DNA of 58,531 nt, counting the filler, from Circinaria calcarea (Eukaryota), in the NCBI GenBank assembly GCA_051942165.1. It is 6 parts of 6 records of this genome, joined end to end, with 100 filler letters (N's around TTAATTAATTAA, not from the genome) between each part and the next. Parts side by side here need not be neighbours in the genome. Positions count along the whole stretch, not along the records: positions 19,590 to 29,262 come from JAVECS010000898.1; 5 more parts are not named here. One strand, 5' to 3'. Positions within the stretch are counted from its first letter, which is position 1; the number at the start of each line of letters is the position of its first letter. Position numbers and translations under genes: made by a program. Below the pieces are notes generated by a model. It was not told the DNA's origin, did no database searches, and worked only from the letters and a program-made list of their open reading frames with translations. Of this stretch, positions 1 through 58,531 are shown one piece after another.

Positions 1-1689
1 CCCCCGGGCCGGCAAACTCTCCCAGCCCTTCCTCCATCAAGAAAATTCTCATCGCCGCCCTCAGCTCCACCCAGAAAATTCCCGCACGGAGTGATCCAGA
101 GGTCTCCCGTCGGTCGTATGCGACAGACAACCGGATGCCGCTGATGATAAGAGAAGAATGAAGATTATGACTGGGAATACCGCAAAGATCCTCGGTATAC
201 CAGCTGGGTTTTTGAGAGAGTAGAATGAAACGCAAACCGTACAGTTATGACGGCAAATACCGTGTCTGATCCCCAACGTTCTTAGTAGTGTTTGAAGAAA
301 ACAGTAAATATTAGGGGTTCAGTAAATATAACTGGGCAGGTCAGGACGAAGGCATTTAGAGACGTTTCGTCAACGGAATTGGGTGATGGTAACTTGTACT
401 CTCTTGGGCGTTTGAAATCTCCGTCCCTGGAAAACTCTGGTCCTCGATATTGTTTGAGTCATACGGAAGTGGAAGAAGGGGGGGGGAAGCAGGGTAGGAA
501 ATACACGATGAATGATATGTACCCCCGGAGATTTCGGAGTTCGGCAATTCGTGAGGGCCTCCTTGCGTTGCAAAGAAAAACCTATAGAAAAGGAAATTGG
601 GAAAGTGCTAAATCACATAAAATCCGCCACCGATGTGAGTGTTGCCAGACCCAGTCCGGGTTTAAAAACTCTCCGACCACATCGCACAACCTTGCACAAA
701 TCATCAGCCCACAACAAGGGACTCAAGAAAATTAATGAGAGGCTGACTCGTCGAGAAATCAAGCCGACTAGAAGGAAAGTCGACCGGAGATCTCCCGAAG
801 GAAATACCTAGAAAAAAACATTCGTGCCAAGCCGACTCTACCTCGAATTACTTACTTTGGTATCCCCATCAGGCGGTACAAGCCCATTTATTCCCATCTT
901 GATGTAAACAGGGTGATCCTCGACTGAATTCGTAAGCAAGAGCATTCCCACCACTCGACTATACTTCCTCCCTATCCCGCTCGCCAATTCTAAGTCATCG
1001 TACTGGCACCAACTGCCAACTAGAATAGTGCAGTTCATTCTCCCCCATCCTCCCTCGTTACGTCACCCTTTAACAGTATCCCTCTTACCCCTTTCCCCTT
1101 CCCTCTTCCTCCTCTACTCGAACCCATCCCCCTTCCTTCTAGACCCCAGCCTCGACAAAAAGCATACACACTCCCTTAGTTCGCGACTTCAAGAATCAGG
1201 AATAGATCAGCTGGCCAAAGGGTTTGCTTCATGGAGCTAGGGAAAATAACGGTACAGGATGAAACAACATCTTTTGTTTCTAGTAATGCGTAATTAGTAG
1301 AAATAAGGCTGATAGCATTTGCCGTACTCGCTCCACCGGAATCACCCCTATCCCAAGACTCGAGCTCAGGTCACAGATTCAAGGCCCCTAAATCCTGAAA
1401 GTCATAGTGCAGGAGGCAAACGAGGTAGAAAAATGGCACGATTGAAACACCCAGGTCCCTTTTCCTGATGTTCTATGAGAGAGCGCAGTCTCAGTTCCAA
1501 GCCTTGTCCGTAGACTGGGATGAAAAAGCGACAAGACTTGGTTTCCCAACATTCATATGTAGAATAAGGGAGGAAGGGGTATTCTTTGGACATGGAAAAT
1601 GATGAAATGAGGTATGGATATCGAAACATCGCACTTTCATAACCCGGCCCTTAGTTCAGGAAGTACCCTTTGAGGAACACCCCAGTTGC

Positions 1690-1995
1690 CAGAAGATACT
1701 GGTCTGAAGCATACGCTATAGCTGCAAGAAATGCTGGCCTAAAGTCGCAGGATCTAGTGTGCGTTTGCGAGTTTGTCATTGCCCCGAGGTCATTGTCGTA
1801 AAGGCCTCAGCCTCGTAAAATCCACTGTCGTAAAGGTCTCAGTATTGCAAGGACACGGTCCAGGTTCGCAGTCGTAATTATCTTTCGACGACAGTACCCT
1901 TTGCGACAGTGACCCTCGGCACAGTGACCCTCGGCGACAGCGACCCTCTGCAAACATGATCATGCGCCGGTGACCTAGGCACAGTAACTCGCTGC
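1690..1995. repeat. Degenerate foldback-like array of a 15-16 bp motif (copy A)
   Basis: Right half has CGACAGTACCCTTTG, CGACAGTGACCCTCGG, CACAGTGACCCTCGG, CGACAGCGACCCTCTG (1889-1950). Left half has reverse-complement units such as GAGGTCATTGTCG and CACTGTCGTAAAGG (1786-1840). Confidence 0.55.
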
Positions 1996-2609
1996 AGGCA
2001 GGGAGTTGATTTGTCGTGTGTCCCTCAAATTTATTCCCTAAATAATCGGGAGAGATGTGAAATTGTAACATGGGGTATGAAGCTATAAATTCCAAACTCA
2101 AAAGAGAATGAAATTGCCAACTTCCTTACAGGTATATTATCATTGTCATGCGAAGGAAGGAGCAGGTTAGCTAGCTAGCCCAAGGCCTCTAGGCCATAAA
2201 GCCTGCCTTCGAGCAATAGACGGAAGAAGCAATTCTACCACCATTTCTTGCATGATGCCTACCTACCCATGACGATCGTATACCCTTTTTCCTCTCCTCT
2301 TCTTTTCCAAGCCTTGCAGTCGACATCTCCCCCCTCCACCGCCAGTATCCCTTTGCTTCATGAACCAACCCCCCAAGAACGCAAATTCCTCCCGCACTTA
2401 CCATCCAGCCACCTTTATAGAATGTATCCCGCACCCATCTTTTTCTCCCCATGAGCGATTTTCAAGTCGCATCAGCCTCTCCTCCTTCGATTCCTGGTTT
2501 TGCTATCTCCCCGGCTGGCTTGAGAATAGTATTCATTGCGCACAATTGTCCATATTGTCGGTACCTCGATTGACGAAAATGCGAATCACCGGGAAATCCG
2601 AAATTTCAA

Positions 2610-2890
2610 CCTAGTGGCCTGAAGCACGCGCGAGGGTTGCTAGGGTCACTAGCCAGAGTCACTGGCCTGAAGTACAGGGCCAAGTACCCTCGCAAGGTTA
2701 TCATTGCAAAAGGTTGCTATCGTAAGGTCACTGCTGCAAAGTCTCTGTCATGATGATTCTGCGATAAGAACGACCTTGTGGCAGTGTCTCTTGCGACAAT
2801 AACCTCTTGCGACAATGAACCCTCTGCGGCATTGTCCATCTGCGAGAAATGACCTTACGCCAGTAGCCTAGCGATAGTAATCGTGCGACA
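2610..2890. repeat. Degenerate foldback-like array of the same 15-16 bp motif (copy B)
   Basis: Left units AGGGTCACTAGCC, GAGTCACTGGCC, AAGGTCACTGCTG; right units CGACAATAACCTCTTG, CGACAATGAACCCTCTG. Shares TGGYCTGAAGCA with copy A. Confidence 0.5.
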
Positions 2891-5039
2891 AAACAGCAAG
2901 ACCATTTGGCAGTGGTATATTCTTTAGGCCGTACCTTGAAGTAAGGCATGACATTGCAGATTTTAGACTCGAGACTTATGGAGTTGCAATTTTCTGGTGA
3001 GTCAACAATTTATTTACCAACGATGTCTTGGCTCGACGGCGAATACCAATTCGAAGTAGTCGGAGATACCAGATCTCGCCAAGTGTTTGAGTTTTATAAC
3101 CCGATGTATTGTGAGGTATTTCCCCGTCTAGGAGTGGAGGACTTTGACGATATTGAGGTCGAGGGCGAGTATGGTCGACGTGACAGTTGAGGGGCGGAGA
3201 AGGTTGTGTATCTGGCAGCGCGACGCTGGGAATTTTTGTCATCGTGATAATTCATTGAGAGGGGTTGGGGAAGAGGAATCGAGCTGGAGCGGGAGTCTTA
3301 TAAGAGTAATGTTAGCCTATGAAAAGTTCAGAGCTGAAAATTTAGGAAGATTGAGAGGCGGATGTATTTTATTGACGCGTTTTAGTCGGGTAAACCAGGG
3401 AGAACACTATGCGAGAGACTGTGTGGTTATTTTCGGATGAGGAAGAGCTCTGGATAAAGGTAAATATAGAGCTTAGGTCTGGGTACTGGAAAACTCTAGG
3501 TATTCAGAATATCCTAATAATAGGTGATTTCGCTTCCCTAGTCGTGTCTGGTAACGAAGCTTTTTCTAGACCTCTTGTCCTGTCGCTAGCTTTTCCTTCC
3601 AGCTTTTCCTTCCAAGGACAGGGCGAGAGTGTGTGACTGTAGAAACCTGGCGATGGGAAAGATCTGGTATATGAGGGAGCTCAGATCTATTATGCTCCCA
3701 ATGCGTAAAGTTCTTACTCTTGTTCATTGGTGTAGATAGTGTCTTCGTAATATCGCGGTGGTATCTCCGCCAAATTTTTAAATTGCGGGCGAGAGTGGGT
3801 CCAGAGAAGAGGAGCGTGAGAGTAGAGATTATTGCTCGGAATGTTGAAGGTGATAAATCTTGCTTAGCTATCTGCTAATGGTAGTAGAGGGGATCGCTGT
3901 GAAAGCTACTGGCAGCTGTACTTACTTCGCAGGAGTGTGATTGAAACTTGTGTAAGAACGCGCAGTCGCTGCCTTTTTTGATGAAAGAGATATATATGCT
4001 ATCATCCTGTTGCATCATAAAGTCATCCCTAGAACGTGGTACTTCTTTTTTTCCCAAAGAGAAAAGAAGCCGGTGCTTGCTCCAACTTGAGCCCGTGATG
4101 GAGATGGTATTGAAGAGGATGTCGCAGAACGACGATAGTCGTAATGGTGAGTGAAATTGTTTCAAAATATAACCAAGTTTGTTTGGTTTTCTATCCTCTG
4201 CATCTCGGGATGCCCCAGTGTACGAACTGGACAATGTGATGAAGCCAGTTTGCGAGGACCAATATTCTGGAAAAGCATCTGAGGTCGATGAGCAGGTGGT
4301 GATCATCAAATTCGACAACAGGGCAAAGATGAAAAGTCACTTGTAGTAGTGAAGAGATGAGATAAGGTCGAGGTTGAGACCGATCTGCTCAATAGTTAAA
4401 CGGCGTTCAACACCATGCGCGGCGATTTCAAAACTTTGGGCGCATAGGTCCTATTAGAGTGCGTGCTGATGCCTAGAGTAACCGTTTTGTTTACGGTGAT
4501 ATCTGTAAATTCCGGTCTAGAAGAGGTAATTGGGCTGAAGATTTGTTTGAAAATAATAGGCTTTCAGAAGTCAGTCTAATCAGCAAATTGTGTACACCCT
4601 AACATATCTGTGTAGAGTGTTAGTATGGAAGACATTAACCTAGGATCTTCTTACCAAGCTCAAGCTGTTCTCAAACGGTGAGCTCTAAGTGAATTTTCAA
4701 GACTTTACTTCATCCATTTCATGACGCTAATCCATGCTCTGAAAATCACCATCAATCATAGTCGAGAGTGATTCAGAGGATCTTTGAATTTTATCGGTTT
4801 GCCCTTTCATCCAGCCGGTACCGTTATTTCCAGAGATAGAGGCTACCCTTACTAGACCAACGCAGCCAGTGGAATCAAAAGGACGAGGCGAAGGCGGATT
4901 GCTGGCCACAGGGAGGTTCTTCTTCGATAGCAATCTTCCAAAGCCATCTAGGTCTTCATCATGGTTATTTGAGAAGAGTTAAGATGGTTCTCTAAATAGC
5001 ATAACCGTGATGATGAACTCAGCTGGGCCGCTCATTTGG

Positions 5040-5580
5040 TGATGGGCTTTGATGATGGCGATAACATGAAAGGAACCAAGGACGAGGAATGCACCACCTC
5101 GGGTAAGCGTCTCATCGGGTAAAGCATTTAGTTTACCCAAGTGTAAAAGCGGCAAGACGGTAATGCGGTCCGGATGCTGCAAAAAGGGATAGTAGAGGAA
5201 GGAAGCAAACTGAGGGCGTATTGAGGGGCTTTGGACCGATTCCCGATCAGGCTGGTGTTTCCATTGTACTTATCATATTTTGGGGGTGCTCGGCCGGGGA
5301 TCCCCGTTTTACTCCGCCTAGAGGTCATTTCCTGCGATTGGTGGATCCTGGGCAAATTGTCAGAGCTGCGTTGTACCCTTGGCGATTACCGGGACGTGAG
5401 ACGCCCAACCACCGGCTTTGGAACGTTGCATACCCGTCAGACTATGTGCGGGCTCTAAATTTTAAGACGGGGTAAAAATTAGACGGCAAGATTAAGGTGG
5501 CATATTATTCCCAGAGTGACCTTGCGATCAAGAAACTGTTGGTGGAGGATGCTCGGCTTTGGCTCGTGTATCTGATACCA
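5040..5580 (+). pseudogene. Decayed coding sequence of unidentified family (RIP-like stops, frameshift)
   Basis: Protein-like frame MGFDDGDNMKGTKDEEC..RLIG*SI*FTQV*KRQDGNAVRMLQKG, then ..HRLWNVAYPSDYVRALNFKTG*KLDGKIKVAYYSQSDLAIKKLLVEDARLWL. Most stops are TAA/TAG, consistent with CAA/CAG C>T changes. Confidence 0.3.
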
Positions 5581-8516
5581 GGCAACAAACCCGACTTCAC
5601 CGTTGGATCGGGGATCGCTTGTTAGGGTTCCCCCTTGTTTTGCAGAAATCGCGCTTTTAGTAGAACATAGAGTACAACAGCAAGGTCCGTAGCAGAAAAT
5701 TGGACTGAATATGGGACACGTCTTCCATGCATCTCTTCAAACCCCATCAATCAAGTTGTGCAGATTTATGGTACATGCAGCGTACAGCGAATTGCCGAGG
5801 CGCACTGTAACCCAGCGTCCTCCCGTGAGGCAAGAGCGGTTTTTGGCAATGCGAAAGCTACTTCCAAAAAATAGAAAAAAACCAGCGACAGCAACAAAAA
5901 ATACTCATGGCAATTATACTCTATTTCAATTCCCATTCGCTTACTTGAAGATTCCATTACGGAGAGTTCGAGGAACCATAACCAAATTTTCGAACTGAAA
6001 TGCCAAAAATGTAGAAGGAGAAGAGTGCCCATCAACATGATAGATAGATTAGAGCCTGAGCCGAGCTCCCCGATGGTCGCATCTTTTTTGACCAAGAAGC
6101 TTCACATTTTGGAATGGACGCATCCACCGTCGACTGTTCTTGGATCATCGTCGGCAGCGAATGGAACCAAACCTACGGAGGTAGCAATGTGCGAAGTCTA
6201 CCAAGCGACAGCGACGGGCAGTAAGCGTGGATGAGAGATGTCCGATAGTGGTGTGCACAATGCTCCTATAACCTGGAACTAGTTCGAATTTTGTAGGGTA
6301 GCGATCAACTTCGCTGTCGTCTAGGTCCAAGTGATCTGCTCTCTCAACGTACTATGGCAAGAAGAGAGGAACCGATCTACAATAAATCATCGAGGACTGT
6401 GCGAGGGAATTCTCCGAAACTGTGTACTTTCTAAAGGCTTCATATCAGTTCCCATAAGGTCTACATTAGCGGGTAAGGGAACTTGCAGACCAGCGAAGCG
6501 CTTACGCTGCCTTTTCTCACGGATTGCCAGAGCCCATGATTGCCATTGAGAGGACCACTGGGACCTACTAGGTGCATTTATCTCAGGACTAGCACCATGC
6601 CAATCAAGGTAGATAGTATGTTAAAAAAAATTGCCAAAATGTCCACGCGGGATGCGTCAAGTTGAATGGATAAGATTAAAAGTTCACGGGCGTATTTTGA
6701 CTGCTCCCTTAAGCTGGCGATCGATGTCTATCGTGGGAACGTGAAAGCTGGCCGGAGGCACATGTTTCCTGTAACCCTATGAGTGGTTACCGAGGGAAGA
6801 TCCTTGGTTCTTATCTTGGGTTTCAAACCTTGTCAAGGCAATATGTACTGGTGGCCGGACCTTTTTTGCTTCCGTATGTCCTTGACTCGGTGACTGGTGC
6901 GAGTGTCTTTTACTTGCCCCAATAATGACCCCGTGTAACCACGACGTCAAGGTATGCACGGATTCAGGGATTCCGTATCGCTAAGTCAGCGCCTATCAAG
7001 CGGTATGTCGGTTGCTGCCGATTGCGTGATTTCGGCATCCCATACGAAGAGGATTCTCTTCCCGCATGTCGTATGTATGCGCTTGCCAAGATACCTAACG
7101 TACTCAGGATATCTCACGGGAACAGGGGTCAGAAATTGCGCAGACATCAATGAATAGCCTCGCAAGGAATCCTGCTAACATACGGGTAGACCTTTCGTCT
7201 CTCAGAATATTCCGGCTACTGGAATTCCTAGCTTGTCGGAAAGTAAGACAAAGGCTCGGTCGGCTTTGTCAATCATCGATTCCAGCCGCGTACGGGACAT
7301 TATAGGCCATAGGAAATGCCCATCCGAATTGAAGGGGTCAGAAAATCGAACAAAAATGTGATCGTCATATATCGAATTGATCGAGGACATTTACTCTGCT
7401 TGCTACCTACGGTGGTACCACAACGTTTAGGCATAATCAACCGATGGCTCGATCTGTTTACCTCGGGCTGGTTGCGTTTCCAACCACACTAGTAAAGTCA
7501 ACTTTCCACCGCACCGACCATCTCTGCGGAGATTGTAGGTTATTTTTTCTCCGGCTGATGAAGCTTGGTCTCGTCGGCCACCAAGACCCGTGAGACGGTT
7601 AGCAGCGCGGATGGCTGCTGTCGAACATGGAACCGACACCAAGTCCAAGCCGATATATCAGTTGCTAGATGTCCATGGGATGCTGCAATGCGGTGGCTGG
7701 TTTCAGGAAAAAGGTACCCAATCGCTATTGAAGCCGACAGCATCTACCTTGACTGCAGCTGCTCCCGGCTTTAGTATATACTAGCGAACCTTGTCATTGG
7801 TGACCCTTTTCTCCCATTAGCCAGTGCTTTGCATACGGATAACGAGTGTCGATGGTCGAGGATGAGTAAGTCCAGGGGGAATATCGTCGCTCTGCCTGTT
7901 TGATGGGTGACGGCAACAGCGAGGATTCGACATATGTGCACCCTTGATGCGTTAGACGGGTCCGGTACTCGTTGTAACTATTAGGCCCATTGTCAACCTT
8001 GTGAGCTAATATGCATAGCTGGAGTCACATTACCGGGCTATGCAGTGGTACCTTAAGAAATGTCTGGCAAATAAAAAGGTTTACCAGTTCTGCAAGGTAC
8101 CCAAACGCGCGCCCTTCTTACCAAATACTGGTTAAAAAGCGTTGTACACATGTCATGGGAATCCCATGTTTTCGGGCATTTTTTATACAGGACGCTTGAG
8201 AGACTGTACGTATTGCTTAACCATAGAATTGGCAAGCTGCGCTAGAAAGGGACTAATCTAGTTTTTACCAAACGCATTTGAGTTCTATGTGATTCCACCA
8301 TGATCCAAGTTTACCCCAACCGGATTTAAATGCAATGATAGAATCAAAACCGAGAGCTACAAATAGTAGATACATCCACTGACCGAAGATAGACCAGACC
8401 GAAATGAGAACCAAATTAGGAACGAACATCACTTCCATAGACGCATAAACGTACACAGTATGGAAAGAACAAAGAGTTGCGAAAGGGCTGCACTGCGATC
8501 TCGTTGACGTTGAGAA

Positions 8517-9699
8517 TCAAGTCGCGTAGTTGAAATTATAGAGCAGATTCTCGGTAGGTTCGCAAAGCGAGTTGCTGGGCAATGCAGGATCCGTCCCATT
8601 CTCAAAATCGCTATAAAAGAGCGGTTCGCCTTCCATCGCATCGACACATCCAGTGATATCTGCAAAGGAATAAGGACTTGTGTCGGAATGTGAGGACTGC
8701 CCGGTCGAGCTCGAAGTATTCAAGAAGTAGGGAATGCGGCTGCTGCTCAGGTCGTATAGATTCATCTCCATAACAGGGTCATACTCGAACTCCGAGAATA
8801 CTGGCTTATCCTCTTCAAAAATCTTTGGGTGGCACTTCTGATTCTTCGATGCTTTCCTCAGTTTTGCGTGTCTAGTAGCTTTCCCGCCTTTGGCGCCGGA
8901 TCGCTGACGCTGAGTAGCTGCCGGCTCATTTTTACCGGATTTCTTCCCGGGGACACTTCTTCGATATCTTGTCGTACTTTCAACACCATTCGCGAGGGCA
9001 GAAGGTTCAAGTACCCAGATGAAACCTTTTTTGGATTCGTCACCAGGAGGGGACTGGTCAACCTTTTTGAATGCCTAAATTTCACTGTCAATAAACGGCC
9101 TTGAATACACAAAGAAGAAGACCTACACCATTCATAGAGAGGTTATGCCTAATACTGTTTTGCCAGCCCTTTAATTCGGGATCCTTAGCCTTATCTGTGT
9201 TTTTCTCGAACCATTCGTATATATCCTTCAACACCATCCGATGATCTTTGGCACTTTTCAGCGCTCGATAGATTAGCTGCGCATATGGCTCGGAATTGAC
9301 ACCCCCGTCAGCATCACTCTCCTCGACATGAAGGCCGGCGGGATTGCTAATGATTTCATAACTGTCTGTAGGCTCAGGGGTAATGGCCGGGCACATTTCC
9401 GCTCTCGTGGATTGTGATAGGGAACGTGAAAGTGCGGGAGAATGAATTCTAGACGGCTCAAGGCTCGAACGCATTCTTGACATTTCAGCAAGAGGAGAGC
9501 GTCCGAACTGAAATTGCTGGTGGGGTGCCATCGATGAGGGGGAAGGCGCCAGATGCTTTGAAGGGTCAATATAGTATGCCGAGGGCGGATGAGCTTGCGA
9601 TATTGATCCCACGCCAGTCTTTACCGCCGTATCTGTCTCTTGACCAAAGGTACGAGGACACGTCATGGCCGAGTAGTGATCCATTTGGTCATGCGGCAT
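8517..9699 (-). CDS. Forkhead (winged-helix) transcription factor, possibly 5'-truncated at contig edge; intron 9075-9126
   Basis: EPYAQLIYRAL..MVLKDIYEWFEKNT..GWQNSIRHNLSMNG|AFKKVD..KKGFIWVL across a 52-nt GTAGGT..TTGAC..TAG intron. Exon 2 reads open to the stop at 8517. Confidence 0.9.
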
Positions 9700-9701
9700 T
9701 C

Positions 9702-9801
9702 NNNNNNNNNNNNNNNNNNNNNNNNNNNNNNNNNNNNNNNNNNNNTTAATTAATTAANNNNNNNNNNNNNNNNNNNNNNNNNNNNNNNNNNNNNNNNNNN
9801 N
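9702..9801. other. Artificial contig linker (N44-TTAATTAATTAA-N44)
   Basis: Identical 100-bp spacer with a six-frame stop cassette, repeated five times in the window. Confidence 0.98.
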
Positions 9802-10290
9802 GATCACAAGTTCAGATTTTCACAGAGCACCAAGTGTCACCAGTTGTCATCCGCTCAGACCTGATGATACTCCTCCCCCGACCACTTTAGGGGTATCTGA
9901 TATGTACGGCCCGAGAATGACGCCGAAGCAAGGAACTTCCACGCCGGACGCCGCTTATCGATTGCGTTCACTTTGCCTTCGTCAATGTGTCTGTGTCCTT
10001 CCTCGGACACCTCTGTCTTCTGTTTTCAGCCACCCACTTGCTTCTAGCATCGTCTCTCATGACCTGCGCATGACTCTTGGCTCGTCTTGAGGAATATTAT
10101 TTCTCCTGCTGCAACTTTTCTTCACTTATACTTGCCCAAGACCCCCACTGTACCTAAATTCAGAACGTGTCAGTCATTCCTCAAGCTCCAAGAGATCGAA
10201 AGCGCTGGGCGTTGACTTACGGAAGGACCGCCCAGACTACCTGAGACGTCTTCTTTTCCTTTGTCAACTGTTACTTTGGAGTCGGGCACC

Positions 10291-11083
10291 ATGGCCGAAC
10301 GAATCCTCATGAACGAATTCAAGGTGCTGTCGAAGGAGAAGTGGGTTAATGTGGAGGTGTGTATGGCCGACGCCCACGTTGATAAATGGTGTACTAAACT
10401 CGTGTGTAGCTGAATCAAGAAAATGTCTTTAACTGGAATATCGCTCTCATTGTTATCAATCCAGACTCTCTGTACTATGGCGGGTACTTCAAGGCCAAGA
10501 TGACCTTTCCGGAAAACTACCCCTACTCACCTCCAGGTAATCGGAAAGTTCTCGTTGGGAAAGTTCTTGCACTAACACATCAGTAGATTTCAAATTCATT
10601 CGACCTCTCTACCATCCGAACATCTATAAGGATGGCAAGCTATGCATCTCCATTTTACACCCCCCTGGCGATGACGAGTTGTCTGGAGAGACTGCAGCAG
10701 AACGTTGGTCACCGGCTCAGCGAGTAGAATCGGTTCTGCTATCCATCATATCCTTGCTTGACGATGCCGAGTGTTCGTCACCCGCAAACGTCGACGCTGG
10801 GGTCATGCTTCGCAAGGAACCCAAGGAGTTCAAAGCCCTCGTCACGAAAGACGTGGAACACTCTCGAAAAGATATCCCGGAAGACTTTGTCATGCCTACC
10901 CATGATTCAACAGCGCGGCCCATTGAGAAACAAGACGATCGAGACTTCTGGTATGACAGTGAACCAGGAGATTTTGGAGGCAGCGACACTGAGGAAGAGA
11001 TGGAACTGGATGAGAATGAATCAGGTCCTGATCAAGAGAGTGAAAACGAAGACGAAGACGAAGATGAAATGGATCAAGATTAA
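10291..11083 (+). CDS. CDC34: Ubiquitin-conjugating enzyme E2, Cdc34/Ubc3 type; introns 10357-10409 and 10537-10586
   Basis: MAERILMNEFKVLSKEKWVNVE|LNQENVFNW..YYGGYFKAKMTFPENYPYSPP|DFKFIRPLYHPNIYKDGKLCISILHPPGDDELSGETAAERWSP. Catalytic Cys, acidic loop insertion and long acidic C-terminal tail are present. Confidence 0.88.
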
Positions 11084-11783
11084 AGCGAAGTCCAAATACC
11101 TGGTCATGATGGGGGGTTGGCATCTTGAAACTGCATATCACCGACTGTACCTACTTAACCTTGTGCTTGTGGCTCTGGTGGGTTCACAGAGGTAGTTCCT
11201 TAGAACGGGCTAGCTACCTCACTCCTCTCACTGCTTATTTTGTTTTTCTCTATTGTGGGAGGCAGTCTGCAGCGGCCCTCCTCTTGTTGACGTGGTGCTT
11301 CTGCATAGCCCTTGGCGCTTGGAGGGGATTTGTCGGAGCACGGAGAAGGAGAATGGTAATTTGCGTGGTCTGTTATGGTGGCAAAATAGGGTATTTACGA
11401 CCTACGCCAATTGTGGACAGAGTATCGGCAATTTTGCACATACGATCACTGGGAACAAGATCTTCGTACATAAACAAAGGTTTATTACCGCTTCCGCAGC
11501 TTGGTTTAATATAACTGTAACTCGCTGTCCGTGACAACTCTGCCCCCCCTTGGAAACGAAAAGACTCCACGGCTATCTATAACTGTCTCAAGTCGGGGGC
11601 TTCCATTGCTGCTGTCCAAGGTACAGTAGTCCCCGGGCCAAAAATTTCCGCTGCTTTCTTTCCCCTTTTACCAAGATGCCACCGTACTAGAAGAACCCCG
11701 TGCCTCTAAACTAACTACTTCCCCCTCCATTTCACACTAGTCGCGCGGAGTCCCTCGTTACGGTATTCATCCTCTGTGTCTGC

Positions 11784-12212
11784 CTAATATTCATGTTCTT
11801 GATATTCTGCTGCGTTCTGCTCTGCGTCTTGCAGATCTGAGATTCGATCGGTCCATCCGATACTCGAGTGGAATTCAGGTTTCAATACTCCCCTACAATG
11901 GTAGCAGGGGGCGGATCCACATCGAAACCATGTCACGAATTTCATATGGCAGACGGATTCCCGTTCCCGTGTTACAGCATTCCCACAATAAATCCACGTT
12001 CTTCCTCGACCCATACTTAGCTGTTCCAAGCAGATTATGCATTTCTCGTTTCTCTCGCCTTTTTCTGCTGTAGCAAAAGTACTTTCCGTTGTGTGACAGA
12101 TTCGTTGGTTAAGCATCATTCGCAGTCCCAGTCTACTCTTTTGTCCCCACAGCAATGGGTTGTGTCGATCCCGCCTTGTCTTCCTTGTCCGTTTCTTAGT
12201 GGTTCTTGACAT
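11784..12212 (-). CDS. Hypothetical protein with degenerate RING-like Cys/His pattern (possibly a pseudogene)
   Basis: CIICLEQL..YCG..CHMKFVTWFRCGSAPCYHCR. The upstream P/T/A-rich frame (12116-12562) is out of frame with it. Confidence 0.35.
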   Translation of the reverse strand: MSRTTKKRTRKTRRDRHNPLLWGQKSRLGLRMMLNQRICHTTESTFATAEKGERNEKCIICLEQLSMGRGRTWIYCGNAVTRERESVCHMKFVTWFRCGSAPCYHCRGVLKPEFHSSIGWTDRISDLQDAEQNAAEYQEHEY

Positions 12213-12316
12213 ATAGGGTGCCTTATAGCCGGAATCGTCGGGATTGGAGCCGGTATCGGAGTCATTAGAGCTGCCATAGGGGTGACCGGAGCTGCCATCG
12301 GGTTGACTGGAGTTGT

Positions 12317-12504
12317 CATCGAGATGTCATCAGCCGGGATCGTATTAGTGATGGCTCGAAGATGTGGCGGTAGAGTAGTAGCCGTAGGCGTGTGCAACGG
12401 AGCTGGCGTCAAGGTGACTGGAGCGGGCAGGCATGGTGGTGTCCATCGAGATATCATCAGCCGGAATCGTATTAGTGATGGCTCGAAGATGTGGCGGTAG
12501 AGTA
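12317..12504. repeat. 61-bp direct repeat, two copies (12317-12377, 12444-12504)
   Basis: CATCGAGATRTCATCAGCCGGRATCGTATTAGTGATGGCTCGAAGATGTGGCGGTAGAGTA; the two differences are both G/A. Confidence 0.9.
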
Positions 12505-13506
12505 TTACCCCAGTGGGCACTATGGTGCCCCCAGGTACTTGACCACGTCGATTCAGTCTCACCCACTGAGGGTATATATATCTGGATATTTGTTGCCTAG
12601 ATAGTCTTGCATGTATTTATTGAGCAGTCTAACTGTTGGTTACCCAATATAATATCGTTTCCGCAATTTCCCCTATATCTCTTACACCTTGCCTGTATCT
12701 TCAGGCGCGCTCTCTCTCATCCTGCTCTTCTGACATATGAATCACTGGTCGGTTATGAGCCGGCCGTAGATCCAATGCCGGTGGTGGGACATCTTCCGGT
12801 CGTAACGGCAAGTATTAATGGTGCATATGGGGTGAAAAGGCTTGGTGAAAGTATATTGAGAAAGCTCAAAAGTATAAGCAAAAGTTCGTGGCGAAATCAA
12901 ACAATACAACACTAGAGGGACCCTCATATATATATCACCGCTGGAGGCCAGACACCACTTCTTGCAATCCTTCACATCACCGCAGAGACCGACTCGAGTA
13001 ACGATCGATAACTCCTCTGTATACCATCGTTTCTGCCTTCTCTAGCAAGCATGTGCCAGCGGGTTTTGCGGCAGGATAGATACGTTGATTGTTCGAAGCC
13101 TTCACCCGAACACGGTTGGTGAAGCTGAATACCGTTATGGTAATGGTACGATCATCCTTTGACCTCGACCGGTTCCAAGTCTGGATTCAGGGTCGAAGTA
13201 GGCAACGTCTCGAGCTCTGAACAAGGGTGGCTTTGCCGGAGCAGCGGCAGAGTATTAGTAAAGGGAGACAGCGGACTTGGACCGAGAAGAAAAACCAGTC
13301 ATCTATATTTCTATCGCTGGCTCCCAAGCAAGTCTAGCTACTGCTCTTCCTCTCCCGAGGAGCATTCAAAGGTTCAACTCCTGGATCTGATATTTTAATG
13401 ATGACGAAGAAATAGATAGCTTCATTTCCAGCTGGAATTATCCGTAATTATGTGTGTATGATGTGCATGGCTCATCATCAAACTTGCCAAATTTCGTATC
13501 GAATCC

Positions 13507-14480
13507 TTACTCCTCTTCCGACTCGTCCGAATCTTCCGACTCTCCCGAAATTCTTGAAGTATCAACAGGACTCAGCTCTCTTGAGGGCTCGACAGATATC
13601 CATTGCGACCCCGGGGTCGATACCGTGTTAGCAAACGCTGACATCGCTTGACCTATTTCTTCTCTATGTTGGCACATCAAGTACCAAAGGTATAATAACT
13701 CGAATGTATGGTTATCAACTTCCTCCCTTTGAATTCCCCTAAATATCTCCTCTCTATTATAGATAGCAAAGACCTTGCCTTTATAAGGCCCAAATCGTAT
13801 ACTAGAGATATTTCTTTCGGTCTGATCGACGGGCGAGTCTTTCACTCTCTCAAGCTCGTGTATATGATCCGATTTTTGCTTAAGCCATCCTCTTTCCGTG
13901 ATCTCTTCGACGGTCAACGAAAGGCTAAATTTTCGAGCCAATGTGATTAAATAGGGAAAGGTCGTTGCCATTCTTACCTTGCGCACCCGCGCCAGCCAGT
14001 GTACTTGAGAGATTTTGGGGTTCTGCCTCCACGCATCACCCTCTTCCCATGCCTTCATAGCAACATCAAGTTTAGCTCGTAGTTCCTTGTTGATATCCGT
14101 GAAACTGGCGTTAACTATATCGGCTGCTTCCGGGTCTAGATGACATAAGACATCGGTATGATAGTTGGGGGGTAGTTCGAGAATTGGTTCGTTAAACCAC
14201 TTGGACTGCTCATCGCGTCGAATCCATAACTGGATGATGATATGTTGTAAGATGGTGGCATGGTTCAAATAGCCAAGGTGAAGATAGGGAAATTATTTAG
14301 GAGATGTAATTAGAAGTTGAAATTGATAGATATTCCATCTATTCCCATTGTAAAAAAGATGATCCGTGTGTTTAATGGTCGGGATCTTATCGCAAATTTG
14401 AAAGTCGTTGTATTCGGAGGTATAACTTGCGTAGAAGAAGAAAATCCCTCTGTGGCCGCGCGGTCCTGCTATACCAGTAT
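13507..14480 (-). pseudogene. SNF2-family helicase-like relic
   Basis: QLWIRRDEQSKWFNEPILELPP resembles the SNF2 'MLRR..G.PI..LPP' segment, followed by ATTFPYL (HP.L-like). The upstream frame is broken by TAA stops in AT-rich sequence. Confidence 0.4.
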
Positions 14481-15112
14481 TCTTTTTTAGGGGGGCGGGG
14501 GAACTATAGTAATCGATTAAAAGAAAGATTGACAGCCTCTTCTAATCTACGCCTCATTTCTATTCTTCGGAGAAGATAATTCCTGGTGCCCGGTCGTTTA
14601 TCCGGTGATATAGTCGGCTTACCGGTGGACCTATTAGCAGCAATCAATAAATCCCACGGCGGCCCTGGTATTGGTAGTGCTGGTGATCTTGGTGGAAAAT
14701 ATAAAGGGCGTGGCCGAGGAAACTGAGACCAGTGTGGAGAACGACTTCTTGTATAAACGACGTGCCAGGCGTGTAGAAGGATATTTAGATGAAGAGGATG
14801 GGATGCGGGCCCAGCGTCTGGAGAGACATCTGGATATCCTAATCAATACCATAACAGTGAAGGACCCTCTCATATATATATCACAGCAGGCCAATAACAT
14901 AAAACTTTGAGAATATAAATCCTGTCTTAAGGAACTCGAATCATAGGTAATAGGAATGGAGCACCTTCAGTCATCATTGTCTTTCAGCGGCAACGACGTT
15001 CGCACACCAGTCTCGAACGATTAGATGCTGGTGGGAGGTTTGATTTGGCCTGCCACGAAAAGAATTAAGGGGGAAATGTTGGGGAAACTTATACCTCTGA
15101 CTCCAACCCAAA

Positions 15113-15252
15113 TTCATCCATCACAATCACTTCATCCCGCACATAACAATTATTTCATCCCGCATCACAATCACTTCACCCATCTATTACAATCCCTTCA
15201 TCCCGCACTTCACAATCCCTTCGTCCCGCACTTCAAAATCCCTTCATCGCGC
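15113..15252. repeat. Minisatellite, ~6-7 degenerate copies of a ~21-23 bp unit
   Basis: Consensus TTCATCCCGCACTTCACAATCCC, repeated in tandem. Confidence 0.8.
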
Positions 15253-15490
15253 CCAAACCCCAATCTCTATTGATGAGCTCCCAATAACGATTCTAGTTTA
15301 TCTGCGGCGTAAAGCTTGCTCTACAACCTGCATCTAAAGCGCATTGGCAAACGCAAGATTTCTCATATGGGTCTCCTTGTCTACATAGTAAGGAGGCCAG
15401 AGCCACGGGTAATCTAATTATAAAGAAATAGACTCGGCGTAATTATTGAATGCATGGGGCCGTACATAGGTTTGACCTAGTGTTGGTGGA

Positions 15491-16920
15491 TTAAACATGG
15501 GCCCAACCGTTGGAGACCAAGACCTGCATCTCATTGATCAAACAGTAAAACCCAGGCTCATGTCGATCTTCCACGCTCCCCTTGCTCCACTTCTTAATTC
15601 TTCCTCGAACAAGCCACGCCTTATGGGAAGTGAAGGTCGACCAGCGGCGAAAGCGGTTCTTCCATATGCCGCTTATCTTGGTAGCGGTTGACGGCCAACA
15701 GGACGATGGTGTATGAACCGATTTATAGGCATCAATGCTGTAGCCTACACGTACCTGTGGATTTAGCCATACACCTTGGTCGTACGTTAACGGATTGTCA
15801 GCGTGGATGAGACAGCACTCGGAACCTTCGAGATGCTGGGCTGCGAGAGAATCGGAGATCCCACGGAAGCGAAGCGGAGAGATGCTATTGTAGAACGGTC
15901 GGGCATCGAAGGCAGCTGTTATCTGGTCAGAATCCTTTCAGTTGGCAGGACCATATTGGGAAAGACCCGGAACTCGAAGTTCAACAAGAAAAGCACATGT
16001 ACATGTAACGTGAGGTTGGTAACAGATCAACTTACCAATGCCATTCCAGCAACTTTGGACCGGCACGGGTTGTCCAGAAATCATAGCATTCCTAGATGCT
16101 CTGGATCTGAAGTAGGGAAAAGTTGACATTAGGGGCTCGTGGCCTTCAGAATCCCTCAGAACAAATGTATCATAATATCCTGGAGGGTGCATGAAATCCA
16201 TAGAGCATGCAGCCGCATAATTGCCTTGACGGGTATCTAAGAGAGTCATGATATCTTGGGTCTAAGTCACTGTATTAGTGACGGCGTTCTCCATAACCCG
16301 GACGTATGTAATATGCATACTGTAAAATAGACATCATTCAGGAAGAGGACTTTATCGAATCTGATACCGTTCAAGGCCAGGTTGATCATTGGTTTCAAGG
16401 ACAGGTTCCGCAAGTTCGCCAGGTAGGGTATACGCCTCAATTCTTTCTTCCCTCTCAGAGTGTCGATCCATCCTGTTTCGGCGGGAGACTTTGCAATCTC
16501 ATCAACATGGGTGGTTTCGCCAAGGACGATAGTTCGCTGAACCCCCAGTCGCGCCAGATCCTGATCCAGCAGGCTCAGAGCACCTTTGGAATCGTCCCAG
16601 CTGCCACTCTCGTAGATCGATACGTAGACATTCTCAGGGCCAACATGCTGTGCGAGTTCTAGGACAGCTTTGTTCCAGAAGTCCAGCAGCTTTACTTCAT
16701 TATTCCAGTGTGTGCTGGCTATGAAAATCTTAGGGGTTTTTCCTGAGTTTTCTGGCACAGTGAAACATGATTGGCCCGAGAAATTCTGTAGCAGTAAAAG
16801 TAAATCAACGATAATCAATGCACAGAACGCAAGGAGAGAAGATCTGATATATCGAGCTCGTACACCACGGCGGCGAAAGGAATGCCGGAGCAGTTCCAGC
16901 CATGAGGCTGAAGGCTTCAT
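15491..16920 (-). CDS. Glycosyltransferase family 69 (CAP59/Cmt1-like alpha-1,3-mannosyltransferase), 3 exons
   Basis: N-terminal TM, KIFIASTHWNNE, VSIYESGSWDDS, RRIPYLANLRNLSL, KVLFLNDVYFT|TQD (intron 16262-16320), AACSMDF, YYDTFVLRD, VQSCWNG, HLEGSECCLIHADNP, and C-terminal EPGFYCLINEMQVLVSNGWAHV*. Confidence 0.9.
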
Positions 16921-17377
16921 GTGATCGGCATCACACTGCGACCATGTATACCTGAAAGGTAATGTGTTTGCCTTTGGCCTACCTATCGAATGTTGCGGGA
17001 GTTCATGACAAAATAGACAATAATGGGAAAATGCTAAGATAGCTACCATATTGCGTGCGCAAGGATGAGCCAGCAACGGAACTCGTGCCAAGACCTGTGG
17101 ATGGCAATGCCTTGAATGTAATTCGACTGTCATCACCTATCTAGAACACAAACCTCAATCATTCATGACCACAAAGGTGGTGATACTGATGTATCCAACT
17201 CAATCTGGATACATTACGGAAACATAACGGATATCTACCTACAGCTCTTCTATCAACATGTATGGGGGCTCGGATTTGGCTAATGTCAATGCAACCAAGT
17301 GATGGAGCATGTTGACAAGTACGCAGGCGGACGCCTGGAATTTTTACTATGTATAAATCACACACGAACGTTGGAAG

Positions 17378-18640
17378 ATGGTGGTATCATTTGGCTTCAG
17401 TATTGGAAATGTAATCTCAGGTGTCGGATTGGTGAAGGACATTATCAAAGCTCTGCAAGATACAAATGGGGGCGGTCGCCGAACTGTCGCAAGCTCAATA
17501 CTGAGCTTGGAGCTTTCTCCACGCCATTATACAGAATCAAGAACTTGCAACTGAGCAACGCTCGAGACAGGCAAGAGATCTCCGCACTTAGCCAGGCGGT
17601 CGCAGGACGTCAATCGTGTCTGGAATCTTTCCTAGAAAAGACCAAGAAGTTTCAAGGGCTGGCAGATCCAGCGAGTTTACTAAAGGATCAGCTTCCCAGG
17701 GTTTAGTGGACATTTTGCCGCATGGACGATAGAGCCGTTGAAGATCACAGCTTGGTCTACATACTTCTGCAATTACTATACCGCTAGCTACTATCCAACT
17801 GTGAGTTCTGCCGAACTTTGGAGAATAATTCTAACTAACTGTCTGTTCAGGTCTCGAGCAAGTGTTAAAGAGCAAGAAGATGCTCAAAACCAGAGGGCAT
17901 TGGTAGGTCGACTGAAACCACTGCGAGACATCCAAAAGTCGCTAGATCAGTCGACCAAGCTATCTCCGAGCAAGCCCAACCCCTCTCTATTATCAAATTA
18001 TTGATTCACAGTATATTATAGCCGGCACCCGGGTTACCATACGTCCATTGCAGCTCAGAGGAGCTCCAGTCAAGGAGAATATTACCGTCCGAAAAGAACT
18101 TATGCAAGCTATGGAAGCAAGCCTCCTCCTCCTGCCTAAAGATCGCCAACGAAGAGCTGTCTTCTACGGGCTTGGTGAGCTGGGAAGTCGCTATGAAGCC
18201 GCAGCTCGCACGGGAATACGTTATCAAATTCCAGGCGAGATAGACTGCGATTTTCTGGTTGAATGGCAGATCAGAGAGCCTGTTGGAAGATCCATTTCGC
18301 AGGTAGTGGCCAGAATCCCAAGAGGAAAGGCCGACGTAGGCGCGATGAATCCGGATCAGGTCAACAGTTCAACACGAGTCAGAAGCTGAAGTGTGTCCGT
18401 GCCAGTTCAGCCTGAACTGGTCAGCCAGGAAGGTAATAACCAATGGCTTATTATCGTGGATATTTTGGACAAGCAGCTGCATGGCACAGTTCTTGTCACT
18501 AGTCGTCTTGCTTTTCTAGCCATTCAGATCGGAGCCAGAGTTATTCCAGTATTCAATGCAACCTTGCATGAGTCTTTGGATATCATAGCGAATCCGCGGG
18601 CCAGAGCTGGAGGAGTTCCAAATTCACCAACGCCGTAGGT
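17378..18640 (+). pseudogene. NLR-like (STAND) pseudogene: HeLo-like N-terminal domain + NB-ARC NTPase
   Basis: MVVSFGFSIGNVISGVGLVKDIIKALQDTNG, ..LESFLEKTKKFQ..RV*WTFCRMDD, GT-AG intron ~17801-17850, degenerate P-loop AVFYGLGELG/KPQLAREY, AIFWLNGRSE, Walker B NNQWLIIVDILD, HGTVLVTSRL. Several frameshifts and stops. Confidence 0.72.
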
Positions 18641-19489
18641 TTACGCTTATGTTTCGGTTTTTGCCCTCGGAAGCCCATCATTCATAAGATCGACTGCATG
18701 CGATATTGATTCAGTGAGGTTTACAGAAGCCTCCTGCCCTCCGCATGAGGTGTGCAAACCCCTTTTTCTCAAAAGTTTTTAATTATCTGCTTCTTCCCGA
18801 CTATAAGACTGCCAGTATCTTTCCAGACATTTGGATCAGAGAGTTAAGGACGAGCCAGGTAATTCTTTCACAATGACTCAAATCAGCCCTTACTACTGCA
18901 AACGCTCTACACTCAGCTGACGGATGCTTCCAAGCGCCTCCAATTTCCCTCTGCTGAAATACTACGAAGGGATCCCCCCTTATCCACGTTCGCTACTGCT
19001 AGTGTTGGCAATAGCCTGCTCGTCTGGAATAAGATGGACTGGCTGCCTTAAGGCTTCGTGGGCGGAATTGCAGGTTTTGGTAAATGCAGTCCTGGCTTGG
19101 ACATGATCTGCCATATTAGCCCAAGACTTGGATCATGTGCTGTGAGCCTCAAATCAACATCATCAATCTTGCCAATCTGGAGAGCTCAAGCTTTGGATTG
19201 TAATCTACGCACTCCGACTATCAGCTCTACATGGACACTCTAGTCCAGCCCTGTTTTCTACGCGGTCCAGTCCAGTCCAGTCCAGCTCAGCAGCATCTCA
19301 ACCAGGGATGTCACTCGGCATCTTATTCAAGAATTGCTTCCAACCCCTCTCGTGGTAACATCTCGCGTACCAATTTCGACATTCCTCGGGCTGAATAACT
19401 TGACAAGGAATTCCGACACTACTACAGATGGCTTCCAAGCCGATTTCCTCGGCGACGCGTACCCATTCATGGGCTTTTACGTGCAGGCT

Positions 19490-19589
19490 NNNNNNNNNNN
19501 NNNNNNNNNNNNNNNNNNNNNNNNNNNNNNNNNTTAATTAATTAANNNNNNNNNNNNNNNNNNNNNNNNNNNNNNNNNNNNNNNNNNNN
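19490..19589. other. Artificial contig linker
   Basis: N44-TTAATTAATTAA-N44. Confidence 0.98.
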
Positions 19590-19881
19590 CCCTCTTATTT
19601 ATCCACCCCCTATCCACTTAACCTAACCCAACTCATCCCATCCCATCCCAACCTAAACCCCTACCTATCCCCAAACTCCCCAATAATCCGTAATACTTTT
19701 CTTACCCGAAAACCTCCCTCCCCCAATTCATTCTCATTTTCATTTTCATTCTCATGCCACTGCACTGCACATTTTTTACTTTTTCTCCGGCCCCGGAGAG
19801 AGCTGGGGAGAAGAAAAAAAAAAGGAGGAAAAGGAACAATGACAAATGACGAAAAATGAATGATTTGATTACTATAAGAAA

Positions 19882-19925
19882 ACGAGGGCGAGGGCGAGGG
19901 CGAGGGTGAGGGCGAGGTGGGAGGT
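19882..19925. repeat. (GAGGGC)n hexanucleotide microsatellite
   Basis: CGAGGGCGAGGGCGAGGGCGAGGGTGAGGGCGAGG. Confidence 0.85.
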
Positions 19926-20959
19926 GGAGATGAAGGTGCGTGTCGCTACCGTAGACCAAAACAACAACAATTCCGGGCTCATACCATAGATCTTTTTTAG
20001 TGAAGACGAGACGAGACCGATAGACCAAAATGAAATTTCACCTATCAATATCCCACGTACGGTAAAGTAATCAGGGCGCCTATTTACCGGTACCTAGATT
20101 GAACTCGCCCTCGAATCAGCTACTGGAGCTTTCCAAGTCAAGGGAGGGGAGACCTTGGGCTTTTCTCTCTCTCTCTCCCTCTCTCTCTATATATATAGAA
20201 TCCTTGAGTTTTAAGTATATGGTATCGCCGCATTACTCTCACGCTAAGGCTCATTTCGGCCATACGCTTCCTTGGTGCTCCCCCTGCTCCCTCACTGCTC
20301 CCCGTGCTCCCCCAGTGCTCCCCTGCAACGCCTTCTTGCTACCTCGCTGCTCCCTCGTGCTCTCATATTGCTCGCCCTTCGCTCTGGAGCCTGAGCAACG
20401 TTAGACAATGCGCAGCCCAAATTGGATGCTGATTACAGAAAAGCTAATTCCAGCCATACTGTCAAGTGGGTGTCCAGAAAATTCAGACACCCGAAGTGAT
20501 CACCTTTAGGCTCATGTGCCCCAGAAGCCGCGCTGAAAAGCACTTAAAGTTTAAGGTTCATATCACTAGGGATGTCTGGACACGCTAGAAAGGCGGTTCA
20601 AATTTTGATATTTAAATAAATCACCTATCTTTCATCATTAAGCGTCTGCATCGTTGCCACAGCAGGCTGTGAGCTTCATAGTCACCGGGTTGTTTGATCT
20701 TACAGGTCTAGCTCATTTAACTTGCCTGCCTATATTTTACCCTACTTTTAGGCGCCAATGTAAATTCGAGGACCTTGTTAGGCAACAGCCGTTGTGGGAT
20801 TCACGTTGCGCCTCCTTGCTCCCTTGCTGCGCCCCCTGGTCTCTCAATGCTCTCTCAATGCTCTCTCTAAAGCGGCGCTGCTCCCTTGACCGAACAGAAA
20901 CAGTAATCCGAGATCCTAAGTTCGGGGGTGCCGACGTAGGAGGTAGAGGGAATGGGAGG

Positions 20960-21335
20960 ACGGTGGATGTCCCAGGGGGAGCTGTGTTTCCAAAGTATGG
21001 ATCAGTCAAGACTTAGATCTAGGTGAAAATGGTAGACAAGGATTATTGGACTGACCCACTTGCGTAAAAGCCATAGGACTGATAATTCTGTTTGCTGGGA
21101 TCATCCGGTGGCCCCGCATACTGACCTTGCAGCGCTATGGAAGTGGCCGCCATTTTCGCGACAGGGTCAGGCACCTCATGTTCTAGTCCAGACGAATTAT
21201 AGACTTTGCTGATATTGACTGGGCACTTGTAGAATGCGGGTGCTTCTGAAATGCCTATTGGAAATCCCGAAGGGTTTTTGTACGCCCACATGTACACGCA
21301 GCAAGGGCCGCAGCTCAGTATTGCTGATAAGTGTG
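20960..21335 (-). pseudogene. Internal fragment of a conserved-looking fungal hypothetical gene, abutting the kinase stop
   Basis: SCGPCCVYMWAYKNP..PAFYKCPVNISKVYNSSGLEHEVPDPVAKMAATSIALQGQY..YGFYASG, then a GTCAGT..CTGA..CACAG intron and SPWDIH. No convincing start or end. Confidence 0.4.
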
Positions 21336-21338
21336 GTG

Positions 21339-24318
21339 TCATGGGTTCTGGAGGCAGAAAATCCTAAGCTCACGCTTCTTCCGCATCGCGATGTATTGCC
21401 CAGAATTCGAAAGCCAGTATTCGTCAAACTTTCCAGCAGCCAGAGAGCAGACGACATTGCCATTTTTAACATCCACACATACGACTTCGTTATCGATCGA
21501 CTTAACCTTTCCCCGCCCAAACTTTCCTAGAATAGCTCGAGCAGGGTTTTGCAGGGTTGCTGCGAATTTGAGGTTGGCGGAAAATATTGTTTTTTCGATT
21601 TCGAGGTCGAAGGATTCGGAAGGGAAAAGGCCGATCGAGGCCAGTTGCGTTCGAGAGTGCAAGTCGTGTAAAATCAGAGTTCTTTTGGATTTCTCCCACA
21701 ATGCCGCGACCCACTTATCATCCCATGATGTAAACGCTAGGCGCGGATATCTGACCACGATATCCCATGGCTCCATCCAAGCTCGTCGCCCTTTGTCGAA
21801 CTTCTCGTCACAACTGGTCGTGGCCCACTGTATGATGTTCTGATCGGTGTTATTCGTATAATGATTGACCAAACGGATACGTATGTAATTCTTTCCCTTG
21901 TGAAGGGTTGACCTCTGACTACTAACCGCTAGCTGACGGTTGTCTGGGGAAAAGCCAGCCAGACAGTCAGAATTCCCCACGCTGGCTTGGGTAGGTGGTC
22001 CCCGGACCTTCCCCTGTGCCGTGAGAGACACGATGAATATTAGCTCCTCGAACGAGTCTGATAAGGTAGGTCGACGTCTTGTTACACCAAATGCGACATG
22101 TTTTGAATCGGTAGACACCGCAGCCACGCCAGTAAGGATCGGCTTCATCATATTCTCCGAACGACTAGCAAAGCGATAACCATCTTGTTCTGTTAGTGGC
22201 GGGAAAAGGATATCAAACCGACTTCCACCATTTTGTACGTGGTAGGAAGTTAGATGGGATCTCCAACAGACGAGCAGGTTCTCCCCACTGGGCGCAAAGG
22301 CGAATTTGGGGAAATTAAAGTGCCATTCCGTTTCGGCTGACTCTGGGATCGTTTGAACTTTGTTGCCGGAAGGTAATGCATAAATGGTGATTCTTCGATT
22401 GTCTTCGACGGCGAGATACTTCTCATTGCTTGAAATTATTGCATTGCGTACGTTGGTTATTGGTACTGTCAAGATGGAGTCAGTCCAACCCAGTTTGTTC
22501 ACTTGCTTTACATTGATAGGCTCATCAGCAGCATGATGCAGGCTGTTCACCTCGGCTGGTGTGGAAGCTTCATCACACTGTATCTCGCTTATGCGAAGTT
22601 CCAGCAATGTGGTCAGTTGCTTCAATTGAGAGGTTAACTTGGCTGCAAATTCGTTCAATGGATTAGGATCATCAAGAAAGTTGATGGTTCGATTCATTGT
22701 ATCATGAAGCGATTCTACTTGAGAACGATCGGCAAAGAACCTTGATTGCTTTATGCGAGGATCAAGATTCGTCGTTGTGTCGTCTCTGGTTATTAGAAGA
22801 TCAGCCAGGTGACGGAACTTCTCCCATTCCATGATTGTCTCGGTGTCATCAACCCGCCACTTGATAGACCTGAAAGCTGCATTCAAAGTCAAGTAGCAAG
22901 CTTCAAAAGAGATAGCGCTGAAGCCTAGGGTGATTTGACTAGCCTTTAGTCGTTCTTCCAGTTGGACAACTAACATCTGACGGATCAACGCCACAGATTT
23001 TGAGATGAGGCCGTCATGAGCATTGGCCATCTCATTCAACCTTCTATCCACGGCTGGATTGAGAGATCTTCTGTGGAAGAAGGTTCGTGTCGTCAGAAAT
23101 CCCTGCTTTACAGAGCGCGACTCTCGAAATTGTGCAAGAGAATCGCCTCCTTCAGCCATGAAAATGAGTATTTCAAGCAAGATACAGCCTAATGACCATA
23201 CATCACTCGCTCTGCTGACGATCCCTTTCGAGAAATCCAGCTCAGGGTCCTGGCACTCGGGCGCAAGATAGTGACCCTGGCCCATCTTGAATGGAGTCCG
23301 AGAGTCTTCTGCAGTCTTGAGCTTCGAAAGCCCAAAGTCTGAGAGAATGAACCGCCCTTTGGATACAAGGATGTTCTTTGGTTTCAGGTCGTGGTGGTAT
23401 CCAATCATTTCTCTGCCAAGCACATCGGATTTATACTTGTGCAGTGTTTGCAGTCCGGAAGCCAGTCCAGACATTGCTCCGTAGAACTGTGCATTTCGGG
23501 AGAAGTCTGTGGGCCTGCCGTTTTGAGTAAGTAGGTGTTCCAAGTCGCCTCCTTCGGCGAGAGGCAATAAGAAGTTTGGGATCCCATTGTATGTGTAGGA
23601 TGTTAGGAGTGGAAGAATGCTCGGATGCTCCAGGTGATATAAGTAGGACATAATTTGGTGCTCATTCGATCCAGCTTCAGCCCAGAGGTCGCCATCTCCA
23701 AACCCCTTTCGCAGCTCCTTCCGCACCAAGCGAGCTGGCTAAAACCCATTAGTGTTGTTAATTTCAAATCGACATATACAATACCTGATTCCTGTCTTTG
23801 TCCTTGAATTTGTGGTGACCAGCCGCGATCACAATTTCATAAACATCTCCGAACCCTCCACCTCCAATCCTTCGCGATTCGACGAAAGGAAGCGTCATCT
23901 CCGCCGGTATACTACGATGATGGAGACGGTGAGTGAAGACAGGAGCCATGAAAACCCACTGATACTCGCAGAACTCGCTAGCAATGCTTGGTGACAAAAT
24001 CTTCTCAAGCTCCGACTTTGAGAATGGCAGTGAAGAGTCCAGCTTCTGGATGTCGGACGGCAGATAATGTTCCAAGAGCGCGGCAAGATGCTTCTCTTCC
24101 CGTATCATGATCAGTGTTGCAAAAGCCTTTCGACCGCCTCTCTCGATAGCATGTGTCATCCCTTGCACCGCATAAGGCTCGACATCGCAGTGGTCTGTGA
24201 GTGACTTTCGGATGATCTCTGAAGAGAGCACAGTTGCTAGCGAGCCTTCGGGGACGAACCATCGCCCATCGATGTTGCGGCAGCGGGCGTCCCTGATCTC
24301 GTGACGTATCACATCCAT
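21339..24318 (-). CDS. Ser/Thr protein kinase (~977 aa): N-terminal extension, kinase domain, helical linker, C-terminal WD40/beta-propeller-like region; intron 23739-23784
   Basis: GGGGFGDVY (exon 1), LVRKEL (beta3 Lys), NEHQIM (alphaC Glu), HHDLKPKNILV, SDFGLS, YLAPE, SDVWSLGC. The C-terminal part has repeated propeller-like blades (AFAPSGENL, AVSTDSKHV, GFSPDNRQLAV, IFSANLKF, LSNSGQYIA). The intron GTATTG..ACTAAT..TAG keeps the frame. Confidence 0.92.
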
Positions 24319-24573
24319 TTAATCGGATTTCTACGTGTATACGTTTGTGGATATAGGAGTCATCGACAAGGCTGAGAGCAAATAAGGATGCACCGATCTT
24401 GGCAATGGCGAGACCAATCACATCGCCGACACCCCGCAACAGTCGGTAATTCTGCAGAGGATATAATACAAGGTATCAATCGACAAGGTAATATCTGTTC
24501 GTGCTTCCGCCCGACTGTCTCACCAACTCTGAGCATCTTATCTGTCCCCCAGTTGAACTTCCGAGCCCCAACG
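24319..24573. promoter_or_regulatory. Probable bidirectional promoter (255 bp) between kinase and microprotein genes
   Basis: Head-to-head ATGs at 24318 (-) and 24574 (+); TATA-like GATATAATA near 24460. Confidence 0.55.
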
Positions 24574-24847
24574 ATGAATCAAATACTCGAGCAAAGATAC
24601 GTCGACAAGCAAAAGTTTTTTTCCTTGTTGTCAAGGTTGTTCGCAAATGGCACCTTCTCTGTGGAGGCAAGTTTTTCCTTATGGAGTTATATTACCGCTG
24701 TATTAACGCTCAGCAGGATACTGGAGAACATTTTATCATGACCCTCCCAAGAGGCCTCACCCAGGCAAGTTCTACCAATTACCATAGGTGCCATACTAGG
24801 TTCTTAAGGTAGCCTAGGACGAAATCCAGTCGGTGAGATCGGAGTAG
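24574..24847 (+). CDS. 56-aa microprotein, 3 exons (24574-24666, 24717-24764, 24818-24847), two GC-AG introns
   Basis: Spliced product MNQILEQRYVDKQKFFSLLSRLFANGTFSVE|DTGEHFIMTLPRGLTQ|DEIQSVRSE*. Both donors are AG|GCAAGT and both introns are phase 0 (50 and 53 nt). Intron 1 has a TTAAC branch and CAG acceptor. Confidence 0.75.
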
Positions 24848-24865
24848 GATCAGGGGTCGAATATA

Positions 24866-26434
24866 CAGTACTAGGCCAGAAAAAGTGGCACGGCGGGAAA
24901 ACCGGCCACCCCTCACCAAAATTAGGCTAATTTCTCTGCGCTTTTCTACATAACTTAATGAGATAATTGAAAGCTAAGAAACTTTTGTTTACGTGGTACA
25001 TGGTGTAGCAGCCCGTCGGCTGGTTTTTTTGGTGGTTTTGAGTGGCCTAGTACTTGGTACAGCACCCATCGGCTTGAATTATGGCTTCGCACCTCCTCGG
25101 CATACTCCTCACCAAACTCCTCATTAAATCCCTACCTATCAAAACCCATGCTCACTTCAAAGTAACGTATAACTCATCCAGAAGATGTTGATCCATCCCC
25201 TGTCATTCACGGAGTCCTGGGTTAAGTCAAAGGCCATGTTTTTCAGCTCATACCAGAGGTTTTTAAATCGGGTGAGATCTGGGCTATAGGTTGGCCATTG
25301 CATGACGTTTATACCGTGATCACTCAGCCAATCCAGTACCCATTGCGCACGGTGGATCGGAGCGTTATCCTGCATGAAAATGGGACCCGGCTGGCCAATG
25401 AAATCCTCTTAATCGACAAGCACACCAATATACGAGGCCGCTGTATATCCACCTCTTCTTCCTTTAGTATCACGGCTCATCCTGAGTAGGTCGGAGCGTC
25501 TCCCTCCTCGAAAAGCTGCCCAAATCATAACGCTAGGTGCCTTTCCTTTATGAAATGGTTCAATGATATCTCGGTCCTATTTCTGTTATGGGGTACAAAA
25601 AACCCATTGCCGCTTCCGGCCGGTTCCTAGCTCCACAGAACACTTATCACTCCACACCACTTTACGCCACTGATTGTAAGTCCAGTGGCGATAATTATAT
25701 GCACAGGCAAGCTCTTTAAACGATATAGCTGGTGTAAGAAGCGGGCGCTTTTTAGCTATCCATTGGGTGATCCCTTGCTCTTTTAGAAATCGACGTATTG
25801 TACGAGGAGAAACGTCGATTTGGAGGTTATAGAGGAGTTGAGAGTAAGTGATTTGAGGGTCAAACCGGACAGTTCGAAGGATTACTCGTTTGGCACGTTC
25901 GCGAAGCTGTTATCGACTTTCTGAGCCTTGTTGTCGATGATTAGAGCCTATTTCTTTCCATCGGTTTATGACGTTTTGAATGGAGCTTTTCGGAAATTTT
26001 TCGGATCTTGAGATTCGACCAAGGCTACACCCGTTTTCCCACACCCCTATAGTTCGTCCCTTGCTTAATAGAGTACAATGCGTTTGCTTTACATACCGTG
26101 AGCTCCGTGAAGTACGAGGAGTCATGGTTGTGGAGTGGAAGTGGTTGGGGAAAGTGGTATTGGTTTGGTCTAAATCATGCGTGGGGAAAAAAAACGGTCG
26201 CTATATTCTATTCAGAACCTTGGCCGGAAAATCGTTTTTCCGGTAGCTTGGATGCCTACTCCAAAAATTAAACATCTTTTAAATACTTTATTATTATACT
26301 TTTATAATAGTTCAAAACTTAAGAATATTTCTGCAATAAAATATATATATTTTCTAGGTGGAGTATCCAAACGCTGATTTTTTCCAGCCAAGAATTTTGA
26401 ATATAGGGGTATTAGTTTTTTTGGCCGGGCACTG
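24866..26434 (-). mobile_element. Tc1/mariner (Tc1-like DD34E) DNA transposon, degenerate, flanked by TA
   Basis: TA|CAGTACTAGGCCAGAAAAAG at the left end versus reverse complement TA|CAGTGCCCGGCCAAAAAAAC at the right end (15/19 identity). Contains a transposase pseudogene. Confidence 0.8.
25046..26125 (-). pseudogene. Tc1-like transposase pseudogene
   Basis: HTH region, AKKRPLLT, WRKVVWSDKCSV, SVMIWAAF, FMQDNAPIHRA, WPTYSPDLTRFKNLW, ADGCCTKY*. Multiple in-frame stops and the catalytic Glu is lost. Confidence 0.9.
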
Positions 26435-26582
26435 TAGAGGGCTGAATTAAATATCTTAAATAAGTAATAACTTATTTTTAATTTCATCATCTCTGCCCAG
26501 TCTTGTGGCGCTTGCTCACAGTCTATGTATTCGTATATAGTTAAGATTGACTAACTCGCTTCTGCTTCTGTATGAAAGAGAA

Positions 26583-28417
26583 TTAGAGGCGTCCGCGGCA
26601 ATGTCGCTTTTCCAATAGAATAGACAACCCCAGCGTTAATGCCGTACATCCAAGCGTGACAATAGCATATATCCAAAATTGTGGACTAATGACCAATCGA
26701 TTAGGTGAAGAAACAGCGCCTCGTGGCTGCGAATTGATCAGGTTGGAGCTAAAAATAGTCTATCGCAATTCGTGTCAGTATATCTCACTGCTCAAAATGA
26801 CACGAGAGCCCATATTTACCGCAATGAGTGTCGCAGGAAGGTACACGACTGTGATTCGCGTCAGCGTCTTCAAATTGAGTGTGTGCTCACGATTTTGTCG
26901 TGCCAGTTGCAACATATCGCCGCTGTCTGTACGTGTTGCTGCCGCATTCTGCCCCAATGTGAGCATGCTTGCCTCGAGGGCCTTGCTACTGCGCCTGATT
27001 TCATCTGTGAGGTAGAAATCGCAGATCTGCTTCAAGTAAGGCACGACTTAGCCTGTCTTGAGATTTAAGCATTTATCTTTCCGGCTATGCTTACAAGATC
27101 TGCCGTCCCATTTGAGGACTTTATGAGCGCGCCTATAACACTCTTATAATAGTCGAAATGATCAATGAGTTGCCTCATCTCGAGATGAATTGTGGGGTCC
27201 TCAGTGCAAACATTGGCCTTTTCAATTTCTGCGCAATGGGTGTCGCAGCTGTTGATGGTCGCTGAGATGCTTCCGAGTATAATTACTGAACGACGCAATT
27301 TGTGACGAATCTTTTGAAGTTGCTGACCATCAGAGAAAGAGACCCTGTAATCTCCTGGCGGTGCTTTGCCAACACGGGAGAAGCAGGCTTTTTCGTCCTG
27401 AAGGAACGTTATTCGCAAGGGCACTGAGCCTTGATGATCAAATGACCAACCAATGATTGCAAGGCCAAGCGTAGCTGACCAATATAAGCCTTCCAATGCA
27501 CTTGAGCAGAGCCTAGGAAGACGAGATGCGGCGCCATAAGACGGAATGCCACGTCGCTTGACTGCAGACAGATATTTTTGAACTGGTGCAGTACGGCATC
27601 GTTGGGCTGAATCAGAATCCACGTTGAGCAGCCAGTCCTGATGTCCATCTTCTGATAGACGGCCGTTTGCCGGATAGACCATTGGGAGCCTTCGGCTCGG
27701 CCGTTGTTGATCACATATCGAAAGGTGTAGGCCATCTCTTTGATTGGGCCCAAACAGTCAGCATGCATGCTTTTGATCATCAGGTTCGTGAAGCTTTGAT
27801 AATCATACCGTATCCCAATAGCTTATCAGTGCAATTAGGGTCCCAGGTACAAACTCGATGACAGCCCTCCCAGACCTCGTCGTCGTCATTTTGACGGAAG
27901 CCAAAGGCTTGTACGCAGTCCAGAAAAGATAAGAATACACGATTGATATTGAGGATGTTGAACATCAGATCTCTTGTGATGTTGAGATTATCCCAGGTGT
28001 ATTTTTGCCTGATTATGCTGGGTGTCTTCTCAAAACATAGGTATTGTCATGTCTAGATGATGAGAGCTCACTAGATCATGTTTTTGGCCTCACTTCGTAA
28101 AGACTGCGGCAAGTTGTCAGTCACATTTGAAGGGTACGACAATGCTATAGCCTTACGTACTTGGACAGTCGGAATGAGGGTTTTCGCGGAGTGTATACTC
28201 GTGATCATATCGAAGACTGCCCGCTATCAACATATGGTAGGCTGATTAAACTTAGAAGGAGCCTTCCTTTGCCATCCTTGGGCCATGACATCACTTCCAC
28301 GCTTCCTTGGTCCTGTTTGAAGACCCTTGCAGAGTCTTGCAGAATCCGCTGACGGTAAATTTCGGGGACCGCGACGCATGTTCGGCTCTGCGTCTGATTC
28401 ACAAAATATTCATCCAT
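26583..28417 (-). CDS. Fungal CorA-like protein: large soluble domain + two C-terminal TM helices, ~7 short introns
   Basis: IIRQKYTWDNLNITRDLMFNILNINRVFLSFLDCVQAFG, EMAYTFRYVINNGR..WSIRQTAVYQK..STWILIQP, DEKACFSRVG..DYRVSFSDGQQLQKIRHKL, LKTLTRITVVYLPATLIA|TIFSSNL (intron 26760-26819), FWIYAIVTLGCTALTLGLSILL. The first intron donor is not cleanly resolved. Confidence 0.82.
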
Positions 28418-28599
28418 TCGGGATGTCTCGTCTGTTTGCTTGCGTTTGGGCTGGAGATCCAAGCTTAATATGCCCGCCTTTTGTCGAGTAAGATACCCCG
28501 CCCTAAGGAACCGTCTGTACTAGGAAGTGCGCGCTCGCCTATTGGTAGTCTCTCGCAGATAGGATAATTCAGGTATTCGAGGATATGGAATTCCGGGCG

Positions 28600-29040
28600 G
28601 GGTGAAGGTTTTATAATTGGAATTTTGTTTATATATGTATGAGATAGTGATTATATATATATATACTTGTTTTCCTCTGTTGCTCAAATGCGGATGTTGT
28701 TTATATTTATAAAAATTTACAGATCAGGACTAGAGAATTTTGGCTTATAAAGAAAGTGGTATTAAAAAAAATGCAGGAAAGAAATCATCTTTCCTTAAGC
28801 CTTTTAAAGTCAGAGAACCTGTTTCTGCCCCTGTATTATTAAATATTCTTCGTTCTCTTCGTTTTGTAAATCCCCCCAAAATTGATTAGACTACTATTTA
28901 ATAGATATATATATATTATATATAACTTGAACATGGGCTTACCTATCCTGAATGGTGCTTTTTTCCCCCGCTCTGATGCATCTAAAAAGTGTAGTTATCA
29001 TGATCTTTTTATAGGAAAATAACCCTCAGTTGAGTTTCCT
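28600..29040. repeat. AT-rich, TpA-enriched (RIP-like) degraded sequence
   Basis: Sharp drop in GC with TATATA runs and no ORFs. Confidence 0.45.
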
Positions 29041-29262
29041 TGCACCTTGACGACCCCGGGCCGGCACCGAAAAAGGGGGGGGAAAAGTAAAATTAAAAGC
29101 CAAGTACAAAACCAGGCACCGCCCGCCGCAAGCCGGGAGCTAAATGCCCTTCTTCTTCTCCCTCCTCACCCATCTCAATCCCACCCTCTCCGGATGCAAC
29201 ATCTCGACCAGCAACACCATTCCACTATCCTGAATCATACTCTTGATTCTACCCCGCGCGGC

Positions 29263-29362
29263 NNNNNNNNNNNNNNNNNNNNNNNNNNNNNNNNNNNNNN
29301 NNNNNNTTAATTAATTAANNNNNNNNNNNNNNNNNNNNNNNNNNNNNNNNNNNNNNNNNNNN
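29263..29362. other. Artificial contig linker
   Basis: N44-TTAATTAATTAA-N44. Confidence 0.98.
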
Positions 29363-29380
29363 GCCCGGCCAGTCGCATCC

Positions 29381-30576
29381 TTAAGAGGACGCGCCAAGGC
29401 AGGGCTGCAAGCCAGAAGACGTCGCAGCAGACTGATGCGGAAAGTCGAGGGCGGAGGTGGCGGAGGAGAGGAGGTCGAAGTGATCTTGGCTGTGCTGATC
29501 GTACCCGTCGAAGGTGATGAAGGTGTCGTCGGTGTCGTTGCCGCCGAGGTGAGAGGATTGACCGGCGTCGAGATCAACCATTGAATCAAATGAAAAAGCA
29601 TTGGCGTCATCCTCGTGGTTGTCGGTAGCGGCGAGCCCGTCTTCAAAGAAATGAAGATTTGGTTGAGCGGATGCAGGAGAGTCGAAGAGACGGCCGAAAG
29701 AAGAGCCAGAGAGAGGTGAAGTTGCGTAAGCGTGAGCAGAGCGCGCATCGGTGGAGATAGAACTTCGTCGTGAGGTAATGTCGCTAGAGTTAACAACGGG
29801 CGCCAGGCTGCTCCGGACTGACACTGCAGGCCACACAACATCGCAGCAGGATGTTGTGTCATATCCGGAGAGGTGGCAGACCCGTTGTATTCTCTACGAG
29901 TAGGCGACGGCGATCGTGACGATGAAGAAGATGCGGAGGAGAATGATGAGCGAGGATCGAGGGTGTTCTGAGGTGAAGGGAGTGAGAAAGGATAATCCTC
30001 CAGTTCTTGTTTGATAGCCTGATCGTGCTGTAGGAGATCGGCGGTGAGGGTAGGTGACGGTGGGGAAGATGAACTGGGAACTTTCGAAAGTTGCTGGGAG
30101 GTAGCACCGCTCTTCAACAGTGCGGCTGCCATCTTTGCAACTTGTTGGGACAGCCTATACTTGTCATGTTCAACTTGCATGAGACGCTGCTTGAGCATGT
30201 AGTTCTGACGTTCGATGGCGTATTTCTCGCCTTCGAGCTTCTCGACTTCTTGCCGCTTGCGCTCCCGTGATGACTGAGCAGCTTGACGGTTTCGGAGGAC
30301 ACGCTCAATGCGACGCTGTTCCTTTTCGTCTTCCGTCTTCGCCCGTTTGCGAGGGGGGAGGTTCGTCTTGGGTGTTGGCAGCTCTTGACCCCACGACTTT
30401 CGCTTCTTCGTCGGCTTCCTCTCGCTCTCATCGTGCTGATTGACGGCCGTGAATGATTCCGGAGAGGTCGGCGTCAGCAGAGATGTCTCGGCCAGAGAGA
30501 TGGTGGCTGGAGGCCCGCCATAGTATTCGGGGGTGGTGGCATAAGCCCGGAGAGCTTCGAAGCCGCTGTTGTTCAT
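29381..30576 (-). CDS. hacA: UPR bZIP transcription factor HacA/Hac1 (induced form ~391 aa after removing 20 nt at 29827-29846; the uninduced frame runs off the contig)
   Basis: KKRKSWGQELPTPKTNLPPRKRAKTEDEKEQRRIERVLRNRQAAQSSRERKRQEVEKLE; DMTQHPAAMLCGLQCQ at the unconventional intron. The shifted frame AVSVRSS.. ends at 29381. Confidence 0.95.
29810..29870 (-). promoter_or_regulatory. Ire1-cleaved unconventional 20-nt intron with flanking stem-loop
   Basis: Minus strand ACACAACATC-CTG|CTGC-GATGTTGTGT (10-bp stem, 7-nt loop), a second site CTG|CAGT, and outer pairing CTCCGGA/TCCGGAG. Confidence 0.9.
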
Positions 30577-32463
30577 CTTTGCTCTGGTAGAATGGGGGAC
30601 TTGAGAGTTGCCGAAATGACCAGGCTGGATATGTGCAGCACGATGTCTTCGTTTCGCGGTGAAACCAACGGGGAACTTTGGATTATAATGAACAAAGTTG
30701 CTGACTGCTAGGCTCCAAGGGGCGTCCCCACAAGGTCTCTTCGACTCAGGAAGATGATGCCAGCTGTCCTCCCAAAATATAATCGGGTAACGAAGGGGGA
30801 TTAAGCGAGAAGGGGACTAGCGCCGGGGCCGGGAATGCCTAAAGGTAAAGTGACGAATGAAGGGGGTGTACGGAAACGAAGAACAAGAAAGGAGGGTCAG
30901 GTGATGTCAGGCTGTCGGTCGTAAGGGCAAAAGGAAAGAGGGAGATCAGAGGGATCTTTATATTTTCTACGTGTCCTCTCCGACACACCCCCTTCTCCTT
31001 CTCATCTTTTAGACTCGGCTTACCCCGTGTGCCTCCGTCTTACTTCTTTTTACTGCCTTCGAATGCGGCAAGACTTATGTTTCTAAATCCGAGCCGGGCC
31101 GGCTGTGGCTCCAGCTCAGCCTTTCGGAGCGTCAGGGAGTTTCACCAACATCTGAGAAAGCAAAAGAACACAAACGATGAGCCAACCCTCTCATATGCGG
31201 CACGCATGACTTCTGAAGCGCAGTTGGACGGGGTTTCAACATCACGGCACTGCAGCAACCCTCGACGATTGGACTCTCCACTCACTCCTTGCTCTCCCTT
31301 CCCCCATCCCACATTATTGCCCAGCCTCGCGTCTCGAAGAGGCATTGCCCCATTACTCATCCAGCCATTGGCGCCGATTCGGAGGGGCAGTCTTGGCTGA
31401 TGGAAATATGGTGATGCGAAAGGCATGTTGCTGATGTGAGGAGTAGTCGGCGCATTCCTCCAACCATTCCGGCGCGACAGGCATATTGATCATGTCGCAC
31501 ACCGCTTTTGTTTTGGCTTGCCGGCGAGCTTGGATGATTTCATCCGAGAGAGACAAGGCAGGCCATTGTGTAGAGGTACCGGGACGGCTAGAGTCGTAGC
31601 ACCCATATCCGCTCCGATGACCACACCTACGTGGGCATCTCATACAGTCCTCAGTTACAATGGAGCAATCGATGTCTGTCGTTGAAACTACTCGACCCTT
31701 ATGCGCCAACATTCTCCCGATTATCCGGAGAATCCGCGGGGGATGCGACGATGCAGCCCTTGCTGATACAGGAACCATCGCGTGCTCACCTGGGGTACTG
31801 AATCAGGGAGCAATACCGTCCGCATATGGCACACGGTGTAAAACCTTAACATGCACGACATCGTATCTCAACTCATCGGGGCCAACTATCCACCCAAGAG
31901 GTCCGCCGCCCAAGGACATCCCGCTGAACGAGTGACCAAAACCAACATTATTACAGGTATGCTGCGTTTGTCTATTGTATCTACTCCGAAGATGAGGTGA
32001 GGGGTCAGAAGTTTTGCCCCTCCTTTCGAGAGATGAATCGTCGAGGCAGCTCCCACAGGATCACAAGGTAATTATGCTTCAAACACCGAAACAAGTGTGT
32101 TAGGGTTGGGTGAAGAACGATGGCGTTTCAGATATAAGCATATCGCACTCCCGCAACGCGAAAAGCACGTTGCCGATCAGAGTTAAAGCCGCCAGACAAG
32201 CACTTGGTTCAATCAGATCAGCTTCCACCCTTTCCAACAAGGTAGACCCTCCCCCGAATCATAGGAACCCCTGAGTACTCCGCCACCCCCAAGCATCTTT
32301 GATTTGTTGCATTAGTCGTACCCAACCTTTACTGATTAGAAGCCTTGTTGGCAGCTGGGCGCTACAGTGCATTATGTGCTCTAATGTTGGCGGTCCTCTA
32401 ATTCTCCGTGGATAGCCCTGATTCTAGCTTTCTTGTCCATTGATTTCGAGATATGTTGGCTCG

Positions 32464-34024
32464 TCATACAGGATCCAGCACCATGGTATCATCGCCGCCG
32501 TCGTTGTCTTCTGCTTGTACGGGCACGCCCCTCCCTCTTCCTTCAAGTAACTCCCTCCGCACTTCTGGTCCAATCTCCTTGTGGCCCCTCACTAACAACA
32601 GGTCCAACAAGGCTTCCCGCTGGTCCTCTGTTATATCGTTACGATACCTTTGAGCGAATGCCAACAGGCTTTGGTGCCAAAGTACGGGTAGCTTCAGCTC
32701 TTTACCATTTGCTTCAGCAAGTCTGGCTATCGATTCGGTCCCGCTTTCGGGGTTGGTTGCACGAAATCTAAGGAAGTGGAATACCAAGTTGTCGATGACC
32801 TTATACGGTAGAGCGTATTTCTTCTCAAGGAGAACTCTGATGAATATGTTGGTTGCACCGCCACCCTCTGTCGATATGGACGCTTGCTCAGCTGCGATGT
32901 CGGTCAATCGCATCAGCGCTGCTGCTGAATGCAACACTGGAATCGATACTTTGACGAGTACACTCGAGATGATATGGGCTTCGCGAAGGGTACACGTCCC
33001 TGAGCCAACAAGGGGGAACAAGAACCCTTTGAAGAACGCGGCCGGTTTGTACAACGCCTTCTTCAAAGCATTGTAGAGGTGAACATTGAGCTTCTTGGTC
33101 TCGTGGATATCCTCCCGAACTCGGTCTAGTATTACAGACTCCAAAAACCTCCTAACCACGAAAGGATTCGACGAAACGAAGATCTTCGTTGCCTCGTAAC
33201 ATGCATTGGCTGTCCAAGATTCAGGCCTTGTGAGAGATAAAAGTTCCTCCCATTGCGGTAGCGTGGGGATGATCTTAAAGGGTTTAGGCAGCTTTCCGGA
33301 TTTGTACCTTGACAGTATCAGACCTATTCTACCAGGACTATCAGCACATTTTGCGGAGTTGAGTTCAATTTGGGTGAAATACTTCGAGTAGACTTCCACA
33401 ACCTTGGCGGGTAGCTCAATTGCATCTTCGGGCAGGCCACCTCCTTGTATGACCGGTTCCCCAGCTTGTGCAGCTTCATGCGCGGCAATTTGCGCCAAGA
33501 TGAGATCTGCTAGATTTGTGCCTTGGCCCTCCGCTTGGCTTGAATCCACGCCTGGCTCCAATGTGGGATCTTCAGATGACGGTATGAATTTGTTGAACAA
33601 GTCAAGGTCGTTTGGATCAACTTCCTATATGGGCCCGAGCTGAGCTTGGATACACTGTCAGGGTTCGTAACGTACCTACAACTTCCTCGACAATATCTTC
33701 GCCTTCGTCGTGCCAGGGATCTTCTTCTTGTAGATGGCCATCTCCATCAGACTCACTAGATCGATCGAACCGCGACTCGAAAGTAAAGGCAGTACTTGGC
33801 AGTGTAATCTTCAATTCCTTCTGTTCCTCTTCTGCAAGGTCCTGCCCAATCTTTAGGATCTTTCTCGACGCCCTTGAGTCTACAAAGCCATCCCCTCCAT
33901 CATCATCACGCCTAGCCTTCCTCTTGTTCGACTTTGTTCTCAGCGGACCTGTTGCCACCAGATCGTCCGACAAGGGTTTATGACGTCTGGGCGCAGAAGA
34001 TAATGGGGCAGTGGTTTTGGGCAT
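32464..34024 (-). CDS. ENP1: Bystin / Enp1 40S ribosome biogenesis factor; 2 introns (~33626-33679, 33329-33382)
   Basis: SRKILKIGQDL, YKSGKLPKPFKIIP, KKLNVHLYNALKKALYKPAAFFKGFLFPL, LLEKKYALPYKVID, LPVLWHQSLLAFAQRY, IGPEVRREL. Confidence 0.95.
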
Positions 34025-34253
34025 TTTTGGTGTATAAAGAATGTTCGATTTTTACTATCCTTGATATACTTTGATCAGCAGTCAAAGCCCTAAGACACAA
34101 TTTGTGGGGCATGTCAAAAAGTTGAACTAGAGATCAGGGATTGCACAGACCGCAGTTAAAATAAGACGCGGCTCCAAATGACGCACTGCCTTTTTAGCAC
34201 GGGTACGGAATACCCGCGCAGTAAATATACACTCCTCCAATTGATAAAGAAAG

Positions 34254-36070
34254 ATGGCAGAGGCTTCACCTGTGAACCGGCGGAGTCTAACACCAACTGT
34301 AATACCCCAGAAAAGACCACTGGGCTTTGAAGACGAACAACACGTACCTGCTGTACCATCTCCCTTGAACCCAGACTTTGCAACCTCCCGAGCGCGCAGA
34401 CCACCAGCACCTCGAGAACAACGCGAAAAGAAGGAATCATTGAAGAAGCGCGAAGCCAAAGGTGTCGATGGGCTCAGAAGTGGAACGCCAGACGGCCAAG
34501 GTCATGGACGAAAGTCCAAGAAGGCGGCCGAAGGCAGCAGTATTCTATCTCCGTTGAGATATTCAATACCACCTCCTCAGCCCGCCGATTTCGATCCTCC
34601 CCAAGCCCCTATTCTGACACCGGTTCTTACCAAGGCAAGACGGCAATTCCATGAAAGTTCTGAACAGTGAGTCTGGTAGGTCTATTCCAAAGTTACTCCA
34701 GCTGATGCCAGCGTTGCGGCAGTGTTTACAATCGCAAAGGTTACCGATATACCCATTGCATTGCCGATCCAACCTTCTTTTTCTCACGATACCACCGCCG
34801 ATCAGAAACGGAACCTTTCGGGCCTCGCATCGATTTCGAAGATTCGTCTTCGCACATCCTGTTCGACCAATCGGCTAAGAGTATAACGACTGAAAAAGGT
34901 TTCCGCATGGCAAGAGCGAATGTGGGTGTACGAGAAGGCAAATGGTATTGGGAGTGTAAGATCTTAAGTGGCGTGCGTCCCGCCAGCCAAGGCGGGGCGA
35001 GTGTTGATTCAGGAGATGCAGGAGGTCATGTCCGACTTGGATGGGCCCGCCGCGAAGCAAGCTTGGATACGCCTGTTGGATTTGACGCATACAGCTACGG
35101 TCTACGAGATGTTGCAGGGCAAAAGGTCCACATGTCTCGACCCAAAGACTTTATGCCTGAGGGTGAGCAAATTTGCGAAGGCGATGTGATTGGCTTAGAG
35201 ATCCATCTCCCTTCTCTGATATTACATCGGAAAGTCGTGGAAGGCTCTTACAACAAGGCTGTCGATGTTTCTGACGACATCGAGCCACAAGGTGCAGAAG
35301 CCCTCGACATCATCCGGGATCGATCCCCTATTCGATACAAAGGACAGCTCTACTTTGAGTACTTTGAATATCATTCCGCAAAAGAAATAGAAGAACTTAT
35401 GAATCCATCGCCCGTCATAGCAGCAACCTCGACAAATATCACAGCGCCTCCGAATCCGAACCACACTCATGTATCCTTACGAACACTTCCGTTCTCCTGC
35501 ATAAAGGTTTACAAAAACGGACGCTATATCGGCACCCCCTTTACCGACCTCCTCGCCTTCCTCCCTCCTGCATCCAAACCCTCCAATCAACCCGGCGCTC
35601 GTGAAGGCCTAGATGACGGCGTACTCGGATACTTCCCCGCCATCAGCGTCTTCCGCGGCGGCGGCGCCGAAGTCAACCTCGGCCCTGATTTCTGGTGTCC
35701 CCCCGCCGAGCTCTCCAACTACGACGAGGACGTCGACATGATCGGCGACGTGACGGCTATATCAACCGCAGCGCGGAGCGGCACATCCACCTCCTTGAAA
35801 AAACTCCGTGGGCTCAGCGAGCGCTATAACGAGCAGATTGCCGAAGATATCGTGTACGACATTGTTGACGAGGTGGATTTCTGGGCGCAGGACGGTGGGG
35901 CGGCGGCGTTAAGTAATGGAGTAGTCGGTGGGTATGGATTCGGGGTTGGGACTGGGCCGCTGGATTCTGCGGTGCCCGGCGGGATGGATTCGATGGTTAT
36001 TGAGGCTGGGGTCGGGGACGGGCAGAGGCAGACGGGGGAGATTAAGGAGATTGTACAGGAGGAAGAGTGA
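34254..36070 (+). CDS. BRE2: COMPASS/Set1C subunit Bre2/Ash2 (CclA), SPRY domain; intron ~34667-34722
   Basis: EH|VYNRKGYRYTHCIADP, EKGFRMARANVGVREGKWYWECKI, GHVRLGWARREASLDTPVGFDAYSYGLRD, DDGVLGYFPAISVF, ERYNEQIAEDIVYDIVDEVDFW. Confidence 0.92.
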
Positions 36071-36285
36071 GATGGTGGGTTGTGGTAGGGGGGAAATGCA
36101 GTCGGGACTTTCGGTGACCATGGCAGCGGGGGACTGACCACTCTCTGAGAAGTCTCTGCGCTTCCGTGCCATCGAGAAAGGACTTTCCTCTTAACTTTTT
36201 CCATTTAGAATAAATATCAGCTCGAATAGAGTGGCCCCACCCCGACCCGCTTCTCCCATTCCATCTACACTTGCACCTCCTCCCA

Positions 36286-36920
36286 TTACTTTACCGGTAC
36301 CCATGAACTAAACACTCGATCCACCCAATCCATATTGATATCATTCTCATCACCACCCATGCTTTCCTTTCCACTCATGGCGAGTGCCTCACCCATGGCC
36401 GCCTCGAGCTTCTCTTTAAACCTTACCTCGCCTGGCACATTATAGTCCAGGTTACGACCGCAGAAGATCATGTTCATGAAGCTCTTTAGCTTTCTCGGCT
36501 ACTATTATATCCGTATTATAACTAAGTGTGAGGCCGTAGAGCACTTTAGTTGAAAAGTATCTAAGGCTAGATATGTTGTAATGTGAGGTACGAGCAATAT
36601 GATGGCTATACGCAGTATGTACGAGAACTATTCATTATAAGAGAACAAATATGCGAGGGAAAGGTTTTTATAATACGCCAAGACGCTAACTAAACGAGGT
36701 TATAAGGGCCTCTATCAGAGAACCCCTACGAACCCTACGGGTGAATTATATACCGAGGTCACGAGGTATTAGCTTAGCGAGGAAGGTTTTCTCGCGAAGC
36801 GTTGCACCAGAACTCTTTAGCAATAACTCATACGCTATGCGAACCAATTGAGCACATTATCACACAATTTACCGACCCTTATTCGTAAGATCATTATATT
36901 ATTCGTAAAGGATCCTTACA
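36286..36920 (-). pseudogene. Possible decayed gene; protein-like C-terminus preceded by AT-rich, stop-riddled sequence
   Basis: 63-codon tail ..EVRFKEKLEAAMGEAL..MDWVDRVFSSWVPVK* preceded by TpA-rich sequence. Family not recognised. Confidence 0.25.
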
Positions 36921-37715
36921 AATAGCGGGTGCTACCTCTCCCTCATGTCCTTCTTCTCCAAGGGGCAACCGGAGATGCGGAGTCTCTGATTTAGTTTCGG
37001 AGCCCGAGGCCGAAAGGAAAGCCTATATATGGCCCCCTCCTTGATCTCCTTTTCCCCAAGGAGCAACCGGAGTTTGGATGTGTCAAGACAGGATTAATGG
37101 CAGGGGCACAAGTTCGAAACACGGTTATATATATAGTATGGAATACTACTATGGCAGTACGAGCGGTATCTCATTCAAAAGGTAAACTAACGCTGCCGAT
37201 TTCTATGGATTTCCTCTTTCCTTTATGGATTTTCCGCGTAGCAGTTCGGCACTGCCGAACTGTCTTGCCGAACGTAATATCGCAATCTTCGCAATCTATA
37301 TACGCGCTCTACTTTCCAATTCATATCTCTTGGCGTATAAATAACGGCTATACACGAGATAACGAGATAGGTGACAGGATGCGGAGCCTCTGATTTGTTT
37401 TCGGAGCCAAGGCGAGGTCCCGAGGCCGGGCCGAGCCGTAGCCGCTATATTAGCTGCAAGTTTATTGACCGATCTGCGATTAATAATCAAAGCAACGAAA
37501 GGAAATCAGTAGAGTGCCAGATTGGTAATCAAATGGATTCACCACACGCTAGAAGGAGGTCGATCAAGTAAAGTGCATTCCTCCATAAATACAGCCTCAT
37601 TCATATTTTTGCTTTTTTTATCAATTTCTCACCCGTCAAACAATTTCTCCCCCCGTCAAACAAATTCACGATACAGTCTGCTTTTAAGTCTTCATCATTC
37701 GAACCACCACTCAAC

Positions 37716-38831
37716 ATGCCTTCCTTCACCGTCTTTAAGGGCCAGGAGAGCGGCGTCCCCAAGCAGAGCACCACCACCAAGCCTGACCAGCTCACCGGTG
37801 ACAACGTCCTCATCAGAGTGACAGCCTCTGGAGTATGCGGAACCGGTATGTGTCCTCCACACGATGATCCCCCACGTAAGAGACGGCTGCTAATCGATCC
37901 TTCTAGATCTGCACTATGTGAGTGACTTCGGTTCTCCAACGTGGGCCTGTTGATTTTCTGCAACTAAACGAGAGGGCAGAAAGGTGCAGACATGGTTCTC
38001 GGCCACGAAGGCGTCGGCATCGTCGAGACCGTCGGCCCAGCGTGCCACTCCTTGAAGCGAGGCGATCGCGTCGGCTGGGGCTATCAGGTCGACTCTTGCG
38101 GCCACTGTATCGAATGCCTCCAGGGGGCCGAAACCTTCTGCCCCGATCGTGCCATGTACGGCGTCTCGAATCTCGACCAAGGCAGCTTTGCTACCCACGC
38201 CATCTGGCGAGAGTCATTCCTCTACCCCATCCCCCAGGGTCTCAGCGACATCGACGCCGCTCCCCTCCAATGCGGCGGCGCCACCACCTTCACCGCCCTC
38301 CAAGGCATCAAGCCCAGCGACACGGTCGGCATCATGGGCGTCGGGGGGCTCGGCCATATAGCCATTCAGTTTGCGGCCAAGATGGGCTGCCGCGTGGTGG
38401 TCCTTTCAAGCTCCGATAGGAAGAAGGCCGAAGCCCTGCAGCTCGGAGCACACGAATTCATCGCCACCAAGGACACCCAGAAGCTCAAGGTCTCAGCACC
38501 AATCAACCGATTACTCGTCACTGCAGCGGTGCCGCCGAACTGGGGACTGATTCTGCCCATCATGGCTCCCCGATCGGTCATCTACCCGCTCTCGGTCTCG
38601 TCTGGCAACCTGGAAATTCCTTACATGGGGCTGATTCTGCAGGGGATCTCGGTGCAGGGATCACTCGTGGCTCCGAGGCACCTGCACCGCAAGATGTTGG
38701 AGTTCGCGGCGCTGCACCAGATCAAGCCGGTTGTCGAGACGTTCCCCATGACGGAGGAGGGCATCAGTCAGGCAATGGATAGGTTGGATCGCGGCAAGGT
38801 TACCTACCGTGCTGTCCTAATACCGAAGTAA
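37716..38831 (+). CDS. Zn-dependent medium-chain alcohol dehydrogenase (CAD-like); exons 37716-37845, 37907-37917, 37980-38831
   Basis: SGVCGT|DLHY|KGADMVLGHEGVG, structural Zn CGHCIEC..C, LQCGGAT, GVGGLG Rossmann motif, YRAVL. Confidence 0.93.
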
Positions 38832-39035
38832 GAAACGATCGGACTACGTGTGTGGATCAAAGATAAATAAATATTATAGATTAGCTGACTCGGTCAGCAA
38901 GACTCCTATAATTATTAATTTATATATATTAAATATTTTCCTCTTAATTCGAAAATAATATAAAAATTCGTTTCCCGGTAACGAAATTACTTCGATTTTT
39001 TTAAAAATATTATAATTCTGGAAAACTTTATTAAT

Positions 39036-39135
39036 NNNNNNNNNNNNNNNNNNNNNNNNNNNNNNNNNNNNNNNNNNNNTTAATTAATTAANNNNNNNNN
39101 NNNNNNNNNNNNNNNNNNNNNNNNNNNNNNNNNNN
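39036..39135. other. Artificial contig linker
   Basis: N44-TTAATTAATTAA-N44. Confidence 0.98.
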
Positions 39136-39143
39136 TCATCACC

Positions 39144-39776
39144 ATGGCCGGCCCAGCTCCTCCTCAGTCTGTTCCTCCTGAGTCCGCCCTCGGTCTAGGC
39201 GTCTCGGACTGCCCTATGGAGACGCATCCTCATACAACAAGCGTCCTACCGTACGTCGATAGGGCCACTGCACCCCCTGCCATTCAGGCAGCATTCGATC
39301 TCATACCATTTCGTCGGCACATCCTCGAATTGTTTGCCAACGCAGAGAGCCAATTCCCCCCCATTGCCGAACTCCTAGCTTCTTTCTTCTCGAGTGAGAC
39401 ACGCGAACTGTCAGACCTTGAATGGTTGGAGATTGCCATGTACACTGCCGTCCTGTGTGGATCGCCCTATGTGTTCAAGATCAACTCCCAAATCGCCCTA
39501 GGCAGAAACATCCAGCCGGAGAAGCTGATCCTTATTCAATTCGGGCAGTTTGAGAACACAAACTTTTGGACCACGCGGGAGCGGACACTGATGAAATGCG
39601 TTGAGATGTTGGTCAAAACTCATACCGTGTCGGATGCATTTTTGGCAACTCTGAAGGCATCTTTCACCCCCAGAGAGATCGTTGAAGTTGTTATCATGGT
39701 GGGTGTGTACTCGATGAACTCGTACCTGGGAAATCTGGCCCGAATCGACTTTGACGCGGATCAAGGACCAACTTAA
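39144..39776 (+). CDS. AhpD/carboxymuconolactone decarboxylase-like protein
   Basis: Intronless 210 aa: LPYVD..RRHILELFANA..FWTTRERTLMKCVEML..VSDAFLATLKASFTPREIVEVVIMVGVYSM, the helical pattern of the CMD/AhpD family. Confidence 0.7.
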   Translation: MAGPAPPQSVPPESALGLGVSDCPMETHPHTTSVLPYVDRATAPPAIQAAFDLIPFRRHILELFANAESQFPPIAELLASFFSSETRELSDLEWLEIAMYTAVLCGSPYVFKINSQIALGRNIQPEKLILIQFGQFENTNFWTTRERTLMKCVEMLVKTHTVSDAFLATLKASFTPREIVEVVIMVGVYSMNSYLGNLARIDFDADQGPT

Positions 39777-40239
39777 GGGGGTACCATGAGAAACTCCCAG
39801 CGTGGTAAACTTGCGCTTTCTCATTCGTTTACTTGTGAGTTACTAGAGGACCTTTGGCAGGTCTAGCTCCTAGCGGTTACGGTTGGCAACGAGGGCGTTG
39901 TGTCAAACGGGCTAAAGATTGTGACATGCTCATTGACTTCATTGTGTATGCATGGAAATAATCTATAATACAAGAATGCTTTTCTGTGCCCGTAAATCTT
40001 AAAGCATTACTTACTTGATTTCCCAATGGACCATCACATAGGCAGAATAGCTTGTACAGTACCACACGTTCGGATTCTCTGGTCCCGGCAAGATGGCTGC
40101 CTTTGGATTGGCGTAATTGGTATATAGACATCAATAGAAAACATTCATCCTACACCGTAGAGAAACAAAGGTAGTAAGCGGGTAGCAGCAGGTTCATCCA
40201 TCTACCAATTAACTCTAACTAAATCCAGTTAACCCCATC

Positions 40240-41298
40240 TTAGTAGCCCCACCCCGACCCTGCATCAACCCTGATCACTGCACCCCCTAGCACACCCGAG
40301 AAATTCCCACTCAAATAAGCAGCCGCGCCCCCATTAGTCGAGACATACAGACTTCCCCTCTCCCGATCAACTTCGCTACGGCCCCACTGCACAGCCGTCG
40401 GTCCCTTCAGTCCCACCAGCACCGTCTGATTACCTCCGCGCCTGGGCACAAAGCCCAACTGATCATTCAACTCCGCCACAAACGCATTGCCTTTCCCATC
40501 GAGCACGAAATCGTCGCCGGGAATTTCCGAGCTGATAACTTCCGCGCGACCGGCAGGCGTGCCGTCGGCGTGAATGGGGATTCGGTTCAGAGTCGCCGCG
40601 TTGGAGTTTGTGAAATAGAGCATGCGATGATAGATTCGGAGTCCGTTGACGCCGATGGGAGGCGAGGTCGTTGGTTTCATGAGCGGATCATCGATGACGA
40701 TTTTCGCGTCACCGGTGGTGACGTCGACGCGCCAGACGATGCCCCGGGACGAATCGGCGATGAGGAGGAGTCCGGCGCGCGGGTCGAGAAGAACCATCCC
40801 GTTGGCCATACCGCTGTCCGGTAGGTCGGTGATTTTTTCCACCGAAGCGGGGCGTGCCGGTGGGGAAAAGTCACGCACGTCCACCTTCCATACGGCGTAT
40901 GAGCTAGGTGTTGTGATGAACGTTCGGAGCGAAAAGCTCCCGGCTATGACATAGAAGACATCTGGCTGGCCCTCTGCGATGCCCAGAAGACCGCTTGCGT
41001 TCGGGAACCTGTGGACCAAGACAGCGGCATCGGGTGCACTGGAGAAGGGATCGATTTGGTAGAGCTCAGGGGCAGAGAGGAGGGTGGTGAGGATTTGGCC
41101 GTTGGAGCGGACAGCCAGGTTTTCGGCCCATGTTGCCAGGGGGAATTGGTGGATTGTTGTGGTGGTTAGGGGAAGGGGAGAAAGTAAGGGAGAAGATAGG
41201 GAGAATGGAATTGGGAGGGGGTTTGCAAGGATGGGGAGAGGGGCCAAGGCTAGGGAAAGAAGCAAGAGAGGGAAGAGCAGAAGGTGCGGTGGATGCAT
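40240..41298 (-). CDS. Secreted six-bladed beta-propeller protein (SMP-30/gluconolactonase-like)
   Basis: Signal peptide, HQFP..WAENLAVRSNGQIL, LLGIAE..PDVFYV, ANGM, LLIADS..GIVWRVD, GVNGLRI..LYFTNS, GDDF, GPTAVQWGR..LYVST. Confidence 0.82.
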   Translation of the reverse strand: MHPPHLLLFPLLLLSLALAPLPILANPLPIPFSLSSPLLSPLPLTTTTIHQFPLATWAENLAVRSNGQILTTLLSAPELYQIDPFSSAPDAAVLVHRFPNASGLLGIAEGQPDVFYVIAGSFSLRTFITTPSSYAVWKVDVRDFSPPARPASVEKITDLPDSGMANGMVLLDPRAGLLLIADSSRGIVWRVDVTTGDAKIVIDDPLMKPTTSPPIGVNGLRIYHRMLYFTNSNAATLNRIPIHADGTPAGRAEVISSEIPGDDFVLDGKGNAFVAELNDQLGFVPRRGGNQTVLVGLKGPTAVQWGRSEVDRERGSLYVSTNGGAAAYLSGNFSGVLGGAVIRVDAGSGWGY

Positions 41299-41735
41299 TG
41301 TTTTTGGGAAGATATTGGACAAGAGAATACAAGATCCAGATTAGGATCGAAGGTTTTTGAGCGCTGCGGAGAATAAGATACTTTTTCCTCCGCAATGACA
41401 CCAAGCTAATTTATAGCTCTTTGTCATCCCTTCTATAAATTCCCCTACCTATTTCAATTATTTCAAGAAGAAAAAAAACCCCCCTCAACTCACCGCTGAG
41501 TGCCATGCTACACTGAGGCTGAGATACCTCTGAACTAATGCATGGTAACGGTAAGCTGACGATACGCAATATGTAACACTCAAGGGCCATAACGAGGTGG
41601 GTGGGGCATAGGGAGGTCAAATCACAGCTTTTAGCTTGCTGACTCTCGACTCGGGTAGGAACAATGTATGGTATTCCTCCGGAGCCACGAACAGAAATGG
41701 AAAATCTCCGTTTCTGATCCTAGCTATCCAAGGGT

Positions 41736-41881
41736 TGCTAACTGAGGCTACCATAAAGGGCTCTTCCACGCTAAGAGTTCTGGGTCGCCTCGAGATTTCA
41801 GGCAAAATGGTGCTAACTGAGGCTACCATAAAGGCCTCTTCCACCCTAAGAGTTCGGGTCGCCTCGAGATTCAGGCAAAAT
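41736..41881. repeat. Tandem duplication, 2 x ~73-75 bp
   Basis: TGCTAACTGAGGCTACCATAAAGGSCTCTTCCACSCTAAGAGTTC..GGGTCGCCTCGAGATT..CAGGCAAAAT occurs at 41736 and 41811. Confidence 0.9.
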
Positions 41882-42155
41882 AGTAATTTGCGGGTACAGG
41901 TTGTCTCTGGTAGCTTAGGGATTATAGTTGATAAAGTGATACTAAATGTTTACCAGACTGGTCTCGTTGAAACAAAAGTAATTGTTGATTTTATATAATA
42001 GATTTTCATAACTATAGTATAAACTCATTCTCGAAGCCTCGAGTTACTTCTCCCGACTTTGTGAAGAATAAGAATATAATAGCAGAGAGGACTTTGCCAG
42101 TAATAGCTCAAGCAATAAATTGTTACCCGCACGAAGTATTAGCTTTAATCAAGCG

Positions 42156-44076
42156 TTAAACCGATGTATTGGCTTGAACCATAATCTCCTACCCATTAGT
42201 GGTTAATTAGTTGACTCTTGCAAGGAGAGCTATTATGTACATACGCTGGCAAATTTACTCCTTGCTCGGATTCTAGGTCCATAGAAAACCAAAACCCACG
42301 GTACAAGAGTGAGGAGTGCAGCCTGGCAGCTTGATTAGAATTGAAGGAGAACAGCCTCAGCTACACTCAAAGCAACTCACCACACCACCCAACAAACTAC
42401 AAGCTCCGGCGAATGTTAAGCGAGCAAACATGGCTCTCGTTGCTAACGGGAGGACTCCGCCGAGTATACTTCGGCCTATAGCAATAAGTTAGCGACTACC
42501 ACATGAAAAATACATAGGCTCGGTAATGAAACAGCTTCTAAGGCTTCCAAGCTTACAGAATGACTGCGCAGCAATAGCTGAGCTGGCATAACAGTGATAT
42601 ACATCTGCGAGATAGTTGAAGACAGCGAGGTATACCGAGTATATACCCACTGTTGCACATCCAATCCCCATCGTCGGAACAATCCAATGGTAGTCAGAGG
42701 ACAGAGTCCAGGCGAACCAGAATAGGCCAATCGGCAAGAGTGTGCTTTCAACACAACTGAAGTACAGCCGGCCTTCCGGCGTCGATTTGATCCCATTATA
42801 ATATTTGGTAGCCAGCTTATCTTGAATTATACTTAAGACAGTAGCGAGAATAATGCCAATACAGATCGCTAGATAAACCGAGCGTAAGCATTCATAGTTA
42901 CTCGTTCGGGCACGACCTTACCTGCGAAAACTGCTCCATCCTGCTCAACATTGAAAGAGTGATTGGTAGTAAAGACCAAAGGTATAGCACTAAATGCAAT
43001 AAAAAGTACGGCCCAAGCAAAGGCAATCCATAGGGAGAAAAAGAAGACAACCGGCTCCGTACAGAGGAGGTCTATTTCAATGTCAGCAGGCTTATGCACA
43101 AAATGTGCAATAGAGACCAACAAAAAGTTCTATACACGGACAATCTGATCAACTTCCCCAATTCTTCTTTGTTGTCGGATGACTCTACCTTATATCTAAT
43201 CTTTTGCCTAGGTCTACTGTCACCGTCCGCATCTGTCTCGAGTCCGACATAGCCTTGCTGTTCCCTTGCATCATGCCACTCATTTAAAACTTTGGCCTTT
43301 CTGTGAAGAAGAACAGATCCCCTAGATTCCTTGAGAAATAATATTAGGGTAAGGACCATCAGACCAGCACTGATAACTTGAACGAAGAAGATCCAACGCC
43401 ATGATAAGTTTTGTGCGATAAAGCCTGAACATAATGGACCAAGTCCGGTTCCAAAAAGTGCAGAAGCAGCAAAAAGAGCCATGGGTACATTTCTTTCTTC
43501 GGTGTGGTATAGATCCGTTACAAGACCCCCGACCAGAGCCGCGCCGTTCGACGCACCAACGCCGACGAAGAATCTTGCGATTAACAGGCCCGGGAAAGAG
43601 TGTGTAAGTGCACAGCTAAGCTGGGAAACCAAGAAGATGATTCCCTTAGCTACAAAAACTGGATACCGGCCTCTCATCTCGGAAAGAGGTGCTAGGAGCA
43701 TTGGAGCTATACCAAAACCGAGCGAGTACGTTGTAATTCCAACAGTCACGGCTGTCGGAGTCTTGCTAAACTCCATGGACAGCTGATCCGAGCCAGCACT
43801 GTAGGAGCCTGCTGAATAGGCAGCTAAGATGGTCACAATGTAGCCAATTGCCATTACGATCCTCTTCCTTGATATGGACCATTCGAAAGGCGATACATAA
43901 CTTCGAAGATCCGGCGGTTCTGGTACCTGTGTCGGCTGAGATGGGAATAGCAATTCGGTTTCAAAGGTCAAATCATGGTAGATAATGGGCACCTCATTCT
44001 CTTTGAAGGGGTGCTGGGCTGCATTGGAGTTTCTGTTGAGCGACATTAGTCGGGTTCCAGCTTCGGTCGCCGCCAT
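42156..44076 (-). CDS. MFS transporter, DHA1 (drug:H+ antiporter) type, multi-exon
   Basis: SPFEWSISRK, LAPLSEMRGRYPVF, ARFFVGVG, LGPLCSGFI..WRWIF, ESRGSVLL, TEPVVFFFSLWIAFAW, LPIGLFWFAWT, FNYLADVYHCYASSA, YGPRIRARSKFAS|EIMVQANTSV*. Confidence 0.9.
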
Positions 44077-44956
44077 TGAGGGACTGAAAAAGAAAACTCG
44101 CCCCGAATGTTCCAGGAGGTGATAGAAATGGCAACAGCGGCGTAATCGTACATGTTGAGCTCTTTGCCACTATAGAGTGTAGCCTTTGCTTGACAAATAG
44201 CGATTCGACTTGACTCATCTCATACAAGTGACAAGCTCAGGGGTATACTTGTGCTATTAGAGTTACTCTTCTGCTGTCACGGTAAGCTGGTAAGAAATCA
44301 CAAAATTACAAGCTGGAGACTGAATCTATGGTTCTACGCTAATGATTTACCGGGTCAAGATATCGGGAGATCCGCCGCTAAATCTCCCCTGACTAGCGGT
44401 CTTAGTGCAATGGAAGACACTGGAAGAGAGTGCGATCTGATGCAACGAATCGAAGACGAAAGTGTGTTTCTTGCCTTGCATTATGTACGAGAGCCACAAA
44501 TTGTCCAAAGAGGAAAAGCTTATCATGTCGTGATACCCTACAATGTCACCTCGGAAACATCTCACCAAATCGTTACCGGGAAAGCCGCATGGCTTAGTGA
44601 TACCCCACCCAATTAAAACTCTTCAGTGCACAACCGTTCGTGTCCCAAGATTGAAGCGATGCCTATAGTCGTGGGAGGGCCAAGTAAACATTGGAAGTTT
44701 TAACTGCTCTCATCTTCAGCTTGCGCACTTTAGGTAGGTGACATGTGAGTCAATTTCGTCCCAGAGCCATTTCTTGAAAGTTCGTATGCATTTGGTCATG
44801 TCGTTCGTCAAGTTATGCTAGTCTGTATAAGACGATGTCTGTGAGTTCTCGAATAAGATCTTGGGTTCTTCAGACTTCCGCACCGCCTTCTCTTATTCTT
44901 CGAATCTTGGCACGTATCCCAAAGGAATCCGAGTACACATATCGTCTGGCCAAGCT

Positions 44957-46256
44957 ATGGCTTCTCTATTTACTGTTGTCGTTATAGCGGCATTTGCTTT
45001 ACCAGCTTTGATCCAGGGAGCAGCAGTACTTCCGAGTCGCTCAACATCAACGCCAAAGGCCATCTATTTCATGTCTAATCACGGCCTTAACGCAATTGTT
45101 GCCATTCCTGTTGCTCAGAACGGGACATTAGTCACTCCTGTAACCACAACGCTAACCGGCGGTAACGGTAGTGCGAGCATTAATCCTGCGACAGGAGGGC
45201 CCAGTTCCCCAGACGCATTAGCAAATGCTGGGGCAGTTCAAGTAGATGGTCAGGTAGTTCTTCCGGCCATTTCTACCCTTCTCAGTCCTTAGCATCCACG
45301 CTTTATGATGATCTTCTCCACCTACAATACATGCTAATTACAGTATTCTAATTCAGAATCTCTTTGTCGTGAACGCTGGTTCAAACAGTCTTTCGATATT
45401 CCACATTGATGAATACGACCCGACAAAGTTGACTCTGCTTGGCGAACCACGAAATACAAACGGTGAATTCCCCATCACTGTCGCTGTCTCGTCGAAACAC
45501 CGACTAGTCTGCGTAGCGAATACGGGTACCATCTCTGGCATCGCCTGCGCTTCCTACTCACCTTCGTACGGCCTCGCGCCCTTCGACACTCTCCGCAACT
45601 TCAACCTAAACCAAACAACACCGCCAGTTGGACTGCCCAACACAATATCCCATATCTTCTTCGACAATGCCCAGAAAGTTCTTTACACCACCGTTAAAGG
45701 CATGAGTCCTACAAACCCTAGTGGTTTCTTGTCCGCCTACAAGGTTAACGGTAACCGGGTCTCATACAAGAACATCCGCAGCTCACCCGATGGGACAAAA
45801 CTTCTTTTCGGTACCGCCAACATTCCCGGCTCAACGAACATTCTGGCATCAGATGCTTCATTCGGTGCCGAAGTTATCTCCGTTAATGCCAGTTATCAAG
45901 GGTCTACAATAGCTCACATCGACATTCCACACAATGTGGCAACCTGCTGGGCCACCTTCTCAGATGTGACCGGCACCGGCTATATGACTGATGGGGGAGC
46001 AAACCAGATAACTGAAGTCGACGTCAACGCTGGGACACTAGTCACGCAGTTGAACTCTTCATCGACTAACATTGGTATGAATGATGTTGCGGCGGTTGGG
46101 AATCGAGTCTACGCTTTAAGCCCAAACAGAAATGGTCAGTTGAGTGCGATTTCAGTGTTTGACATTAGCGGTGGTAAAGGAGCTATCAAGGAATTCCAAA
46201 CTTTCCTCCCTGGGGGCAGTAATAACTTTGCGTCTGGATTGGGGTGGATTAGGTAG
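44957..46256 (+). CDS. Secreted beta-propeller, 3-carboxymuconate cyclase/lactonase-like; intron 45254-45356
   Basis: Signal peptide, KAIYFMSN..NAIVAIPV..GTL..TGGNG..PDAL..V|NLFVVNAGSNSLSIF, GEFPITVAVS, LYTTVKG, LASDASFG, ATCWAT. Confidence 0.82.
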
Positions 46257-48054
46257 ATGATCGATTAGGAAGGCGACTTCATTGTTGATTCGAGGCCATT
46301 TAGACGAGTGTGCTGTTGTTGTGGATATATCTTATTAACAAAAAGCTGTGTGGCGCTAAGCATAAGTCTTCCCTTTTGCACTATCTTATACGGTTCAAGT
46401 CAACCTCGCTCTTTAGAGTTCTTTGAATGGGATTCGGTTACTTGTACAATATTTACCTGCACAATGATTAAACTCGTACCAGCAAAGAGGCTACGACATA
46501 CAAGAGCAGAAACCTAATATGCGCGATGCTGCACTCAATACTTAGCAAGTCACTTGAACCCATCGGACATATTCACCGCATTTGCGCCTATCTAATCACA
46601 TTATCTCCAGACCTTCTCCACGCGAGGTAATCCAAAAAGTCGCGCGTTTTTGCCTAATTCGGTGCCCCCAATTTGTACATTTGTCATGTCAAACCAGAAT
46701 GCTGCGATGACAGTCACGTCATTGCCATACTATTCAGACGATAGTTATTATGGCCCCCACAACTCAGCCTGAAAAGTATGTTACCGATAATACAGATATC
46801 TTACTCGCGCTGTTAGGTTAAGATATATATCAATAATCTGTGCTTAAGCGACCACGCTAAATCATACTGGCATTTCTTGCCAAGCCCAGGAAGCACCCTA
46901 AGAACGCGACCCAAGAGAATTGCCCTATCCTTGACGGACAGATCTGCACCTGCTAAGCCCCGGGTCTCCAGCTGGGTGACGCAAGTTACACAAATCATAA
47001 TGCAAGCTGGTCAGGCAATAGGGTAACAGAGATGATAACGCAGATGAGAGATAAAAAAGAGATTAGCACACTCACCGCCAAATGGCAGGTATGCGAGCCA
47101 GTTAGACGGCTAGTTTCTTAAGGTGTTGGGGGCTGATGTAAGCCGACTAGTATTTTAGCGAACTCTCTTACTCTTACCTAGTTACATGAGGATGCAGAAA
47201 TTCTATGAACCTTGAACAGTGCATTGCAGGAATACATCGGTCTGTCGGTCTGTCGGTCCACGTGTCGAGCTTTGACGGCTCGGGTCGACCTGTGGCTTAC
47301 GACCCGAGCCGTCGGTGATCGGTATAATATTAATGGAAGCTTAATTCATGGTAAGCTTACGAGTAAACCTTCCCTTCTGTTTGTTTTTTGAAATATATGC
47401 TTCAGAACCGTTTCGATCTTGGGGCGAATGAATACTGCAGGATTTAGAACCACGTCAAAATTTTATATCCTGTTTAGTCTACCACTCAACCGAACACGAG
47501 TCTCACCATATCCAGGCCAAGTGATCCTTACTCTACAAGACATTGTTGCATCGTCTGCAAGGCCTCCAATACTAAAGCCAATACGTACTGTACCGGTTGT
47601 ACTATTGGAGGCCTGACTCATATGCTCCCCACTGAGTTGTAACAATATGGTGTATATTGGATACTATCTGGTACTGTCTCTCAGAAAATACCAAATAGTA
47701 AGATGGGAAACAACATTGGGTACAGTCTCCGACCACCGATCTTTGTATCGACAATAGTGACAAATGCAACTGAATTAACAGCTAAAGGCTTAAGAACAGT
47801 TCAGCTGTATCTCACAGAGACTTTATTTGCATTTACAATTCATTTCTTGACTCTAGTCAAGAACGTTGCGACGTCATATATTCTAGCCCTTATGAGCTTT
47901 TAGAATATAAAAATCTGCTTCGTTCCTTTCGCTTTCCTCTACTCTCTTTATATCAGTGGGTCCTGTCATCTATCTGAGCATTGTCATTTATTTTCTACCA
48001 CGAATAATAGGAGTAGTTCAATCCATATATCTTGCGCACCGCTAAAATCTCAAC

Positions 48055-48789
48055 ATGAAGCAATATGAACAAGAACTTGATGTGGTGATTGCCGGAGCAG
48101 GCTTTGGAGGTCTACGGATGCTTCACGAGTTAGTATAGTATCTTTAGGCTCAAGAAACTATCTAACTTGAATTTTGTAGGCTGCGGCAGTTGGGATACAA
48201 TGTGACCCTCTTCGAGAAGGGGGCCGCTCTCGGTGGTATCTGGTACTGGAACTGTTATCCGGGAGCTCGTGTTGACAGCAACTCTCTCATTTACCAGTTT
48301 TCCAGCAAAGAGATATGGGAGGAATGGACCTGGAGCGAGCGATATCCCAGCTATGAAGAGATTCGCAGATATTTGGCATTCGTGGACAAGAAGTGGAATC
48401 TGAGCGAGAACATCGAATTTAACAGCGTAGTCACCCAGGCTCGTTTCGAGGAGACCACCCATCAATGGACCATCACTCTTGGTAGTGGGAAGATCGTTCG
48501 CGCTCGCTGGTTTATCTCAGCCCTCGGCTTTGCCTCGAAGCTCTACGTACCACACATGAACGGCCTTGAGAACTTCAAGGGAACTTGCTTTCACACTGCA
48601 GCTTGGCCCCAGGGAGGGATAGATACCAAAGGGAAACGTGTTGCTGTAATTGGGACCGGTGCAAGTGGAGTGCAAGTGATCCAGTCTCTTGCTTCCGAGG
48701 TCGGACATATGACCGTCTACCAACGCACGCCCAATTTGGCGCTCCCGATGCGACAAACCAAGCTGAACAAGTACAACGAGGCTCAGTTG
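48055..48789 (+). CDS. Baeyer-Villiger monooxygenase (cyclohexanone monooxygenase-like), 3'-truncated at contig end; one intron ~48129-48179
   Basis: DVVIAGAGFGG, LGGIWYWNCYPGARVDS, BVMO fingerprint FKGTCFHTAAWP, KRVAVIGTGASGVQ, YQRTPNLALPM. Confidence 0.93.
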
Positions 48790-48889
48790 NNNNNNNNNNN
48801 NNNNNNNNNNNNNNNNNNNNNNNNNNNNNNNNNTTAATTAATTAANNNNNNNNNNNNNNNNNNNNNNNNNNNNNNNNNNNNNNNNNNNN
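48790..48889. other. Artificial contig linker
   Basis: N44-TTAATTAATTAA-N44. Confidence 0.98.
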
Positions 48890-51421
48890 GCACCGCCCCT
48901 CGAGATGTAAGACCGATATAGTGTGGGGTTGACATGGGCACGCGACGAGTAAAGTGAACCTCACCAAGGCGAGGAGAAGTCTCATCTTCAGCACTGGGGG
49001 GATGAGAACATGACAGCAATGCAAAGGAAAAGGAATCAACAGGCGGAACGGCTAAAGCCTTGGGATTCGAGGTAGCCATCGCAGCAGCTGAGATCTTCGA
49101 GGTTAAGTGGGCAAAGCGTGTGAGTGTTGTACGGAAGCGGGACAGCTTGCAGTTGTTGATATTCGGATACTTTATCAACATATCGTGCTCATTCACTTGG
49201 ACGGACGAAACAATTGCAGCCCTAGCCTCGCTTATCTCCGCTAAAGTGTACTTTGCCTAGTCGGGAGAGTTTGGCTGATATATACTCTTATCATCCTAAA
49301 ACGAACAGCCCGTAGTCAGATGACACTTCTATAACTACCGCCAGTTGAATGAGCATATGGTTTCATAGCCGTCAACGGTAGAGGATGAGGAACGACTTGG
49401 TCCGAAGGATGGGATATGACAGCTAAAAATACTAATCCACCAGTCATAAACTTAAAGGTCGACGAGCATAATAGGACCGATTTGGTTACGTTGCTTCTCG
49501 ATAAAAGTTGTCTATATTGAAAGTGTATTACACTGCCATTTCAATGTAATCCCTCCAACAGCTTCAGTAGAATATGCCTCACTTTGCTAAGACACCATGA
49601 GGAAACAAATATCACCGGCCTTACTCCAACACTTAGCTAGAGATCTCCCTCTCTCCTCTTGATGCTCGCCAATGATATACCTGTAGCCAAGAACAATAAC
49701 ACAGCGAAGCCCAACAGATTGGCACTACGCCACATACCATGATACGGCTTAAGAACCCCTAGAGTGATCGTATGGAGTGTTAGCAGTTCCACGTACTGTA
49801 TTGATTAGCTCTACTTGGATTCGAGCCAGAAACGCCTTGAACCATCTGCGTGCTTCAACCTTCCGCTGCTCTGGCCGGGAGAGTTCGACAGCGCGAAGAG
49901 TCGCAATGAGCTCGGATTTCTAAAACATGAAAGCCTCTCATAGCCTCCGAGATCGATGAAGCTGCCACCGCTACAGCGATAAGTGCGTATGCCATGTCTG
50001 CCTCTGTTGGCTTATCTCAATACTGTGAAAGAAAGTATGAAGTCCACTCTGGCAGGTTCTAGCGCGTTATTGTATTTCCCTCCCATATCTGTCTGAGATC
50101 GATGGACCCAAGGAGGTTAGACTGGGCTACACTCGAAATGAAATACCGGGTTGGCTCAAGGCCATCTCTGGTATCCCTACTCGTTCTCGTGATAAGTCGC
50201 TGGAAACACTGGGTTGCTTGCGGTAGTCTGAGTAGAACAGTCTAGAGGAAAATATGGAAATAAGGTTGAAGGAGCTCGATTTTATAGCTTACTTTAAGTA
50301 GTAGGCTGTGCCGAGTACTTTAGGGCAAGCGGCGGGTGCAGAGACACCCCTAGTGCCTAGGTCAGAGTAGAAAACCGCTTATTTTTCACGAATGGGAACG
50401 GTTAATGAACGCTATAGTACTTCCGTCGCCCCTGGTGTATTTTGGCACTCCAAACTCTGAGCAGCTGTACGTGTTTAATCAATTATCTCAATATGGTTAT
50501 ATACTCTGATTTCTTAATCATCCGGTACCAAGAGCACACAATTTGTTACTTCTCCTGAAATAAAAATGGTTGGACCACATTGAGTCCGATGCTTCTGGCA
50601 TGGACATTGCCTGTATCAAATATAAGGGCATATGACCTTCCTTGTGCAAAACCCTTCCCTGAAATGGGCACGTATCATTTGAGCGTTCCGTAAATCCTAT
50701 CGATTGATTGTAAAAGTCGTTACGGTCATCGGATCCTAAGTTAATCAATCTAAAGTATATGAGGTCGTCTGTAAGAATTCAGCTCATCCAATTTATTGCC
50801 GCGCAAGTACCGCATGCTCCAGGTTGGCGGATTTGCACACAGCCATGATTTTGTGATGTGTACTGCTAACTATAGCTACGAGTCACTGGGTTCCTAAAGG
50901 CGTATAGAGTAGCAAGAAAGTAGAGAGACTGAATATTCACATAAAGCAGGAAAGAATAATTGACTAGCCGCGTTTAGCGTTCTAATGCTCAGAAAGCTGA
51001 TGGGTATGGCGCTATTAAACAGCGAAAGGCCATAGAAAAGGATACGCTCGAGTTGACAGAGGCGGACAAAAGTAACAATAGAGTTGATAGAGCTATGGCA
51101 CGACATTAGCAGATTCAGAATATAGATAACTTGCTCTAAGTGATCTAGACGCTCGTAGAAGGTAGGCTGTTCACGCGTGATAGTTTATGATCTCGATTCT
51201 TCAACTACCACATAAGTGTATCAGTCTTTGGAACATGGGTCAACTGAAGGCTAAACAAAAGCCTGTGAAATGGGTATAAACTAAACAACAAGGGTATTAG
51301 AAAGTAATGTTCATCCAGAACAAAACATATCCGTCAGGATAGAAACACCAAACCCCAGTTACGCTAACACAGCACCGAAAAGTAACGTCATCTATTACCC
51401 AAGTTCCAGAAAATAACCCCT

Positions 51422-53203
51422 TCACGACATTACCCTAGAGTCTCTATTTGCACTCATCTCCGGCAATGAACCATCCCCAGTTTCATGTACGACGTTCGGC
51501 GCATCAAGCTCATGAATCGCATGGTGCCGCTGCGAATAAGGCGGAACAGGGTGTTCTGGCTTTTTGTCGTTATAGTATCCACCTACTGGAGGAGGTGGTG
51601 GCGGTGAGGGCAACGCTTGGGCTGGTTGCTGCTTTCTCCGCTTGCGCCGCATTATAATGCATCCCAGGAGTATACCGAGCAATATCAATACCACAGCAGC
51701 GATGCCGATGCCGATTCCCGCTTTCGCTCCAGTACTGAGTCCCGGATCCAATGTGGCAGGAGTGTTAGTCGGTCCGTCAATGCCACCACTTGTGTTGTCG
51801 GAGGTAGAGTTTTTGGGAAGTGCAATGGTGGTCCACTTTCGATTCCAGCTATCAGCAAAGGTATCGATTGGGTTCGAGCGAATAGTTGCGTCGGATGTCT
51901 GGATGGTGGTGATTTGAATTGGTCCGCTATCTGGCCCTGGAGCCTGACCAACAAAAAACTTCCCTTGATCGTAGTTGACACCGAGGAAAGCTGCTTGCAG
52001 AAAAGCTCGACCGAGATAGTAGCCACCATCTGGTGTATAATAAGGTTTGCATGGGAAATAGGGTTGTGGTGAGTTGAGAATGGGCGTTTCAAGGGTTAAG
52101 TTGAGAAGCGCAAAGGGAACTTTAATCGAGACGTTCTGACCTATGGATTGCTGGAAGGTGAACTGTAGATAGGCCGGCGAAGAGACGATGCGTAGGTATT
52201 GAGGATCGTTTTTGTTCCAGGTATAGAGACCGGAGCTAGATTGGTATGTTACCGGCAGGTATTGAGCAATAGCATCACAAGTTGCGGCGGGTAGGAACAT
52301 GTAAGGCACGGCCGGATTTAACGTAACGGACGCTGAGGTGTTGCGGTCAAATCTAAAAAGGCCATCTTCAACTGAGGATGAATTGAAAGGCGATCCACCA
52401 GTCTCAACACCCATGGTGATATCAATCAGCGATACGATCGGGGTTGATCCACCTTCGCCGACGAAGTCGAATGATGCCGCGGTTCCTTGTCCTAGCACAC
52501 GACTCTTGTCAAAGCCACCTAAAGTCAGGGAGCCGGGCTGGCCTTGCACAACGGACCCTATGTGAAGTCCCCAGGAGCTCGAAGATATTGAACCATTGCG
52601 CTTCAGATAGCCTGTCAACATATTTCCAATTATGCTTGAGCCGTTATTCTGGCCGAAACTTTGTTCAGGATTTGGCGCTCCAAGGGTCAGCAGACCTACT
52701 TGCGAAGGGTAGTAATTTCCATTGGGTAACATGGCGTTGGATGAGTTCACGGCAGCAAACACGAACTGAGGGATGCTGTAAGATAATCCTGGCGAATGGA
52801 TGGTGAGCGTATCCAATATCATCTGTCTCTCTCCAGTAATGTTCATGGCCACATCGCTCCCCCAGACACCGAGATCCGGCTCAAACTGTACATCGTAATT
52901 CGCAGTCTGCGAGTTGCCTGGATTGTACAGGCCGGCTTCACTCGCAAGGCAAGCACTGGTGGAGCCGTTGCATACAGCGTTCGTGAAGATAACGGCATCC
53001 CAGGAACCCCCAGGGTATACGGTAACGCTGTCACCATCGACGTCAGGTGGATTGGCTTGTCCCACCACTACATCGACACCTTGCCACGGTCCGTCTGGCC
53101 CAAAGGTCTGGGAGCTCCATGACATTTGGATTGGCTTCACCTCGCAGGCCGCCAGGGACACCAAGGCCCAGACGAGTGCAGCTGCCGGCGACAAGTGCTT
53201 CAT
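51422..53203 (-). CDS. Type I membrane protein with aspartic-protease (A1)-like ectodomain, catalytic Asp motifs absent
   Basis: Signal peptide, FGPDGPW, SSSWGLHIGS, GSLTLGGFDKSR, YYLGRAFLQAAF, TM GAKAGIGIGIAAVVLILLGILLGCII followed by RRKRRK, Pro-rich tail with HEL. Confidence 0.85.
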   Translation of the reverse strand: MKHLSPAAALVWALVSLAACEVKPIQMSWSSQTFGPDGPWQGVDVVVGQANPPDVDGDSVTVYPGGSWDAVIFTNAVCNGSTSACLASEAGLYNPGNSQTANYDVQFEPDLGVWGSDVAMNITGERQMILDTLTIHSPGLSYSIPQFVFAAVNSSNAMLPNGNYYPSQVGLLTLGAPNPEQSFGQNNGSSIIGNMLTGYLKRNGSISSSSWGLHIGSVVQGQPGSLTLGGFDKSRVLGQGTAASFDFVGEGGSTPIVSLIDITMGVETGGSPFNSSSVEDGLFRFDRNTSASVTLNPAVPYMFLPAATCDAIAQYLPVTYQSSSGLYTWNKNDPQYLRIVSSPAYLQFTFQQSIGQNVSIKVPFALLNLTLETPILNSPQPYFPCKPYYTPDGGYYLGRAFLQAAFLGVNYDQGKFFVGQAPGPDSGPIQITTIQTSDATIRSNPIDTFADSWNRKWTTIALPKNSTSDNTSGGIDGPTNTPATLDPGLSTGAKAGIGIGIAAVVLILLGILLGCIIMRRKRRKQQPAQALPSPPPPPPVGGYYNDKKPEHPVPPYSQRHHAIHELDAPNVVHETGDGSLPEMSANRDSRVMS

Positions 53204-55272
53204 CGTAACGGTGGTGGACCGCACGCGGGGAAGGCGCTGTGCACCACTGTGCGCCTAGGTGTTAGGAAGCCCTCAAGATATAGGATGTTTGGTTATAGAT
53301 TTAGATGACAGCAAAGACTTTGTGGAGGTGCTCGTGATGTCTCGCGTCAACTATCAGACATATCAAACAGTGTAGTGGAAGTCCACCACAATGGAAATCA
53401 CGCAGAAGAGGGCCGGGGGATAACCGGGAGACAAGAAACCTTACCGAAGGCACAAAAAGATCCCACGTCTCATGGGGGGTTGGAGAGGAAAGATGGGTGG
53501 GGGAAGGAGGAGGAGGGAAAGGTTGAGTGGTCAGCCTTGCCTGAAGATTCAGACGGTATCTTGTTGAGGTTAGCCATTCGATAAATTCGCCGTGGCATAG
53601 TCACTCAATCAGTTGATCAACAGGCCTGGCGAGGATTGGTTGATTGCCACTTGTAACCAGCCATGTTGCCCACCCATGCAGATGGATCCTTCGGGACATT
53701 CAGAGCGTGCCGGAGCGCCAAACCAACATCGTTTTATGCAACGGACTGTTGGCGCAGCTCAATCGCAGCAAAGCTAAACCATAGCCAAGCCTCCCAATTG
53801 CATGTACCGTAGCGCGGCTGTAACCGATAGGTAGGAGGACGATGATGGTGTTGAAAGAAATTATTAATAGTCGAAATTTGATAGTCGAGAGGCTGGGAGG
53901 ATCATCAAATATCGACTGATGGCGGGCGGGAGGACTAAGCTCGGTTGAGGATGGTGTACCAAGGAATAAGGTAACGATATGCAGGGGGCCGATGTTTTCT
54001 GTTCCTGTTCCTGTTTCAGACACAAATTACCCCCGTTGGGACCCACTTTGCCCGGCTCTCAACGTTATTCCGAGGGCCGCTCATCTTATTTGCCAGCCCA
54101 AACACGGGTGATAAGGTAGGTAGACGGAGAATAGTAATGTGGGGGCCGTGTCTTGGGGGGTTATGGATGCTGGTTCTCTGGTACTCGGTAGCGTCGTGGA
54201 ACCAACGTGGACAGTAGAAATATACTCCGTCAAGGAGTTCCAAATCAGACGTGAGGTTCTCACACACCCTCGACCGAGCCGCACCGGTTTCTGCATGTCG
54301 ACTCTTGGTTGAAAGCGCGCGAAAGGTTCCAGGCGGGGAGTATGACCAAAATTGGGTTCCAATCCCATTAGCGCTGCTTGTGGTAGCCTGGTGGTTTCCC
54401 CGTCCTGTTTTCTCTGGTCTCGGGGGACGAAGAAACCATGGTTCATTGCCACCTTGCCGTCTTCGAACGGGCAGCGGTACGGAAGTCTCCCTCATAATTA
54501 CATTTTAATTCCTCTTACCATTGTGTATACTAGCCCCAAAGACCGTTAAAGTTGGCACCTTGGCTCGTACTCCAGTGGAATCCCCGTCCCTCGATAACCT
54601 GCTGCGACCCTGTTAGTTTACAAATTTGCGCCACAGCTGGGCAACATCGTCCTGCAGGTACGAAGAGTCAGCGTCCTTTAAAGCTGTAGAATGTCAAGAA
54701 GCGTTGTGTGACGGCGGTGAAACGCCTTGTCATCTTGCTCCTCGCTAAGCACGGTGATTGGTTTACCCGTGCTGTTGAAAGTCGGTCTTGGCTCATGGAG
54801 TACAGGCCCAGAGTCCGGTAAGATTAACGGTAAGCCTCAAAACGTACGGAGTAGCGGCGGCATCTTCCGCCCATCCAACCAAAATCAAATCAGACGAAAT
54901 TCAACGGGTAAACCTGCAAGCAAAGGCGGGAAACAAAGAAGTACTTTGTCAGCACACCTCAACGGTCAGCTGTTGCTGTCTAGGCGGCAACGTCTATCAT
55001 GCCCACAATAGATTCCGCCTGTAGTCCAGCACGAGTGGTTGAACAATCATCGGGACAGAATCCACGTCAGCGGGAAGCGGATTCCAACGCACATGGTGTG
55101 AATACGATAGGTACATGGCTGTTTATTGTACGTACCATTTGAATCTGCGCTAGGCCCTGCTGGGCTGGTTCCTGAACGGCCATCGCCGCTGATCAGACTC
55201 GGTGCATCCATCCATTCCCTCAGTCAGGCCGGGCACGGCTGGCTAGATAGGCTGCCCGAGGTCGCAGGCGAC

Positions 55273-56610
55273 ATGCACTTCCCATCGCTGTTCAAGCAGT
55301 TTCGATACTCGCACTTGGGTCAAGATACCGTCACTGTCAACGGGAACGCGACGAGCCTCAACCATCTATACATGAGATCGGTATTGGCCTCGAAGCGCCT
55401 GCGCATAGCCGTGTCCGTTACCCTCCTCTTTTTCCTCGTCGCCGTTGCTGTCCTTTTCCATGATCGCCTCGCTCTCCCATCCTACACATTACCATCGCCA
55501 GCTTCAAAAACTAGTTCAGAATCAACGACTCCTGCATCAGCGACTCTAGGATCAAATCACAATCACCTAGTCTCGACCAATGAAGATGTTCTTGAAGCAG
55601 TCGCTCCGAGCGTCGACTGGTCACGCTTTGCCTATGTACAATACGTCACAAATACCCAGTACCTCTGCAACTCCGTCATGCTCTTTGCGATCCTAGAACG
55701 CTTAGGTTGTCGCTCGGAGCGTCTGATGATGTATCCCGAGGGCTGGAAACCAGATACGAGCAAGGGGGACGAGGAGACTGATGAATCTCGACTTCTGCGG
55801 ACAGCCCGCGACAAGTACAAGGTGAACCTACAACCGATTCACGTCCAGGCAAGGGCCAGCGCAGATTGTGAGTAGCTCAATCCATACTATTACGATGGTC
55901 CTTGACGAATGCAGCAGCAACCTGGGCGGAAAGTTACACGAAACTGCTTGCAATGAACCAAACCCATTACGACCGCGTTCTCAGCCTAGACTCTGACTCG
56001 ACCGTCCTCCAATGCCTGGACGAGCTCTTTCTACTTCCCCACACCCCTGTGGCTATGCCTCGTGCCTATTGGCAGTGGACGGATGCTAAATACGAGCTTA
56101 GCTCCCAGCTTCTTTTGGTGGAGACCAATGCAACAGAGTTTGACCGCGTTATGAGGGCGGTTGACTCGGCGCCTAGGAACGACTATGACATGGATATACT
56201 AAACCACATGTACTCGGCAAGTGCAATGGTTTTACCGCATCGAGAATATGATCTCTTGACCGGCGAATTCAGGGGAGGGCCTGATAAAGATCACAGCCTT
56301 TTTCTAGGAAACCCAGAAGAGAAGTGGGATCCAAAGAAGGTACTTGCAGATGCTAAATTCTTGCATTTTTCGGACTGGCCTATACAGAAGGTGAGCTTTC
56401 CACTTATTAACCAATAATGGCAACAACTTTCTTCTTCGTACTTCCACACTGACTCCTTACCCACAGCCATGGAAGATTACACCAGAAACCACGCTGGATA
56501 CCCACGCGCCCAAATGCCATGAAGATGATTGCACATCGCGAGATATATGGTTTGGCTTTTACGAAGACTTCAAGAAGCGGCGGAAGGAGGTTTGTAATTT
56601 TGACGTTTAG
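55273..56610 (+). CDS. Glycosyltransferase family 8, Gnt1-like N-acetylglucosaminyltransferase; 3 exons
   Basis: TM anchor, VDWSRFAYVQYVTN..YLCNSVMLF, TWAESYTKLLAMNQTHYDRVLSLDSD, PVAMPRAYW, YDMDILN, YDLLTGEF, HFSDWPIQK|PW. Confidence 0.9.
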
Positions 56611-56874
56611 ATGTTGGATGGACCCGACAGTATTACTGACCCCAATGTACTTTTATTTGTTTTAGACCTCGAGTCTATTACCTTACTACTTCCGAAGTCT
56701 GGAAACCCTTACAAGGTACAGATGTTGTGAACACAATTGATCCAATGATTATGGATAACCGTATGTTGATCTTCGGCGAAAAATGTCGGCCCCTTTCAAT
56801 TGGATGGTACCTGGAATCCAATCTTAGTCTGGGCGGCCGAATAGCCGTCCGATAACATTTACACTGAGGGAGCA

Positions 56875-57630
56875 ATGGAGGCGATTTTGGAGCTGCCACT
56901 ACCTTCCACCGAGCCATCCAAATCCCCTTCCCTGACGTTGACAAGTCGTTGGTACGATATGGAGCTATACCTTTTCTTTTTCCCAATGCCGGTCTCTATA
57001 GCTCTACGTATTTTTGCTGGAATCAGAAACGTCAAGGTGTTCCTGTTGTTGTCACATTACAGCAGTGATCTCAGAACTGGGGCTCGTGTTGAAGCCACAT
57101 ATGTGAATCTCGAACCAGTATTGTGGACCTTTGAATTACTCAGGGCGCCGGCGTCTGATATGAGGAACTCGAAAATCCTCAAGAACTTTCCCAAAAAGTC
57201 GGTCCACGTGATGTTGACTTTATGCGAATGTCGGTAAAGTAAGAGGAAGGGTATGGAGGCTCGGGATACTAAGGGGAATAATTTCGCCGCTATGCTGTAT
57301 GAAATGTTCCAATGGGCTGTACACAAATAAGCGATAACTACGAGGTCGATGCCAACGGATGGATTTATTTGGGAAACGTGGAGTAGAATGGACCAACGTT
57401 CAAATCCAGCCAACGGAACGGCTACTGTGTTTGTGCGGGACCTCAGAATCGACTGGCCAGATACACGTCTGTCTTCCTTCTCTACCTTCCATCCCCTTGC
57501 CTCTGGACCGTTCTCCCCGCGGCTTATTCTTCCGGGTCTCGCTATGGCGACCTTGCTCTCCGTGCTCCTAAATTCATCAGCGGCGATGTCTACTTCACCT
57601 CAGCCGGCTAGCTACCTTCTCGGGCACTGA
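56875..57630 (+). pseudogene. Possible decayed ORF of unknown family
   Basis: ORFs 56875-57237 and 57349-57630 are in the same frame and are separated only by two TAA codons. Confidence 0.25.
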
Positions 57631-58308
57631 CCACCGCATCCGAGCTGGCGGACTGATGAGAGTGGAAATTCCCAGGGAATTGTGCGAGGGTCAAGCTGAT
57701 TTTGACTGGGGCATTTTTTCCACCTGTAGATAAGAAAGTAGCTGACGGCGATTCGAAGGCGACAAAACGCAAGCGGTCGACTTTATGTGAGGAGTAATAA
57801 TGTGATGACTCTCTCGCTCGGTGATAGGATCATGTTACAGCAATCTACCTTTGTCATATTGTAAACTATTTAATGTTGTTACAAATCTTCGGCCAGAGTT
57901 GTATACTTTATATTCATTTGGTTGTGGCAGACCAGCAATTCTCACCCTACACATTTAAGACCGTCCTGACAAACTATGAGAGTGTCTGCCTCACGTGTTC
58001 GCCTAGCCGAGCATAGGGCTGGCCGGAAAGAGATTAGGAGCGGGTGGAGCGGCTCTTAAATGTGCCCCGAAGCCGTAGATCCATCTCAGCAACGACATGA
58101 ATGTATCCCACCGGCAGCGGAGGTATGGTGTATACTCCGTGCGCCCGAGCCTTGGTGCTGGTGATGCTATTCCCGAGATGGTGTCTTTAGGCAACAGTGA
58201 TTTGAGTTCGGGCTCATATGTCGAGGCTTTTCCCTCCTCGATGACTATATAAAGCTAGGTTGTATAGTGCAAAGACGTCTGGGAGAAGAGCGTTGGACAC
58301 TGCATCAA

Positions 58309-58531
58309 ATGGCGATCCTATCGGCCGTCCTAACCACTGTATCGTCTCTGGGGACTTATCACCTCCTAGCATACGGTACCCTTTTGGGCACACAACTCTT
58401 CCAGGTTAATGCTTCCCACATGCGTCTTACATCTTTCCAATTAACGATCCTAGACCTTCATCAACACCAGTCTCTGCTATCGTAACCTTCCAATGCCGCA
58501 GTTTACCAGCCTTCAGAAAAAGCTGTTCCCC
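58309..58531 (+). CDS. DUF4149/TMEM205-like membrane protein, 3'-truncated; intron 58405-58453
   Basis: YHLLAYGTLLGTQLFQ|TFINTSLCYRNLPMPQFTSLQKKLFP. Confidence 0.8.

Follow-up and report, generated by a model that had tools for sequence, protein, structure and literature searches.

A conserved cassette of kinase, microprotein and CorA-like genes in Circinaria calcarea and its relatives

Results

Three genes and a decayed transposon share one contig

The window, a stretch of 58,531 nucleotides of Circinaria calcarea DNA, consists of six contigs of ~9.7 kb each joined by artificial N44-TTAATTAATTAA-N44 linkers. A kinase gene, a gene encoding a 56-aa microprotein, a Tc1 element and a CorA-like gene all lie on the contig at 19590-29262, in the following arrangement:

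21339-23738, minus strand: kinase exon 2, 799 codons plus stop (open reading frame; Pkinase match)
23739-23784, minus strand: kinase intron, 46 nt, GT..AG, phase 0 (from the sequence; joined frame open for 977 aa)
23785-24318, minus strand: kinase exon 1, 178 codons, encoding the N-terminal domain and glycine-rich loop (open reading frame)
24319-24573, no strand: head-to-head spacer of 255 bp from kinase ATG to microprotein ATG (from the coordinates)
24574-24847, plus strand: microprotein gene, 56 aa, exons 24574-24666, 24717-24764 and 24818-24847, stop 24845-24847 (three-exon pattern conserved)
24866-26434, minus strand: decayed Tc1/mariner element, 1569 bp, TA at both sides (DDE_3 and HTH_SB remnants; ends)
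26583-28417, minus strand: CorA-like gene, ~459 aa (sequence, introns and alignment to the intron-less relative in locus L002)
28417-~28232 (end unsure), 28028-27809, 27737-27451, 27397-27095, 27026-26820 and 26759-26583, minus strand: exons of the CorA-like gene

This layout agrees almost to the base with that given in an earlier note on this DNA, including the 255-bp spacer between the two start codons and the prediction that the microprotein and CorA-like stop codons (24845-24847 and 26583-26585) would be ~165 bp apart without the Tc1 element. The contig flanks had no match among the fetched kinase loci.

The Tc1 element lies in the 3' region of the microprotein gene, its insertion point being 17 nt past the stop codon. 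It retains a DDE_3 match (E 1.3e-8) and an HTH_SB fragment, with the transposase frame in fragments, and ends in imperfect terminal repeats (TACAGT..) flanked by TA. A relative's contig provides an empty site, linking 24863 to 26433 and skipping 24864-26432, with 137 other letters in between. No second Tc1 copy was found within the window.

The kinase gene encodes all catalytic motifs, a family-specific N-terminal domain and a C-terminal domain that varies between lineages

The joined kinase exons encode a 977-aa product that matches Pkinase (PF00069) with an E-value of 3.7e-22 (79.4 bits, compared to a cut-off of 31.7). The kinase should be active because all catalytic motifs are present, namely GGGGFG, LVRK containing the beta-3 lysine, HHDLKPKN, DFG and APE; residues H115, H116, D117, P120, N122, F135 and G136 were invariant in 24 members of the kinase family. 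Exon 2 contributes the larger part of the kinase domain together with a helical linker and the C-terminal domain (~430 aa), and 23 of 102 kinase homologues cover at least 91% of its product, with identities of 30-94%. The N-terminal domain of ~145 aa is family-specific, had no Pfam match and is conserved in 11 related loci by tblastn.

The C-terminal 433 aa had no Pfam match at E-values up to 1. PD40 was detected in the related kinases P0007, P0011 and P0027, and the nearest neighbours of the domain in language-model feature space were WD40, ANAPC4_WD40 and PD40 clusters (0.92-0.93); from these two observations only, the domain is probably a divergent beta-propeller. This reading corrects the "WD40 sensor" of the earlier note to a probable divergent propeller. 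In sister lineages, DUF7580 (PF24476) takes the place of the probable propeller carried by the clade of the window kinase. These DUF7580-type Pezizomycotina kinases have their N-terminal and kinase domains in common with the window kinase (35-47% identity over the kinase part), and those in loci L002, L007 and L013 are accompanied by microprotein and CorA-like genes of the same families as in the window. The full-text literature searched contained no mention of DUF7580.

A kinase-TPR gene is a frequent neighbour of the cassette. Pfam searches revealed no NACHT or NB-ARC match in the kinase, its relatives or this neighbouring kinase-TPR gene, and no HET, HeLo or gasdermin domain.

The microprotein belongs to a conserved, unannotated family

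The two introns of the microprotein gene, 50 and 53 nt in length, both begin with a GC donor (GCAAGT), and the splice pattern was identical in every relative examined. The spliced orthologue P0159, from a public assembly, is a contiguous 56-aa ORF equal to the spliced product, and several other assemblies contain spliced forms as uninterrupted ORFs on short contigs (0.7-3.5 kb), which suggests that these copies are transcripts. A microprotein profile retrieved 323 clusters at E-values up to 0.001 from a library of 1.84 billion proteins; the 150 clusters listed were all 34-184 aa in length, with no fusion among them. Searches of Pfam gave no significant match for five members and no domain was recorded on any of the 28 relatives listed, while against solved structures the best PDB profile E-value was 0.078 and the best Foldseek E-value 0.41. 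The modelled fold is beta-alpha-beta-beta-alpha. Among the members whose names were looked up, one had an NCBI name and two were just 'hypothetical protein' at JGI. The microprotein represents a conserved, unannotated family that is mostly missed by gene callers. Divergence of the microprotein parallels kinase divergence (Mantel r 0.67, a value reached by 0 of 5000 permutations).

The CorA-like gene encodes a two-helix protein lacking the GMN motif

The five downstream exons of the CorA-like gene are joined by clean GT..AG introns. The junction of exons 1 and 2 is unsure: TGA occurs in frame at 28207-28205, and the donors available to reach exon 2 (GTTGAT or GTCTTC) are weak. Given this junction, the window's copy of the gene may be impaired. 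Two hydrophobic stretches encoded by the last two exons correspond to the C-terminal helices. Like CorA, Mrs2, Alr1 and ZntB (PF01544), the protein has an N-terminal cytoplasmic domain, long helices and two C-terminal hydrophobic helices. Unlike these proteins, it contains SSN in place of GMN (..IFSSNL.. in the window, L002, Cladonia and Polycauliona sequences) and had no significant PDB sequence match among solved CorA structures. PF26616 is a precomputed annotation on all nine homologues of the window's exon 3 (62-95% identity), the window exon itself being unscored, and no function of PF26616 proteins was found on record. PF01544 scores fell below the cut-off of 27 for the window exon (13.6 bits), the Cladonia homologue (15.8) and the C-terminal half of the L002 relative (26.2). 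An AlphaFold2 model of the L002 relative had a pLDDT of 46.3, with low-confidence helices at 409-430 and 452-484, and was too poor to search for the pentameric funnel fold of CorA proteins. Because the structure model is poor, solved CorA proteins gave no match and GMN is absent, channel activity of the CorA-like protein is an assumption.

The three genes are linked across distant relatives

The analysis covered 80 metagenome loci fetched with the kinase, representing 55 distinct groups. Of these groups, 22 had a CorA-like gene within 10 kb, 11 had the microprotein gene and 10 had both. Similarity identified the CorA-like gene in 19 groups; in the remaining three it is highly diverged and was recognised by its exon structure and by motifs at the C-terminus. 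When at least 10 kb of sequence was available, the CorA-like gene was present in 16 of 17 groups belonging to four associated kinase clades compared to 1 of 7 groups with other kinases, a descriptive comparison since the clades were named after the tree was seen. The four clades share only 25-50% identity and are found on either side of the kinase tree. Related kinases inherit their neighbours by descent, so that the linkage has few independent origins.

The cassette occurs in at least four gene orders or orientations, and in three groups (L001, L006 and L067) the microprotein gene adjoins the CorA-like gene and not the kinase. Relatives that are ~94% identical carry the entire trio on single contigs. 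In Polycauliona, the kinase and CorA-like genes have adjacent locus tags and accession numbers, and two further kinase/CorA-like pairs and two kinase/microprotein pairs each come from the same source and a contig of equal size. In a clade of 11 groups, the kinase and CorA-like genes are also linked to an AA_permease_2 gene; this combination was found in seven groups, six within the clade and one, L041, that the kinase tree omits and that has the same neighbours as the clade. The microprotein gene was found in 0 of the 7 groups of this clade with at least 10 kb. Around non-associated kinases, ~170 kb of sequence contained no CorA-like gene, save at L041.

Linkage of the three genes in relatives, on which the earlier note had staked its reading, was therefore upheld in the metagenome loci: the trio is a conserved linked cassette and not chance synteny. 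We consider it very probable that the three genes form a co-functional, kinase-centred unit that is inherited together.

The microprotein is predicted to dock on the kinase

Models of the microprotein with the kinase gave ipSAE values of 0.65, 0.65 and 0.63 compared to 0.02 for the best control. This score measures the model's confidence; in its calibration, 51 of 78 solved complexes attained the mark, as did 2 of 108 mismatched pairs, and the present job departs from that calibration in supplying the kinase as two chains. In the tool's own test, 7 of 44 blind-picked neighbouring genes passed as well. At least 81% of contacts agreed between runs, and the microprotein pLDDT was at least 83. In the models, the microprotein docks by strand addition onto a C-lobe insert, FLTTR (exon-2 residues 214-218). 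It lies over the P+1 loop, the lysine of the catalytic loop and the glycine loop, and an acidic loop is directed toward the active site. From these controlled models, it is likely that the microprotein binds the kinase, which favours its earlier description as an adaptor or inhibitor. The covered loops and the position of the acidic loop lead to the prediction that it is a pseudosubstrate-like regulatory subunit, a 'safety catch' on the substrate-binding face. Small kinase-binding subunits and pseudosubstrate inhibitors include PKI for PKA and Cks1 for CDKs. Like these proteins of 50-80 residues, the microprotein is predicted to contact the kinase C-lobe and substrate site; unlike them, it is encoded beside its kinase, and the sequence and fold searches gave no match for it.

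Discussion

The adjacency of the three genes across very distant relatives marks the kinase-microprotein-CorA-like cassette as a previously undescribed working unit. As the best explanation of the whole, we tentatively propose that the small subunit holds the kinase and that the kinase controls a CorA-like channel or pore. The C-terminal domain would read a signal that releases or re-positions the microprotein, and the kinase would then phosphorylate the cytoplasmic domain of the co-encoded CorA-like two-helix membrane protein. This protein could in turn open, or assemble into an oligomer, to give a cation channel or pore. The resulting ion flux might serve in signalling of stress or non-self and might go as far as cell death. 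That the CorA-like protein is the kinase-controlled output is a possibility we put at slightly short of even. The cell-death or immunity reading is plausible, and we regard such an outcome as somewhat unlikely.

An alternative is that kinase and subunit adjust the activity of a CorA-like divalent-cation transporter, and of a neighbouring amino-acid permease in some lineages, for nutrient or ion homeostasis; death and non-self recognition would then play no part. The CorA fold is that of a cation channel, transporter-regulating kinases are common in fungi, and the permease-linked clade, which is well supported, ties both genes to AA_permease_2. However, the replacement of the GMN selectivity motif by SSN counts against transport, the swapped C-terminal domains of the kinase and the frequent kinase-TPR gene resemble sensor diversification more than housekeeping, and the link to the permease, restricted to a single clade, may reflect simple synteny of orthologues. 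Overall, we consider transport regulation unlikely.

Less probable still is a functional pair of kinase and microprotein alone, with the CorA-like gene an old syntenic neighbour lacking direct coupling. The PF26616 CorA-like family is large in ascomycetes, linkage within clades is inherited and not independent, and the sole supported physical link is the modelled one between microprotein and kinase. Against this, linkage to the CorA-like gene survives the various gene orders and kinase identities down to ~25-35%, this gene is absent around non-associated kinases apart from L041, and in three groups it is the CorA-like gene that the microprotein gene adjoins. Finally, it is highly improbable that the small ORF is non-coding, for instance noise at a promoter or an upstream ORF, and that the trio is an accident of the contig: both introns have non-canonical GC donors, the window's stretch appears in no RNA run and a transposon sits just behind the stop codon, but exon structure and amino-acid sequence are conserved across 11 locus groups, the protein library holds hundreds of related clusters and spliced products recur as contiguous ORFs.

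The proposed microprotein-restrained kinase controlling a CorA-like protein can be compared with known systems. In bacterial type III CRISPR loci, CorA-family effectors are activated by a nucleotide signal. The cassette would likewise use a CorA-fold membrane protein as its signalling output, with no sequence relation seen, whereas the CRISPR systems are bacterial, nucleotide-activated and without a kinase or microprotein. In necroptosis, the kinase RIPK3 switches on the executioner MLKL, which has fungal HeLo/HELLP relatives (PMC12881547). The proposed logic would be analogous, with a kinase turning on a membrane-permeabilising cation-channel protein. In contrast to RIPK3-MLKL and HeLo, the cassette has no homology and no amyloid motif, its candidate executioner is an integral two-helix CorA-like protein and not a four-helix bundle, and it adds a third, small protein predicted to bind the kinase. 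Fungal two-gene death clusters pair an NLR with a HeLo or amyloid effector, or a protease with gasdermin (het-Q2/het-Q1) (PMC12881547). As in those clusters, genes for a candidate activator and a membrane-targeting effector are adjacent and repeat-type sensor domains (beta-propeller, TPR) lie nearby; unlike them, the candidate activator is a kinase, no NACHT/NB-ARC, HET, HeLo or gasdermin domain was found by Pfam search, and a death or incompatibility outcome is putative. In the literature searched, comprising full text and passages from a 2025 review and NLR surveys, there was no description of the trio, no kinase-driven fungal death module and no role for PF26616.

In its strongest form, the proposal would define a new class of fungal regulated cell death or innate immunity, in which a sensor kinase with swappable ligand-reading domains, restrained by a co-encoded pseudosubstrate microprotein until triggered, turns a CorA-fold protein into a lethal cation pore by phosphorylation. 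Such a class would be necroptosis-like without MLKL or HeLo, convergent with bacterial CRISPR CorA effectors and widespread in Pezizomycotina, including lichen fungi; we hold this to be rather unlikely.

Accounts of fungal cell death and non-self recognition have so far invoked NLRs acting with HeLo or amyloid effectors, and pairs of protease and gasdermin. The cassette, defined by three profiles, is searchable in any ascomycete genome; it includes a new microprotein family largely overlooked by gene callers, for which the complex model offers a concrete, testable prediction of the binding site on the kinase. Should the unit gate an ion pore, fungal signalling or immunity would gain a new branch; should it regulate transport, PF26616 proteins would gain their first functional handle.

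Organization of the kinase, microprotein and CorA-like genes

The window joins six contigs of ~9.7 kb each through artificial linkers that read 44 N, TTAATTAATTAA, 44 N (9702-9801, 19490-19589, 29263-29362, 39036-39135 and 48790-48889), and because it is not one stretch of genome, we drew no inference across these points. The contig 19590-29262 holds the trio, and the coordinates of its genes confirmed the layout claimed in the earlier note, including exact agreement on a 56-aa product of the small gene:

21339-23738 and 23785-24318 (-), kinase gene, two exons (24318-23785, then 23738-21339), 977 aa
24574-24666, 24717-24764 and 24818-24847, opposite strand to the kinase gene, microprotein gene, three exons, 56 aa
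24866-26434, decayed Tc1 element, 1569 bp, TA on both sides, DDE_3 and HTH_SB fragments
28417 to 26583 (-), CorA-like gene, a first exon and five downstream exons with clean introns

The microprotein and kinase genes diverge, with 255 bp between their start codons, and the microprotein gene converges on the CorA-like gene. The Tc1 element begins 17 nt 3' of the microprotein stop codon; its imperfect terminal repeats were missed by an inverted-repeat finder and identified by eye, and the contig of a relative, which joins 24863 to 26433 without the element, represents the empty site. The closest named protein relatives are from the lichen-forming ascomycetes Polycauliona, Pyrenula, Cladonia and Letrouitia, which makes a Pezizomycotina fungus of lichen type the most likely source. 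No RNA runs containing the window stretch were listed, the best matches being DNA contigs of ~94% identical relatives, where one contig (6.4 or 7.1 kb) carries the entire trio. On the next contig, a 421-aa ORF with a bZIP basic region (29311-30576, minus strand), which extends into the artificial linker, presumably resembles the Hac1/HacA unfolded-protein-response factor.

The two kinase exons are separated by a 46-nt GT..AG intron. The kinase domain matched Pfam at E 3.7e-22, and because the glycine loop, beta-3 lysine, HHDLKPKN, DFG and APE are all retained, the protein should be catalytically active, as predicted from these motifs. Searches of Pfam gave no match for the domain spanning residues 1 to ~145 and none for the C-terminal ~430 aa by itself; full-length kinase relatives carry PD40 repeats, and the language-model neighbors of the C-terminal part are WD40/PD40 propeller clusters (0.92-0.93). 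This C-terminal domain is probably a propeller in the window and is DUF7580, an alternative domain, in the metagenome loci L002, L007 and L013.

The microprotein is a member of an unannotated family

The microprotein is a genuine, unannotated protein family. A profile of its first exon (M..QVLE.RYIDK.KL..LL..LF..G.F.VE) retrieved 323 clusters at E <= 0.001 from 1.84 billion representative proteins, and all 150 clusters listed are 34-184 aa long, with none fused to another domain. Every copy examined has the same three-exon structure, with ..D.Y.L.LPR.LT. encoded by exon 2 and (E)EI..V.. followed by the stop by exon 3. The spliced product occurs as a single contiguous ORF in six sequences (P0159, a 56-aa orthologue of the window microprotein, and P0143, P0146, P0238, P0171 and P0229) on JGI, Logan or ENA contigs that are mostly 0.9-3.5 kb long (6.4 kb for P0146), and these contigs are most simply explained as transcript-derived. 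Database records of the members checked gave an NCBI name for one ("hypothetical protein", Letrouitia) and only "hypothetical protein" at JGI for two.

Both microprotein introns in the window start with GCAAGT rather than GT (24667-24672 and 24765-24770), in contrast to the GT donors of the relatives examined; a pair of GC-AG introns is unusual in so small a gene. In locus L004 (1547-1844, plus strand), the microprotein gene is frameshifted inside exon 1 and may be a pseudogene or reflect a sequencing error; its CorA-like and kinase neighbors appear intact within the 4.2-kb contig.

The microprotein had no match in Pfam, a profile search of the PDB returned only chance-level rows, and a Foldseek search of the PDB with its fold gave nothing at E <= 0.001. 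The AlphaFold2 model is a beta-alpha-beta-beta-alpha domain (pLDDT 70.4). The chance-level Foldseek rows (E ~0.6) for this model (m19be428670f5) include two entries for NrN, the enzyme accompanying CorA effectors in bacterial CRISPR loci; given the E-value and the size, we treated these rows as coincidence.

Linkage of the three genes persists across rearranged loci

Initial pairs came from protein records. A Polycauliona kinase (46% identical) and CorA-like protein (62%) have adjacent locus tags and accession numbers, and two more kinase/CorA-like pairs (15,017 and 111,405 bases) and two kinase/microprotein pairs (12,202 and 19,551 bases) share a source and equal contig sizes, which suggests that the paired genes lie on the same contig. 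An alignment of 24 full-length kinases then served to scan JGI metagenome contigs; 298 stretches fit a pattern, 209 of them encode relatives, and the best 80 of the 209, taken with as much as 10 kb of flanking sequence per side, fell into 55 groups at >=88% nucleotide identity.

By tblastn and clustering, CorA-like genes were found in 19 of the 55 groups. In three further groups (L015-20, L026-30 and L061-62), a strongly diverged gene, family X, adjoins the microprotein gene. Profile-profile alignment of family X with the CorA-like proteins was not significant (probability 0.3%), and we call it putatively CorA-like, on a weaker basis than a profile match, because it shares their exon pattern and the end motifs ..LT.VFLP.TF.A.. 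and ..FWIY.VVT.. and because its feature neighbors score 0.91-0.92. The microprotein exon-1 HMM matched 22 loci in 11 groups, and L004, with its frameshifted copy, makes a twelfth.

The earlier note had regarded its module as refuted if homologues of the three genes were unlinked elsewhere; in these metagenome loci the trio proved to be linked, with all three genes present in 10 groups, in several arrangements:

Window: CorA-like gene, microprotein gene converging on it, kinase gene pointing away from the microprotein gene
L001: one tandem array of the three genes
L006 and L067: microprotein gene divergent from the CorA-like gene
L007-10 and L013: kinase gene in tandem with a microprotein gene directly upstream of it
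L015-30: microprotein and CorA-like genes in tandem, the former divergent from the kinase gene
L048-52: microprotein gene downstream of the kinase gene

Comparison of the window with the related loci revealed no shared flanks. Because linkage survives these rearranged orders at kinase identities of 25-50%, it is the mark of a co-functional unit, as opposed to leftover synteny. Divergence of the microprotein and of the kinase was correlated across 12 loci (Mantel r 0.67, reached by 0 of 5000 permutations), indicating that the two travelled together, as linked genes would anyway. For L048/51/52, a kinase-microprotein fusion was ruled out, as the kinase ORF has its own stop; the microprotein homologue there lies ~800 nt downstream, with its own Met and an N-terminal extension.

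In a kinase-domain tree of 54 groups and the window (L041 was omitted because its match was too short), the linked loci fall into four clades, which are found on either side of the tree. The window's clade, with 8 rows, includes both beta-propeller and DUF7580 forms. When only groups with 10 kb or more of sequence are counted, a CorA-like gene was present in 16 of 17 in the four clades (absent from L069) and in one of seven for other kinases, namely L041, whose neighbors are typical of one of the four clades; the Fisher value for this comparison, 3.5e-4, is descriptive only, because the clades were named after the tree had been seen. The ~170 kb around the non-associated kinases, the sole measurable background, held no CorA-like gene with the exception of L041.

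The microprotein is predicted to bind the kinase near its active site

A complex was modeled with the orthologue P0159 as partner of a kinase given as two chains, exon 1 (178 aa) and the N-terminal 300 aa encoded by exon 2. The ipSAE values were 0.65, 0.65 and 0.63, compared to 0.02 for the best control, the runs concurred in at least 81% of contacts and partner pLDDT was at least 83. In the tool's calibration, from which this job differs in its split chain and eukaryotic proteins, 51 of 78 solved complexes attained the mark, as did 2 of 108 mismatched pairs. Of blind-picked neighbors, 7 of 44 also passed.

In the model, strand 28-35 of the microprotein pairs with FLTTR (residues 214-218 of kinase exon 2), part of an insert that lies between helices F and G, is conserved within the family and varies between clades. 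Further contacts are with residues 152-156 (the P+1 loop before APE), K121 (catalytic loop) and G154 (glycine loop). In most homologues, the microprotein loop facing the active site is acidic; because it also lacks a conserved Ser or Thr, we read the microprotein as a probable pseudosubstrate-like regulatory subunit of the kinase and not as a substrate. The model thus lends support to the small adaptor or inhibitor role that had been proposed for this gene.

The CorA-like protein belongs to a fungal family

The C-terminus of the CorA-like protein has two hydrophobic helices, with SSN in place of the GMN of CorA channels. PF26616 ("CorA-like") is present in each of the nine homologues of its central exon, and the classical CorA profile gave a sub-threshold match to the C-terminal half. 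A phmmer search of PDB sequences with the intron-less L002 relative returned a chance match only (E 0.11), and the AlphaFold2 model of this relative (pLDDT 46.3, from a 9-row alignment) was too poor for a fold search. With PF26616 homologues, a sub-threshold CorA match, no GMN and no solved match, the window protein belongs to the fungal CorA-like family and is not a demonstrated CorA channel. The first exon junction is unsure, with the frame containing a TGA (28207-28205) and all available donors being weak. Compared to the window, a ~94% identical relative has single-base indels in the coding region at window positions 28265 and 27794, so one of the two copies may be frame-shifted, or the contigs may contain errors.

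Companion genes and possible function

A fourth gene, which codes for another protein kinase with fused TPR_10/TPR_12 repeats (TPR_12 E 1.1e-45), lies near the cassette in five sister groups of the window and in L028 outside the clade. This repeat type is common in fungal NLR-like sensors. The gene was found in L003, in L028 and at:

L002, 13255-16562 (+)
L006, 5418-8825 (+)
L007, 12810-15820 (+)
L009, 5469-2406 (-)
L013, 5112-2167 (-)

In another clade, the kinase and CorA-like genes are linked to AA_permease_2 (E 4.9e-55 in L034), at L024, L031/33, L034, L037/39, L041, L065 and L066/70/71. A microprotein gene was not detected in this clade, apart from a few weak exon-1-like matches (e.g. L033:14769-14987). 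The window contigs contained neither a kinase-TPR gene nor the permease.

Literature searches of openly accessible full text on CorA-like proteins with kinases and fungal incompatibility, on DUF7580, on CorA-like with Pezizomycotina and on CorA with fungal NLR and effector domains yielded nothing relevant, and in a 2025 fungal cell-death review (PMC12881547) and of NLR surveys (PMC4986451 and PMC12258605) every match to "cora" was "coral". On this basis, we take the cassette and the microprotein family to be undescribed in the literature covered.

We propose that the co-encoded small subunit would restrain an active kinase, and that a signal would be sensed by the variable C-terminal domain of the kinase, probably a propeller here and DUF7580 in L002/L007/L013, as sequence and model suggest. 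From gene linkage, the kinase might then act on the cytoplasmic domain of the CorA-like protein, which might open or assemble as a cation channel or pore. The full chain, a kinase with a small subunit controlling a CorA-like channel or pore, is a tentative proposal that may well prove wrong in part, and cell death or immunity as its outcome is rather unlikely. As to the biology, the swapped sensor domains and the accompanying kinase-TPR_10/12 gene lean towards a surveillance or death role, whereas the amino-acid permease linkage in one other clade leans towards transport control.

Follow-up and report, generated by a model that had tools for sequence, protein, structure and literature searches.

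Among described systems, the one whose logic comes closest to the locus analysed here is, to our minds, Podospora het-B, where, according to the accessible part of its description, a gene for a small PII-like protein (Bp) is tightly clustered, in variable orientation, with a HET-domain partner (Bh, a HET-lectin) that induces cell death (PMC10890737). What both loci share is a small alpha/beta gene next to a larger signalling gene whose orientation varies. In contrast to the trimeric PII-like Bp of 115-132 residues, however, the microprotein considered here has 56 residues, its partners are kinases and a CorA-like gene, and no HET domain was found. By analogy, a kinase linked to a presumed pore effector also recalls RIPK3/MLKL necroptosis and the fungal HeLo-like (HELL) kinase fusions, as treated in the accessible text of a review from 2025 on cell death in fungi (PMC12881547), except that our presumed effector is CorA-like, no HeLo/4HB domain was found and those systems come without a microprotein. 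We class the locus with neither het-B nor these kinase systems. The sections of this review available to us contain no passage on CorA or microproteins, and a review of hidden fungal genes, as far as its accessible part goes, draws its microproteins mostly from yeasts (PMC11413187). In one lichen fungus, the gene families named side by side as having expanded include CorA, kinase-like, HET, ankyrin, WD40 and TPR (PMC3897900, in excerpt). Our literature search, mostly of non-subscription journals and without supplements, found no description of the microprotein family or of a kinase plus CorA-like cassette, and no paper on GC-AG introns in lichens.

With regard to introns, the accessible portions of three sources state that GC-AG introns make up 1.009% of fungal introns (PMC7072748, Table 1), that this fraction differs widely between species (PMC3033335) and that in one study the gene predictor Augustus did not recognise them (PMC5677156). 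Like other fungal U2-type GC-AG introns, the two described below combine a GC donor that is otherwise near-consensus with a YAG acceptor and a length of about 50 nt. They are unlike them in that a single gene has GC-AG ends at each of its two introns, at sites that appear to be ancestral and are mostly GT in homologues.

Splicing of a 56-residue microprotein gene

The window, i.e. the whole 58,531-nt stretch of Circinaria calcarea DNA that we analysed, is fungal and gene-dense with about 48% GC and N-filled gaps; TTAATTAATTAA, found at 19500-19590 and in other gaps, is a linker-like spacer between N runs and an assembly artefact rather than biology. Here the initial annotation had placed a hidden gene for a 56-aa protein with two phase-0 GC-AG introns of about 50 nt, both opening with the same donor, AG/GCAAGT (the slash marks the splice site). 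Inspection of the sequence confirms its donor coordinates exactly as well as intron lengths and phase (Table 1), and conceptual splicing (24666^24717, 24764^24818) returns the identical 56-aa product.

Table 1. Coordinates of the microprotein gene and its neighbours in the window.
Feature	Position	Strand	Description
Kinase gene	21339..24318	-	two open exons; N-terminal domain, kinase, helical linker, probable WD40-like propeller
Spacer	24319..24573	.	255 nt separating the start codons of the divergent kinase and microprotein genes
Exon 1	24574..24666	+	residues 1-31: strand 1, conserved R-Y-x-D motif, amphipathic helix, strand 2
Intron 1	24667..24716	+	GC-AG, 50 nt, phase 0; branch-like TTAAC ~24703; site conserved, donor elsewhere mostly GT
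Exon 2	24717..24764	+	residues 32-47: strand 3, P-R-x-L-T motif; 15/16 residues as in P0004
Intron 2	24765..24817	+	GC-AG, 53 nt, phase 0; weak branch site; GT donor in L002 and L004
Exon 3	24818..24847	+	residues 48-56, short helix, TAG stop; 8/9 residues as in P0004
Tc1/mariner transposase remnant	25157..26200	-	three frames; DDE_3, HTH_Tnp_Tc3_2, weak HTH_SB
CorA-like membrane protein gene	26583..28417	-	multi-exon, 5' exons modelled in part; tblastn to L002 and L004

Two public sequencing runs cover part of the stretch, and neither is recorded as RNA: X1, which we guess to be RNA, and X2, which is DNA-like. From X1 comes a single 179-nt contig (depth 4.7, 95-99% alike, 7 differing letters) that spans 24573-24854 and skips exactly 50 and 53 nt at the two introns. 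Each joint can slide by 3 letters, and since only the +2 register among the 4 possible ones gives known intron ends (GC..AG), the joints are placed at 24666^24717 and 24764^24818, the two junctions that the initial annotation had proposed for checking. Hence, this one contig of a near-identical relative, the RNA status of which is a guess, lacks exactly both introns, and its joints fit GC-AG ends. In the X2 contig (90-95% alike) the gene is unspliced and no intron indel occurs among the 40 of 102 rows listed; this contig extends into the Tc1/mariner remnant and carries a 61-to-25 nt replacement at 25029-25091. Codon 15 of the window copy (24616-24618) is TTT (Phe), while X1 and X2 both have CTG there and the homologues described below have Leu (42 of 45) or Phe (3).

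Protein-level evidence points the same way. One natural, already spliced 56-aa protein (P0004) shares 48 of its 56 residues with the predicted product, 25 of them among the 31 residues of exon 1 (for exons 2 and 3 see Table 1), and all three window exons are open and near-identical to it. When 449 three-exon models of the window were enumerated, the one proposed in the initial annotation scored highest against P0004 and also against a second full-length protein (P0023). As for other splice forms, the proximal AG of a CAGCAG acceptor would yield 57 aa with an extra Gln; this isoform is sound on paper but went unseen in the single spliced contig, which uses the distal AG, though contigs drop rare variants. 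An acceptor at 24812, computed to give 54 aa ending in PRTKSSR, is not the one used either, as intron 2 ends at 24817 in X1. Retention of intron 1 or of intron 2 would produce 55 aa or 62 aa, respectively. With splicing in X1, the 24817 acceptor and intron positions that are conserved among homologues, none of the outcomes that had been listed against the gene was found, and we have hardly any doubt that the microprotein gene is real.

Microprotein family, predicted fold and intron donors

Searching 1.84 billion representative sequences with a two-sequence exon-1 profile gave 35 matches at E<=0.001, of which 33 were kept and two (P0011, P0024) dropped as long repeat proteins. A 12-sequence profile matched 30 of 743 candidates, 12 of them new, bringing the family to 45 sequences, not all of which are independent; a word-index search with the intron-retained frame had one candidate and one match. 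Besides P0004, full-length members are P0023, P0019 and P0063. Conservation is highest at Y9 (all 45 sequences), F23 (44), L19 (43), L15 and L18 (42 each), D11 (41) and R8 (40). No Pfam family was found on 6 of the 7 members scanned, a Rad52 row on P0023 (E 0.093) being taken as noise, PDB sequences gave no match at E<=10, and among 22 look-ups no name beyond 'hypothetical protein' turned up. In the ESM Atlas, P0004 retrieved three clusters from Ascomycota, all without a name and with 65-114 members each, whose scores of 0.75-0.83 lie below 0.9 and make them leads only; rows obtained with exon 1 alone (0.80-0.81) looked unrelated and were set aside. The microprotein belongs to a conserved, unnamed family of ascomycete type.

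An AlphaFold2 model from an 18-sequence alignment led by P0004 (pLDDT 92.3, pTM 0.71) has a beta-alpha-beta-beta-alpha order, with strands at 2-6, 29-32 and 36-40 and helices at 12-22 and 47-52. This reproduces the helix-strand-strand-helix anatomy read from the sequence before and adds a first strand that had been missed. Foldseek found no match at E<=0.001 in PDB and viral libraries, though a weak or absent match is no proof of a new fold. The best row of a wide structural search was the N-domain of a secretin, a ring-building motif (8co1, Z 5.8, rmsd 2.1 over 53 residues), ahead of the copper chaperone ScAtx1 (1sb6, Z 4.9), GolB (4y2i, Z 4.6), ACT-type domains and PII-like CutA (Z 3.9-4.0). 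All matches stay below Z 6, with identities of at most 15% in the top rows. What the model shares with secretin N-domains, HMA chaperones and ACT domains is a small alpha/beta sandwich, a predicted fold that is common, carries no functional assignment and scores in the generic range. In contrast to the ferredoxin-like HMA chaperones, the model (three strands, two helices) lacks the last ferredoxin strand as well as their CxxC motif. This HMA/Atx1 metallochaperone signature is absent from the 6 of 6 members checked, which have 0-1 Cys each, and from the exon-1 parts of the 45 sequences. With 56 aa, the microprotein is also smaller than PII-like proteins such as het-B Bp, whose trimeric fold with a T-loop takes about 100 residues or more, and no Pfam PII-type match was seen on 7 members.

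The family allows donors to be read from proteins in which an intron was translated. At the end of exon 1, 6 of the 45 proteins run on into exon 2 and 39 read through the intron. Among the latter, 36 continue at once with Val and 2 with Val after an extra Glu (a GTN codon, i.e. an implied GT donor), whereas 1 continues with Ala-Ser. This one (P0002, 74% exon-1 identity) reads like the window and probably has a GC donor; P0005 (77%) and P0006 (74%) imply GT. For intron 2, read-throughs occur in P0009, P0013, P0017 and P0038, all four with Val. In two homologous loci read as DNA (L002, L004; see below) each intron starts with GT and occupies the same phase-0 site; in the L004 homologue (7917-8290) the donor of intron 1 is shifted downstream by one codon compared with other family members, adding a Glu. 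P0062 and P0063 agree at 32 of 32 exon-1 residues, one reading through with Val and the other spliced, so they represent read-through and spliced forms of one gene. In P0013, P0038, P0050, P0051 and P0060 exon 1 is directly joined to exon 2 while intron 2 is read through, and P0022 shows the reverse; these forms may reflect intron loss or partly spliced transcripts.

Both intron positions are conserved across the family but the GC donors are not, and the notion of GC-AG introns as a family trait finds no support: 38 of 39 intron-1 read-throughs imply GT, and both DNA loci have it at both introns. We see the GC donors as lineage-level substitutions at ancestral GT sites. They would be tolerated since each donor otherwise stays close to the U1 consensus (7 and 8 of 9 places match), and probably have no effect on fitness or only a mild one on expression. 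Once both are GC, identical donors are to be expected since both fit this consensus. By base composition, a second AG/GCAAGT within 150 nt has p ~0.002, and with 3 copies on both strands of the window against 1.8 expected, the 8-mer is not in general excess. That two of two introns are GC-AG is unusual, as had been claimed, given the fungal rate of 1.009% and the ~1e-4 per two-intron gene that follows from it by arithmetic if both are independent; such an event is rare, yet within reach of a very large scan, and the pair looks like a low-frequency local feature.

Both introns have YAG acceptors, and intron 1 has the branch site TTAAC. Intron 2, when scanned, showed no CTRAY or TTRAY site and only CTTAA, which fits the rarer CTHAH branch pattern in the accessible part of PMC5677156. 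This intron is also TA- and CTAG-rich (TpA/ApT 2.67, over only 53 nt; no RIP signal in the Tc1 remnant), and its inverted ends CTAGG...CCTAG could pair over the acceptor. We rejected the idea that it is a copy of intron 1, whose alignment score was reached by 83 of 500 shuffles.

Whether the family is systematically under-annotated, as the initial annotation supposed, has a mixed answer. No Pfam family covers it and 'hypothetical protein' is its sole name, but the shortened database forms are no measure of eukaryotic predictors, since most of them look like the output of gene callers that ignore introns. The window copy itself is likely to be missed by annotation if predictors, like Augustus, are blind to GC-AG introns. 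GC-AG as the general cause of poor annotation is a claim we would drop, nearly all homologues implying or showing GT donors.

Kinase and CorA-like neighbours

Upstream and divergent from the microprotein lies a gene for a protein kinase (Pkinase E 3.7e-22) that retains catalytic motifs and has a GT-AG intron at 23784-23739 (-). Its structure model is poor (pLDDT 47, kinase lobe unfolded), with a C-terminal half made up of beta-hairpins throughout; at this low confidence, top Foldseek rows that include G-beta, WDR5 and a WD40 domain would fit a WD40-like propeller, which we regard as probable. The spacer between the two start codons is a likely shared promoter. When the N-terminal kinase exon was used in a word-index search, 1 of 807 candidates matched (P0003, a hypothetical protein from a Polycauliona sp. 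MAG). The thought that the microprotein might be a detached kinase domain found no support, as it has no similarity to the kinase profile (probability 0.1), and no second microprotein-profile match was found in six frames of the window, L001, L002, L004 and L005. Just downstream of the kinase, at ~20640-21290 (-), there is a candidate small multi-exon gene that contains the window's third AG/GCAAGT (20725); two of its frames gave no Pfam match and it has no counterpart in L001-L005. Further along the window, a bZIP gene (29311-30816, -) with an overlapping second frame (29381-29893, -) presumably is an ordinary HAC1-like gene, the overlap being as expected for HAC1's unconventional intron.

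On the other side, convergent with the microprotein gene and downstream of the Tc1/mariner remnant, we find a third partner that the initial annotation had not noticed. This multi-exon gene encodes C-terminal hydrophobic segments, and its first intron (28296-28215, -) has no clear consensus donor, the candidates including a GC donor off consensus and a short intron that starts with GT. Following the first membrane helix, the next exon opens with TIFSSN or TIFSSD (TIFSSN in the window). We call the gene CorA-like on the weak basis of one PF01544 match, seen on the unspliced frame of the L004 copy at E 3.5e-4 and 20.4 bits, below the cut-off of 27; the window's own gene pieces gave no Pfam CorA match. 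GMN is the motif that confers Mg selectivity on CorA. It is absent from six frames of all 3 loci (window, L002, L004). To the CorA/ZntB/Alr1/Mrs2 channels (PF01544) the protein is tied by this weak match of the L004 copy and by hydrophobic C-terminal segments, but it differs from them in lacking GMN and in being clustered with a kinase and a microprotein.

A search for homologues beside related kinases had been proposed, and such neighbours were present in both loci that could be compared. An early metagenome scan with the two-sequence exon-1 alignment yielded 588 pattern matches and 0 confirmed ones; with the microprotein pattern alone, 5 of 14 matches were confirmed (L001-L005) and reduced to two distinct loci, L002 and L004, while L001 and L003 end before the partner genes. 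L002 and L004 were both fetched by one exon-1 pattern and may come from related lichen-type fungi. Each carries homologues of the window's kinase (64% and 50% in L002, 34% and 37% in L004) and of its membrane gene (28-45%), and of 382 window frames of at least 60 aa, only those over the kinase, microprotein and CorA-like genes match the loci at E<=1e-4. In L002 the order is microprotein, CorA-like gene, kinase, all in one direction, the kinase having a weak PD40 match. L004 has a kinase with weak DUF7580 and a kinase-TPR gene (TPR_12 E 1.1e-17) divergent from the microprotein, followed by the CorA-like gene. L002 also contains a fragmented frame with a weak TPR_12 match upstream of the microprotein (5169-6275), and a pair of inverted repeats (110 nt, 88%) between CorA-like gene and kinase (10080-10926). 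The Tc1/mariner remnant has no match in L001-L005 and lies outside the conserved cassette.

Since gene orientations differ among the three loci, we speak of linkage rather than plain synteny; it survives where exon 1 is only 55-61% identical, orientations have been reshuffled and the flanking genes are unrelated. In the window and in both distinct loci the microprotein is kept beside a GMN-less CorA-like gene and one or two protein kinases, and we consider it likely that it is a working part of this cassette.

Possible functions of the cassette

Which part that might be can be proposed with less assurance. The best reading, to which we would give somewhat less than an even chance, sees the microprotein as a putative binding subunit of a kinase-controlled membrane-pore cassette for non-self defence or cell death in fungi. 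Kinase, CorA-like gene and microprotein would form one signalling cassette, in which the variable repeat domain of the kinase (propeller in the window and L002, TPR in L004) may act as sensor and the CorA-like protein, without its Mg-selectivity motif, may provide the membrane-pore output. The microprotein, presumably too small for catalysis, could use its conserved surface (E6, R8, Y9, D11, P42, L45, T46) to restrain the kinase or the cytosolic domain of the channel, or to couple the two, and its head-to-head position would keep it co-expressed with the kinase. Searches for HET, NACHT/NB-ARC, HeLo and gasdermin gave no Pfam match on 38 frames and proteins (16 and 22 in two scans), the frames being unspliced pieces. 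The window copy could be decaying, since it has Phe at residue 15 and a Tc1 remnant stands between it and the CorA-like gene. A bolder version of this defence reading, which we hold to be unlikely though worth stating, is that the microprotein serves as putative safety catch or adaptor of a new immune cassette, widespread in ascomycetes, where a membrane pore derived from CorA but lacking GMN would be gated by kinases with repeat sensors in a necroptosis-like manner, with CorA in place of MLKL/HeLo. Such a cassette would have escaped notice on account of its smallest gene, which spreads 56 codons over three exons.

Several other explanations have to be weighed against a binding subunit in defence. 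The CorA-like protein might be a kinase-controlled transporter of Zn, Co, Ni or Mg that serves ion homeostasis or stress signalling, with the microprotein as accessory subunit or as a cysteine-free relative of the HMA metallochaperones; we think this rather improbable. The CorA/ZntB/Alr1/Mrs2 channels are not known to have an accessory subunit of such a kind. GMN is missing, CxxC is missing with 0-1 Cys in 6 of 6 members, the Z values are generic, and sensor-like TPR or propeller fusions of a kinase are atypical of housekeeping transport. These points outweigh for us the weak PF01544 match of the L004 copy, the presence of ScAtx1 and GolB among the top fold rows and the Endocarpon CorA expansion, which its authors read as Mg supply to the alga (PMC3897900, accessible part). 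More remote seems a selfish toxin-antidote or meiotic-drive cassette, mobile among accessory regions, with the CorA-like protein or the kinase as poison and the microprotein as antidote. Flanking genes and orientations that differ in the three loci, nearby repeats (a Tc1 remnant and an inverted repeat) and a tiny, presumably co-expressed partner that would suit antitoxin logic are all in keeping with it, whereas the strong sequence conservation across divergent copies is not. Because antidote-style control is also expected in a defence system, the evidence does not separate these two.

Equally doubtful is a role for the GC donors themselves, selected as a splicing throttle whose retention products, lacking the C-terminal part, would keep the dose of microprotein low or conditional. 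The low chance of two GC donors in one gene, the computed retention products and the probable GC donor of P0002 could be cited for it; yet P0005 and P0006, which are equally close or closer, imply GT, L002 and L004 have GT at both introns, and events of 1e-4 are bound to turn up when a great many windows are scanned. We also find it distinctly unlikely that the microprotein is an independent small gene whose neighbourhood goes back to shared ancestry or to a hot spot in an accessory region, or that the window copy is a decaying allele. Few loci are at hand, and the weak branch site of intron 2, F15 and the adjoining transposon remnant do fit decay, but the linkage is retained at an exon-1 identity of 55-61% despite changed orientations and different surroundings, and all three exons remain open and near-identical to P0004. 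So, with the grading given above, we keep to a binding subunit of a defence or cell-death cassette as our working interpretation.

The double GC-AG pair, for its part, counsels caution in annotation and offers a small natural experiment in the turnover of GT and GC donors; otherwise it is ordinary low-frequency biology. What matters more is that an unnamed, conserved microprotein family now has transcript- and protein-level support and appears to be tied to a recurring cassette of kinase and CorA-like genes. If the defence reading were true, cell death in fungi would gain a further class of effector, new to the field, with a small, well-folded protein as its easiest experimental handle, and the 'CorA expansions' of lichens that have been read as magnesium supply could be reassessed.
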